This document shows, piece by piece, positions 1-32,000 of a DNA stretch of 32,000 bases (positions are counted from its first letter, which is position 1; every line of letters begins with the position of its first letter). The notes beneath the pieces were generated by a model, which had not been told where the DNA came from, did not search any database, and worked only from the letters and a program-made list of their open reading frames with translations. The stretch covers positions 1,650,001 to 1,682,000 of the forward strand of contig NZ_CP042905.2 of the NCBI RefSeq assembly GCF_008000775.2, written 5' to 3'. Position numbers and translations under genes: made by a program. This stretch comes from Promethearchaeum syntrophicum (lineage in GTDB: Archaea > Asgardarchaeota > Lokiarchaeia > Sigyniarchaeales > Promethearchaeaceae).

Positions 1-238
1 TTATACCTACACAATCTCCTTCTACAATTCCAATTTTTGCCAAACCAGCGCGTAAATTATCAACTCGTTTTGCAAAATCCTTGTAGATTATCCATTGGAA
101 GACTCCGTTTTCATCTTTTTGTCCAATATAGGGCCGATCTGGGAATTTCTGAACTGTATCTTCTAAAACTTTTACCCAATTACTGGGATCATCATATCGC
201 ATGATTGCGATGTTTTTTCCATATTCTTCATATACCAT
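1..238 (-). CDS. AMP-dependent synthetase/ligase (acyl-CoA synthetase-like), N-terminal fragment running off the window
   Basis: The minus-strand ATG at 238..236 opens MVYEEYGKNIAIMRYDDPSNWVKVLEDTVQKFPDRPYIGQKDENGVFQWIIYKDFAKRVDNLRAGLAKIGIVEGDCVGI. The pattern (fPdRp..g.....W..itYkdf...v..l..gL...Gi..gD.VgI) is typical of N-termini of AMP-binding acyl-CoA ligases. It is not in the ORF track because it is truncated by the window edge. Confidence 0.55.
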   Translation of the reverse strand, partial: MVYEEYGKNIAIMRYDDPSNWVKVLEDTVQKFPDRPYIGQKDENGVFQWIIYKDFAKRVDNLRAGLAKIGIVEGDCVGI

Positions 239-380
239 TATAATACTCTCTTTTTAATGATAGTAAGATATTTTGTCCATAGAGCATAAAAAAGATGGTA
301 TTTTAAATATAAAAAAATAAAGTACCTTTATAAAGTCAAAATAATTAGTGAATGGGATTAGAAATAAGAATAAAAACGGA

Positions 381-1298
381 TTAATTCCAAAACTCTGCTG
401 AGAGATATCTTTCTCCGGTATCTGGGAATATAATTACAATTTTTTCTTGATCAGGATTTTTTTCGCAATATTTTAATGCAGCAGCCATTACTGCACCAGC
501 AGAGATTCCAACGAATATACCTTCATAGAATGCCAAATCTTTAGTCATTTTAAAAGCTTCGTCTTCATTTACAGTGATAATCGATTGAAAAATATTAGTA
601 TTAAGGACTTTCGGGATAAATCCAGCGCCTATACCTTGAATTTTATGTTTATTTGGTGTTCCTCCAGAAAGAATGTGTGAATTACTTGGTTCAACGCCAA
701 TTATCTTAATCTCTGGGTTTAATGCTAACAATTTTGTTCCTACTCCTGTTATTGTTCCTCCTGTTCCGATTCCCGCAATAAAAACATCAATGTTATGATC
801 CATATCTTCCCATATTTCCAAAGCTGTGGTTTTTGAATGAGCTTCTGGATTGGCGGGATTTTTAAATTGATTGGGAATATAAGAATTTGAACAATTCCGT
901 GCCAATATTTCTGCTTGTGCTATAGAACCTTTCATTCCATCTCTACTTGGAGTAAGAATTACTTCCACACCGTAGGCTTTTAGAATTTTTTGCCGTTCAA
1001 TACTCACAGAATCAGGCATTACGATTTTTAATTCATAACCTTTAACTGCACAGACCATTGCTAAGCCAATTCCAGTATTTCCTGATGTTGGTTCAATTAT
1101 GATGGTGTTTTTATCGATTAAACCTTTTTTTTCAGCAGATTCGATCATGTTTAAAGCAATTCTTGATTTAATGCTTCCTCCTGGATTTAGTGCCTCAATT
1201 TTTGCGTATATTTCTGAAGACACGTGTTGAGTCAATTTATTTATTCGAATTAGTGGTGTTTTTCCTATTGCCTTTAAAATATTGTCAAATTTTGCCAT
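381..1298 (-). CDS. cysK: Cysteine synthase / O-acetylserine sulfhydrylase (PLP fold type II)
   Basis: 305 aa. Motifs: KTPLIRINKL...EALNPGGSIKSRIALNMIE (PLP lysine context), PTSGNTGIGLA, GIGTGGTITG (phosphate-binding loop). It lies 18 nt downstream of cysE on the same strand. Confidence 0.9.
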   Translation of the reverse strand: MAKFDNILKAIGKTPLIRINKLTQHVSSEIYAKIEALNPGGSIKSRIALNMIESAEKKGLIDKNTIIIEPTSGNTGIGLAMVCAVKGYELKIVMPDSVSIERQKILKAYGVEVILTPSRDGMKGSIAQAEILARNCSNSYIPNQFKNPANPEAHSKTTALEIWEDMDHNIDVFIAGIGTGGTITGVGTKLLALNPEIKIIGVEPSNSHILSGGTPNKHKIQGIGAGFIPKVLNTNIFQSIITVNEDEAFKMTKDLAFYEGIFVGISAGAVMAAALKYCEKNPDQEKIVIIFPDTGERYLSAEFWN

Positions 1299-1316
1299 TT
1301 TTATTAATCTCCTTTC

Positions 1317-2144
1317 CTATTCATTTGTCAAATCTTTTTTTTCTTGATTATCTAAACGTTTTTCTAAATTGGAAATTTTCATTTCTAAATTTGTAATTAA
1401 TTTTAATACTGGGTCAGGAAGGATTCCATGTGAAAGAGCACTAATTTGTTCAATTACATCAGAGTCCCCTTTAATAATTCTACCAGGTACACCTACAACA
1501 ATGCTATTATCTGGGATATTTTTCGTTACTACACTGTTTGCTCCAATTTTAACATTATTTCCAATATTTATTGGTCCCAATATTTTCGCTCCTGCTCCTA
1601 CTTCAATATTATTACCGAGTGTAGGATGTCTTTTTTTCTTTTTTAAGCTAACTCCCCCGAGTGAAACCCCCTGATATAGAGTCACATTATTTCCAATTAC
1701 CGCTGTTTCTCCAATTACTACACCTGTTCCGTGGTCAATAAAAAAATTTTTACCTATGCTAGCTCCTGGGTGTATATCAATCCCTGTAATTTGCCTAGAG
1801 AGATTTGATATATATCGGGGAACAAAAGGTAACCCAATTTTCCAGAAAAAATGAGCAACGCGATGTAAAAGCACTGCTTGAATCCCCGGATAAGAAGTTA
1901 ACACTTCGATCATATTGTCTGCGGCTGGATCTTTACTAAACGCTTCAGTAACATCTGAAATAAAGAATTTTAGAATCTGTTCGATTTCGGTTATCACAGA
2001 ATCTGTATTTTTAATAGAAAGGTTGAAATCCAAGTGAAGTAAACAATCAGAGCAAATACTAATATCTCCGATTTTTTTCGCAAGAGGTTTTCCACATCTG
2101 CTACAGACGAAAGGAAAATTATCCGTTTTTTCAATTATTGCCAT
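1317..2144 (-). CDS. cysE: Serine O-acetyltransferase with extra N-terminal Cys4 zinc-ribbon-like segment
   Basis: SAT core motifs: DPA...[61 protein letters not shown]...KRHPTLGNN (hexapeptide repeats). The N-terminus carries CSRCG...CSDC. The C-terminus is coiled-coil-like ([18 protein letters not shown]). Confidence 0.85.
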
Positions 2145-2321
2145 AAATTACTGAAATCAGATAAAAATATTAAAATAACTCTTCAGATTTATCAAATGAA
2201 ATAAAAAAATTCCTTTAATTGATAAGCTTATTTTACTAATGTTTTCTACGCTTAAGATCCAGATATTCCAACATGAAAATGATCACTAAAACTTAATAAA
2301 ACCTACTCTAATAAGTATGAT

Positions 2322-3080
2322 ATGAAGGGTAAAACAAGCGCAATTTTAGTTTTGGTTAGTGTCTTGGCTTTGGGAACGGCCGGATATTTCACTGGTGTTA
2401 TTGATATTAACCTTCCGGATAATTCAAGTGAACCCGGAATAGAATATCTAACAATTTACATAAATTCCTATAATTTTACTCAAATTCTTCTACAAGATTA
2501 TATGATTAATTATACGATTGATGGGTTTGGAACCTTTGATCTTTATCAAAACAAATCAATGATAGGTAGGTACCCTCAAGGAGTAGAAGAGCTGAAAATA
2601 TATGCTTGGTGTTCACTTAATTTTACACCTGCAAGCGAAATAAAAGACAATATTGCTCTCGACGAACCGATCGCCTCTCAACCCGGAGATGAAGAGGAAG
2701 AAGAAATACAAGCTCGCCCTAGACCTGACTGTTGGGAATATAATTTCTACGACAAAATAACTGCAGTTAATATTATTACAACAGTGATTATCTCATTTAG
2801 CGATGTTGAAGCAACAGGAGTTTTCCACGATTCTCCTCCAAATGATCCCATTTATTTAAATTATGCAGAAACAATTCTTCAAATTCAGTTAAGTAAAAAT
2901 AACGTTTTGATTCCTGCAAATGAACTGAGTTCGGAAGATCTGACAGTTTTTACGAGTGGATTATTTGAATTTACACCCGATAATAGGGGATATTCAAGCT
3001 CGATAACACAAAGCTTAACATCAATCTTAATGATTACAAATGCTGAGGGACAGGTTGTTCAGCTTTCAACATATTCTTAA
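2322..3080 (+). CDS. Hypothetical secreted or membrane-anchored protein
   Basis: 252 aa. N-terminal hydrophobic signal/anchor (SAILVLVSVLALGTAGYF), several N-x-S/T sequons (NSS, NFT, NYT, NKS, NFT) and an acidic patch DEEEEE. No recognisable catalytic motif. Confidence 0.5.
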   Translation: MKGKTSAILVLVSVLALGTAGYFTGVIDINLPDNSSEPGIEYLTIYINSYNFTQILLQDYMINYTIDGFGTFDLYQNKSMIGRYPQGVEELKIYAWCSLNFTPASEIKDNIALDEPIASQPGDEEEEEIQARPRPDCWEYNFYDKITAVNIITTVIISFSDVEATGVFHDSPPNDPIYLNYAETILQIQLSKNNVLIPANELSSEDLTVFTSGLFEFTPDNRGYSSSITQSLTSILMITNAEGQVVQLSTYS

Positions 3081-3098
3081 TAATTATTAAATAACAAA

Positions 3099-4175
3099 TT
3101 AAAAATGTTTTCTGCTCAAAAGATCCGGATATTTCAAAGCACCCCGTGAGTCAATAGCCTGGGCATAAGGTTCAAATTCACTTGGAATTACACAACAAGC
3201 GCTATAATATTCAATTTTAAAATTTTCTTGCTTTGCCCATTTGATCGTTTTCGCTGTCGGCATGACAATATGATTTGCCCCAGAAAGGATGGACCAGCGT
3301 TCTAAATCAAAGCTGAATTTTCCTTTAGGTCTCATACAACCCAAAGATAAAAGAGTTGAAGGAAGGAATACTTTTGAGATTAAAAAGAATTTTGCCATGC
3401 TTTCTGGAGTTAATAATTCGAAATTTTGATCCATTTCTCCATTTGTTCGTGGCGGAATCATCCCTATAAAAACTAATAATTCAGGGGGATTTTCAGATAA
3501 GACTTTGATTGCATCTAATTCCCTCGCTATTTTTCCAAATCGCGCTCCTATTAAAACATGTGGAATTACCCTTAACCCCGCTTCAAGAAGTGCATCATAA
3601 CTTTCAATATAATCTTCGATTTTAAAATCTAAGTTAAAAACATCTTGAATGACTTTAGAATCCAAATTAAGATCAAAAGATACAGTATCGATTCCGCTTT
3701 CTTTCAGAGATCTTGCCTCAGAATAAGATATAAGGCCTACATGAGAGTTTAGAAAGAATTTTTTATTCTTTCTTTTAAAATCTAAGATAATGTCTTTATA
3801 TTTCTCAATAGGCACTTTACCATAAGATGTACACCCTCCCGAAATAAGTGCTCCTACGCTATTATGGTCTATACAGTAATTTAATGCATTTTTAAATTTT
3901 TCTTCAGTTTCTGCTTGAAGCATATTTGAAAGATATTTTCTGTCACAATGTTTGCAGTTTAAATCACAGCTATTTCCAGTCACTGAAATGGAAGGGAATG
4001 ATTTTCCGGGAGTATAAAATTTCAGGGCTTTTGCTTCCTGGAGAGTTTCGAACCGGTAAGATCCGATTTCATTAAAGAATGAATCCCAATCATCGTTCTC
4101 AAATGATAATAGATATCTTGCATCTGCCCAATTGAATTTTTTAGTTTTAAATTTCTCTAAAAATTTTTTCAACAT
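3099..4175 (-). CDS. Radical SAM protein, candidate archaeal split lipoyl synthase subunit (LipS1/LipS2-type)
   Basis: 358 aa. Canonical CxxxCxxC radical-SAM cluster motif C70-DLN-C74-KH-C77, plus further Cys (GGCTSYG, LGCMRPKG, SACCVIP). It is the last gene of a same-strand trio with an LplA-family gene and a second radical-SAM gene. Confidence 0.7.
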   Translation of the reverse strand: MLKKFLEKFKTKKFNWADARYLLSFENDDWDSFFNEIGSYRFETLQEAKALKFYTPGKSFPSISVTGNSCDLNCKHCDRKYLSNMLQAETEEKFKNALNYCIDHNSVGALISGGCTSYGKVPIEKYKDIILDFKRKNKKFFLNSHVGLISYSEARSLKESGIDTVSFDLNLDSKVIQDVFNLDFKIEDYIESYDALLEAGLRVIPHVLIGARFGKIARELDAIKVLSENPPELLVFIGMIPPRTNGEMDQNFELLTPESMAKFFLISKVFLPSTLLSLGCMRPKGKFSFDLERWSILSGANHIVMPTAKTIKWAKQENFKIEYYSACCVIPSEFEPYAQAIDSRGALKYPDLLSRKHF

Positions 4176-4200
4176 GTTTTTTCTAACCTACAATAATTTT

Positions 4201-5019
4201 TTAAACGTATTTTTTTAACCATTTTTCATTTTCATATTTATTCTTGCTTAAAGAATCGATTTCAGCTTCTTCTTCTGGCGAAAACGGAACTTTTTCTAAT
4301 GCAATGTTGAAAACCTCCTCGAATCCAGTTTTCATGACTGAAACAATATCTCCATAATTAAATTCCAAATCTTTAGATTGCTGCATAATTCCAGTAACCT
4401 TTGATCGAACAGAATTTACCATATAAGTATAGGATTTCCCTTCTGGGGCTCGTAAAATTTCATACATTCTTTCAGGAAACACTTTTAAAAGTATTGTTCC
4501 GTGTTGAAGAAGGACATTTTTTCTGATAATTTGAGCATTACCTGATATTTTTTTCCCATCAGTAAATAAAGCAGGACAATGAATTTTTCCAATATTTATT
4601 GCCATTCCTAATTTTTCAATTCCACATGCTAATGCTTCCAAAATAACTTTATAACGTTTTGATATAGAATCATCAAAAATATGCTGAGGTTTTTCAATTT
4701 TCGGAAGATCTTCTAAACGGCATATGACAGCATATGTAATTTCTCCTAAGGATTCATGCAAAACGGCTCCCCCCCCAGAGATTCGGCGAACGATATCGAT
4801 ATTTTGGGATTTTGCTGCATTTTCATCAATTTCAGCAGAATACGATTGATGCATTCCAATAGAAGCGGTAGTAGGAATCCATTGATAAAATCTAATTGTA
4901 TTTAATGATTTTCCTGCAATCACAGAGTTTAATAAAGTTTCGTCTATAGCCATGTTTTTGGGGCCAGAAAATTTACCAAATGGGATGTATCTCCATTGCT
5001 TTTTAGAATTTATTGACAT
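4201..5019 (-). CDS. Lipoate-protein ligase / octanoyltransferase family protein (BPL_LplA_LipB domain; short LipM/Lpl-N-like form)
   Basis: 272 aa. RRISGGGAVLHESLGEITYAVI matches the LplA RRxSGGGAVyHD motif. KKISGNAQ matches the catalytic-lysine motif K-x-SG-x-A. It lacks the C-terminal accessory domain of the long LplA. Confidence 0.8.
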   Translation of the reverse strand: MSINSKKQWRYIPFGKFSGPKNMAIDETLLNSVIAGKSLNTIRFYQWIPTTASIGMHQSYSAEIDENAAKSQNIDIVRRISGGGAVLHESLGEITYAVICRLEDLPKIEKPQHIFDDSISKRYKVILEALACGIEKLGMAINIGKIHCPALFTDGKKISGNAQIIRKNVLLQHGTILLKVFPERMYEILRAPEGKSYTYMVNSVRSKVTGIMQQSKDLEFNYGDIVSVMKTGFEEVFNIALEKVPFSPEEEAEIDSLSKNKYENEKWLKKYV

Positions 5020-5033
5020 ATCTCAGCTAGCTC

Positions 5034-6056
5034 CTATATAGATACCAAAGATCTCAGTTCATTATAGACCATTTCTTTTTCTTCAAAAGTTAAGGATCTT
5101 GGAAATCCTGAGGGTTCGTCCCCTGGACGGTATGTATAATTCGGTCTATTACAATCTGGACAACCTGCAGTTAAAAATGGGAGTTCTTCATTTATTAATG
5201 CCCTTAACTCCTTATTCGAAAAATTATTTAGTTCAACAAGATCACCATCTTTGAAAATAAATCGCGACAGGTTTTGGAGATTCATTAAAAGGAGAAATCG
5301 AGCTAGCTGGATTCTTCTAAAACTTTCTATTGGTGGACGTTTTTCTAATGCCATTGGAGTTCCTTTAATCGGAGTAAATAAGAAGATTCCTGGTAAAATG
5401 TTCCTTTCGATAGTATAATGGATCGATTTGATCATCTCCTCTTCGGTTTCTCCCAATCCAACAATAAAATGAGTGGTTACCTTTCCGTTCCCAAAAATCG
5501 TTAAAGCTTCCTTCATTGATTTCCAATGTTTTTTCCATGAGTAAGGTCCATGATTATCGGGTCCTTTAATTTTAGCAAATAAAGTTGGTTTGCACGCATC
5601 TAAGGCAATTCCAATTCTCTCTAATCCAGCATTATGTAATTTTTCCATCTTTTTTGAAGATATCGGTGGTATTGCGGTAGAAATATTTAGATCAGGATAA
5701 ATTGTGTGAATTTTTTCGATTATATATAGAACATCATCAAAAAATCCTCTGTAATTAAGGACTTGAATGCAAATTCTTTTAAATCGAAGTTCAGTGTTTA
5801 GTTTTTGATTTTCCTTTAGATTATTAAGGAAAATTTCCCAATCAAAAACTGGCCATTGCACTCGAGAAAGATTATCTGCATATTTTTTATTTGTCCCATT
5901 CGCCTGAGGACAAAAACTACATTTTCCAATGCATTGAGAAGTTGTATAGGTCATTAAATAGCATGTCGAGGGATATGTATCAACTTTTATCTCTCTTAGA
6001 CCCAAAACAACTGCACTCCCAATAGAAATCCGAATTTTCTGAATTTTGTTCACCAT
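5034..6056 (-). CDS. Radical SAM protein, candidate archaeal split lipoyl synthase subunit (LipS1/LipS2-type)
   Basis: 340 aa. CxxxCxxC motif C42-IGK-C46-SF-C49, preceded by another Cys (STCYLM) and followed by a C-terminal CPDC pair. It lies 14 nt upstream of the LplA-family gene. Confidence 0.7.
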   Translation of the reverse strand: MVNKIQKIRISIGSAVVLGLREIKVDTYPSTCYLMTYTTSQCIGKCSFCPQANGTNKKYADNLSRVQWPVFDWEIFLNNLKENQKLNTELRFKRICIQVLNYRGFFDDVLYIIEKIHTIYPDLNISTAIPPISSKKMEKLHNAGLERIGIALDACKPTLFAKIKGPDNHGPYSWKKHWKSMKEALTIFGNGKVTTHFIVGLGETEEEMIKSIHYTIERNILPGIFLFTPIKGTPMALEKRPPIESFRRIQLARFLLLMNLQNLSRFIFKDGDLVELNNFSNKELRALINEELPFLTAGCPDCNRPNYTYRPGDEPSGFPRSLTFEEKEMVYNELRSLVSI

Positions 6057-6175
6057 TACCTAAGATGGAATAAAGAAAATAATTTTTAGGTTAATAAGAA
6101 ATAAAATGAATAAAAGAATATCAAACAACTCGTTTTCAAAATTAATTTTTTTAATAAAATTAAAGGTGAAATTTG

Positions 6176-6625
6176 ATGGCAAATCAACTTAATATAACAC
6201 TTTCAAATGGTGTCGAATTGGAACTCGATCCAGAAGATCTCAATAAAAACTTCTCAATGTTTATCGATAAGTTCTTAATCCCGTATTTTAAAGAATCCAA
6301 TGATTGGAATAAGACAATAATTTCCTCAATAAGTGAAATTGAGCGGATTTCTTCTAAATTTGATGTATCGAAAGGTGAGATTATCTCTAAATTTCTTAAG
6401 AATATAGAATCCAGATTACCTACAGATATCGCAGAGCTGACTGGATTAGATAAAATAGAGATTCTTTTCGAAAATATTGACGATTATGTTGAAAGTATGG
6501 TTAACATTGTATCTTCGGGAGATTCTCAAGAAGATATTAGGTTAAAAATCGCTAAACTTGTTGAAAATCTTAACTTATTTGAACTCTCTGAACTATTTAT
6601 TCATTTTGCAAAAAATAAGAAATAA
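6176..6625 (+). CDS. Hypothetical acidic protein
   Basis: About 149 aa from the ATG at 6176 (the track start at 6173 is TTG). Helical, acidic composition with no recognisable motif. Confidence 0.45.
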   Translation: MANQLNITLSNGVELELDPEDLNKNFSMFIDKFLIPYFKESNDWNKTIISSISEIERISSKFDVSKGEIISKFLKNIESRLPTDIAELTGLDKIEILFENIDDYVESMVNIVSSGDSQEDIRLKIAKLVENLNLFELSELFIHFAKNKK

Positions 6626-6662
6626 AATAAATTACTAAACTACTGGTTAAGATTGAAAAAAC

Positions 6663-7865
6663 TCATTTACTTTTTTTTTTCTTCTCTTCCATATCAAATT
6701 CCAAATCTTCGAGTGCGTCCAGCATCGCATCTTCTTCAATATTCAAATCGACATCATCATATTCAGAAGACATTGCATCAAAATTAGGAGTTCCATCTGA
6801 GTTTAATTTTATATTGGTTGTAAAAGGATCATAATCGGTTGCAGCTGTCAACGGTGCGGTAGATGTTATTGGTGTTGATGATGGTGTTTGAGCAGGAGTA
6901 CTCGGCGATGAACCAGTTAAAGTTCCAATTTCGAAATTAACATAATCTTCAAGAGGGACTGGTGGCACCTCATTCTCAAAAATAGGAATTCCATAAGGTA
7001 AATTGGGATCTTTTGCTTGTGCTTGTTCTGCTTTAGAGGAAACTACCGTAGTTCTGGTTGTTTCTGAAATCTCATCCAGTGCTGATAGTATGTCATCAGG
7101 TAAACCTTCTTCACTTTGCTGGTGTTGATTATCAACCAAGGCTACCAAGTCTTCAGCTTCTGTTATAGGTTCCAGACCAGTAGATGTTTGCTGCGCGGAA
7201 GAAATTTGATCCTGACTTATAGGTTGAGGTGCCAGATCATCTATGCCGAACATTAAATCTCTGTCAATTGAGACAATATTTTGATTATCTGGTTTATTTT
7301 CTTCTTCTTCTCCGCCCCAATCCTTTAGAAAGCTTAAAACCCCTTCCATGGCTTGGATGTCATCTGTTTTATCTTTATCCATTTTAAAATCTTTAGCCAT
7401 CGGAGCTTTCGCTTCTATCATTTTTCTCTCTTCCCTACCTTTTTCCGCTTCGATTTCTTTTTGAAGAGCGGCAGTTACTTTATTACCCGCTAAAATATAA
7501 GCGAATTTATGAGCTTCGTTTCTTAAATATTCCATATAATAACCGATACGGAGTGGATTCGATATTCCCCCAAAAATCATATATTCCTCGTTTATGAACT
7601 GTAGTATAACAAACCCCGAATCTGCTTTTACTAATATTTCTCTGAGATCTCCATGATCCACTGAAGTGCTAAGACGTTCTGCCAAATCAATTAGGGCACT
7701 GGAACTCGCAGTTTCGGCGTCTGCGTTCATACTGTCACTTGTGCTAGTTGCGATGGCCATTCCTATTCTGGATATAATTGCAACTCTTTTTAAATCAGTT
7801 CCTCGTTCAACCCTTTGGATTTCCACCATGAGTGCATGTGCGGTTTCTTCAGCGATCATTGCCAA
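6663..7865 (-). CDS. Roadblock/LC7 (MglB-like) domain protein with long acidic, S/T/P-rich low-complexity C-terminal tail
   Basis: The N-terminal ~115 aa (VEIQRVERGTDLKRVAIISRIGMAIATS...LREILVKADSGFVILQFINEEYMIFGG) fit the roadblock/LC7 pattern. The remaining ~285 aa are low complexity and end DLNIEEDAMLDALEDLEFDMEEKKKKSK. Confidence 0.7.
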   Translation of the reverse strand: MAMIAEETAHALMVEIQRVERGTDLKRVAIISRIGMAIATSTSDSMNADAETASSSALIDLAERLSTSVDHGDLREILVKADSGFVILQFINEEYMIFGGISNPLRIGYYMEYLRNEAHKFAYILAGNKVTAALQKEIEAEKGREERKMIEAKAPMAKDFKMDKDKTDDIQAMEGVLSFLKDWGGEEEENKPDNQNIVSIDRDLMFGIDDLAPQPISQDQISSAQQTSTGLEPITEAEDLVALVDNQHQQSEEGLPDDILSALDEISETTRTTVVSSKAEQAQAKDPNLPYGIPIFENEVPPVPLEDYVNFEIGTLTGSSPSTPAQTPSSTPITSTAPLTAATDYDPFTTNIKLNSDGTPNFDAMSSEYDDVDLNIEEDAMLDALEDLEFDMEEKKKKSK

Positions 7866-7994
7866 TTTTTTTCAATCTCCAACTAACAAAATACTATTTG
7901 AAATAAGATCTATATAAAAATATAGCATCATTAGGTTAAAAAAATTGGGTGATAATCAAAGGAATTTTTACTTTCAATCACCTCTTTCTCGGTC

Positions 7995-8002
7995 TTTAAA
8001 TA
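7995..8002 (+). promoter_or_regulatory. Candidate archaeal TATA box for the orc1/cdc6-like gene (leaderless transcript geometry)
   Basis: TTTAAATA is centred about 25 nt upstream of the ATG at 8023. This is weak evidence because TATA-like strings are common in this AT-rich sequence. Confidence 0.25.
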
Positions 8003-8022
8003 TTCGAATATAAAATAATACC

Positions 8023-9339
8023 ATGAAAATCCCAAAAACATCACTTTGTTTAGAGAATAATAACATTAATTGTATTCCGAAATCCGACAAAATTCAGTAT
8101 GTTGGAGCTCGGGCTCTTTTTGATCCAAACTTTATACCTCCTATTATTATAGAAAGAAAGAAAAAAGGTGAAATTCTTCATGGCATAATTACCGATGCGA
8201 TTGAAGATCACTACTCTACGAACATTAATTTGTATGGTTTGGAGGGGATTGGAAAGAATTTATTGGTGAACAATTTCCTCCAAGATATTTCATTGAATCA
8301 AGGTGATACCTCAAAGAAAGGAAAATCGAGCAGTAAGAAACTAAATCAAAATGTCTTCATTCTGCGAGTAGATTGTTCTGATAAAGAAATTGAACAGGTA
8401 TTTTTTACAATCTTAAGTCAATTAAGTTCAATTATTAAATTACAGCTTGATTTTAATGAAATCTTGAAATTATCACAAGTGAAATTATGGACATCCCTCA
8501 AATTAATTTTAGATCGCTTGAAACACCCCGTAATTCTCTTTTTACAAAAATCTGAAAACGTTTCTCCTTTCTATTTGACAAAATTATACAAGTATGCAAA
8601 AAATTCTAACAAAATACAGATAATTACAACGATTAATACTGGATTACAAAAATATTCCTTCAAACAATATCAAGGAATGGATCATCGCATCCAAATGGGG
8701 TTATATGATTTAAAAAATTTGCGACAAATAACAGCAGATCGGAGTATTATGGCTTTTGAAAAAGCTCTTGAACAAGATTCAATAAATTTAATTGTTGATT
8801 ATATCAGTGAGTATGATATGATGGTTCCAGGTGCATGTATGAATCTTTTGAAAGAATTTTATCCCGTAATTCATCAAAGCGGTAACTTAACTCCCGAAAT
8901 CTTAAGGCGAACAACGCAATATTATTTTGATAGCTATAACTTGGATGCAATCACTTTTGCAGATTTTGTAATGAGTTCATCTATTGAAGATCGCTTGTTT
9001 TTAGAGTATTTAGTCGATTTTTTCAGAAGTAAAAATAATTTCTACATCCCCTTCAAAAATATAAAACAGGCTTATTCGATGACATGTGAAGAGTTAGGAT
9101 ATGATATATTGGAGCAAGAATTTTTTAGTAGTTTAAGAAAAATTACAAACTCGCAAGTATTTTGTCCAAGTAAAATCTTCCAACGTGTTGGAATCAAAGA
9201 AAATAACGGAGTATATTGCGTCCCTCATTTCCTTACTCTCCCAGTTAATGAGGTAAATGAATTATTAAATGTTTCTTTTGGGATGGAAGATAATCTCAAC
9301 AATTTCAATAATATTACAAGAGGAAAGGAAACCTTCTAG
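8023..9339 (+). CDS. Orc1/Cdc6-family AAA+ protein, divergent paralog with degenerate Walker A and B
   Basis: 438 aa. N-terminal ARALFDPNFIPPIIIERKKKGEIL resembles the Orc1/Cdc6 'lf.d.y.P..l.gRe.e' lead-in. Walker A is GLEGIGKN (T/S replaced by N). The expected Walker B position reads ILFLQKSE instead of hhhhDExD. A sensor-1-like IQIITTINT and a C-terminal helical/winged-helix-sized region are present. Confidence 0.6.
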   Translation: MKIPKTSLCLENNNINCIPKSDKIQYVGARALFDPNFIPPIIIERKKKGEILHGIITDAIEDHYSTNINLYGLEGIGKNLLVNNFLQDISLNQGDTSKKGKSSSKKLNQNVFILRVDCSDKEIEQVFFTILSQLSSIIKLQLDFNEILKLSQVKLWTSLKLILDRLKHPVILFLQKSENVSPFYLTKLYKYAKNSNKIQIITTINTGLQKYSFKQYQGMDHRIQMGLYDLKNLRQITADRSIMAFEKALEQDSINLIVDYISEYDMMVPGACMNLLKEFYPVIHQSGNLTPEILRRTTQYYFDSYNLDAITFADFVMSSSIEDRLFLEYLVDFFRSKNNFYIPFKNIKQAYSMTCEELGYDILEQEFFSSLRKITNSQVFCPSKIFQRVGIKENNGVYCVPHFLTLPVNEVNELLNVSFGMEDNLNNFNNITRGKETF

Positions 9340-10103
9340 ATCTCTGGTATCCAATTTGTTAATTTAGATTGATTAACAGGTACTTTAATCTGTTTTTTTA
9401 ACAATAATCTAGTTCTTTGTTCAATTATTTCAATAATTCTGTTTACAACATCTTCGGCAGTCATATTTTCAGTCCAAATTCGGGTAATTCTGTTATTTTT
9501 CTCAATTTTATTTTCTATGAAAATTTCTTCATATTTTTTTAAAACTCGCTTTAAATATTCAAAATCACCTTCATTCCACTTTTCTCGGCTAATATCCAGC
9601 GATCCTCGATGATAAATCCGTTGCATAATTGTTTTTGGTTCTGCATTCAGAAAAATAATATGATCTTTTTGCCAAGATACAGAAGTAAAGGTGTCATTTA
9701 TTAATGAATAATCAATTTTTGGAAGAGAAAGTGCGCGAGCATATGCTATCGTTGTAAATGGGGTTCGGTCTGAGATGCAGATGCGTTCCCTATGGTTGGT
9801 CACGAATTTCTTTATTATTTCATTTCTTTTTATCATTTGCTGGTTATAATGTAATTCTGCTCGAAATGCAATGTTCTTATCTTTTGATCCAAATGGAACA
9901 GGAGGATTTGCTCGTAGTCGTTCGGGCATAAAAAGGATGTTCTTGTTTTCTATAAGTTTTTTCTGTAAAAGGAGATAAACTGTGGTTTTTCCAACTCCGT
10001 GGACACCAGCAATAGAGAATACGAATCCATCACCCTTTGACCGAGATCTTTTGGTTTTGTGTTTTTTTATCGATTTTGTTTTTTTTCCTTTGATTTGCAC
10101 CAC
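9336..10103 (-). CDS. P-loop kinase, deoxynucleoside kinase-like, with basic N-terminal tail
   Basis: 255 aa. P-loop IAGVHGVGKTT, then MPERLRANP and ISDRTPFT resembling dNK-family ERS/DR motifs. The N-terminus is lysine/arginine-rich (KGKKTKSIKKHKTKRSRSKG). Confidence 0.55.
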   Translation of the reverse strand: MVQIKGKKTKSIKKHKTKRSRSKGDGFVFSIAGVHGVGKTTVYLLLQKKLIENKNILFMPERLRANPPVPFGSKDKNIAFRAELHYNQQMIKRNEIIKKFVTNHRERICISDRTPFTTIAYARALSLPKIDYSLINDTFTSVSWQKDHIIFLNAEPKTIMQRIYHRGSLDISREKWNEGDFEYLKRVLKKYEEIFIENKIEKNNRITRIWTENMTAEDVVNRIIEIIEQRTRLLLKKQIKVPVNQSKLTNWIPEI

Positions 10104-10242
10104 AAAAACTCCTTGAAAAATAATCTATTCTTATTATAATTTGCATTTATTTAAAATAAAAAGGATTAATGGAATAATAGGACATTTGTATATTGAAATA
10201 ACAAAATTGAAAAGTCAAAATGTTTTCTCTGAATTTGATATT

Positions 10243-11634
10243 ATGAGATTAGATAAAGACGCTATGATTGAAAAAATGCAAGAAATTATTAATAAAGTGC
10301 CACCAAAATATTATGCAGATATACTATACGACAAAATCTCATCAATTAATATTCAACAATCTATTTCGGGCGAAAATTTATCTGTAATTCCAAGAATTGA
10401 TGGATTTGTGTTTAGAATTTTTGATGGATCCATATTTCATGAAATTTCTGACTCTAATCTCTTCAATTTAGAAGAGAGAGTATTAAAATTACAATCAAAT
10501 ATTGAATATAATCCAATAATCGAATTTATTTCCTATCCTAAACATTCAATAGATAAAGAATTCTCAATGAAAAATGATTTTACATTAATTTCCTTGGAAG
10601 AGAAACATAAAAAAATCATGGATTTGCATTTATCAATTAGAAAAATAGATCAACATGTAATCAATCCAGTTATTACGTATAAAGATTCTATGCTAGAACG
10701 AATTTTTATAAATAATGAAGGGAGTTTATTACGCCAGAAAATTCCCCGCACTTATTTGGAAATTAAACCAATTGTATCCATAGATAATAAAACTGATTAT
10801 GATACTTGTTCAGTTGGTTCTGAAGGCGGGTTCGAAATATTTGAGCAAATAAATAATGAACTCCTTGAGAAATTAGTTAAATCGTCTATAGAATTAACAA
10901 CAGCACCACACCCTCCCAGTGGAAAAATACCTGTAATTTTGGATCCTACTATTGCTGGAAATATTGCTCATGCTGTGTTCGGTCATAGTTTGCAAGGAGA
11001 TCAAATCCTACGTGGAAGAAGTATTTGGGAAAAATTTTATCTAAAACAAGTGGCATCTGAAATTGTAAATATAAGTGATAGTCCAATAGAAGAAGGGGCG
11101 TATGGTTCATATTTATTTGATGATGAAGGTGTGATGTGTAAGAAAACTCCTCTTATTGAAAAAGGGGTAATCACAAATTATTTACATTCGCGAGTTACTG
11201 CGAGTATACTTAAAATGGAGAATAATCTCTTTGGAAACGGTCGGAGGCAAGATTATTTGCATCCAGTTTATCCGAGGAATTCAAATACATTTGTTGAACC
11301 TGGTGATTATTCAAAAGAAGAGATGATTCATGAAATGGAATATGGTGTTTTAGTTTCACAAAGTGATTTTGGAATGGAAGATCCTATTGGGGGTGGAATT
11401 CAAACAAATTCAAGATCAGGATTTCTCATCGAAAATGGGGAAATTTCTACCAGAGTTAAGAGTATTGCCTTATCTGGCAATGCATTGGATTTATTGATGT
11501 CGATCGATGCAGTTTCAAAGGGTCCGATTTCACGAGTTAGTTTTAATAGCCGGAAAGGTCGTGAAGATATTGTTCCCGTTTCGTTTGGAGGAGTATTCGT
11601 CAGGGCTCAAAATATTTTCATAAGTCCTGGATAA
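10243..11634 (+). CDS. TldD-family (peptidase U62) protein lacking the catalytic Glu of HExxxH
   Basis: Family-typical C-terminal blocks (FDDEG, GNGRR, SNTFVEPG, FLIENGE). The motif position reads H277-A-V-F-G-H282 SLQGD, where TldD has HExxxH..E. The start is moved to the ATG at 10243 because the track's TTG at 10141 would leave only a very short divergent promoter gap. Confidence 0.8.
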   Translation: MRLDKDAMIEKMQEIINKVPPKYYADILYDKISSINIQQSISGENLSVIPRIDGFVFRIFDGSIFHEISDSNLFNLEERVLKLQSNIEYNPIIEFISYPKHSIDKEFSMKNDFTLISLEEKHKKIMDLHLSIRKIDQHVINPVITYKDSMLERIFINNEGSLLRQKIPRTYLEIKPIVSIDNKTDYDTCSVGSEGGFEIFEQINNELLEKLVKSSIELTTAPHPPSGKIPVILDPTIAGNIAHAVFGHSLQGDQILRGRSIWEKFYLKQVASEIVNISDSPIEEGAYGSYLFDDEGVMCKKTPLIEKGVITNYLHSRVTASILKMENNLFGNGRRQDYLHPVYPRNSNTFVEPGDYSKEEMIHEMEYGVLVSQSDFGMEDPIGGGIQTNSRSGFLIENGEISTRVKSIALSGNALDLLMSIDAVSKGPISRVSFNSRKGREDIVPVSFGGVFVRAQNIFISPG

Positions 11635-11657
11635 AATAATGGATAAAGGTGCAAAAA

Positions 11658-13052
11658 ATGAGTGAAAAGCTAAAAAACCGAAAAAATTCAATAGAAAGCC
11701 TGGCAGATCTTGTAAAATCTCAAGTATCAAAATCGGGAATTGAGAAATGGGATATTTATATACATAATGGGCAAATTAATTCATTATATTTACGAAAATC
11801 AAAAAGAGATATTAAAGTAGAAACAGAACTTAAAGATTCCAGACATTATTTTTCATATGTTCTCCGATTATTCCAAGATAAACCAGATAATAAAATGGCT
11901 TGTGGGATTGTCTCGCTGAATAGCATTTCCATCAATGAAATTCAAAAAGCAATTAAGAAAGCAAAATCAATTTTAAAAATAAATACTGGTCCAAAATATG
12001 AATTAGTTTCACCTGGTATGAAATATCCCTCACTAAAAACCATTGATAAAGATGTATGGGAAGATCCTGAAGGATTTTTGGTAAAAAAAGGTAAAGAACT
12101 CAAGCAACAGTTAAGAGAAATAATCCCCGCTTCAACTACATTTGGTAAATTTAGAGTGTATAGAAAAGAAAAAATGCTTCTAAATTATCTGGATTTTTCA
12201 AAGATAAAAAAAAGTACTAATTTCTATTATGAATTTTCATTCAAAAGCGTTGATGAAAAAGGAAGAATGGCTGAATATTGGCCCGCAGGATGGTTTAAAA
12301 CCGTAGATCAACTAAAATTTGACGAATTAATCCCAGAATGGGCTACGCTCGCAAAAGATGCTTTAAGAGCTAAAAAACCCTCATCCAATAAATCTATAGA
12401 TATCATTTTACCTCCTCGCTTAGTTAGAATTGCATTCCTTGAAACCATTGGATATTCAGCAACCGGACGTGCATTATATGAAAAAACTTCTCATTTAAAA
12501 GAAGGAGATCAAATTGCAGTAGATGATCTCACTGTTATTGATGATGGATTAAAAGAAGATCTATTATATTCAAGTGAATGGGATTCAGAGGGTAATCCAA
12601 AGCAATCAACGACAATTATTGAGAATGGAATCATGAAGAATTTTATTTTTGATCAAAAATTCGCTCAACTTATTGGTAGAACCTCAACTGGCAATGCTCA
12701 ACGTAACCCATCACGGGGGGGAAATATTAATATTGAGTTAAATAATCTAATTGTAAACCCTGGTTCTATATCACTTAAAGAGCTTGTTGGAAACTCAAAA
12801 AATGCAATGTATGTAAACAAATTTTCATGGTTACACCCAAATCCGATAACGGGAGAATTCGGTGCAACTATCGATAATGCGTATTTAATCGAGAATGGAA
12901 AATTAACACAACCAATAAAAGGTGGAATAATATCAGGGAATGTTTATGATATGATTCAAAATATTGCTGGTATTTCAAAAGAAACGAGAATCGTAATGAA
13001 TTCAAAAGTTCCTTTTATTAAATTTAGAAATATGCATTTAATTGCCAATTAA
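11658..13052 (+). CDS. PmbA/TldE-family (peptidase U62) protein
   Basis: About 464 aa from the ATG at 11658 (the track start is GTG at 11649). Family blocks WDSEGNP, TGNAQR, GEFGATIDNAYLIENGK. The motif position reads FLETIGY, with no His. It directly follows the TldD-like gene. Confidence 0.75.
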   Translation: MSEKLKNRKNSIESLADLVKSQVSKSGIEKWDIYIHNGQINSLYLRKSKRDIKVETELKDSRHYFSYVLRLFQDKPDNKMACGIVSLNSISINEIQKAIKKAKSILKINTGPKYELVSPGMKYPSLKTIDKDVWEDPEGFLVKKGKELKQQLREIIPASTTFGKFRVYRKEKMLLNYLDFSKIKKSTNFYYEFSFKSVDEKGRMAEYWPAGWFKTVDQLKFDELIPEWATLAKDALRAKKPSSNKSIDIILPPRLVRIAFLETIGYSATGRALYEKTSHLKEGDQIAVDDLTVIDDGLKEDLLYSSEWDSEGNPKQSTTIIENGIMKNFIFDQKFAQLIGRTSTGNAQRNPSRGGNINIELNNLIVNPGSISLKELVGNSKNAMYVNKFSWLHPNPITGEFGATIDNAYLIENGKLTQPIKGGIISGNVYDMIQNIAGISKETRIVMNSKVPFIKFRNMHLIAN

Positions 13053-13062
13053 AAATTAATAC

Positions 13063-13091
13063 TTTTTTCAAATAAATTAGATAAAAAAAAA
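13063..13091. terminator. Possible bidirectional oligo-T termination zone between convergent genes
   Basis: A T6 run at 13063..13068 on the + strand follows the PmbA stop. An A9 run at 13083..13091 (T9 on the - strand) follows the GTPase stop. Archaeal termination commonly uses oligo-T tracts. Confidence 0.25.
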
Positions 13092-13119
13092 TAAAAGGAA
13101 TTATATTTTTTCCAATCTT

Positions 13120-14040
13120 TTAGAAATAAATCATCAATTTTTCCACCGCATCAAGTAATCCTTCTATATCTCCTTTTACCGTTTCAATGTTTGAAGAATT
13201 TTGGATATCAAACCCATAAGTGAAATAAAATCGTTTTTTATTTGAGCTAAATTGTTTCATTTCTACCACTGTAAAATCCGTTTGAAATGAAATTTCTTTC
13301 AAAGTCATGGTTTTTTTAGTAAAGGTTTGAAAAAGGCTATGGGCAACATCGCGTAATTTAATTTGCTCAATTGCAGGTTTAAAATAACTGGCTACTTCTA
13401 TTAAATCTTCAGAGAAGATAATAATAAAATCTAGCATTTGCGTAATTTGATTCTTATTGCAGAAATCATCGAAAAGAATTCCTAAATTATCATACAATGT
13501 AGAATTCCCTAACAAGGGTTTGCTAAATGCATGAATTATGGATAAAGGGTTAAAGATCGTAGTGTGATATAATGCTAATTTCAATGGTGCTGCGATTTCA
13601 ATAAATTTTTGTTTTAAAACCTCAAGCATTTTCATATTTTCCGGATCTTGCTCCATTCCAGGGTCAAATTTGTGGATTAAGATGTGAATTTTCGCATCAG
13701 GGCTGAAATCAGCAATTTTATCCCTAAAATCCTTAAAATAATTTATAGATTTTTCAAATGAACCTTGATCTTGAATATCAATTACGAATAAGGTTTGATC
13801 CACATCAGAGAATACTACTTCTGCTTTTCTGTCTAAGTATTGTTCTCGATATCTTTCTTGCCCTCCTAGATCCCAAATTGATATATCTTTTCCCAATAAT
13901 TTTAGCTTTTGTCTTTCAATACCTTTAGTTGGTTTTAATTTAGTAATTGCGCTAAATTCTTTTTGGAGACTTCGTATTAAACTTGTTTTTCCTGCATTTT
14001 GTATTCCAAATATTGGAATCTTCATTAATTCTTTTGACAT
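13120..14040 (-). CDS. Small GTPase with C-terminal ~130-aa extension (Rag/Gtr-like architecture), paralog B
   Basis: 306 aa. G1 GIQNAGKTS, G2 region PTKGIE, G3 WDLGGQ, G4 HKFD (the HKxD form is characteristic of Rag/Gtr GTPases), G5-like TTIFN. The C-terminal domain is the size of a roadblock/longin domain. The SD-like AGAGGT (14047..14052, - strand) overlaps the stop codon of the upstream paralog. Confidence 0.85.
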   Translation of the reverse strand: MSKELMKIPIFGIQNAGKTSLIRSLQKEFSAITKLKPTKGIERQKLKLLGKDISIWDLGGQERYREQYLDRKAEVVFSDVDQTLFVIDIQDQGSFEKSINYFKDFRDKIADFSPDAKIHILIHKFDPGMEQDPENMKMLEVLKQKFIEIAAPLKLALYHTTIFNPLSIIHAFSKPLLGNSTLYDNLGILFDDFCNKNQITQMLDFIIIFSEDLIEVASYFKPAIEQIKLRDVAHSLFQTFTKKTMTLKEISFQTDFTVVEMKQFSSNKKRFYFTYGFDIQNSSNIETVKGDIEGLLDAVEKLMIYF

Positions 14041-14051
14041 GTAAAAACCTC

Positions 14052-14948
14052 TTAGAAATATTTCATTATTGTTTTAACTTCTTGTAAAACATTGAAGGCT
14101 TCTGCACTTAATGGCGCCGGATCCTGGACAGCTTCAATATCATATCCATATGTGAAATAATATGGATCGCCACCCGCTTCAAATTGAATCATTCTAACTG
14201 AAATTGCGTCAGTATGTAAAGAAATATCAGATAATTCTAGTTTCTTATCATCAAATACATTAAATATTTCAAATGCCACATCACGCATTTGCTGTTGATT
14301 CACGCTTGGATCGAAATAATTTCCAATTTCCATCAAATTCTTTGAAAAAATAATAATAAATTTAGCTTCGGTCCGATTGACAAATTCGTAAAATGCAAAT
14401 TGAAAGTTGTCGTAAAGAGTAGTATTTCCAAACACTGGTTTACTAAAAGCTTGAATGACAGAGATTGGATTGAAAATTGAAGTCTTGGTTACTCTGGCAG
14501 AAAAAGGTTCTGCTAGTTCAGAAAATTTCTTGTTTATTGTTTCATAAAGTTTCATGTTATCTTCCATTTCTTCAAAACCAGGATCGAATTTATTAATTAA
14601 GATATTCATTGATGCCTTTGGTGAATATTCTGCAAGATCTTCTTTAATCTCCTGAAAATAGGTAATAGCTTCAGAGAAAGAATCTTGATCTTGAAAATCT
14701 ATTACATAAAATAATTCTTCTATACCAACAAAATAGTTTTTTGCTTTTTTCTTGTAAGTTTCACGGTATTTTGATTGCCCTCCAAAATCCCAAACTACAA
14801 TTTTTTTTGAAAAACACTCCAAGCTAGTGCGTTCAATTCCTTTCGTCGGTTTTAAATCTGCGAGAGATTTAAATTCTCGTTTAAGTGTGCGTAGTAATGA
14901 TGTTTTTCCGCCGTTAGCGATTCCTAGTATTACAATTTTTTCCGCCAT
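14052..14948 (-). CDS. Small GTPase with C-terminal ~130-aa extension (Rag/Gtr-like architecture), paralog A
   Basis: 298 aa. G1 GIANGGKTS, G3 WDFGGQ, G4 NKFD, G5-like KTSIFN. It aligns along its full length with the downstream paralog, including the C-terminal domain (both end ..FTYG[YF]DI...M[KI]YF). SD-like AGAGGT at 14955..14960 (- strand). Confidence 0.85.
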   Translation of the reverse strand: MAEKIVILGIANGGKTSLLRTLKREFKSLADLKPTKGIERTSLECFSKKIVVWDFGGQSKYRETYKKKAKNYFVGIEELFYVIDFQDQDSFSEAITYFQEIKEDLAEYSPKASMNILINKFDPGFEEMEDNMKLYETINKKFSELAEPFSARVTKTSIFNPISVIQAFSKPVFGNTTLYDNFQFAFYEFVNRTEAKFIIIFSKNLMEIGNYFDPSVNQQQMRDVAFEIFNVFDDKKLELSDISLHTDAISVRMIQFEAGGDPYYFTYGYDIEAVQDPAPLSAEAFNVLQEVKTIMKYF

Positions 14949-15257
14949 GTTCCAACCTCTAATTATACTTATACATAGTTTGCTATTTCCTAATAAAATA
15001 TTCTTTTCAAATCGTGAAATTTCGACAAAAAGAAGTTTAGTTAATTCAATTTGAAAAATCTCATAAACACTGATAGTATCGCTAATTATTTTAACGATTT
15101 CTTTGAATTTTCTTGAAATTCCAATTTTAAAACAAGTTGTTTATTCAATTAAAAGAGAAAATTTTCACTCAAATTTGCTGGAATGATCCTATTCGTGATA
15201 TTTTATTAAAAATAAATGGCTAGAAGATATTAATGAATATACTCTTAGTGAATTGAT

Positions 15258-15677
15258 TTAATTTATTTCCAAATAATTTTTTAGTAAATTTTTCCACTCT
15301 TCTAACGTTCCATTTATCTTTTTCAATAGTTCTTCATTAGAAATCGATGAGTAAATATATAAGTATCCCTTATTCGTTTTAATTTGGTTATCAATATCAT
15401 GTTCCTGGCAGCGGATATTAAACTCCGTCAAAGATACTGATTCACGTATTACTAATCCTTTTTCAAGAAGAACTTTCAAATGTTTTTGTATAATACTTCT
15501 TTCAGAATTCGTGTTCTCGACTAAATTTTTAATACAGGAACCTGTTTTCTTTTTTAAGCGTAACGCTAAAAAGCAATCTACTTGTTTATTTGTGAGTTCA
15601 AATATAGCTTTAAGAGTATTAAAGACAAGGGGATTCTCTTCCAGTTCTAATAAAGATGGATTTATTGACACATTCAT
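15258..15677 (-). CDS. Winged-helix transcriptional regulator (MarR/TrmB/ArsR-like)
   Basis: 139 aa. NKQVDCFLALRLKKKTGSCIKNLVENTNSERSIIQKHLKVLLEKGLVIRE has the helix-turn-helix plus wing pattern. Confidence 0.55.
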   Translation of the reverse strand: MNVSINPSLLELEENPLVFNTLKAIFELTNKQVDCFLALRLKKKTGSCIKNLVENTNSERSIIQKHLKVLLEKGLVIRESVSLTEFNIRCQEHDIDNQIKTNKGYLYIYSSISNEELLKKINGTLEEWKNLLKNYLEIN

Positions 15678-15734
15678 AGTTATCGCGTTAATTTTATTGT
15701 GAAATTAAAAAAAAAATTAAAAATTATTTATAAT

Positions 15735-16163
15735 TTATTCGATTTTTTTTAAGACTGATTCTATTATTTGTGCGAATTGCGCTTTTGGAGCCATACCAAC
15801 TTGACGGTGCACTAATTTTTTACCTTTAATAAACAGAGTTGTTGGAATTCCTGATACTTGGAATTGTTGTGCAATTGGTTGGTGGTTATCTACATTAAGC
15901 TTTGAGAAAATGACATTTTTTCCTGCTTTTAGGTATTCTTTTTGAAGTGCTTCAAAATGTGGTCCGAAAGCTTTACACGGTCCGCACCATTGTGCCCAAA
16001 AATCTACGATAATAAGGCTATCTCCGTGGTCATTGACTAATTTATTAAAATGATCAACAGATTCAATGTTAATAACATCTTCTGGAAGTGGAACAATATT
16101 TTTGTTTATCATATCAGCCATCTTTTTTTGGCGGATTGCATCAATTTCGTTATCGTTTGACAT
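15735..16163 (-). CDS. trxA: Thioredoxin
   Basis: 142 aa. Canonical active site WAQWCGPCK and the downstream GIPT cis-Pro loop. It has an N-terminal extension of about 35 aa. Confidence 0.9.
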   Translation of the reverse strand: MSNDNEIDAIRQKKMADMINKNIVPLPEDVINIESVDHFNKLVNDHGDSLIIVDFWAQWCGPCKAFGPHFEALQKEYLKAGKNVIFSKLNVDNHQPIAQQFQVSGIPTTLFIKGKKLVHRQVGMAPKAQFAQIIESVLKKIE

Positions 16164-16208
16164 TATAATTCACTTTATTTCATTGGTAGGAAAATTTTAT
16201 TTCTTTGC

Positions 16209-16272
16209 AAGGTTGTGCAAATTTTTTTCCTCTACATATTCTAAATTTTCGCTACTATTTAAAGGTTGTGCA
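16209..16272. repeat. Two copies of an 11-nt direct repeat AAGGTTGTGCA in the divergent thioredoxin/selenoprotein-candidate intergenic region
   Basis: Exact copies at 16209..16219 and 16262..16272, each followed by a T-run. The first copy is embedded in the palindrome TTTGCA-AGGTTG-TGCAAA (16204..16221). Confidence 0.5.
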
Positions 16273-16324
16273 TTTTTTATTACCAAATAAGAAATTTTTT
16301 TTCCTTTCATTAATTAATTAATCT

Positions 16325-16627
16325 ATGAAATTTACAAGCGAAGCATGTAAGTTTATTAAACAAGAATCTTCAACCTTCAAATATGATCCTGTAGTTATGG
16401 TATTTGAACGGGTCTTCCAGGGCTGATGTGGCCAATCCAAGGCGGTAACCGCTTCATTAGTTGACAAAAAAATGCTGGCAAACGATACAGAATTTATTAT
16501 TAAAAATGGCTCAAAATGTCTTGTGCCAATATGGATTGAAAAGAATCTCCAGTATTTAGTTGATAACACTAAAATTGATGTCGCAGGTTGGTCTACCTAT
16601 CGCAGATTAATTGTGATTCCGAATTAA
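16325..16627 (+). CDS. Candidate selenoprotein: small HesB/IscA-like protein with in-frame UGA (Sec34, motif Q-G-U-C-G)
   Basis: A single frame from the ATG at 16325 to the TAA at 16625..16627 is interrupted only by TGA at 16424..16426. Translation: MKFTSEACKFIKQESSTFKYDPVVMVFERVFQG-U-CGQSKAVTASLVDKKMLANDTEFIIKNGSKCLVPIWIEKNLQYLVDNTKIDVAGWSTYRRLIVIPN. By eye, both halves align with A-type carrier/HesB proteins: the N-terminal 'i.iT..A...i' lead-in, GUCG against GCSG, and NLQYLVDNTKIDV against sLqyLdGt.iDy. A SECIS-like hairpin follows. TGA is an ordinary stop elsewhere in the window (25285..25287, 28698..28700). Confidence 0.6.
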
Positions 16628-16698
16628 TTCCCATGAGATGAAGCAAATTTACAAACTGAAGAAATTTGCAGATCCCAAAGCCATTGGAGGGGAATTAA
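16624..16698 (+). promoter_or_regulatory. Candidate SECIS element (3'-UTR stem-loop) of the UGA-containing gene
   Basis: Perfect 8-bp inner stem GCAAATTT (16643..16650) / AAATTTGC (16662..16669) with the 11-nt A-rich loop ACAAACTGAAG. The 5' flank is ATGAA (16638..16642) and the 3' flank is AGATC (16670..16674). An outer 9-bp stem TTAATTCCC (16624..16632) / GGGAATTAA (16690..16698) encloses it. The inner hairpin begins 16 nt after the stop codon. Confidence 0.45.
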
Positions 16699-16749
16699 CC
16701 GAAAATGAATAAATATCATATATAAGAAAAAGAAATTACGTGAAATCGC

Positions 16750-17586
16750 ATGTCAGAAAGAAAAACTTTTGAAAAAGGGTTAGCACTGTATTCAAAAGGA
16801 AAATTTGAAGAAGCCTTGATACACTTTGAATCGTTAACAGATCCCTCCTTTGAAATTATGAAACATTATCACATAGGGTTAGTAAAAATTCAAATGGGGT
16901 TATTGGAAGACGGATTAAAGGAGTATAGAAAAATTCATGAAGTAAATCGGGTGAATCAAGGTGTTGAATATGATAAATTCATGTTTAGCCTATATATTAA
17001 TATGGGTTCAACACTACAGGTATTAGCGAAGAAAAAGGGAAAAGAACTATATAATGAAGCCATTTCCTGCTATAATTATGCTCTTCAAATTGAAGATGAT
17101 GATGCTCGCGTGTGGAACAATTTAGGGAATGCTTATCTTGAAATTGAAAAATATCTCGACGCTATAAAAAGTTTTCGTAAAGCAATAGAGCTAGATGATG
17201 AATATCCTGAAGCTCATTATTCGATTTCGTTAGTTTATGAATCAATGGGCAACTTTGAGAAGGCAATTGAACATTTGGAAACAGCGTTGAAATGGAAAAG
17301 CCAAAATAAAATAATTCTCAATCGATTGGCAGGTTTATGTTTTGGAACAGGAGATTTTAGTAAAGCAAAGCGTTATCTGGCGTTAATTTTAAGCAATGAT
17401 CCTAAAGATCCTGCTTCAAATAAAAATATGGCACTGATTCTATACAACATGGAACAATATGAAGAGGCATACCCATATTACCAAATTTTTCTCGATTCCG
17501 ATCCTGATTTTCAAGATCCCGAAGTTCAAGGGATTTTTGATGATTTAAAAAATAAAGTGAACAAACAAATCAATAATCTCAAATAA
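16750..17586 (+). CDS. TPR repeat protein
   Basis: 278 aa with repeated TPR consensus units (e.g. WNNLGNAYLEIEKYLDAIKSFRKAIELDDEYPEAHYSISLVYESMGNFEKAIEHLETAL). Confidence 0.8.
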   Translation: MSERKTFEKGLALYSKGKFEEALIHFESLTDPSFEIMKHYHIGLVKIQMGLLEDGLKEYRKIHEVNRVNQGVEYDKFMFSLYINMGSTLQVLAKKKGKELYNEAISCYNYALQIEDDDARVWNNLGNAYLEIEKYLDAIKSFRKAIELDDEYPEAHYSISLVYESMGNFEKAIEHLETALKWKSQNKIILNRLAGLCFGTGDFSKAKRYLALILSNDPKDPASNKNMALILYNMEQYEEAYPYYQIFLDSDPDFQDPEVQGIFDDLKNKVNKQINNLK

Positions 17587-17607
17587 TAGGAATTTTAATT
17601 TTACTTA

Positions 17608-18699
17608 ATGGAATTTGATCTTCATGATGAAACTCTGGTAGATAAAAAAATTAAAAAATATCTAAATTCGCGTAAATTTTTTCTACTAAAAAGTCGTAAA
17701 TTCTTCCGAAAACGCGGAAGTGATTTAGCTAATGAAGAAGAAAAATTCCTACGTATCCGAAAAGTGAAAGAATTAGCTTTTGGCTTAAATAATGTTGTGT
17801 ATAATCTAAATGTTGAATTTAAATTAAAAAATAAGATATTTGATAATCGGGATTACATACTTAGGATATATCCTGATAATAATAACATAAAAAAGCCATC
17901 TAACGAAGCGAAAAGAATCAAAGATATTCAAAGCTTAAGGATCCCAAAAGCAAAACTCTATTTTTTTGAAAAAAATCTTAAACATTTGGGTTATCGTTTC
18001 TTAATCTTAGAAAAATTAGAAGGAACCCCAATTTTAGAATCAATAGCAAATTTTTCAGGTACCGAAACTCAAGAATTTTTAGCGGATTTAGCTAGATATC
18101 TGGGAACACTTCACTCAATTAGATCTAAAATGTTTGATTCGTATTACCTTGATGATAAACTTACCCGAAAGATGACGTACGCCTCTTATATACTTAATGA
18201 AGTAAAATTAACCCTCAAAAACTTCTCAGATTTGAAATTAGATTCAGAACTTAGCGTTGATACCAGATATTTATATAAATGGTGTCGTGGTCATAATCCA
18301 TTGTTAAATTTAGAAGAGTATTCACTTACTCATGGAGATATACGCCCTAGCAATATTATTGTAAAAAATCATAAAATAAAAGGTTTGATTGATTGGGAAA
18401 TGAGTTGTTATTCTGACCCAGCTCAAGATATTGGATGGAGTTTATACTTCTTTACACTTTATGAAAATTTAAAGGGTTCTCGGGGTTTTTTCTTTTCAGA
18501 ATATTGGAAAGCGTGTCAAAAATATGACGTAGAAGCAAGAGTTTACTTCTATGAAGTGATTGTTGCCCTTAAATTATACATATATGCTCGATGGACTGAG
18601 ATTAATCAACCAGAGAAATATGAGAAGAATAAAGATTTTTTTTCACGAGTGAAAATTGCAACACCGAAATATATCGAAAGATTGACACACCGCGACTAA
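17608..18699 (+). CDS. Phosphotransferase of the APH/choline-kinase (eukaryotic-like kinase) fold
   Basis: 363 aa. Brenner motif LTHGDIRPSNIIV followed by GLIDWEMSCYSDPAQDIG (metal-binding D-x-E region). It lies 21 nt downstream of the TPR gene. Confidence 0.7.
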   Translation: MEFDLHDETLVDKKIKKYLNSRKFFLLKSRKFFRKRGSDLANEEEKFLRIRKVKELAFGLNNVVYNLNVEFKLKNKIFDNRDYILRIYPDNNNIKKPSNEAKRIKDIQSLRIPKAKLYFFEKNLKHLGYRFLILEKLEGTPILESIANFSGTETQEFLADLARYLGTLHSIRSKMFDSYYLDDKLTRKMTYASYILNEVKLTLKNFSDLKLDSELSVDTRYLYKWCRGHNPLLNLEEYSLTHGDIRPSNIIVKNHKIKGLIDWEMSCYSDPAQDIGWSLYFFTLYENLKGSRGFFFSEYWKACQKYDVEARVYFYEVIVALKLYIYARWTEINQPEKYEKNKDFFSRVKIATPKYIERLTHRD

Positions 18700-18716
18700 A
18701 CATACGATGATGAATT

Positions 18717-19127
18717 ATGCCAAAACCTGATTTATCCCAATTTAATTTTAACGAATTGATTGATATTGTAAAAACTATTAGCAGGACCAAAAAAAAATCC
18801 AGTGAAGGTATGTGGAAAAATGGGTATGGTTTACAATCTATGGATAGTTTAGAAGCTAATATAGATGATGTTTTAGATGAGATCATTTATCGTGTTAAAG
18901 AACAGTGGTCAAGATTTGAAATTGAAAGGAATTTTAGCAATTTAGCGTTACCTCATGAAATTCTGAATTTATTTAACATAACAACTGCAGAATTAAATAA
19001 AAAACTCTTCAAAAATCCTCCAACCATTGGAAGCGAGATCTTGGATGGAAAAAAAGATGAAATTTGGTTTAAAATTGGAACTTCTAAATATATAATGCGA
19101 AATAACGGGAATATTGAAATTATATAA
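18717..19127 (+). CDS. Hypothetical protein
   Basis: 136 aa ORF with an ATG start, in line with the upstream genes. No motif recognised. Confidence 0.45.
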   Translation: MPKPDLSQFNFNELIDIVKTISRTKKKSSEGMWKNGYGLQSMDSLEANIDDVLDEIIYRVKEQWSRFEIERNFSNLALPHEILNLFNITTAELNKKLFKNPPTIGSEILDGKKDEIWFKIGTSKYIMRNNGNIEII

Positions 19128-19129
19128 AT

Positions 19130-19930
19130 TTATTTTCCTAACTTGACAGCTGCTTCTATTATTGGTTTCAATTTTTCTGCTGAAAGTGATGCTCCGCCAA
19201 TCAACCCTCCATTTATTTCTCCTATATTTAATAAACCTTCACAATTACTGGCTTTCATGGAACCACCATATTGAATGAGGATATTTTTCCCTTCATCTCC
19301 AAACTTGTTAATCAATAATTTTCGGATGAAAATATGATTTTTTTCGGCTTCCTCAGGTGTAGCGGTCTTTATTTCTGAATTTGGATTTAGAAATTTGTTA
19401 TTGATTGCCCATACTGGTTCATATGCAATTGTTATTAGATTTAATTGTTCTCGAGGTATATCTGCCATTGATTCATCAATTTGAGTTCTAAGGACGGTTT
19501 CCGTGTGTCCTTCTTCCTTTTCTTTTGCAGTCTCTCCTATACATAAGACAGGTTTCAAGCCTTTTTCTAAGGCTTTTTTTACTTTCTGATTTATTACAGC
19601 ATCAGATTCTCCAAAAATTCTCCTCCTCTCACTATGACCCAAAATAACATATTCACAACCCGCATCTAAAAGTGAATCTGGTGAAATTTCACCTGTAAAA
19701 GCTCCTTTGTCTCGAAAATACATGTTTTGGCCTGCAAGTTTCAATTTGGTGCCTTTGATAGCTTGACCTACTGAATACAGTGCATTGAAAGAAGGAGCTA
19801 TAAAAACATCAACAGTTTCTGTAAGAATTCCGGATATAGTTGTTGCCAATTCTGTGGCTATGGAAACTGCTTCTTCTACATTGAGAATTTGCATTTTCCA
19901 ATTTCCACCTATGATAAATTTTTTTCTCAT
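19130..19930 (-). CDS. tpiA: Triosephosphate isomerase, bacterial/eukaryotic-type, with atypical loop 6
   Basis: All TPI signatures are present: GGNWKM (Asn/Lys), GHSERR (His), AYEPVWAI (Glu), QYGGS, GGASL. The start is set at MRKKFIIGGNWKM (ATG 19930) rather than the track's 19996. The loop-6 sequence is WAINNKFLNPNSEIKTATP instead of WAIGTGKtATP. Confidence 0.9.
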   Translation of the reverse strand: MRKKFIIGGNWKMQILNVEEAVSIATELATTISGILTETVDVFIAPSFNALYSVGQAIKGTKLKLAGQNMYFRDKGAFTGEISPDSLLDAGCEYVILGHSERRRIFGESDAVINQKVKKALEKGLKPVLCIGETAKEKEEGHTETVLRTQIDESMADIPREQLNLITIAYEPVWAINNKFLNPNSEIKTATPEEAEKNHIFIRKLLINKFGDEGKNILIQYGGSMKASNCEGLLNIGEINGGLIGGASLSAEKLKPIIEAAVKLGK

Positions 19931-19946
19931 ACATCTATTAAGAATT

Positions 19947-20604
19947 TTATTTTGAAAAGTATTTGTGAATTTCTTTTCGATAGAATTTAAAATCAAAATT
20001 TAAATTGTTTTTGCTTGGAATTATTTCTAATTTTGCCCGAGAATGCTGAATAGGACCTCGTGGTTCTTGCCAAGTAAGTTGTATGAAATTTTCTTCATGG
20101 ATATTGAATGTAGATCCATAGGAATATTTAGTGAAAACTTTTGATACAGTATCTTTATTTTTCGTTTTAATAACTATGCAATTACTTGTTTCGTTAAATA
20201 ATCGTGTTTGATTTCTCCAATCAGTAACGGAAAAGAAAACTCCAAAATCAGCATGAGAATGTCCCAATCCCAAAACCTCTAAATTCGACTCCTTGATTTT
20301 TGATTTTAATTTTAAAATATTCTTTCCTTCTCCTTCAACAAAAGCATGAGATACATGCTGATAGGGAATAATTATATCTTGGATAAATTTATCTCCTAAA
20401 AATAACCAATATGAATCTACTACATGATTTAATGCTTCAAAGGCTGATTTTACAATCCATTTTACTTTTTTATAAGCAAATTCTGAAATTTTTTTGAGAA
20501 ATTAGATTTTCTAAACCAATTTCTCGATATTTATATTTTTATTGTCGGTTTAAAATTTTATGTTGGGAATTAAAGAGATCTTCAAATGAGGGTGCAATTT
20601 TCAT
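19947..20604 (-). pseudogene. JAB/MPN (JAMM-motif) metalloprotease-like gene, apparently disrupted at its 5' end
   Basis: The tracked ORF (19947..20273) begins at an internal TTG, but the frame stays open up to 20501 with no ATG/GTG/TTG. It reads ..KSAFEALNHVVDSYWLFLGDKFIQDIIIPYQHVSHAFVEGEG..LEVLGLGHSHADFGVFFSVTD, an exact JAMM H-x-H-x7-S-x2-D. A plausible N-terminus (ATG 20604, MKIAPSFEDLFNSQHKILNRQ) hits an in-frame TAA at 20539..20541. It is also offset by one base from the JAMM frame, with the shift resolvable in a T7/A7 homopolymer at 20489..20495. Confidence 0.55.
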
Positions 20605-20763
20605 TTCTATATATGTTCTGTGAATGTTAGATTAAAAAAAAATTAAGGATCACTTTTTAATAGATAATTTCTATTAAAGCTTAAAAATTAAGAAAGAAAA
20701 CACTTAAATAATATATCTAACAAAATTATTGAATATCCTTCAAAAAGGAGTCTTCGTTTAAAA

Positions 20764-23418
20764 ATGCTGAAAAATATCAATGGAGATTTAGCGGAATTAT
20801 TAAATTTTAAGGAAGAATATACATTCTTAGCTGGAGCGGGAGTTTCTATGGATTCTCCTTCAAATTTACCTTCAGCATTTGACATTTTAAAAAATTTAAT
20901 TTCAATTTATGGACCAGAAGAGGAATATAATAACCTAATTTCAATAAAAGATCTAAAATTCGAATCAATAATTGATCATATTAATCGTAGTTATGATGAA
21001 AATGTTGTATTTTTAGATTATTTTAATTTACAACATCACCCTAATTTTAATCATTTTTTTTTAGCTCGAGCAATTTTAAAGAATCACTATGTAATAACGA
21101 CCAATTTTGATTATATGATTGAATATGCTTTGTTAAATCTTCTTGAAGATAATAAAATCAGAAAAGAAATGATTAAAGTCATCATCACTCCATCAGATTA
21201 CAAAAATCTAAAATTACTAGAAAGTAATTTGAAAAACGAAAATTATTTTTTACTCAAAATTCATGGATCAAAACAAGATATTATTGGAAATAGAATTACT
21301 AAAGGGAGTCTAAAAGTTACAGAATCTCAGTTAGGAAAAGGATTGGAAAAAAAAGAGACTTTTGGTATTGAAAGTTTCAAAAAAGAAGTAATAAATAATA
21401 TGTTTGAAGGGAGAATACTTTTTATATTAGGATATTCTGCTAGCGATGATTTTGATATATCGCCTGTTCTTCAAGAAGCAAATAATCTCAAAGCTTTAAT
21501 TTGGATTGAACACTCTAGGGAGAACAAAATTGAAATCTTAAAAATTGTAGGTGAGCAGTATTTTAATGAGTTAAAGGTTAATTCAAATTCTTTAACACTT
21601 CTTCAAAATATGAGCAAAACACATAAATTTCCCATATATTATATTAAAACAAATACTGCTGATTTTTTATTCCAATATTTATCCAAAGATGTTCTTAACA
21701 CGTTCCCAGAGTATCTCAATGAGCACATCATACCATTTTCTAAAGAAATTCCAGAATATAATAATTGGTTACAGAATAATATAAATTTTAAAAATGTAAC
21801 AGATCACGAAAAATGGCTATTTGCATGGAAATTTTATTATATGAGCGGAGATCTCGAAAATCAGCAGCGATGTTTAAACAAAGCATACAATTTTGTCATT
21901 GAAACCACCGATGAAGAAAAAAAATCGACTATCTTAAACAATTTAGGGTATATTTACTATAAAAAAGGCAATTTTAATAAAGCCGTAGAATATTTCAAAA
22001 ATTCTATTAAAATAGATGAGAATTTGAATAAATTTGGAAAAACTGCAGCAGCTTATATTAATCTCGGAAACATATATTTAAAAAAACATCAATATAAAGA
22101 ATCGATTTTTAATTATAAAAAAATTATTGAATATTCAGCAAAAAGCAAAATCTCCTCAGAATATTTGTCTACAGCTTATAATAATATAGGATCTGCCTAC
22201 GACGCCCTAAATGAAAAAAAAAAGGCATCTGAATATTATGAAAAAGCCCTTAGTATTGATGAAAAACATGGAAATATTAGCAGTAAAGCAGCAATATTGA
22301 ATAATATTGGAGAATCCTATAGAGAAAAAGGAGATTTCCAAACTGCATTAAAATATTTTAATGATTCATTAAAGATCAGAGAATCTATGGGAACACAACA
22401 TGAAATGGCAACAGTTTTAAATAATATTGCTTATATTAAATCCTCTCTAGGAGAATATAAAGAAGCATTAGAGTTTTATACTAAAGCTCTAAGAATTGAT
22501 GAGAAATACAATGATATTGAAGGTAAATTATTGCGATTAAATAATATCGGAAGAACTTATATTAAAATGAAGGATTTTAATAAAGCAAATGATCATTTAT
22601 TAAAATCTTTAGCTTATTCTGAACAAATTAATAGAAAGGATTGGGTTTATAGTTATTATTTATCTTTAGGGGTGTCGTTTCAAGAAAAATGGCTTCAAAA
22701 TAAATTAGATCAACAATCTATCACAAAAGCTATTGAGTACAAGAAAAAAAGTTTAGAAATTGCTCGAATGATCAATGATATGAATGATATTGCTTTAAGT
22801 CTATCAGAATTAGGGAAAATTTATGAACTGTCGCATACTTATGAAGAAGCTTTATTAAATTATAAAGAATCGATTGAAATCTTTGAAAAACTTAATTCTA
22901 ATTATGATATTGCGATAGTCTCTAATCAGATGGGACAAATTTATTTAGCCCAAAACAACATTGATATGGCCATTCCTAAAATTCAAAGAGCCCTGAAATT
23001 GGATGAGAATCAAAGAAATCATATGTATTATTGTGATAATTTAGGGACTTGCTATTATAAAAAAAAAGATTTTAATAAATCCATAGAATATCATTCTAAG
23101 GCAGTTGAATTAACGAAACTGTATCACGATACTTACAAAGAAGCAGAATATTTATTGAATTTATCTAAAGCATATGGACATCTAAAAAATATAAACAAGG
23201 CAATAGAACTTATTAATCAAGCTAAATATTTAGATAAAAGCGATTTAATTCAAGCAAGAAGTAATCAATGGCTAGGAGCATATCTTAAAAATTTCAAAAA
23301 AGATTTTATTAATGCAAAAAAATACTATACCACTGCTTTGAACATATATACAAAATTGGATACCAAAGAATATGAAGATTTAATAAATTGGATAAAAAAG
23401 GAACTTAGTCAAATGTAA
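20764..23418 (+). CDS. SIR2-like (SIR2_2/ThsA-type NADase fold) N-terminal domain fused to a long TPR array
   Basis: 884 aa. The N-terminal ~250 aa carry FLAGAGVSMDSPSNLPSAF, TTNFDYMIE (Asn114), LKIHGS (His167) and LGYSASDDFDI, the pattern of SIR2-like domain proteins found in prokaryotic conflict systems. The C-terminal ~500 aa are repeated TPR units (LNNLGYIYYKKGNFNKAVEYFKNSIKIDE etc.). There is no P-loop. Confidence 0.8.
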   Translation: MLKNINGDLAELLNFKEEYTFLAGAGVSMDSPSNLPSAFDILKNLISIYGPEEEYNNLISIKDLKFESIIDHINRSYDENVVFLDYFNLQHHPNFNHFFLARAILKNHYVITTNFDYMIEYALLNLLEDNKIRKEMIKVIITPSDYKNLKLLESNLKNENYFLLKIHGSKQDIIGNRITKGSLKVTESQLGKGLEKKETFGIESFKKEVINNMFEGRILFILGYSASDDFDISPVLQEANNLKALIWIEHSRENKIEILKIVGEQYFNELKVNSNSLTLLQNMSKTHKFPIYYIKTNTADFLFQYLSKDVLNTFPEYLNEHIIPFSKEIPEYNNWLQNNINFKNVTDHEKWLFAWKFYYMSGDLENQQRCLNKAYNFVIETTDEEKKSTILNNLGYIYYKKGNFNKAVEYFKNSIKIDENLNKFGKTAAAYINLGNIYLKKHQYKESIFNYKKIIEYSAKSKISSEYLSTAYNNIGSAYDALNEKKKASEYYEKALSIDEKHGNISSKAAILNNIGESYREKGDFQTALKYFNDSLKIRESMGTQHEMATVLNNIAYIKSSLGEYKEALEFYTKALRIDEKYNDIEGKLLRLNNIGRTYIKMKDFNKANDHLLKSLAYSEQINRKDWVYSYYLSLGVSFQEKWLQNKLDQQSITKAIEYKKKSLEIARMINDMNDIALSLSELGKIYELSHTYEEALLNYKESIEIFEKLNSNYDIAIVSNQMGQIYLAQNNIDMAIPKIQRALKLDENQRNHMYYCDNLGTCYYKKKDFNKSIEYHSKAVELTKLYHDTYKEAEYLLNLSKAYGHLKNINKAIELINQAKYLDKSDLIQARSNQWLGAYLKNFKKDFINAKKYYTTALNIYTKLDTKEYEDLINWIKKELSQM

Positions 23419-23483
23419 TTATGAAAGGTTATTGAGAAAACCAATTAAAAAATAATCAAAATAACTCCAAATTTCACCTGATT

Positions 23484-24257
23484 TTATTTATAATAATTTT
23501 TTACAACAGGCTCTAATGCAGTAATTAAAGGAATCGCAATAAAAATTCCCGAAAGTACTTGCAAAATATTAAGAGGGATTTCAATTACAGCCGCATTTAA
23601 TGGATTAGAAAAATATCCGGGCGAGATTAAATTTAATATTAAAGACTCATAAAGGAAATACCCCAAAACCATAGCCATACCTCCTGCCATCATTGAGAGT
23701 ATCTTTACACTGATATTTTTTTGGACTGTAAGTCCCAAAATCCAGATGATAACTGCTAAGATTACTCCCAGTATGATAATTGGAAAGACGCCATCTGCAA
23801 AAATTGCCATTAATCCGCCTGCTACTACCCCAAGAATAATTGTAAAGATTCTCCAATTATTCTTTAAATTTTCATTAGACTGGAGATATTTAAACACTAA
23901 GCCTACAATAAATCCTTCTGCTCCCTTCGCAATAAAAGTTCCCGGGGCAAAAATTGCATAAGGTCCTAAAATATCGGCAAAAGCAGCTCCAACACCACCA
24001 ACAAATGCCCCGATATAAGGACCAAATAATACAGCTGTAAAATAGATTAAACCTTCACCGACATTGAAATATCCTGTTGTTGCGGGAATTGGAATAGATA
24101 CCGTAGTTGTTAATATGGTTTCTAAAGCAGTTAATATGCCCATAATAGCAATATTTAATATGACAGTGCGTCTTTTGTTATCTGGAACATCTCTTTCCAC
24201 CTTTAAAGCGATATTAGGTTGAACATTTTCAATTTCCATAATTTTCACCATATTCAA
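23484..24257 (-). CDS. Polytopic membrane protein, ECF-transporter S-component-like
   Basis: 257 aa with about 6 TM segments. ALETILTTTVSIPIPATTGYFNVGEGLIYFTAVLFGPYIGAFVGGVGAAFADILG resembles the substrate-binding S components of ECF transporters. No adjacent A/T components are seen. Confidence 0.55.
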   Translation of the reverse strand: MNMVKIMEIENVQPNIALKVERDVPDNKRRTVILNIAIMGILTALETILTTTVSIPIPATTGYFNVGEGLIYFTAVLFGPYIGAFVGGVGAAFADILGPYAIFAPGTFIAKGAEGFIVGLVFKYLQSNENLKNNWRIFTIILGVVAGGLMAIFADGVFPIIILGVILAVIIWILGLTVQKNISVKILSMMAGGMAMVLGYFLYESLILNLISPGYFSNPLNAAVIEIPLNILQVLSGIFIAIPLITALEPVVKNYYK

Positions 24258-24375
24258 AATGAAACTTTAGTATTCAAATATTCAAAAGGTAACTTTAATA
24301 TTAAAATTTTAGGGATTTTTTTTTGAGTTAGAGATTAATACTTTTATTATTAGTTAAAAATTAGTGGTGAAATAA

Positions 24376-25287
24376 ATGGCTAGAAAAATTTTTATTAAGA
24401 AAGAAACAGGAACCTTTTCTAGCGAAAAATTGGTTAGTTGGCTTGCAAAAACGGAAAAAAGAATATCTAATGTGCAATATGGAAAAGATTTTGAAAATTT
24501 AAAGCTTGTAATCATAAAATTACTTTCTAAAATTAAAAAAGAACCACATTTAGCTGGGTTTGAACCCCGGTTAGTTTTATTATTAAAAGATTGCAATTTA
24601 AATATTCAATTTATCAGACGTAACGATGATTGTTGGAGCTTAGTCAAAGAGGGCCGTTTTAATGAAGCTCTTGAAGAAATTATTCAGACTCTTAAAGATA
24701 TCAATTCCCATCCCGATAAAGATTTAATTCGGCCTGATATTAAGGGGATAATTGTAGATTCAGTAAAAAAAATTTCAGAACAGGTTGATTCTGAGGTAAA
24801 AATTCTACCACAACTTAATCTTCCAAAATCAAATATTAAAACCCTTAACCCTTTAAGTTCACCAAAATCTCCCTCTCAATCAATACAAACAACTGGCAAT
24901 ACTTTCAAGCCAGATATTGAAAAATTTCATCCTTTTGATATATCTGCTCCAATTGAAAATCCATTTAAATTTATAGATGATGAAAAAATACCTCAAAAGG
25001 TAAGAGATGTAAATTCTGAAACTTATTTTAAATCGAAACATTTAAACCACAAAGATAGTAAAATTGAACCTTATTTAGATCCTTTTCCGAAACCTAATCA
25101 ATCCCAGGATTTATCAAAAGATCAATTGAATTCTATTAGTGAATATTGGTTAAAAAAAGGGAAGAATAAAATAATGCAACATAAGAATTCCACTGATATT
25201 GTAACTCAAAAAATTGCTCAATCAAATCAAGATGATTTCAATTTAGAAAAGAAAAAAAAAACTAATAATCCATGGCCAGCTAAATGA
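24376..25287 (+). CDS. Hypothetical protein with low-complexity P/S/Q/K-rich C-terminal half
   Basis: 303 aa ORF with an ATG start and a TGA stop. No motif recognised. Confidence 0.4.
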   Translation: MARKIFIKKETGTFSSEKLVSWLAKTEKRISNVQYGKDFENLKLVIIKLLSKIKKEPHLAGFEPRLVLLLKDCNLNIQFIRRNDDCWSLVKEGRFNEALEEIIQTLKDINSHPDKDLIRPDIKGIIVDSVKKISEQVDSEVKILPQLNLPKSNIKTLNPLSSPKSPSQSIQTTGNTFKPDIEKFHPFDISAPIENPFKFIDDEKIPQKVRDVNSETYFKSKHLNHKDSKIEPYLDPFPKPNQSQDLSKDQLNSISEYWLKKGKNKIMQHKNSTDIVTQKIAQSNQDDFNLEKKKKTNNPWPAK

Positions 25288-25295
25288 GAAAATAA

Positions 25296-26651
25296 CTAAA
25301 TCTCTCTAAGATCGATAATTTCGCGCATTTTATTAAGGATATCAATCCCTTTATTTGTAATTATACACTTTTTTGTGTTGCCGACTTCTTGAAATTTAAT
25401 TAAACCATCTTGATTTAATGAGTCTAAATGGTGATAAATAGATTGAATTGTTTTCTTCTTACCTAAACTAGCCCAAATAGCATATCCATGAGTAGTATTT
25501 TTATTTTCCGCAATAATATTAAGAATTTCAAACCTTCGAGTGGAAGTTTCTGAAAGACCCCAAACGGTTTTCTTTAAATTTCTCATCCGGAATGCAAATT
25601 TGTTTAAAGCATTCAACCCAGAACCAGTTAAAATGGCAACAGTTTTTTGAGGATTAATGTCTTTTGGTGTTAAGTTTTTTGCTGCGGATATAACTGAAGC
25701 AGACGCGGGTTCAATAAACAATCCCTCCTTCATTGCTACTTCAGAAGCATCCTTTATCATATCTAAAGCATCTATTGAGATTTCTTTTCCATGAGTTTTT
25801 TTTATAATCTTTTTTATTTGATTTATTAGAGGAGGAGCTTTCATTTCTAATGATTCAGCAAAATGAGAACTTGACGAACTTTTCAAAGACACTGCAAAAA
25901 TTTTAGGAAATTTACTTATCCAACCTGATTCAATAGCGTCTTCAAAGCCTCGATAAATTGAAAGTAATAAGGTTCCAGATCCACGTGGAATGATAACATT
26001 ATCAATATCTTTTAATTGTAAAATTAATTCTAACCCTATTGTTTTTTGGCCTTCGATGGTAAGTAAATTATCATTTGGTATTGGAAAATACCCCTTTTTT
26101 TCTAAAGTATAGTTTTTGGCCGATTTTATGGCTTCATCTAAATTTTTATTCGTGTCGATAATTTTTGTTCCATACATCTTCAATTGTTCAATTTTCGAAA
26201 GATCTAAGTTTCCCGGAATAAAAGTAGTTGATTTTAGTGCTGCTTGGCTTGCATACGCCGCTAAGCTTATGCTAAATGATCCAGTGCTTGCTCCAATTAT
26301 TTCCTTACTTTTCTTTGATAATGCATCGGAAACTATCAGAGAACTGGCCCTATCTCGGAATGAACTAGTGGGATTTCTGAATTCTAACTTAATATTTACG
26401 TCTTTAATTTCAGGAATATTTCTAATTTGGATTATCGGTGTATTTCCCTCAACTAATGAAGCGATTTCTGAAAATTTTGGGAGAAATGGGTTTAATGACC
26501 ACATTGATTTTAAGTTAATTTTGCTTTTTTGTGGACCTTTTATGGGTTGGATTGAAATTAAGTTATTACAGTGAGGACACCATAAAAAAGGTTCATTAAA
26601 TTCTTGTCCACACTCATTACATGTTGGCTTTTTCACCCATTGTAATTCCAT
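25296..26651 (-). CDS. Threonine-synthase-like PLP-fold protein (PLP Lys replaced by Arg) with N-terminal zinc ribbon and C-terminal winged-helix domain
   Basis: CNECG...CPHCN zinc ribbon, then ThrC-family blocks: LVEGNTPI, EFRNPTSSFRDRAS (family consensus NPTgSFKDR; Arg codon CGA at 26355..26357), GASTGSFSISLAAYA, EGQKT. The C-terminal ~80 aa RRFEILNIIAENKNTTHGYAIWASLGKKKTIQSIYHHLDSLNQDGLIKFQE look like a PadR/ArsR-type wHTH. The start is set at the ATG at 26651 (the track's TTG is at 26678). Confidence 0.75.
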   Translation of the reverse strand: MELQWVKKPTCNECGQEFNEPFLWCPHCNNLISIQPIKGPQKSKINLKSMWSLNPFLPKFSEIASLVEGNTPIIQIRNIPEIKDVNIKLEFRNPTSSFRDRASSLIVSDALSKKSKEIIGASTGSFSISLAAYASQAALKSTTFIPGNLDLSKIEQLKMYGTKIIDTNKNLDEAIKSAKNYTLEKKGYFPIPNDNLLTIEGQKTIGLELILQLKDIDNVIIPRGSGTLLLSIYRGFEDAIESGWISKFPKIFAVSLKSSSSSHFAESLEMKAPPLINQIKKIIKKTHGKEISIDALDMIKDASEVAMKEGLFIEPASASVISAAKNLTPKDINPQKTVAILTGSGLNALNKFAFRMRNLKKTVWGLSETSTRRFEILNIIAENKNTTHGYAIWASLGKKKTIQSIYHHLDSLNQDGLIKFQEVGNTKKCIITNKGIDILNKMREIIDLREI

Positions 26652-26697
26652 TATAAATCCCTCCTCTATTATAATCAATGCTCTTGCATTATAAAAA

Positions 26698-27645
26698 TTA
26701 AGGCGTCATGAAAATTACGAATGCAATTCCAATTGTTATAAACACAACACCAATCAAAGATCTCCAACTAATTTTTTCATTATTAAAAATGTAATCAAGA
26801 GGGATCGCGATTAATGGCGCAGCTGTTGAAAAAAGTGACATAATGGTGGCTCCTGCTGTTCGAGCTGCTTCTGTATAAAGATAAGCTCCAAGACTAGTTC
26901 CAATTATTGACCCTATAAGTAACCATCCCCATGCTCTTTTGCTTTTTTTTACTGAAATTTTTCCATCTGAATGCTTTACCATTCCCATAAGAATTATAAA
27001 AGCAAACGGAAATCGAACAACATTGGCTAAAACTGAGCTTGTTTCTTGAACTCCAGTAATGATAGTTATTTCATTTACTGAATAATCAATAATAACTAAT
27101 CCTATTGCCCATGCTATAGAAGCAATAAAAGCTAACAATATAGCTCGCCATGATTTTTTATTTTGTTCATTTTCCGTATATTTATTAATTTCTAAATTAC
27201 TAGCAATATTTTTTGCATTTCTCACTCCACTATTAATGAGAATAACACCTATACTGATAAAAATGAAGGAAATAATAATTATATAATTAAATTCATCATC
27301 TAAAAAGATAATCGAAAGAATATATGTAAATAAAGGGAAAGTCAAGGCAATTGCTATTGTTTGAGTAACACCTAATTCTTTTTGGGCCATAAAATAAGCA
27401 GTATCGCCCACAACTTGTCCAAATATGAAGGATAATATCAACCATACCCATAATATTATTGGAAATTGAAAAATTAGCGGAAAAACTCCAGAAATTGCTG
27501 CAACAATCCAAAATGTTATGATACCGATAAAAGTACGAACAGCATTGATATAAGTAGGGGAAACCTCACCTTCGACCCTACGAAATATTATATTTGAACT
27601 CACAAACGTTAGAACAGCTAAAAAGGCTAATATCCATCCTTGCAT
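26698..27645 (-). CDS. DMT-superfamily (EamA-like) transporter
   Basis: 315 aa with about 10 TM segments in two similar halves separated by a polar loop (NAKNIASNLEINKYTENEQNKK), the architecture of EamA/RhaT-type permeases. It lies 19 nt upstream of the ThrC-like/wHTH gene on the same strand. Confidence 0.65.
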   Translation of the reverse strand: MQGWILAFLAVLTFVSSNIIFRRVEGEVSPTYINAVRTFIGIITFWIVAAISGVFPLIFQFPIILWVWLILSFIFGQVVGDTAYFMAQKELGVTQTIAIALTFPLFTYILSIIFLDDEFNYIIIISFIFISIGVILINSGVRNAKNIASNLEINKYTENEQNKKSWRAILLAFIASIAWAIGLVIIDYSVNEITIITGVQETSSVLANVVRFPFAFIILMGMVKHSDGKISVKKSKRAWGWLLIGSIIGTSLGAYLYTEAARTAGATIMSLFSTAAPLIAIPLDYIFNNEKISWRSLIGVVFITIGIAFVIFMTP

Positions 27646-27794
27646 ATCTCTTTGAAACCTTTCTCCAAAAAAAAGGCTTCTTTTTCATGATATTATTTCA
27701 ATGTCAAAATTTATAACGAAAAAATCAGATCTATATATTGTTCTATATATAGAAATGAAGCTTTAAGTTCTTTGGGCGTTATTTACAACCTATT

Positions 27795-28700
27795 ATGTCC
27801 TTGGATAAATTTACTACAAAAATCAAAGAAATAAATCGTGAGACGGCATTTATATTAGTTTTCGTTTCATATTACCTTGCAATTGTATCGGCTATTGGTC
27901 TTGGATATCTTCTTAGAGATCTAAATCCAATTTTAATGATATTTCTGGTTGATATTTTAGCCACTTTGATAATTTTTATAATTAGTACAGTTTTTAGAAA
28001 CGCTAGTTTTTATGATCCTTTTTGGAGTTTTATCCCAATTGTAATTGCTCTTTATTTATTGTTTACTTCCTCTGATTTAGTTAATACTGTTCGTCAATAT
28101 ATTGTGGTGTTGATGGTCTGTCTTTGGGGTTTACGATTAACATGGAACTGGGTTCGTCAGTGGAGAGGTATAAATCATGAAGATTGGAGATATGTGAATT
28201 TCAGGAAAAAGTATGTTAAATCTTTTTGGTTTATAAATTTAACGGGTATTCAACTTATGCCGACAATTCTTGTGTTTTTTGGATGTTTGTCTCTATTTCC
28301 AGCTTTAAATTCAGGAACAAACAATTTTCAATTTCTTGATTATATTGCTTTAATTATTACATTGGGAGCAATAATTCTAGAAACATTTGCCGATTTTCAA
28401 ATGAAAAATTTCATGAAAACCAGAAAAGATCCGCAATTGATTATGGATAAGGGATTGTGGGGTAAATCGCGGCATCCGAATTATTTAGGTGAGATGTTAT
28501 TTTGGTGGGGGTTGTATTTATTCGGTGTAAGTGCCGATCCTCAATATTGGTGGGTGATATTTGGACCAATCGCGATTACAATATTATTCCTATTTATAAG
28601 TATCCCTATGATGGAAAAACGCCAAGAACACAAATCTGAATATAAAAACTATAAATTACGAGTTCGAAAATTGATTCCAAGATTTTCTTTTTCTTCTTGA
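27795..28700 (+). CDS. DUF1295 / steroid 5-alpha-reductase-like membrane protein
   Basis: 301 aa, polytopic. GLWGKSRHPNYLGEMLFWWGLYL matches the sRHPNYfGE signature shared by the DUF1295, steroid-reductase and ICMT-like membrane enzyme families. Confidence 0.75.
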   Translation: MSLDKFTTKIKEINRETAFILVFVSYYLAIVSAIGLGYLLRDLNPILMIFLVDILATLIIFIISTVFRNASFYDPFWSFIPIVIALYLLFTSSDLVNTVRQYIVVLMVCLWGLRLTWNWVRQWRGINHEDWRYVNFRKKYVKSFWFINLTGIQLMPTILVFFGCLSLFPALNSGTNNFQFLDYIALIITLGAIILETFADFQMKNFMKTRKDPQLIMDKGLWGKSRHPNYLGEMLFWWGLYLFGVSADPQYWWVIFGPIAITILFLFISIPMMEKRQEHKSEYKNYKLRVRKLIPRFSFSS

Positions 28701-28844
28701 TAACATGAATAAAATAGAACAAATCTTTGGATTTTTTACATTCTCTAATATCTGATAATTACTATGAAAATTATTTGAAAATCTTTTTTATAGCCAATAA
28801 ATTTGTAGAAATTAACTATATTTTCTTAGAACGGTTCAATTAAT

Positions 28845-29318
28845 ATGTCAGAAAACACTCGCGCCTCTTTAGTAAAGAAAAAAATGGGCTTCAATCAAAT
28901 GAGGAATACCATTTATTGGTTACAAAGAGTAATGAAGCAATATGATCTACCAGAAAGCCAAATCGAAAAGAGATTATTAAGTATGGGAAGAAATATTGGT
29001 GCGAGTTTTTCTAAGGAATATATTCCAAATTCAAAAGATCCAAGTGATTTGATTAAGGAACTTTACAAAATTACCCTTAGAAGTAAAGTGAAAACTGAGC
29101 AAGATTTTGATTTCTTAACAGTCACTGATAATAATAGTGCATTATGCAAGTATCAGTATAAAGATATCCAGACTCCCGGATGTAATGTGGTTATTGGGAT
29201 GATTAGTGAAATATTAGAGCGAAATGGGATTAAAGTAAAAGAAATGGAAATAAATGCTTGTAAATCTCATGGAGATCCTTACTGTAAACATTCATATAAG
29301 GTAGTTAGGAGTGAATAA
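28845..29318 (+). CDS. V4R-domain protein (TRAPP/Bet3-fold related)
   Basis: 157 aa. The C-terminal half ALCKYQYKDIQTPGCNVVIGMISEILERNGIKVKEMEINACKSHGDPYCKHSYKV fits the V4R pattern C...G...G.l......v.v.E..C...Gd..C. Confidence 0.7.
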   Translation: MSENTRASLVKKKMGFNQMRNTIYWLQRVMKQYDLPESQIEKRLLSMGRNIGASFSKEYIPNSKDPSDLIKELYKITLRSKVKTEQDFDFLTVTDNNSALCKYQYKDIQTPGCNVVIGMISEILERNGIKVKEMEINACKSHGDPYCKHSYKVVRSE

Positions 29319-29324
29319 AACCAA

Positions 29325-30797
29325 ATGAGCAGTACTTTTAAATGGTTAGTCTTTAAAGCAGCTTCAGCTGTTGCTCGCAATACTTCTTCATTATTTTATC
29401 AATTAATATATCGTGAAATTTATCGTGAAATACTCCTTTTAACTGACGATTATAGTAAAACTATGGAAATCGCTTATTTTATTGGGTATAAAGCAGCTAA
29501 AGAGAGTGCCTTAAGACAAATTCCTGTTTTTCGTTTATTTCCTTCAGATGCTACAAAATTATTAGATTATTTTCCATTAATCTGGCAGATAAATTTTGGA
29601 GTGTCCTTAACTGAATATACCAGAGAATGGGATTATTCTGATCCTAATAAACCCGTACATTATTACATTATAAAAGATAATCCGTTAAATTATGGAATGG
29701 GACCCGAATCGCCAAGAGATCCTGATAGGGATAATTTAATTTGGAGCGAATTAACAGACGGAACTAATAATTATGGGGCAATTATGGTAGGACTTCTAAC
29801 ATCCGTCATAAGTTTCATACTAAAAATTAAAAATTCTGATAAAAGAATAATAATTACAAATCCTGAGAGTATAATTCAAGGAGGAAATGCGTATACTCTA
29901 AAATTTGCAATAATTCCAAAGGAAGAATTTCCATTTCCAGAAGAAGAGGATCACACATCTGATGGATTATTTGATAACATTGATCTCGGAATTGAAATGG
30001 GCGAAAAAGAGAAAAAAACCGATTTTTGGAAAAAAATTACTGATTATATAAATATTGAACAATTGGATGATATTTTTAGTAGCGATACAGGACTCTTGCG
30101 TACCATTTTAAGCAAGGGAATCGAAAAAGCAACCCATATGCCTGCTCTTGATTTTATGGATCATTTTACAAATGATGAAGAAAAAGTAATTCAGATCATA
30201 GGTTATATCGGAGTTCATCTTGTGAACGAATATGGCCAATTTCTTGATAAATTAATGGAAAAAGAAAATACATCAAAGGTAATCGGCCATATGTTCTTAT
30301 TTATTAAAGAAAATATCGAAAAATTTGTCCCCGTTTCAACAATTGGAGAAATTAAAAATTACTTTGCTGAAGTATTTGAAGAAATGGCTCCTGCGGTTTT
30401 TGTGGAAAATTTACGTAATATTCCATCAGAAGATGTTGTGCAATTAATACTTCAAGGTATGCAAAAAGCTTTAATTGATATTGGAGTAGATTTCTCTGCC
30501 TTAAAGGAATCTATTAAAGATGAGTTTAAAAAATCCGAAGAAGAGAAAATTGATAAAGCTTTAGTTGAATCTGCCTCTGAAAAAGAGAGAAAAGAACAAA
30601 AAAATCAATTAATGGAGGAATTTTTAAAGGAATTTATGATTGTTTCAACAGCTTTAATTACTCTTCCTTCCCAAATAGCTATAGTTGTGCTCTATAATAC
30701 TATTTCTGGGTCATCTGAAATATTTTCAAATCTTTTTAATAGTCTAAAGGATAGTATTCAAAAAATTGTGGATCTTTTCGAAGAACTAAAAGAATAA
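29325..30797 (+). CDS. Hypothetical protein; the N-terminal ~200 aa possibly have a V4R/TRAPP(Bet3)-like fold, followed by an acidic coiled-coil-rich extension
   Basis: 490 aa, starting 6 nt after the V4R gene. By eye, YYIIKDNPLNYGMG and NYGAIMVGLLTSVISFILKIKNSDKRIIITNPESIIQGGNAYTLKFAI resemble the 'f.l..eNPL' and 'y.n.l.G.l.g.l......v........G....i.f' blocks of Bet3-family TRAPP subunits. The C-terminal half is E/K-rich, with one hydrophobic stretch FMIVSTALITLPSQIAIVVLY. Confidence 0.5.
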   Translation: MSSTFKWLVFKAASAVARNTSSLFYQLIYREIYREILLLTDDYSKTMEIAYFIGYKAAKESALRQIPVFRLFPSDATKLLDYFPLIWQINFGVSLTEYTREWDYSDPNKPVHYYIIKDNPLNYGMGPESPRDPDRDNLIWSELTDGTNNYGAIMVGLLTSVISFILKIKNSDKRIIITNPESIIQGGNAYTLKFAIIPKEEFPFPEEEDHTSDGLFDNIDLGIEMGEKEKKTDFWKKITDYINIEQLDDIFSSDTGLLRTILSKGIEKATHMPALDFMDHFTNDEEKVIQIIGYIGVHLVNEYGQFLDKLMEKENTSKVIGHMFLFIKENIEKFVPVSTIGEIKNYFAEVFEEMAPAVFVENLRNIPSEDVVQLILQGMQKALIDIGVDFSALKESIKDEFKKSEEEKIDKALVESASEKERKEQKNQLMEEFLKEFMIVSTALITLPSQIAIVVLYNTISGSSEIFSNLFNSLKDSIQKIVDLFEELKE

Positions 30798-30841
30798 TTC
30801 CGTTCCACAATATTTTTTTTGTTTGTTTCATTTTTCAAATC

Positions 30842-31024
30842 ATGTCTTCAAAAGAATATCGTGAATTAGCTGAACAAATAAGGATCAAAAGACAGTTACC
30901 TTATACAATATCAATAGAAAAAATTGATGGAGATACGATTACAACTCACAATATTTGGGGAAATACCGTTATTTACAAGGAATTAAAGGATGGAGATTTT
31001 GAAATCCTACAATACTCTGATTAA
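30842..31024 (+). CDS. Small hypothetical protein
   Basis: 60-aa ORF with an ATG start in an otherwise empty gap. No motif recognised. Confidence 0.3.
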   Translation: MSSKEYRELAEQIRIKRQLPYTISIEKIDGDTITTHNIWGNTVIYKELKDGDFEILQYSD

Positions 31025-31052
31025 TTTTTAAACTAACTATTTTACGATTTTT

Positions 31053-31922
31053 TTACGATTTAATGAAATTCATTGCTTTCTTAATTTTTTCTAAGTCATC
31101 TGCGTTAATTTCTGGAAATTCTTGGTTAATTTTGTCGATATAACTGTCTGGAATTCTCCTAAATTTGTATATTATGAATCCAAGAATAAATAAGAAACAA
31201 CTAGGGAGAAAAAATAGTACAAAAAATGAGAAACCAGTAATATAAATAAATTCTGCAGAATTGATTGCATCTCCAGGTAGTAAAAGTTTTATTTTCCAAA
31301 TGCTCCATTGTGAGTAGGTGATAAGTAAAGAATCCACTAGATATAAACTAATAAGAAATAGCATTGAAAAAATTAAAAAGAATTGAATTTTAATAAGTGA
31401 TTTCTTATCGATACCAAAAAATCTTTCAAATTTTTTATATCTTTCATTTGCACTATCTTTAATAACTAAATTCATACGCGAGTTTATCAAAATCAAAGAT
31501 GATAATAAAAACCAAGTCATCAAAAAGATCAAAATAAGTAGAATTGTATACCAAATTCCATAGTTTTGCATTAAATGCGGATTATTCTTCGAATCCAAAC
31601 CAAATAATCCAATAATTAATATTTGGATAAATGAGGATCCAAATAATATTAGAGAAGGTAGTGAATCATTGCTAAATAAGTGAAATTTTAAACTATAATT
31701 AGAAATTTTCATCTGGTAATGTTGTAAATCATTGTAAATTAAGAAAAAGAACAGTCCAACAATTGTAAATAACGGATACAAAAATAATAAAATAGAGTTC
31801 CAATTTTGATTGTAAACTATTAGAAGTTCTATAAGTAAAACCAAGAACACACTTAATAACCATTTATTGGTTAATATTTTAGAAATCGGTTTATTTGTAT
31901 CTAATTCACCTAATTCATCCAT
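31053..31922 (-). CDS. Hypothetical polytopic membrane protein
   Basis: 289 aa with about 7 hydrophobic segments and no recognisable motif. Confidence 0.5.
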   Translation of the reverse strand: MDELGELDTNKPISKILTNKWLLSVFLVLLIELLIVYNQNWNSILLFLYPLFTIVGLFFFLIYNDLQHYQMKISNYSLKFHLFSNDSLPSLILFGSSFIQILIIGLFGLDSKNNPHLMQNYGIWYTILLILIFLMTWFLLSSLILINSRMNLVIKDSANERYKKFERFFGIDKKSLIKIQFFLIFSMLFLISLYLVDSLLITYSQWSIWKIKLLLPGDAINSAEFIYITGFSFFVLFFLPSCFLFILGFIIYKFRRIPDSYIDKINQEFPEINADDLEKIKKAMNFIKS

Positions 31923-32000
31923 TATAACGTAAATATAACGGGTTAAAAATAAATTTTTTCAATCTTTTTTAATTTTAATTCTAATTTCTATTAAGCCATT

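Follow-up and report, generated by a model that had tools for sequence, protein, structure and literature searches.

The DNA analysed here, referred to as the window, comprises 32,000 nucleotides of the genome of Promethearchaeum syntrophicum MK-D1 (GCA_008000775), and the window neighbours are the TPR protein QEE16243 and the kinase QEE16244. The locus under study is made up of a coding sequence interrupted by one TGA, a divergently oriented thioredoxin gene and the promoter region between them:

15735..16163, minus strand: thioredoxin (WCGPC), divergent, a candidate reductant or partner (PF00085, E 2.4e-25; TIGR01068, 101.1 bits against a cutoff of 96.8).
16210..16278, plus strand: AGGTTGTGCAWTTTTT, present once at 16210-16225 and again at 16263-16278 in the promoter region common to the two divergent genes; putatively an operator or promoter element.
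16318..16569, minus strand: antisense open reading frame of 83 aa, read as no gene (stops in the homologous loci).
16325..16627, plus strand: predicted selenoprotein coding sequence of 100 residues with a HesB/IscA-like fold (translation, full-length homologues, dN/dS, AF2, Foldseek).
16424..16426, plus strand: in-frame TGA proposed to encode selenocysteine 34, which would form a G-U-C-G dyad with the adjacent Cys35 (conserved TGA column).
16472..16627, plus strand: 51-aa open reading frame, DSAG12_04220, 'hypothetical protein' of P. syntrophicum and the sole publicly annotated part (P0032 is identical).

Translation reproduced the frame claimed in the original prediction, which starts at the ATG at 16325 and proceeds through 33 sense codons, the TGA and 66 further sense codons to the TAA at 16625-16627, with no stop in the frame other than these two. 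The motif around the interruption is Q-G-TGA-C-G, and the predicted product reads MKFTSEACKFIKQESSTFKYDPVVMVFERVFQG-U-CGQSKAV...RRLIVIPN. A standard caller breaks the same region into pieces of 33 aa (16325-16426) and 51 aa (16472-16627) on the plus strand and 83 aa (16318-16569) on the minus strand. The annotated DSAG12_04220 is an artefact whose start was taken at an internal ATG past the TGA.

It could be argued that the locus holds what such a caller reports, namely two small genes of 33 and 51 aa, or the antisense 83-aa frame as the real gene. We consider this exceedingly improbable. The orthologue P0003, which has a cysteine at the position of the TGA, is a single unbroken protein of 101 aa, and the AF2 model described below gives a single domain with the TGA column in a hairpin turn; moreover, coding conservation extends through the 45 nt that separate the TGA from the internal ATG. 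As for the antisense frame, it contains one to three stops in every homologous locus where it is readable (12 of 12) and has no counterpart in the protein collection. Separate genes or decay, the outcomes that the original prediction had set against itself, are thus countered by the continuity of P0003, the single modelled domain and the conserved coding on both sides of the TGA.

An exhaustive HMMER search over 1.84 billion representatives returned just 15 matches, among which all full-length ones display [GS]-[W/C]-C-G at the site of the TGA, the remaining ones being N- or C-terminal fragments that break off at precisely this site (33-35 aa and 51-63 aa, respectively). In the seven full-length database proteins, which share 74-88 % identity, the column is occupied by W in six and by C in one. 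The underlying DNA reads TGA behind every stored W and TGC behind the C, and the tryptophans result from the use of code 4 by gene callers. At the nucleotide level, 14 of the 15 homologous loci have the TGA (L001, L002, L004-L010 and L012-L016), among them two Promethearchaeum MAGs and the metagenome loci L014-L016 with only 33-35 % identity, and the fifteenth has TGC (L003, encoding P0003); a second cysteine homologue is P0015, with C-C-G, and TGG does not occur at this column in any homologue. In sequence comparison, then, the TGA column is kept far beyond chance, and the homologues align across it with Cys or Sec, as had been proposed for checking the prediction. Two further candidates were set aside: L011 (Planctomycetales) shares a 34-aa C-terminal stretch only, lacks the N-terminal half and the motif, and is either a chance match or unexplained, and P0013, which the deep search returned, is a repeat protein of 1700 aa whose match is an artefact of its repeats.

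Selection acts on both sides of the codon, dN/dS being 0.21 upstream and 0.12 downstream of the TGA at a dS of about 0.53, and these low values indicate that both halves are translated as one protein. Conservation past the TGA, another point put forward for checking, is accordingly stronger than before it. These data also bear on the reading of the locus as a decayed gene, in which a nonsense mutation would have turned a former Cys codon into TGA, with fragments at most as products. The public annotation of a 51-aa fragment only and the TGC at this site in one relative would fit with it. Nevertheless, the retention of TGA at one and the same column by 14 loci whose proteins are 33-88 % identical, the constraint past the TGA, the lack of frameshifts or extra stops, and a conserved SECIS directly downstream all speak against decay, and because of this conservation we regard that reading as effectively refuted.

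Another explanation is that TGA is simply a sense codon in this organism or on these contigs, read as Trp under code 4 or as Gly under code 25, which the W stored at the column in six of the seven database homologues might suggest. However, TGA is the stop of 3 of the 29 long open reading frames of the window, including those at 24376-25287 and at 27795-28700, where a complete DUF1295 domain precedes the stop, and reading through the TGA-ended frames meets further stops at once. The original prediction had pointed to these two stops (25285..25287 and 28698..28700) as evidence that TGA terminates normally elsewhere, and both frames could be verified. In addition, TGG is used 101 times, no homologue has it at the column in question, where TGC is the only alternative, and four orthologues of the gene themselves end at a TGA stop. 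A reassigned code is, on these grounds, next to impossible, and local recoding, as originally claimed, is upheld.

Directly past the coding sequence lies an RNA element with the following predicted parts:

16624..16698, plus strand: SECIS of the eukaryote-like lokiSECIS type I, 75 nt, starting at the stop codon (fold, pattern, conservation, covariation).
16624..16632, plus strand: 5' strand of the lower helix, UUAAUUCCC, which includes the UAA stop and pairs with 16690-16698 (folding).
16638..16642, plus strand: 5' side of the core, AUGA and one variable N, proposed to form a kink turn with the GA at 16671-16672 (comparison of loci).
16643..16669, plus strand: upper helix, GCAAAUUU (16643-16650) with AAAUUUGC (16662-16669), and apical loop ACAAACUGAAG of 11 nt (16651-16661) (fold, pattern).
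16670..16672, plus strand: 3' side of the core, a variable N and then an invariant GA (comparison of loci).
16675..16687, plus strand: small hairpin, CCAA-AGCCA-UUGG, within the internal loop's 3' arm (folding).
16690..16698, plus strand: 3' strand of the lower helix, GGGAAUUAA (folds; close-family p-distance 0.000, that is, invariant).

This element was absent from the original prediction. Its minimum free energy fold has a z-score of -2.9 and none of 200 shuffled sequences folds as well, and the lokiSECIS pattern matches once in the 32 kb on both strands, 11 nt past the stop, with 0.37 matches expected anywhere in the window. The element changes about three times more slowly than synonymous sites, with a p-distance of 0.116 against a pS of 0.379 in the adjoining coding sequence. 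Compensatory, two-sided changes were found at 7 of its 21 pairs, a level reached by none of 500 shuffles, and 91 % of the alignment cells are paired as opposed to at most 63 % when the register is slid, although the covariation is that of three divergent loci and depends in part on an alignment fitted to the model. These loci (L014, L015 and L016) retain the architecture with different helices. In the upper helix of L015 and L016, C-G is replaced by U-A and U-A by C-G, and L014 has a wholly different one (GGUUUUC/GGAAACU) with the architecture unchanged; likewise, the lower helix has its equivalents in AAUCUCA/UGAGAUU of L015 and CCAAUCGU/ACGAUUGG of L014. A covariance model recovers L015 (E 3e-9) and L016. 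RNAalifold, when applied to the close family, returned the upper helix only and no covariation, since these sequences are too similar, their helices being almost invariant, and divergent loci are needed. The small hairpin was predicted independently in the window, in L015 (ACCCA/UGGGU) and in L014 (AAACUC/GAGUUU), and its register is weak or shifting among the close family.

In Lokiarchaeota the lokiSECIS has been described as an AUGA 5' of the stem, a stem of nine positions, an 11-nt loop with an A-rich start and AG as its last two bases, and then a GA (Mariotti 2016, PMC4989117). The element at 16624-16698 shows every one of these features just past the coding sequence: the AUGA at 16638-16641, the stem AGCAAAUUU/AAAUUUGCA with eight Watson-Crick pairs and a closing A.A, the loop ACAAACUGAAG, and the GA at 16671-16672, which is invariant in all loci. 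It also fits the limits given for Asgard type I elements, namely a GA_[G/A]A core, a stem of 7-15 bp and a loop of 8-20 nt (Huang 2024, PMC11227280). The apical loop reads ACAAA...AAG in the window and AAAAA...AAG in close relatives, and in the distant loci it begins with AUAAA and its ends are variable. On the 5' side of the core the UGA is invariant in all loci, the base after it varies and the base before it is A or U: AUGA occurs in the window, L002, L004, L005, L007, L009, L010 and L013-L016, and UUGA, which departs from the canonical A/G-UGA, in the close loci L001, L003, L006, L008 and L012, four of these five loci having the TGA codon. The UUGA core is without description in the two papers cited above (PMC4989117 and PMC11227280), and the window element differs further from the reported ones in its well-defined lower helix of 7-9 bp, of which the stop codon is part, in an additional small hairpin within the 3' arm, and in serving a family outside the seven reported Asgard selenoprotein families. 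Rfam SECIS models, including RF00031, gave no match at the gathering score or at E <= 10, and weak Rfam matches to algC, STnc220, snR55 and Bacilli-1 were dismissed as chance. A reading of the region as a euryarchaeal GAA_A SECIS (GAU-GAA-...-A-GAUC) was rejected as well: orthologues differ in the third base (GAA, GAC, GAU), and the A/U-rich upper stem of 8 bp is unlike the 3-bp all-G:C stem of the GAA_A criterion.

In order to describe the protein, an AF2 model was built on the natural Cys orthologue P0003, and it shows a single compact domain (pLDDT 89.3, pTM 0.80) in which the TGA column occupies the turn of one beta-hairpin formed by strands 22-33 and 36-47. All but one of the nine best Foldseek matches in the PDB belong to the IscA/SufA/HesB family (TM 0.5-0.66, probability 1.0, 99-102 columns aligned), headed by 1r94 (E 3e-4, TM 0.64-0.66) and followed by 2d2a, 1s98, 2apn, 1x0g and 1nwb. 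Sequence similarity is much fainter. The window protein has no Pfam match even at E <= 10, and four of six distant family members match PF01521 weakly (E 0.005-0.17, 12.5-17.4 bits), with no member of the family reaching the gathering score of 26.3. These weak alignments are collinear, covering positions 3-85 or so of the 110 in the profile, and replacing W by C at the Sec column raised one of the scores from 14.9 to 17.4 bits. Comparison by hhalign with IscA, alone or as a four-sequence alignment, was not significant (E 0.16-0.25), and a sequence-profile search of the PDB gave chance matches only (RNase P p38, thioredoxin; E > 0.07). The HesB/IscA likeness claimed in the original prediction is consequently supported by the fold and weakly by sequence, and membership in PF01521 or in the HesB-like selenoprotein family TIGR01911 is not. 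The further claim that GUCG lies where IscA/HesB has its cluster-ligating Cys holds for the hairpin, as the U34-C35 dyad sits in a turn that matches the beta2-beta3 turn of IscA with its first ligand Cys; the exact residue, Sec or Cys, is uncertain by one position, hhalign placing C35 on C35 of IscA and U34 on G34.

From the fold match, the position of the dyad at the Cys35 hairpin of IscA and the weak PF01521 matches, one might take the product for a genuine A-type Fe-S carrier that is orthologous to IscA/SufA/HesB and has Sec as cluster ligand. The resemblance to these carriers (PF01521; 1r94, 1s98, 2d2a, 1x0g) does extend over the whole length, with the dyad in the hairpin turn of the first ligand Cys. 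In contrast to them, however, the window protein stops before the C-G-C ligand region, ending in RRLIVIPN, and no member of the family has a C-terminal Cys, whereas the IscA ligands C99 and C101 are invariant in the alignment and the PF01521 matches end before them. Furthermore, it has a vicinal U-C where IscA has a single Cys, the PF01521 cutoff is unmet throughout the family, and no isc, suf or nif genes were found near the gene. As the two C-terminal cluster-ligating cysteines are missing, the fold does not imply the role of a canonical Fe-S carrier, and we hold true orthology with these carriers to be unlikely.

The sole curated model matched is NF041239 ('Moor_selen_rel', CC/Se motif (seleno)protein), predicted in Moorella thermoacetica (Table 1 of PMC13188914), to which the window protein aligns collinearly (residues 2-97 on positions 4-88 of 91) with an E-value of 1e-5 and 25.4 bits, and its relatives with 22-34 bits, the cutoff being 40. 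Fourteen of the 18 members of the family match it over their full length (E 1e-4 to 3e-8). Judged by these alignments, NF041239 is the nearest curated family and the window protein is a relative of it, not a curated member. Proteins of NF041239 are likewise about 90-100 aa long with a Cys/Sec pair motif; yet they are bacterial, carry no archaeal flag in PMC13188914, are listed there with CxxU, the window protein reading U-C, and depend on a bacterial SECIS within the coding sequence, whereas the window gene has a lokiSECIS in its 3'UTR and its clade appears to be restricted to Promethearchaeota. TIGR01911, in turn, comprises 75Se-labelled HesB-like selenoproteins of bacteria and of Methanococcus maripaludis (MMJJ_08070), with IscA as a distant relative. 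It provides an archaeal precedent for a small selenoprotein with a HesB fold and Sec near the N-terminal third, but none of the 18 members matched the model at E <= 10. The TIGR01911 motif is UxGP (review Table 1), compared with U-C-G-Q in the window protein and, in distant members, U-C-G-P in P0021 and C-C-G-P in P0015. The two genes also differ in their elements, AUGA/GA of the lokiSECIS type in the window and GAA_A in the methanogen. It is the GAA_A type of archaeal SECIS that the methanogen HesB-like selenoprotein gene uses.

No tRNA was detected in the window by ARAGORN, and neither Sec-machinery genes nor tRNA-Sec were found within it. For MK-D1 itself, a literature supplement lists Sec-containing SelD, FrhA, FrhD, HdrA and three Prx-like (PrxL) proteins (Huang 2024, PMC11227280). 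One may still suppose that a near-cognate tRNA for Cys, Trp or Arg reads the UGA, with no Sec involved, and that the 3' element serves read-through stimulation, stability or termination. Sec insertion is a prediction, some loci have the UUGA core and the Rfam SECIS models find no match, all of which would accommodate such a reading. Nonetheless, it has little probability: the element follows the lokiSECIS description point by point, the host has seven other Sec genes, alternation of Sec and Cys beside another Cys is the usual mark of selenoproteins, and the nearest curated family, NF041239, is itself a (seleno)protein family.

Since the TGA is conserved with Cys as its alternative, selection is purifying before as well as after it, the SECIS is both conserved and covarying, the modelled fold is that of HesB/IscA proteins and the host has the Sec trait, we conclude with a probability of about 0.9 that 16325-16627 is one gene of MK-D1, predicted from sequence to encode a 100-residue selenoprotein of HesB/IscA fold in which UGA 34 is read as Sec by way of a lokiSECIS in the 3'UTR. 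In the mechanism that we propose, codon 34 would be decoded as selenocysteine by the archaeal/eukaryotic-type Sec machinery of the host, directed by the element at 16624-16698, whose lower helix including the stop codon, internal loop and AUGA/GA kink-turn-type core would be topped by a 9-bp helix that ends in an A-rich apical loop of 11 nt. The resulting protein would adopt the fold of A-type carriers, truncated before the C-terminal Cys-x-Cys, and would present the vicinal Sec34-Cys35 pair (G-U-C-G) at the tip of a beta-hairpin, where IscA holds its first cluster-ligating Cys.

The divergent thioredoxin gene named in the original prediction is confirmed by its PF00085 match and by a TIGR01068 score above the cutoff. 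A thioredoxin gene adjoins the selenoprotein gene in three further loci, with the arrangement of the window in L004 and L012; LarE is the neighbour in the distant clade and thioredoxin in the other. The two copies of AGGTTGTGCAWTTTTT in the window, where 0.01 would be expected, stand about 52 nt apart, and the pair is kept upstream of the gene in L004, L005, L006 and L010, for which reason it is regarded as a putative operator or promoter element.

What the dyad does is a matter on which we can only offer a tentative proposal, namely that it may be a redox-active or chalcogen- or metal-carrying centre, recycled by thioredoxin, with a possible role in sulfur or Fe-S trafficking. The proposal is drawn from the fold, the motif and the gene neighbourhood, and the neighbours differ between clades. 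Two options may be considered. The dyad might form a selenenylsulfide, for which the Cys-Sec pair of mammalian thioredoxin reductase is an analogue, or it might act as a ligand pair for a subunit-bridging Fe-S cluster or a persulfide; under either option the divergently encoded thioredoxin would recycle it. By extension, and equally speculatively, the family, apparently restricted to Asgard archaea, might represent a new kind of thioredoxin-dependent centre for redox chemistry or for carrying sulfur, Fe-S or selenium, built as a Sec-Cys dyad on a truncated HesB/IscA scaffold.

A survey of Lokiarchaeota described five selenoprotein families and also sought novel ones in the data then available (Mariotti 2016, PMC4989117), and an Asgard survey that searched by homology to known selenoprotein families described seven (Huang 2024, PMC11227280). 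The family of 16325-16627 appears in neither list, and none of the models of known selenoprotein families reaches it at cutoff. As the archaeal selenoprotein families number 11 (2026 review), it would, if the prediction is true, be the twelfth in archaea and the eighth in Asgard archaea, encoded in the cultured MK-D1. With this organism cultured and a Sec reporter system for archaea available (PMC9622424), the prediction of Sec is directly testable. The finding would also provide a SECIS with the complete eukaryote-like layout (helix I, internal loop, k-turn core, helix II and AAA loop) in which a UUGA core is seemingly tolerated. Such a compact and well-delimited lokiSECIS, which varies naturally between an AUGA and a UUGA core and is also kept in a Cys form of the gene, may be useful for probing how SECIS elements act in a lineage without SBP2. 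Likewise, a bacterial superfamily of '(seleno)protein of unknown function' would be extended into archaea and given a HesB/IscA fold. For the first cultured Asgard archaeon, it would mean that the reference genome shows a selenoprotein gene only as a 51-aa hypothetical fragment.

The gene under study runs on the + strand from an ATG at 16325 through 33 codons, a TGA (16424-16426) and 66 further codons to a TAA (16625-16627), with stops in frame directly 5' of the ATG and the TGA as the sole interruption, and translation of the strand reproduced the frame of the original prediction exactly. The recoded site reads Q-G-TGA-C-G. We put the probability that this gene truly encodes a selenoprotein and has a working SECIS at about 0.9, and the candidate put forward there is upheld by a TGA column that is kept, with Cys as the alternative, by selection past the TGA and by a lokiSECIS after the stop. 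The mechanical ORF list gives the gene only as pieces:

33-aa ORF, + strand, the piece of the gene up to the TGA
51-aa ORF, + strand, starting at the internal ATG 16472
83-aa ORF, - strand, antisense to the gene

The 51-aa ORF exactly matches the deposited 'hypothetical protein DSAG12_04220 [Promethearchaeum syntrophicum]', and this fragment is the sole form in which the gene appears in the MK-D1 record. That match and those of the two genes downstream assign the window to strain MK-D1. The antisense ORF is not a gene, because it carries one to three stops in all 12 homologous loci.

The supplement of Huang et al. 2024 (PMC11227280) lists Sec-containing SelD, FrhA, FrhD, HdrA and three Prx-like proteins for the MK-D1 assembly (GCA_008000775.1 / CP042905.1), and therefore the host decodes UGA as Sec; no tRNA-Sec or Sec enzymes lie within the 32-kb window. 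A reassigned code, in which TGA would be a sense codon, is ruled out by TGA stops in the window and by 101 TGG codons. Long ORFs end there at TAA (21), TAG (5) or TGA (3), two of the TGA stops having been named in the original prediction. One of the TGA-terminated ORFs carries the whole of a DUF1295 domain, and reading on past any of the three meets more stops at once. Four orthologues (L004, L007, L009, L010) likewise end at a TGA three codons past the usual stop.

Seven full-length homologues (100-111 aa, 74-88 % identity) came out of a word-indexed search of 5.8 billion proteins, six with 'W' and one with 'C' at the TGA column. In the contig DNA each 'W' proves to be a TGA that the gene caller translated with code 4, and the 'C' is TGC. 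The TGA is present at this column in two Promethearchaeum MAG contigs (L009 and L010) and in five JGI metagenome contigs, three of which (L014-L016, the distant clade) are just 33-35 % identical. Homologues thus align at full length across the recoded codon, with TGA or TGC in the column and TGG in none. An exhaustive HMMER search of 1.84 billion cluster representatives gave only 15 matches: those of full length without exception have [G/S]-[W or C]-C-G at the site, and the remainder are N-terminal pieces of 33-35 aa ending exactly at the TGA column or C-terminal pieces of 58-61 aa, the characteristic pattern left when standard callers split a Sec gene. Across 11 loci (Nei-Gojobori, dS ~0.53), dN/dS is 0.21 before the TGA and 0.12 after it, and therefore purifying selection is stronger on the part past the 'stop'. 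All known family members come from Promethearchaeota or from short contigs without a taxon; the distant clade has a single further deposited copy, a 63-aa 'partial hypothetical'. In a Planctomycetales MAG (JAHEFU010000021, L011 8643-8747), a stretch of 34 aa (CLIPIWIE...FRRIMV) shares 43 % identity with the family's C-terminal part, lacks any counterpart of the N-terminal half or the U/C motif, and is either chance or a remnant.

The 75 nt from the stop codon on are strikingly conserved across loci, unlike the remaining spacer. The p-distance is 0.116 for the whole element, 0.00-0.08 for helices, apical loop and GA, and ~0.4 for junction and flank, against a pS of 0.379 at synonymous sites in the CDS. 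The window fold (z = -2.9; 0 of 200 shuffles fold as well) comprises, on the + strand:

16624-16632 with 16690-16698, lower helix of 9 bp, including the UAA stop, with an internal loop above
16638-41, unpaired AUGA
above the AUGA, upper helix GCAAAUUU/AAAUUUGC
on the upper helix, apical loop of 11 nt, ACAAACUGAAG
16670-72, A-GA
3' arm, small hairpin

This matches the published lokiSECIS (Mariotti 2016, PMC4989117), in which AUGA, a 9-bp stem, an 11-nt loop with mostly A in its first five bases and A then G at its end, and GA follow one another near the CDS end; it also fits the type I model of Huang et al. (PMC11227280). A scan of both strands of the 32 kb for the lokiSECIS pattern found exactly one match, the element of this gene, where dinucleotide shuffles give 0.37 matches per window anywhere. 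The Rfam eukaryotic SECIS models did not match it, and reading its bases as a euryarchaeal GAA_A element is unsupported because the third base varies among loci.

Five close loci (L001 565-568, L003 433-436, L006 477-480, L008 365-368 and L012) have UUGA in place of the AUGA core, a variant not described in the Loki and Asgard SECIS papers (PMC4989117, PMC11227280); four of them keep the TGA codon, and L001 and L002 encode an identical protein yet differ in this A/U base. The sole Cys (TGC) orthologue, L003 (117-422 and 418-497), retains a complete SECIS-like element, which suggests that Sec gave way to Cys recently and left the SECIS as a 'fossil', a situation also reported in a bacterial HesB-like gene (PMC1794560). 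The TAA stop is lost in L004 (1092-1127), L007 (317-352), L009 (7445-7480) and L010 (10277-10312), where the TGA within the upstream 'CCAUGA' closes the CDS, and therefore the 5' strand of the lower helix is itself coding sequence.

The pattern scan also placed an element at the same position in all three distant loci, with helices built from different sequences:

L015, lower helix AAUCUCA/UGAGAUU
L014, lower helix CCAAUCGU/ACGAUUGG
L016, upper helix GUAAAUC/GAUUUAC
L014, upper helix GGUUUUC/GGAAACU

A covariance model of the close family picks up L015 (E 3e-9) and L016. In the resulting alignment, which is fitted to the model and takes its compensatory cells from two loci, 7 of 21 SECIS pairs show two-sided changes (a level reached by 0 of 500 shuffles) and 91 % of the cells are paired, versus at most 63 % in slid registers.

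Among the family databases invoked in the original prediction, Pfam yielded nothing for the window protein and NCBIfam a single full-length match, to NF041239 'CC/Se motif family (seleno)protein'; its E is 1e-5, and its 25 bits fall short of the model's 40-bit cutoff. NF041239 is again the sole match of seven distant relatives (22-34 bits) and is matched by 14 of 18 family members. The 2026 review (PMC13188914) places NF041239 among the bacterial selenoprotein families, as a prediction from Moorella, and gives the classical HesB-like selenoprotein (motif UxGP) a separate entry, TIGR01911, which no family member matches. For the natural Cys orthologue, AlphaFold2 gives a confident model (pLDDT 89.3, pTM 0.80), with the recoded column at the turn of a long beta-hairpin. 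Its nine best Foldseek matches in the PDB include IscA (1r94, 1s98, 1x0g), SufA (2d2a), HI1723 (2apn) and Aq_1857 (1nwb), with ~100 columns aligned and TM 0.5-0.66; all matches below this group have E > 0.5. With the Sec column set to Cys, PF01521 gives weak collinear matches in four of six distant members (E 0.005-0.17; profile positions ~3-85 of 110), one score rising 2.5 bits on W to C, and a non-significant hhalign alignment pairs the dyad with IscA G34-C35. The proposed HesB/IscA likeness therefore holds for the fold. The protein is not a canonical A-type carrier, as the family ends before the C-x-C ligands of IscA; it is a (seleno)protein of truncated HesB fold that bears a vicinal U-C dyad. 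PF28096, found in the precomputed annotation of distant members P0015, P0018, P0021 and P0029, may already describe their superfamily.

The predicted divergence from thioredoxin is seen in the window and recurs in L004 and L012. The shared promoter region holds a direct repeat, AGGTTGTGCAWTTTTT, at 16210-16225 and 16263-16278 (+), ~52 nt apart (2 matches versus 0.01 expected), and the pair is kept upstream of the gene in L004 (691/743), L005 (1/54), L006 (37/89) and L010 (9876/9928). The repeat probably acts as an operator or promoter element, with the HTH protein listed here as a candidate binder:

15258-15677, - strand, Lrs14/TrmB-like HTH regulator, adjoining the AGGTTGTGCAWTTTTT repeats
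downstream of the gene, QEE16243, TPR protein, exact match to a Promethearchaeum syntrophicum protein
also downstream of the gene, QEE16244, phosphotransferase, exact match to a Promethearchaeum syntrophicum protein

Instead of thioredoxin, the distant clade has a convergent LarE-type ATP-dependent sacrificial sulfur transferase (TIGR00268, 228 bits) directly after the SECIS (L014 987-1847 (-), L015 1234-1734 (-)). Elsewhere in the window lie a tandem paralogous pair of Gtr1/RagA-type small GTPases with long C-terminal extensions (13120-14040 (-) and 14052-14948 (-)), typical Asgard 'eukaryotic signature' proteins; adjacent PmbA/TldD-family metallopeptidase genes (10141-11634 (+) and 11649-13052 (+)); and an 884-aa protein (20764-23418 (+)) with an N-terminal SIR2_2 domain and many TPR repeats, an architecture that calls to mind NAD-depleting defence or STAND-like proteins.

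On the basis of its fold, its motif and its neighbours we may tentatively hypothesize, as a rather doubtful proposal, that the selenoprotein would carry a centre that is redox-active or handles chalcogen/Fe-S and that thioredoxin would recycle. Sec decoding in Lokiarchaea, the lokiSECIS and selenoproteins of HesB fold are already known. The family of this gene is in neither the five families of the Loki survey (PMC4989117) nor the seven of the Asgard survey (PMC11227280), the 2026 review (PMC13188914) counting 11 archaeal families, and it is a new selenoprotein family in archaea.

Follow-up and report, generated by a model that had tools for sequence, protein, structure and literature searches.

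The hairpin at positions 16624–16698 of the window (the whole 32-kb stretch of DNA that was analysed) is, with a probability of about 0.9, a SECIS that serves a small selenoprotein gene and overlaps its stop codon. It is of the kind described as lokiSECIS or type I eSECIS-like. We base this assignment on its fit to the published descriptors, a single match in a scan of the window, the mutual recognition of covariance models built from two gene families, conservation at 17 loci, covariation in the upper stem and the high conservation of what is non-coding DNA. The original prediction had placed a SECIS behind a TGA-containing gene, in its 3′ UTR, and both the 17-locus conservation and the cross-family models support it on this point.

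A nested hairpin behind a gene with an in-frame UGA

Read linearly, the central part of the element is AUGA / AGCAAAUUU / ACAAACUGAAG / AAAUUUGCA / GA (Table 1). The upper stem has nine positions, of which A16642·A16670, beside the core, is a non-Watson-Crick opposition and the remaining eight are Watson-Crick pairs. The inner helix is flanked by AUGAA on its 5′ side (16638–16642) and by AGAU on its 3′ side (16670–16673). The 9-bp outer stem, 8-bp inner stem, 11-nt A-rich loop and AUGA…GA flanks that had been described from the sequence are thus all present, and the structure does begin at the stop codon of the TGA-containing frame, as had been claimed: the UAA stop (16625–16627) falls within the 5′ arm of the outer stem, which means that the lower helix overlaps the stop codon. 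RNAfold returned the expected nested structure for the element with a minimum free energy (MFE) of −18.9 kcal/mol, together with a mini-hairpin at 16675–16687 that was absent from the original prediction. The stability of the fold is unexceptional (z = −1.79, with 11 of 200 shuffled sequences folding equally well), and the key region folds at −6.3 kcal/mol. What stands out is the combination of motifs, not thermodynamic stability.

Table 1 Features of the selenoprotein gene and its putative SECIS element (window coordinates).
Feature	Position	Strand	Basis or remark
Predicted selenoprotein gene, 100 codons, MKFTSEACKF…ERVFQG-U-CGQSK…RRLIVIPN	16325–16627	+	Translation, NF041239 match, conserved coding
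In-frame UGA, codon 34, predicted to be read as Sec	16424–16426	+	TGA in 16/17 family loci
Outer stem (lower helix), 5′ arm, TTAATTCCC = UUAAUUCCC	16624–16632	+	MFE fold, pairs with 16690–16698
AUGA, 5′ half of SECIS core (putative kink-turn)	16638–16641	+	UGA invariant in family and PrxL elements
Upper stem, 5′ arm, 9 nt: A16642 then GCAAAUUU	16642–16650	+	Conserved pairing, compensatory changes
Inner stem, 5′ arm, GCAAATTT = GCAAAUUU	16643–16650	+	Pairs with 16662–16669
Apical loop, 11 nt, ACAAACTGAAG = ACAAACUGAAG	16651–16661	+	A-rich 5′ end, final AG
Inner stem, 3′ arm, AAATTTGC = AAAUUUGC	16662–16669	+	Pairs with 16643–16650
Upper stem, 3′ arm: AAAUUUGC then A16670	16662–16670	+	Conserved pairing, compensatory changes
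GA, 3′ half of SECIS core	16671–16672	+	Invariant in family and PrxL elements
Mini-hairpin CCAA/UUGG, 4 bp, in the 3′ strand between GA and outer stem	16675–16687	+	MFE folds
Outer stem (lower helix), 3′ arm, GGGAATTAA = GGGAAUUAA	16690–16698	+	MFE and per-sequence folds

We searched genomes, metagenomes and protein collections and obtained 16 loci besides that of the window, 17 in all, which fall into two paralogue groups. Group 1, to which the window gene belongs, has 11 further orthologues with 68–94% protein identity, several of them from Promethearchaeum sp. MAGs. Group 2 comprises five paralogues with 34–38% protein identity (~36% between the groups), three of which share their three Promethearchaeum MAGs with the group 1 genes L001–L003. 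The metagenome scan yielded five loci only; its back-translated pattern carried [CW] at the Sec position, and TGA loci could be reached only through a second pattern. As a reference set of known lokiSECIS we used a PrxL query from the supplement of Huang et al. 2024 (PMC11227280) to retrieve PrxL gene fragments on Loki/Promethearchaeota contigs, and took the DNA of five distinct 3′ UTRs, all from genomes other than that of the window.

The SECIS core follows the in-frame UGA at a distance of 214 nt. Codon 34 is TGA in 16 of the 17 family loci and TGC (Cys) in the remaining one, L012, and coding is conserved on both sides of it across all 17, down to 34–38% protein identity, with G33, C35 and G36 invariant. 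Sec and Cys thus alternate beside a Cys in a vicinal pair motif, G-[U/C]-C-G (TGA at 16 loci, TGC in L012, Cys in the homologue P0134). More distant relatives have either Cys at position 34 (P0003 and P0134) or a ‘W’, the latter being the product of gene callers that translate TGA as Trp; still others are database fragments that end exactly at the TGA, where public gene calls split the reading frame. Of the 28 long open frames in the window, 4 end in TGA, which has thus not been reassigned globally. Taken with the 16 TGA codons, the Cys substitutes and the invariant neighbours, this identifies the UGA as a Sec/Cys site that is conserved and specific to its position. The element persists at the Cys-form locus L012, so its presence alone is no proof of current Sec use. 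A tRNA scan of the window detected neither tRNA-Sec nor any other tRNA.

Conservation, covariation and cross-family matches

The element sits directly 3′ of the stop codon in all 17 family loci. The bases UGA…GA are invariant throughout the family and in the five PrxL lokiSECIS; the base before UGA is A at 13 loci and U at four, which gives a UUGA core in four orthologues. A 9-position stem and an 11-nt loop are likewise common to 17/17 loci. Most orthologues have the loop AAAAACUUAAG, and all 12 group 1 loops are of the AAAAA…(A/G)G type, that of the window itself reading ACAAA…AG; the loops of the group 2 paralogues end in A, without the final G, and these paralogues have U·U at the top of the stem. 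Across the 12 orthologues, mean column identity is higher in the element (0.92) than at the end of the coding sequence (0.85) or in the downstream spacer (0.56), and the most conserved part of the element is made up of unpaired bases, namely UGA, GA and the loop adenines.

In the family alignment, 95.6% of the cells of the upper stem are paired, compared with 16–60% when the stem register is slid. Five paralogues carry a compensatory change from U-A to C-G and one sequence, L011, from C-G to U-A, while six sequences have G-U in place of A-U. The covariation score was reached by none of 500 column shuffles. The covariation check suggested in the original prediction therefore came out in favour of a SECIS, with compensatory pairs and a structure that is kept in orthologues. 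When the two gene families are combined into 18 distinct elements, stem positions 2–8 are paired in 16–18 of them despite differing sequences, as is position 9 in 14. Position 1, beside the G·A pairs, is unpaired in most elements, as would be expected of the fourth tier of a SECIS quartet.

Alignment of the whole element with MAFFT followed by RNAalifold recovered only the upper stem. We assessed the lower helix from folds of the individual sequences, because its 3′ arm is misaligned between the paralogue groups. The helix occupies the same place in both, with UUCCC/GGGAA-like arms in group 1 versus AUCUCA/UGAGAU in group 2, and the outer stem is present in the MFE folds of most orthologues. 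The mini-hairpin, too, is seen in the MFE fold of the window and in those of most orthologues, and its sequence differs between sets (CCCA…UGGG in group 2 and CCCU…AGGG in the PrxL lokiSECIS).

A strict descriptor, requiring AUGA, at least eight of nine stem positions paired, an 11-nt loop with at least three A among its first five bases and G as its last, and then GA, matched the 32-kb window once, at 16638. The chance expectation from 300 first-order Markov simulations is ~0.003 matches per 32 kb on both strands. Covariance models carried the comparison to an independent gene family. Model R1, trained solely on the five PrxL lokiSECIS from other Loki/Promethearchaeota genomes, ranked the element first in the window (16625–16675, 18.9 bits, E = 0.0078), ahead of a runner-up of 14.1 bits without AUGA; with five training sequences the score is moderate and the E-values are rough. 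The worry attached to the original prediction, that covariance models might score the hairpin below noise, was not borne out by this model. At 15 of the 16 other family loci, the top R1 match is likewise the element (E between 2e-5 and 0.26). In the opposite direction, model R2, trained on the window gene's family, returned the PrxL element as the top match in 5/5 PrxL loci, with E ≤ 0.03 in four of them. The other covariance-model hits in the window, at 405–459 (14.1 bits) and 28217–28241 (17.8 bits) on the minus strand, either have no AUGA/GA core or are partial, AT-rich matches, and we treated them as noise. No second copy was found behind other genes in the window with the strict descriptor, R1 or R2.

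A check with eukaryotic and archaeal SECIS covariance models had also been proposed. Here the outcome was negative: Rfam gave no SECIS match at gathering score in the whole window, nor at E ≤ 10 in 16500–16800. We do not count this against a SECIS, because standard tools are reported to miss the Loki elements: Mariotti et al. 2016 (PMC4989117) state that the usual SECIS programs for archaea, bacteria and eukaryotes give no hit in Loki genes, and Huang et al. 2024 likewise state that standard SECIS tools miss them.

Comparison with known SECIS types and other readings

The closest counterpart is the lokiSECIS. Mariotti et al. 2016 describe it as AUGA, a 9-bp stem, an 11-nt loop and then GA (AA in VhuU), placed right behind the stop codon; the first five bases of the loop are A-rich and the last is an ultraconserved G, usually after an A. 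Huang et al. 2024, who surveyed SECIS elements in more than 400 Asgard genomes, broaden this to a type I eSECIS-like pattern with a GA_[G/A]A core, a stem of 7–15 bp with at most two mismatches, a loop of 8–20 nt and a ΔG below −5 kcal/mol. The element agrees with the lokiSECIS description in its location at the stop codon, the AUGA/GA core, the stem, the loop length, the A-richness of the loop and its final AG. With nine stem positions, an 11-nt ACAAA…AG loop and −6.3 kcal/mol, it therefore fits both published descriptors. The 3′ UTRs of PrxL show the same plan: the lower stem is AAUCCC/GGGAUU, and the 5′ internal loop contains the stop codon; AUGA is followed by a stem of nine positions, the first of them non-Watson-Crick, with an A-rich…CGAG loop of 11–12 nt; then come GA and a CA-CCC…GGG mini-hairpin. 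The family thus shares with lokiSECIS a place in the 3′ UTR that abuts or overlaps the stop, the AUGA…GA core, the 9-position stem, the 11-nt loop, covariance models that match across families in both directions, and orthologues with UGA stop codons adjoining the core. It differs in a host family that lies outside the seven Asgard and eleven archaeal selenoprotein families listed so far, in the UUGA core of four orthologues, where the papers mention AUGA and GUGA, and in the group 2 paralogues with their final loop A and U·U at the stem top. The original prediction had linked the element to the Sec story of Lokiarchaeota, correctly in that it matches the lokiSECIS described in 2016; its suggestion of a new, intermediate form did not hold, since that type was described in 2016 and surveyed in 2024.

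The likeness to eukaryotic SECIS (Rfam RF00031, SECIS_1) extends to the geometry of the AUGA/GA quartet (U·U, G·A, A·G, N·N), apical adenines left unpaired, the combination of lower helix and internal loop, and an effect exerted at a distance from the 3′ UTR. The AUGA_AA_GA signature of eukaryotic SECIS, that is, the quartet and apical adenines, is present in the element. A eukaryote-like AUGA…GA core with apical adenines, as originally proposed, can accordingly be read directly from the sequence, and its UGA…GA is kept at 17/17 loci. The differences are that the Rfam models give no match and that the element here has a mini-hairpin in the 3′ strand of its internal loop. Like the methanogen (euryarchaeal) SECIS, the element lies in a 3′ UTR, and its purine-rich internal loop is topped immediately by a G-C/C-G clamp; it differs in that GAA_A is not conserved here and the upper stem is too long.

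It had further been proposed that the element can also be read as an archaeal GAA…A internal loop, which would make the SECIS a hybrid, or intermediate, with additional use of the kink-turn-like GAA_A loop of methanogens. In the window, GAA (16640–16642) does sit 5′ of the G-C/C-G clamp and A16670 3′ of it, and RNAfold pairs GAU with AUC below GAA/A. Huang et al. 2024 define an eaSECIS-like pattern with a GAA_A loop, a lower stem of 3–10 bp and an upper stem of 3–6 bp; relaxed by a 1-nt insertion, this pattern picks up the element only in the window and at four closely related orthologous loci, while in its strict form it matches none of the 17 family loci. The GAU/AUC helper helix is missing in L009, L013, L015, L001, L002 and all paralogues, and the upper stem has 8–9 bp against the 3–6 bp of the eaSECIS model. 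Where the UGA codon is kept, the UGA of the core is followed by A, U or C, and GA is preceded by A, C or U. L001 and L002 have U, and L013 and L014 have C, in place of the second A of GAA, again with the UGA codon kept, whereas a change of either A of GAA in the M. maripaludis SECIS abolished function (Peiter 2025). As the strict pattern is absent, the second A varies and both As are essential in methanogens, the GAA…A likeness in the window is incidental, and this part of the original prediction is not sustained. Huang et al. 2024 themselves deem co-occurring eaSECIS-like matches in Asgard genes probably non-functional. We regard a hybrid element as very unlikely.

Two readings would detach the hairpin from recoding altogether. 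The hairpin might be an ordinary AT-rich palindrome that serves transcript ends or stability, or regulates the downstream TPR gene. Its place in a 122-nt spacer ahead of the next gene (16750), a fold energy just modestly better than that of shuffled sequences and its retention at the Cys-form locus L012 would all suit such a role, but a palindrome does not account for unpaired bases (UGA, GA and the loop adenines) being its best-conserved part, nor for the same architecture behind PrxL, an unrelated known selenoprotein family, in other genomes. The paralogues moreover keep element and TGA together amid different neighbouring genes, and neither the descriptor nor the covariance models found a second copy behind other window genes; this reading is in our view highly improbable. 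We attach hardly any probability to the other, that the TGA is a true stop (in a split gene or pseudogene) or is read as Trp, with the hairpin as a relic. Public gene callers did treat it in these two ways, splitting the frame at the TGA or writing W. Against this, the frame is conserved past the TGA down to 34–38% identity with G33, C35 and G36 unchanged, the homologues P0003 and P0134 carry Cys and not Trp at this position, TGA ends other genes in the window, and family members (eight of nine diverse relatives tested) match a curated (seleno)protein family. A SECIS of the lokiSECIS kind, acting on the codon-34 UGA, is the reading we retain.

Proposed mechanism, host family and organism

Starting from the observed anatomy, conservation, covariation, association with UGA or Cys codons and match to lokiSECIS, we infer how the element may act, from its kink-turn geometry and binding partners to actual Sec insertion. 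The 3′ UTR would fold into a lower helix over the stop codon, an internal loop, a 9-position upper stem and an 11-nt adenine loop. The UGA and GA bases would form tandem sheared G·A pairs as a kink-turn core, within a putative quartet U16639·U16673, G16640·A16672, A16641·G16671 and A16642·A16670 that is modelled on eukaryotic SECIS and on Mariotti's argument. The kink-turn and the apical adenines may then recruit the Sec-specific elongation factor with Sec-tRNASec, either directly or via a putative kink-turn-binding protein; we invoke the latter because Asgard archaea have no known SBP2. Codon 34, UGA, would be decoded as Sec, giving a protein with a vicinal Sec-Cys pair in the motif G-U-C-G. 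The UGA stop codons of some orthologues, 3–5 nt from the core, would be too close for recoding, as Mariotti et al. 2016 argued for other Loki genes. It could also be, less probably, that the mini-hairpin shared with PrxL makes a three-way junction and acts as a Loki-specific determinant for the factor that replaces SBP2.

The window protein matches NCBIfam NF041239, ‘CC/Se motif family (seleno)protein’, over profile positions 4–88 of 91 (E = 1.1e-5), at 25.4 bits and hence below the curated cutoff of 40 bits. NF041239 was also matched by eight of nine diverse relatives tested, at 17–27 bits and all below 40. On its sequence, the protein would thus be a distant relative of NF041239 and not a member by NCBI's threshold. 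The likenesses are a small protein of ~100 aa, a Sec or Cys beside a Cys in a conserved motif, and an end-to-end profile match with E of ~1e-5 to 1e-6 for most members of the family described here. The listing of NF041239, a family predicted in Moorella thermoacetica, is confined to bacteria; the window family differs in being archaeal, in having a lokiSECIS in the 3′ UTR and in the motif G-U-C-G. Searches of the window protein against Pfam and, by sequence profile, against the PDB gave no match, and an AlphaFold2 model from a shallow seven-sequence alignment had a pLDDT of 44, too low to be of use. An exhaustive profile search returned only 16 representative clusters at E ≤ 1e-3, and the family is therefore small.

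Group 1 genes adjoin a divergently oriented thioredoxin gene (WCGPC) and have a conserved gene order of thioredoxin, selenoprotein, TPR protein and APH-like kinase. The group 2 paralogues have other neighbouring genes, yet carry both the element and the TGA. For the vicinal Sec-Cys pair, a redox role may be inferred. The centre of mammalian thioredoxin reductase is GCUG, of which G-U-C-G is the reverse.

A 60.9-kb contig from the assembly of run DRR199588 contains a stretch identical to positions 16250–18086 of the window. Assembly GCA_008000775 is, we take it, that of strain MK-D1. Run DRR199588 holds gene-expression data of Ca. Prometheoarchaeum syntrophicum MK-D1 (Imachi et al. 2020), and the locus appears to come from this cultured Asgard archaeon. 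The data of Huang et al. 2024 list Sec-containing SelD, FrhA, FrhD, HdrA and three PrxL for GCA_008000775, and the organism would therefore use Sec.

The host gene family does not appear to have been reported among archaeal selenoproteins. It is absent from the seven Asgard selenoprotein families of Huang et al. 2024, and none of the 11 archaeal families in a 2026 review corresponds to it; a table in that review gives NF041239 as a predicted Moorella selenoprotein, bacterial only and with no archaeal flag. We lean somewhat towards the view that the element marks an unreported archaeal selenoprotein family of Asgard CC/Se-motif homologues with G-U-C-G, apparently encoded by MK-D1, with two SECIS-bearing paralogues per Promethearchaeum genome, one group of which stands beside a thioredoxin gene. 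The novelty is modest: the type of RNA element was already known, and what may be new is the host gene family, the UUGA core variant and the conserved three-way architecture. The element type being known, the picture of Sec evolution from archaea to eukaryotes is unchanged.

An independent gene family with two paralogue lines and the same lokiSECIS plan provides comparative support for both stems and for the unpaired bases. The gene probably adds to the archaeal selenoproteome a member that homology-based surveys missed. Experimental function has been shown for no lokiSECIS, and a Loki SECIS was inactive in M. maripaludis (Peiter 2025); because the apparent host can moreover be cultured, this short, clearly delimited gene and its SECIS make a practical test case. 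If our reading is true, a lokiSECIS and its product would be directly testable in a living Asgard archaeon, MK-D1.

Mini-hairpin and core variants of the lokiSECIS element

In the 3′ strand of the element in the window, a mini-hairpin separates the core GA from the 3′ arm of the lower stem, which makes the lokiSECIS element a three-way junction. The mini-hairpin recurs in both paralogue groups of the family and in the lokiSECIS elements of the known selenoprotein PrxL, with a different sequence each time. The main text of the lokiSECIS paper (Mariotti 2016, PMC4989117) nowhere uses “internal loop”, “lower stem” or “helix”.

Four orthologous elements (L009, L012, L013 and L015) have UUGA in place of AUGA as the 5′ core, and the in-frame TGA is retained at three of these four loci. 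The core variants named in two papers on such elements are AUGA and GUGA only (Mariotti 2016, PMC4989117; Huang 2024, PMC11227280).

Elsewhere in the window, the second-best match to the covariance model built from five PrxL elements (R1) lay at 405-459 (-) with 14.1 bits, and that to the reciprocal model from the family of the window (R2) at 28217-28241 (-) with 17.8 bits. As SECIS candidates both were taken as noise, lacking the AUGA/GA core or being partial AT-rich matches.

Coordinates of features in the window and at related loci
Feature	Sequence	Position	Strand
Tandem paralogous GTPase genes (products ~300 aa)	Window	13120-14040; 14052-14948	-
Thioredoxin gene (WCGPC), divergent from selenoprotein gene	Window	15735-16163	-
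Mini-hairpin, 3′ strand, between core GA and lower stem	Window	16675-16687	
Mini-hairpin counterpart, paralogue	L004	about 3352-3367	
Mini-hairpin counterpart, PrxL loci	L017-L024	just 3′ of GA	
UUGA core, first core base	L009	1070	
UUGA core, first core base	L012	433	
UUGA core, first core base	L013	477	
UUGA core, first core base	L015	365	
CDS-terminal UGA	L001	about 3310-3312	
CDS-terminal UGA	L002	about 3310-3312	
CDS-terminal UGA	L003	about 2800-2802	
CDS-terminal UGA	L014	CDS end	
Cys-form gene, TGC at codon 34	L012	117-422	
SECIS element of Cys-form gene	L012	415-503	

Paralogues and gene neighbourhoods

Three Promethearchaeum MAGs each hold two paralogues of the family (L001/L004, L002/L005 and L003/L006), ~36% identical within a pair, and both members have the TGA and a SECIS element of their own. 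L001-L003 and L009 share a conserved gene order, in which thioredoxin is followed by the selenoprotein, TPR and APH-like kinase genes. The window also contains a tandem pair of paralogous GTPase genes; their profile matches are to Gtr1/RagA and Arf, families of eukaryote-like small GTPases.

Among the five distinct PrxL loci compared, an Arf/Ras-like GTPase gene precedes the selenoprotein gene at four (L017, L018, L020 and L024), three of which (L018, L020 and L024) have a Sec23-like gene after it.

Window positions 16250-18086 are identical to part of a 60.9 kb Logan contig, DRR199588_82; DRR199588 is described as gene-expression data of MK-D1 (Imachi et al. 2020), so Ca. Prometheoarchaeum syntrophicum MK-D1 is very probably the source of the window.

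CDS ends and a Cys form of the gene

Orthologues L001, L002, L003 and L014 have a CDS three codons longer (…PTYSP), which stops at a UGA 3-5 nt 5′ of the AUGA core or overlapping an AUGA-like motif. In the public ORF calls P0005 and P0006 both TGAs are translated as W, and the stop is a UAG within the apical loop.

The gene at L012 encodes Cys at codon 34. Its downstream element is identical in core, stem and loop to those of the TGA-bearing loci L009 and L015, and the TGC form seems either to have arisen by a recent change from Sec to Cys or to be a variant of the strain.

Follow-up and report, generated by a model that had tools for sequence, protein, structure and literature searches.

The product of a ThrC-like gene of Promethearchaeum syntrophicum is probably a one-component transcription factor that governs vitamin B6 homeostasis; it would sense PLP or another form of B6 and act as an archaeal analogue of PdxR. 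The gene lies in a stretch of 32,000 nucleotides, hereafter the window. The domain architecture of the protein, the loss of its Schiff-base lysine, the family-wide association with PF07155 or pdxST genes and the presence of a conserved operator were established directly. The original prediction was of a ThrC-derived pseudoenzyme fused to a winged helix-turn-helix (wHTH) domain and working as a ligand-sensing transcription factor, and this general reading is supported as the most likely one. It had also been stated that no fold-type-II ThrC-like sensor with a C-terminal wHTH was known; our literature search likewise found no published ThrC-like wHTH regulator, and no archaeal B6 regulator.

The coordinates of the gene and of its predicted target are given in Table 1. 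The enclosing open reading frame spans 25296..26678 (-), stop codon included, and the likely start is ATG 26651, chosen because GAGGAGG lies 5-11 nt upstream and because the N-termini of orthologs begin there. The arginine codon singled out in the original prediction was the correct one, but its number, Arg108, was counted from the upstream TTG 26678; from ATG 26651 the residue is Arg99.

Table 1. Features of the regulator gene, its predicted target and the predicted operators (window coordinates)
Feature	Coordinates	Strand	Remarks
ThrC-like/wHTH regulator CDS	25299..26651	(-)	451 aa; stop codon 25296..25298; likely start at ATG 26651
N-terminal CxxC...CxxC zinc ribbon	26568..26621	(-)	residues 11-28
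Fold-type-II PLP-enzyme-like (ThrC-like) sensor domain	25623..26459	(-)	residues 65-343; Pfam PALP E 8e-50
CGA codon, Arg99 at the PLP Schiff-base lysine position	26355..26357	(-)	alignment to ThrC
C-terminal PadR-like wHTH	25305..25550	(-)	residues 368-449
Predicted recognition helix of the wHTH	25410..25448	(-)	residues 402-414; motif TIQSIYHHL
Predicted target, ECF-transporter S-component (PF07155)	23487..24257	(-)	one gene downstream of the regulator
Predicted operator site 1	24278..24301	n/a	19/22 match to palindrome ATATTMAAGTTNNAACTTKAATAT; overlaps TATA-like A/T box of the S-component promoter
Predicted operator site 2	24250..24273	n/a	19/22; 28 bp from site 1; overlaps the possible S-component start codons TTG 24257 and ATG 24251

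Domain architecture and the Schiff-base lysine position

The originally proposed order of zinc ribbon, ThrC-like fold and C-terminal wHTH was borne out by Pfam, AlphaFold and Foldseek. The zinc-ribbon cysteines C11, C14, C25 and C28 were conserved at a level of at least 90% among 124 fused homologs, and this part of the AlphaFold model had a pLDDT above 90. The top Foldseek matches of the model were the ThrC structures 6nmx, 2zsj and 3aey (TM by target 0.78-0.80, E ~1e-20), which together with the Pfam PALP match identifies the fold as fold type II (tryptophan-synthase-beta-like).

In the model of the full protein (pLDDT 91.6), residues 368-449 were folded as H-H-H-beta-beta-H. Pfam winged-helix matches to this region were weak (HTH_45 and PadR, E ~2e-3, residues 376-449), with 18.2 bits for PadR PF03551 against a gathering threshold of 27; precomputed PF03551 matches were present in many relatives. 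Folded by itself (pLDDT 83), the domain resembled structures of PadR, AF1382, RosR and MarR (TM 0.75-0.8), the values for AF1382, PadR, AspA and RosR spanning 0.72-0.81, and its model has the winged-helix fold with a C-terminal helix of the PadR family. The C-terminal region, first described as a PadR/ArsR-like HTH, is indeed a winged helix in the model, and the structure matches of the isolated domain bear out its PadR-like character.

Homodimer prediction gave an ipSAE of 0.85, compared with 0.12 for the best of three controls, a result that may reflect likeness to known structures because ThrC dimers have already been solved. Among proteins of known structure, 20/30 solved as homodimers reached this mark, as did 1/23 solved as monomers. 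Three runs had at least 56% of contacts in common, the pLDDT of the partner was at least 83, and the predicted interface was located in the PALP domain, as in ThrC.

Alignment by HMMER with Bacillus subtilis ThrC (6cgq) placed NPTGSFKDRG of the enzyme opposite NPTSSFRDRA of the regulator, and Arg99 also stood opposite the lysine of 2d1f. The Schiff-base lysine is replaced by arginine, as had been claimed, and the CGA codon is two changes away from AAA or AAG. Arginine occupied this column in 79/79 aligned members of the Arg clade and lysine in 70/70 unfused relatives, a split far beyond what would be expected by chance. The accompanying change of GN to GS was likewise found, ASTGN of ThrC being ASTGS in the regulator (Asn125 to Ser). 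Column 125 held Asn in 70/70 canonical proteins; within the Arg clade it was Ser in 59/79 and Asn in 19/79. The Arg ahead of EGQKT (NPYRLEGQKT in 6cgq) was replaced by Leu/Thr. In ThrC, the substrate's carboxylate and phosphate are held by the STGN Asn and by the Arg that precedes EGQKT.

Among the 124 fused homologs, E68, K88, N93, P94, D100, R101, G124, E208 and G226 were invariant; the Gly-rich phosphate loop (G224, G226) and a T342-G343-x-G345 motif were also retained in fused homologs. In the same clade the lysine column wandered through R, I, L, T, M, V, F, H, S and A. This pattern suggests that selection has preserved the pocket although catalysis is gone; judged from their sequences, fused proteins that have lost the lysine are unable to act as conventional threonine synthases.

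When orthologs were surveyed, both the fusion and the substitution recurred family-wide. Arginine was present at the Schiff-base position in all of ~90 Asgard orthologs, and in the wider TACK and Asgard clade nearly all proteins with a C-terminal wHTH lacked the lysine (R, I, L, T, M or V in its place); it was retained in a few fused relatives (P0094, P0095, P0098, P0130 and P0143). In a FastTree phylogeny built on the PALP domain with the lysine column taken out, the fused proteins were separated from the others by a single branch (1 change, support 88), and the distinction of Lys from non-Lys proteins required 3 changes.

Genomic neighbours and the conserved palindrome

A PF07155-like S-component or pdxS/pdxT was encoded within ~2.5 kb of the regulator in 44/61 Asgard genomes (60 loci, L047-L106, and the window) and in 11/15 family codes, mostly at a distance of less than 110 bp. 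Eighty Lys-less loci of the I/L type were drawn from Thermoproteota, Bathyarchaeia, Nitrososphaerota, Methanomethylicia and Asgard; 56 had an S-component and 7 had pdxS-pdxT directly adjacent (63/80), mostly in divergent orientation. No S-component or pdxS/pdxT neighbour was found within the DNA stretch examined at 17/61 Asgard and 17/80 TACK/Asgard loci. Pfam-annotated examples include pdxS/pdxT 44 bp downstream of the regulator (L046) and a divergent operon of ECF S + A + A + T (L045), with L043 as a further annotated case. A 66-aa ORF was conserved upstream of Heimdall-type orthologs and had no counterpart in this genome.

The predicted target in the window is an S-component gene of uncertain start (TTG 24257, ATG 24251 or ATG 24239). 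Its product belongs to PF07155/COG4720 (E 1.1e-33; 117 bits, cut-off 26.7), the family that includes PdxU and PdxU2/HmpT (PMC9997740) and whose name also mentions riboflavin transporters. The sole clear PDB match was chain S of 4hzu (39 bits, E 4.6e-9). Because the protein scored too low for any of the named NCBIfam S-component families, its substrate can only be inferred, and a B6 vitamer is the probable one. The 4.3-Mb genome had no match to PF01680/PdxS, and its candidate for the salvage step, a match to the pyridoxal-kinase family, was weak (29.9 bits). The genome has another PF07155 gene (G000 2660506..2660946), which was rejected as a target, there being no operator match of at least 18/22 nearby.

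The promoters of S-component and pdxST genes shared a conserved palindrome, ATATTMAAGTT-NN-AACTTKAATAT. Both sites in the window have a degenerate right arm, with CTTTT and ATTTT in place of AACTT. A scan of the genome (4.32 Mb) yielded just three matches of at least 19/22, against none in a Markov-1 simulation, and two of the three were the adjacent sites at 24250 and 24278. The third (G000 412917) was rejected as an operator; it falls inside a convergent gene, at the 3′ end, and probably arose by chance. At a threshold of at least 16/22, the palindrome was found in 36/43 target promoters, 4/48 regulator promoters and 9% of shuffled sequence, and at a threshold of at least 18/22 in 22/43, 1/48 and 0.2%, respectively, with a consensus derived from a subset of the promoters later counted. 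Of the four regulator-promoter matches, two are accounted for by intergenic DNA that is shared or by an operon joining the regulator to pdxST. Independent evidence for the operator comes from the scan of this genome and from pdxS promoters not adjacent to the regulator. In regulator-bearing genomes, such non-adjacent promoters had palindromes of a related kind, in many cases tandem, at -60 to -117 (15-17/20), and pdxS promoters where the fused gene was not found gave 12-14/20 at scattered positions.

The operator sites clustered 30-90 bp upstream of the start codon, and at Heimdall-type loci a TATA-like box immediately preceded them. Across clades, xxQ(S/A)(I/V)YQHL was conserved in the recognition helix together with the operator core AAGTT/AACTT; Q-to-A variants of the helix paired with TAAGTT half-sites, and the YHHL of the window's clade paired with AAAGTT. 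This apparent covariation of helix and half-site, over few independent events, is suggestive only.

Two other candidate targets were tried and rejected. Autoregulation was not favored, as the region upstream of the regulator scored 12/22 in the window and regulator promoters were generally without a site. A pair of V4R and 490-aa genes (28845..30797) is divergent from the regulator in Lokiarchaeum ossiferum (L016) and another Loki MAG (L019); because the synteny was confined to Lokiarchaeia and no operator was found upstream (13/22 in the intergenic region preceding the pair in the window), it was treated as inherited gene order.

Proposed function and alternative readings

In the mechanism that we propose, the ThrC-derived domain would be catalytically dead, having neither the Schiff-base lysine nor the substrate-binding Asn and Arg. 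The cofactor pocket appears to be kept, and PLP or a close B6 vitamer is probably bound reversibly and non-covalently. A Lys-less pocket may bind PLP with low affinity, and a different vitamer or an adduct of PLP with an amino acid may be the real ligand. The regulator is probably dimeric via its enzyme-like domain, as ThrC is, and would thereby turn two PadR-like winged helices toward a 2-fold symmetric operator. Two such putative operators are placed at the TATA/start region of the PdxU-family S-component gene in this genome, which probably depends on B6 uptake because it is without PLP synthase. With ample B6, the liganded regulator most likely sits on the operators and keeps the importer gene from being transcribed; under B6 scarcity it would be released from them. 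Binding of the operator by the regulator, PLP as its ligand and repression as the outcome are all inferred, the last from the position of the operator sites. In other archaea, the same regulator family would control pdxS-pdxT instead of, or besides, the importer.

Extended to the whole family, we favor on balance the view that it is the missing archaeal B6 regulator, a Lys-less fold-type-II non-covalent sensor with a PadR-like wHTH that recognizes a palindrome at pdxST and PdxU-type promoters. It would have arrived at the same solution as PdxR independently, with unrelated components. The family, which would extend over Asgard, Thermoproteota, Bathyarchaeia, Nitrososphaerota and Methanomethylicia, is systematically mislabelled as threonine synthase.

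The target and the ligands first put forward were different. The upstream EamA gene was to be regulated in response to O-phosphohomoserine, threonine, homoserine, cysteine or O-acetylserine. EamA-family members in bacteria export threonine, homoserine, cysteine and O-acetylserine, and the EamA gene here (26701..27645) is on the same strand 46 bp upstream of the regulator, an arrangement that would suit a sensor of amino acids or of the threonine pathway controlling an exporter. This pairing was conserved, however, only in two close relatives (L041 and L042). At the corresponding position both EamA and DUF1295 were missing in L. ossiferum, the other Loki MAG and a Heimdall MAG (L017), none of the four more distant loci with Pfam annotation had an EamA gene annotated beside the regulator, and the best operator match in the EamA promoter was 14/22; EamA was therefore rejected as a target. 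The ThrC residues that bind the substrate are replaced, as described above, and neither ThrB nor an archaeal-type Asd was found in this genome, so that O-phosphohomoserine is unlikely as the signal. With context and operator both pointing to B6, the proposed ligands lose their support and an amino-acid sensor is a very improbable reading.

We attach just as little weight to the proposal that the protein is still an enzyme, PLP-dependent or PLP-independent, that works without the Schiff-base lysine and uses its wHTH to regulate its own gene or for another purpose. In its favor, the active-site shell is largely conserved, a few fused relatives retain the lysine, and archaeal RbkR doubles as an enzyme and a riboflavin regulator (PMC8305020). 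A catalytic residue would not be expected to vary as freely as the lysine column does in the fused clade, the carboxylate-loop Asn is lost in most members of the window's clade, the regulator's own upstream region has no operator, and the threonine-pathway steps that feed a ThrC are absent from the genome. Nor was a bona fide ThrC found elsewhere in the genome, in which the best match to TIGR00260 was the regulator gene itself (98 bits).

It is also improbable that the protein is a carrier, storage or homeostasis protein for PLP that is encoded beside B6 genes while the palindrome is read by a different transcription factor. The link between regulator and operator is one of co-occurrence, but the PadR-like wHTH is well folded and highly conserved and has a conserved recognition helix, divergent regulator-target pairs are the dominant arrangement, and the palindrome is seen at pdxS promoters when the fused gene is in the genome and not where that gene was not found. 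Somewhat closer to our reading, and unlikely rather than improbable, is the same regulator and regulon with an effector other than free PLP (pyridoxal, PMP, PNP or a PLP-amino-acid external aldimine), or with activation in place of repression. No internal aldimine is possible without the lysine, and Arg99, which never varies in the Asgard clade, might contact a phosphate or carboxylate group. Bacterial PdxR is named an activator of pdxST in the title of a reference cited in PMC9997740; the sites over the TATA/start region favor repression.

If the proposed B6 regulator is real, it fills a gap across several archaeal phyla, where the MocR/PdxR type is reported absent, and it offers an operator and a ligand that are directly testable. 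It would be a natural case of a PLP fold employed without its lysine, would correct a widespread annotation error in genes labelled as PLP enzyme or threonine synthase, and would assign a likely B6 substrate to an uncharacterised branch of ECF S-components. The label 'threonine synthase' inflates predicted threonine prototrophy, as in this genome, which has no credible ThrC, ThrB or Asd. The findings also support B6 auxotrophy and uptake as a common Asgard trait, PdxS having been found in only 32/201 sampled Asgard genomes, and such auxotrophy bears on syntrophic lifestyle and on the design of cultivation media.

Comparison with known enzymes and regulators

Over residues 45-352, ThrC (TIGR00260; 6cgq, 1v7c and 2zsj) was the best match in both sequence and structure, and the two have most fold-type-II motifs in common. 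The regulator differs from it in the absence of the catalytic lysine, the STGN Asn and the Arg preceding EGQKT, in the additional wHTH and in a genomic context of B6 genes rather than threonine-pathway genes. Its TIGR00260 score was 100.2 bits against a cut-off of 167.1, and it was also below the cut-off of the other ThrC equivalog models. The NCBIfam equivalog NF004170/PRK05638, 'threonine synthase', aligned over 4-440 of 442 profile positions; since this end-to-end alignment takes in the wHTH part, the fused architecture has already been modelled there. The regulator scored 264.8 bits against the cut-off of 421, however, which none of ten fused relatives tested reached, and the name of the model implies an enzyme, whereas the Lys-less fused proteins are predicted not to be conventional threonine synthases.

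In B. subtilis, CymR-CysK likewise brings a fold-type-II PLP enzyme and a winged-helix repressor together in transcription control. There the two are separate proteins, and CysK remains active and senses O-acetylserine; the regulator described here is one polypeptide, predicted to be catalytically dead, with a putative B6 regulon. ThiR, the archaeal thiamine regulator, is derived from ThiN. Like ThiR (PMC12029414) and RbkR, a riboflavin kinase with an HTH (PMC8305020), the present regulator joins the fold of a vitamin-pathway or cofactor-binding enzyme to a DNA-binding domain, and it would likewise control genes for the synthesis and uptake of its vitamin in Archaea. The folds and the vitamins are different, and RbkR stays an active enzyme, whereas catalysis appears to have been lost here.

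The closest functional counterpart is PdxR of the MocR/GntR group (PMC5320631, PMC10450172), a type of regulator reported to be absent from Archaea (PMC5320631). It differs in scaffold, which is fold-type-I aminotransferase-like in PdxR and fold-type-II ThrC-like here, and in its wHTH, which is N-terminal and of the GntR type in PdxR and C-terminal and PadR-like here. The archaeal regulator also has no Schiff-base lysine, has an N-terminal zinc ribbon, and gave no match to GntR or Aminotran_1_2, the domains of MocR/PdxR. In the proposed reading, both are one-component regulators in which a domain derived from a PLP enzyme senses PLP and a winged helix recognizes repeated boxes upstream of B6 genes. 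The bacterial PdxR regulon consists of pdxST, pdxK and pdxU (PMC5320631), and the regulon predicted here by comparative genomics, with its repeated boxes at pdxS-pdxT and a PdxU-type ECF S-component, is of the same content.

Domain architecture and the lost lysine

The putative regulator is encoded on the minus strand, and its translation likely starts at the ATG at 26651, which is preceded by a GAGGAGG and agrees with the N-termini of orthologs, 7-10 residues ahead of the first CxxC. In the 451-residue product, P0001, Pfam assigned residues 65-343 to a PALP domain (E 8e-50) and gave only weak winged-helix matches at 376-449 (HTH_45 and PadR, E about 2e-3). The top NCBIfam model, NF004170/PRK05638 'threonine synthase', aligned over 4-440 of its 442 positions, C-terminal domain included, yet fell short of its cut-off (265 bits, 421 required), as did TIGR00260 (thrC; 100 bits, 167 required). 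The AlphaFold model, which drew on 124 homologs, was confident (pLDDT 91.6, pTM 0.82) and formed residues 368-449 into a separate C-terminal unit (helix-helix-helix-strand-strand-helix). The nearest structures to the enzyme-like part were ThrC 6nmx, 2zsj and 3aey (TM by target 0.78-0.80), and the C-terminal unit modelled in isolation (pLDDT 83) resembled AF1382, PadR proteins, AspA, RosR and MarR-type regulators (TM 0.72-0.81). On these results, the ThrC-like fold with a C-terminal wHTH of the original prediction is real.

NF004170, an 'equivalog' model named threonine synthase, extends over the wHTH of fused proteins, and several JGI and NCBI records give that name to fused proteins devoid of the lysine, which looks like a systematic annotation problem.

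In the HMMER alignment, NPTSSFRDRA of P0001 lay opposite NPTGSFKDRG of B. subtilis and M. tuberculosis ThrC, bearing out the predicted substitution of the lysine by arginine (codon CGA). The number given originally, Arg108, counts from an upstream TTG; from the ATG at 26651 the residue is Arg99. This arginine was present in all of about 90 Asgard homologs, which are 45-89% identical and carry the NCBI names Promethearchaeota, Heimdallarchaeota or Thorarchaeota. Among wider relatives from an exhaustive search of 1.84 billion representatives, the lysine was kept in every protein lacking the C-terminal extension (70/70 in the alignment), whereas the extended relatives, surveyed as originally proposed, had R (79), I (18), L (9), or T, M, V, F, H, S or A at this column, and lysine in just five.

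In a FastTree built from the PALP columns without the lysine column (a quick tree, root not inferred), a single branch (support 88) separated the extended proteins from the rest, and the lysine character changed three times. With one fusion branch against three lysine changes, the fusion probably preceded the loss of the lysine, which happened more than once. Fused relatives that keep the lysine (L044, L069, L074, L076) share the same genomic context, so its loss was not what turned these proteins into regulators; the loss likely gave reversible ligand binding and ended residual chemistry. The S-T-G-N loop asparagine, invariant in canonical proteins, was serine in the regulator, as had been noticed before, and the arginine preceding EGQKT of ThrC was also substituted. 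Still conserved were E68, K88, N93, P94, D100, R101, G124, E208, G226, the Gly-rich loop and the T-G-x-G motif. This residue pattern is consistent with a pocket that still binds something, with catalysis gone.

Gene neighbourhood and the predicted operator

Features of the regulator region (window positions)
Feature	Position	Strand	Remark
884-aa protein	20764..23415	+	N-terminal SIR2_2 domain, long TPR array
PF07155 ECF S-component gene	23487..24257	-	predicted target
Putative operator sites	24250..24273 and 24278..24301		side by side in 118-bp region upstream of S-component gene
303-aa ORF	24376..25287	+	no Pfam hit; divergent from S-component gene
Regulator ORF	25296..26678	-	ThrC-like/wHTH fusion, P0001
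Arg codon at Lys position	26355..26357		CGA
EamA transporter gene	26701..27645	-	46 bp upstream of regulator, same strand
DUF1295 membrane protein gene	27795..28697	+	divergent pair with EamA
V4R-like gene, 157 aa	28845..29315	+	paired with 490-aa gene
490-aa gene	29325..30794	+	no known family; paired with V4R-like gene

The region upstream of the EamA gene had been put forward as the DNA to test. Adjacency of EamA to the regulator is kept in close relatives only (L041, L042) and is absent from L016 (Lokiarchaeum ossiferum), L019 (a second Loki MAG) and L017 (from a Heimdall MAG), which argues against EamA as the target. Only in the Promethearchaeum-like clade (window, L041, L042) does the EamA/DUF1295 pair separate the regulator from the V4R gene pair; it is therefore a lineage-specific insertion in an otherwise syntenic block. 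The V4R-like and 490-aa genes stay beside the regulator in Lokiarchaeia (L016, L019, L041, L042).

Other genes recurred next to the regulator across clades. In a Baldr locus (L046, Leu type) the regulator gene is followed by pdxS and pdxT at 44 bp; in a Njord locus (L045, Thr type) it is divergent from an operon of a PF07155 S-component, two ABC ATPases and CbiQ; in the Ile type (L043) S-component and ABC genes lie 58 bp downstream; and in the lysine-keeping Loki type (L044) and the window clade the S-component is one or two genes downstream. When six-frame ORFs of 60 further Asgard loci were scanned with home-made HMMs, an S-component, PdxS or PdxT gene was found within about 2.5 kb, mostly <110 bp, in 44 of 61 genomes (window counted), representing 11 of 15 family codes. 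A GTDB genome scan with the lysine-less motif NPTG[ST]F[IL]DR returned 80 loci, named Thermoproteales, Thermoprotei, Desulfurococcales, Pyrodictiaceae, Bathyarchaeia, Nitrososphaerales, Nitrosopumilales and Methanomethylicia as well as Thor-, Baldr-, Borr-, Njord- and Sifarchaea; directly adjacent were an S-component (56) or pdxS-pdxT (7), mostly in divergent transcription. Among the matches listed for a wHTH-only profile, fused frames (about 450-520 aa) came from at least 102 of the 201 Asgard genomes sampled.

In Heimdall-type orthologs, another conserved ORF (about 66 aa; P0307, L017:5747-5947 (+), same position in L020-L035; motif ...FEDPLSFQLEE...C.CDIEVDK.EEP...) ends about 50 bp 5′ of the regulator gene; the window's genome has no counterpart (E 0.8).

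A palindrome, ATAT(T/A)(C/A)AAGTT-NN-AACTT(G/T)(A/T)ATAT, preceded the S-component genes as well as the pdxS genes of L090 and L052, frequently in two tandem copies. In the 200 bp upstream, its match to the consensus ATATTMAAGTTNNAACTTKAATAT was at least 16/22 in 36 of 43 target promoters and at least 18/22 in 22, compared with 4 and 1 of 48 promoters of the regulators themselves and 9% and 0.2% of shuffled target promoters. Two of the four regulator-promoter matches came from L052, where a divergent region is shared, and from L071, where regulator and pdxST form one operon. G9 (34/35 sites) and C16 (32/35), both rare letters in A+T-rich DNA, were nearly constant. Sites concentrated 30-90 bp ahead of the start codon and, in Heimdall-type loci, directly followed a TATA-like box. 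Across clades the predicted recognition helix kept the motif xxQ(S/A)(I/V)YQHL, which agrees with the constancy of the operator core; the few helix variants tracked half-site variants, in very few independent events.

Scanning the organism's own genome (4.32 Mb) with a consensus derived mainly from other genomes gave only three positions at 19/22 or better, where a Markov-1 simulation gave none. Two are the adjacent sites ahead of the S-component gene; the third, inside the 3′ end of a gene, is probably chance. The divergent 303-aa ORF could be co-regulated because it shares the 118-bp operator region. Similarly sized ORFs (279-306 aa, no confident Pfam hit) occur between regulator and S-component in L041 and L042, and in L016 one follows the regulator directly. 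The region upstream of the V4R-like/490-aa pair showed no operator.

As an independent test, pdxS promoters not adjoining the regulator were inspected. In eight regulator-bearing genomes (G006, G017, G056, G076, G082, G196, G038, G041), palindromes of a related kind, many of them in tandem, lay between -60 and -158 and scored 15-17/20. In genomes in which no fused gene was found, top matches scored 12-14/20 at scattered positions.

Vitamin B6 as the candidate signal

The sole clear PDB match of the window S-component was 4hzu chain S (E 4.6e-9), which we take to be the Lactobacillus brevis HmpT/PdxU2 complex. PF07155 includes the B6 transporters PdxU and PdxU2/HmpT (PMC9997740). The organism's genome (one contig, 4,324,194 bp, window at 1650001..1682000; estimated completeness 92.65%) contained a homoserine dehydrogenase, ECF T components and a weak pyridoxal-kinase-family match (29.9 bits); at that completeness, ThrC, ThrB and archaeal-type Asd gave no match over cut-off and PdxS was not found. 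These absences suggest an organism unable to make threonine by the usual route and auxotrophic for vitamin B6. PdxS occurred in just 32 of 201 sampled Asgard genomes (10/85 among high-quality ones), and many members of the phylum may be B6 auxotrophs. B6 is favoured as the signal because the sensor domain has a PLP fold, because the alternative targets are PLP synthase and a PF07155 S-component, and because PdxS is so sparsely distributed and absent here.

About 2 kb separate a second PF07155 S-component of this genome from a CbiQ-type T component (C1:2660506..2663742 region), and the two are likely a dedicated ECF module; no B6-type operator was found near it.

The homodimer model gave an ipSAE of 0.85 (0.12 for the best control), a mark reached by 20/30 proteins solved as same-chain pairs and 1/23 solved as single chains. 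Runs shared at least 56% of contacts (pLDDT at least 83), with an interface of residues 49-161 and 303-353. The pass may be memory of solved structures, since ThrC dimers have been solved. We infer PLP binding, operator binding and the direction of control as follows. The regulator would dimerise via its enzyme-like domain and present two wHTH domains to the palindrome; once B6 is bound, the dimer would sit on its sites, cover the TATA/start region and so repress the importer gene, and B6 scarcity would release the sites.

Of the tested features that define a threonine synthase, the regulator shares the fold and no other. The PdxR regulons of bacteria consist of pdxST, pdxK and pdxU, and Archaea are reported to lack the MocR family (PMC5320631). 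The regulator would resemble PdxR in mode of action, yet it is not a MocR protein and differs in fold type, wHTH class and domain order. The literature searched, including a paper on archaeal protein fusions, contained no description of a fused ThrC-like/wHTH regulator, in keeping with the original prediction, which was aware of none. In design logic the regulator is similar to RbkR and ThiR, archaeal enzyme-derived vitamin regulators.
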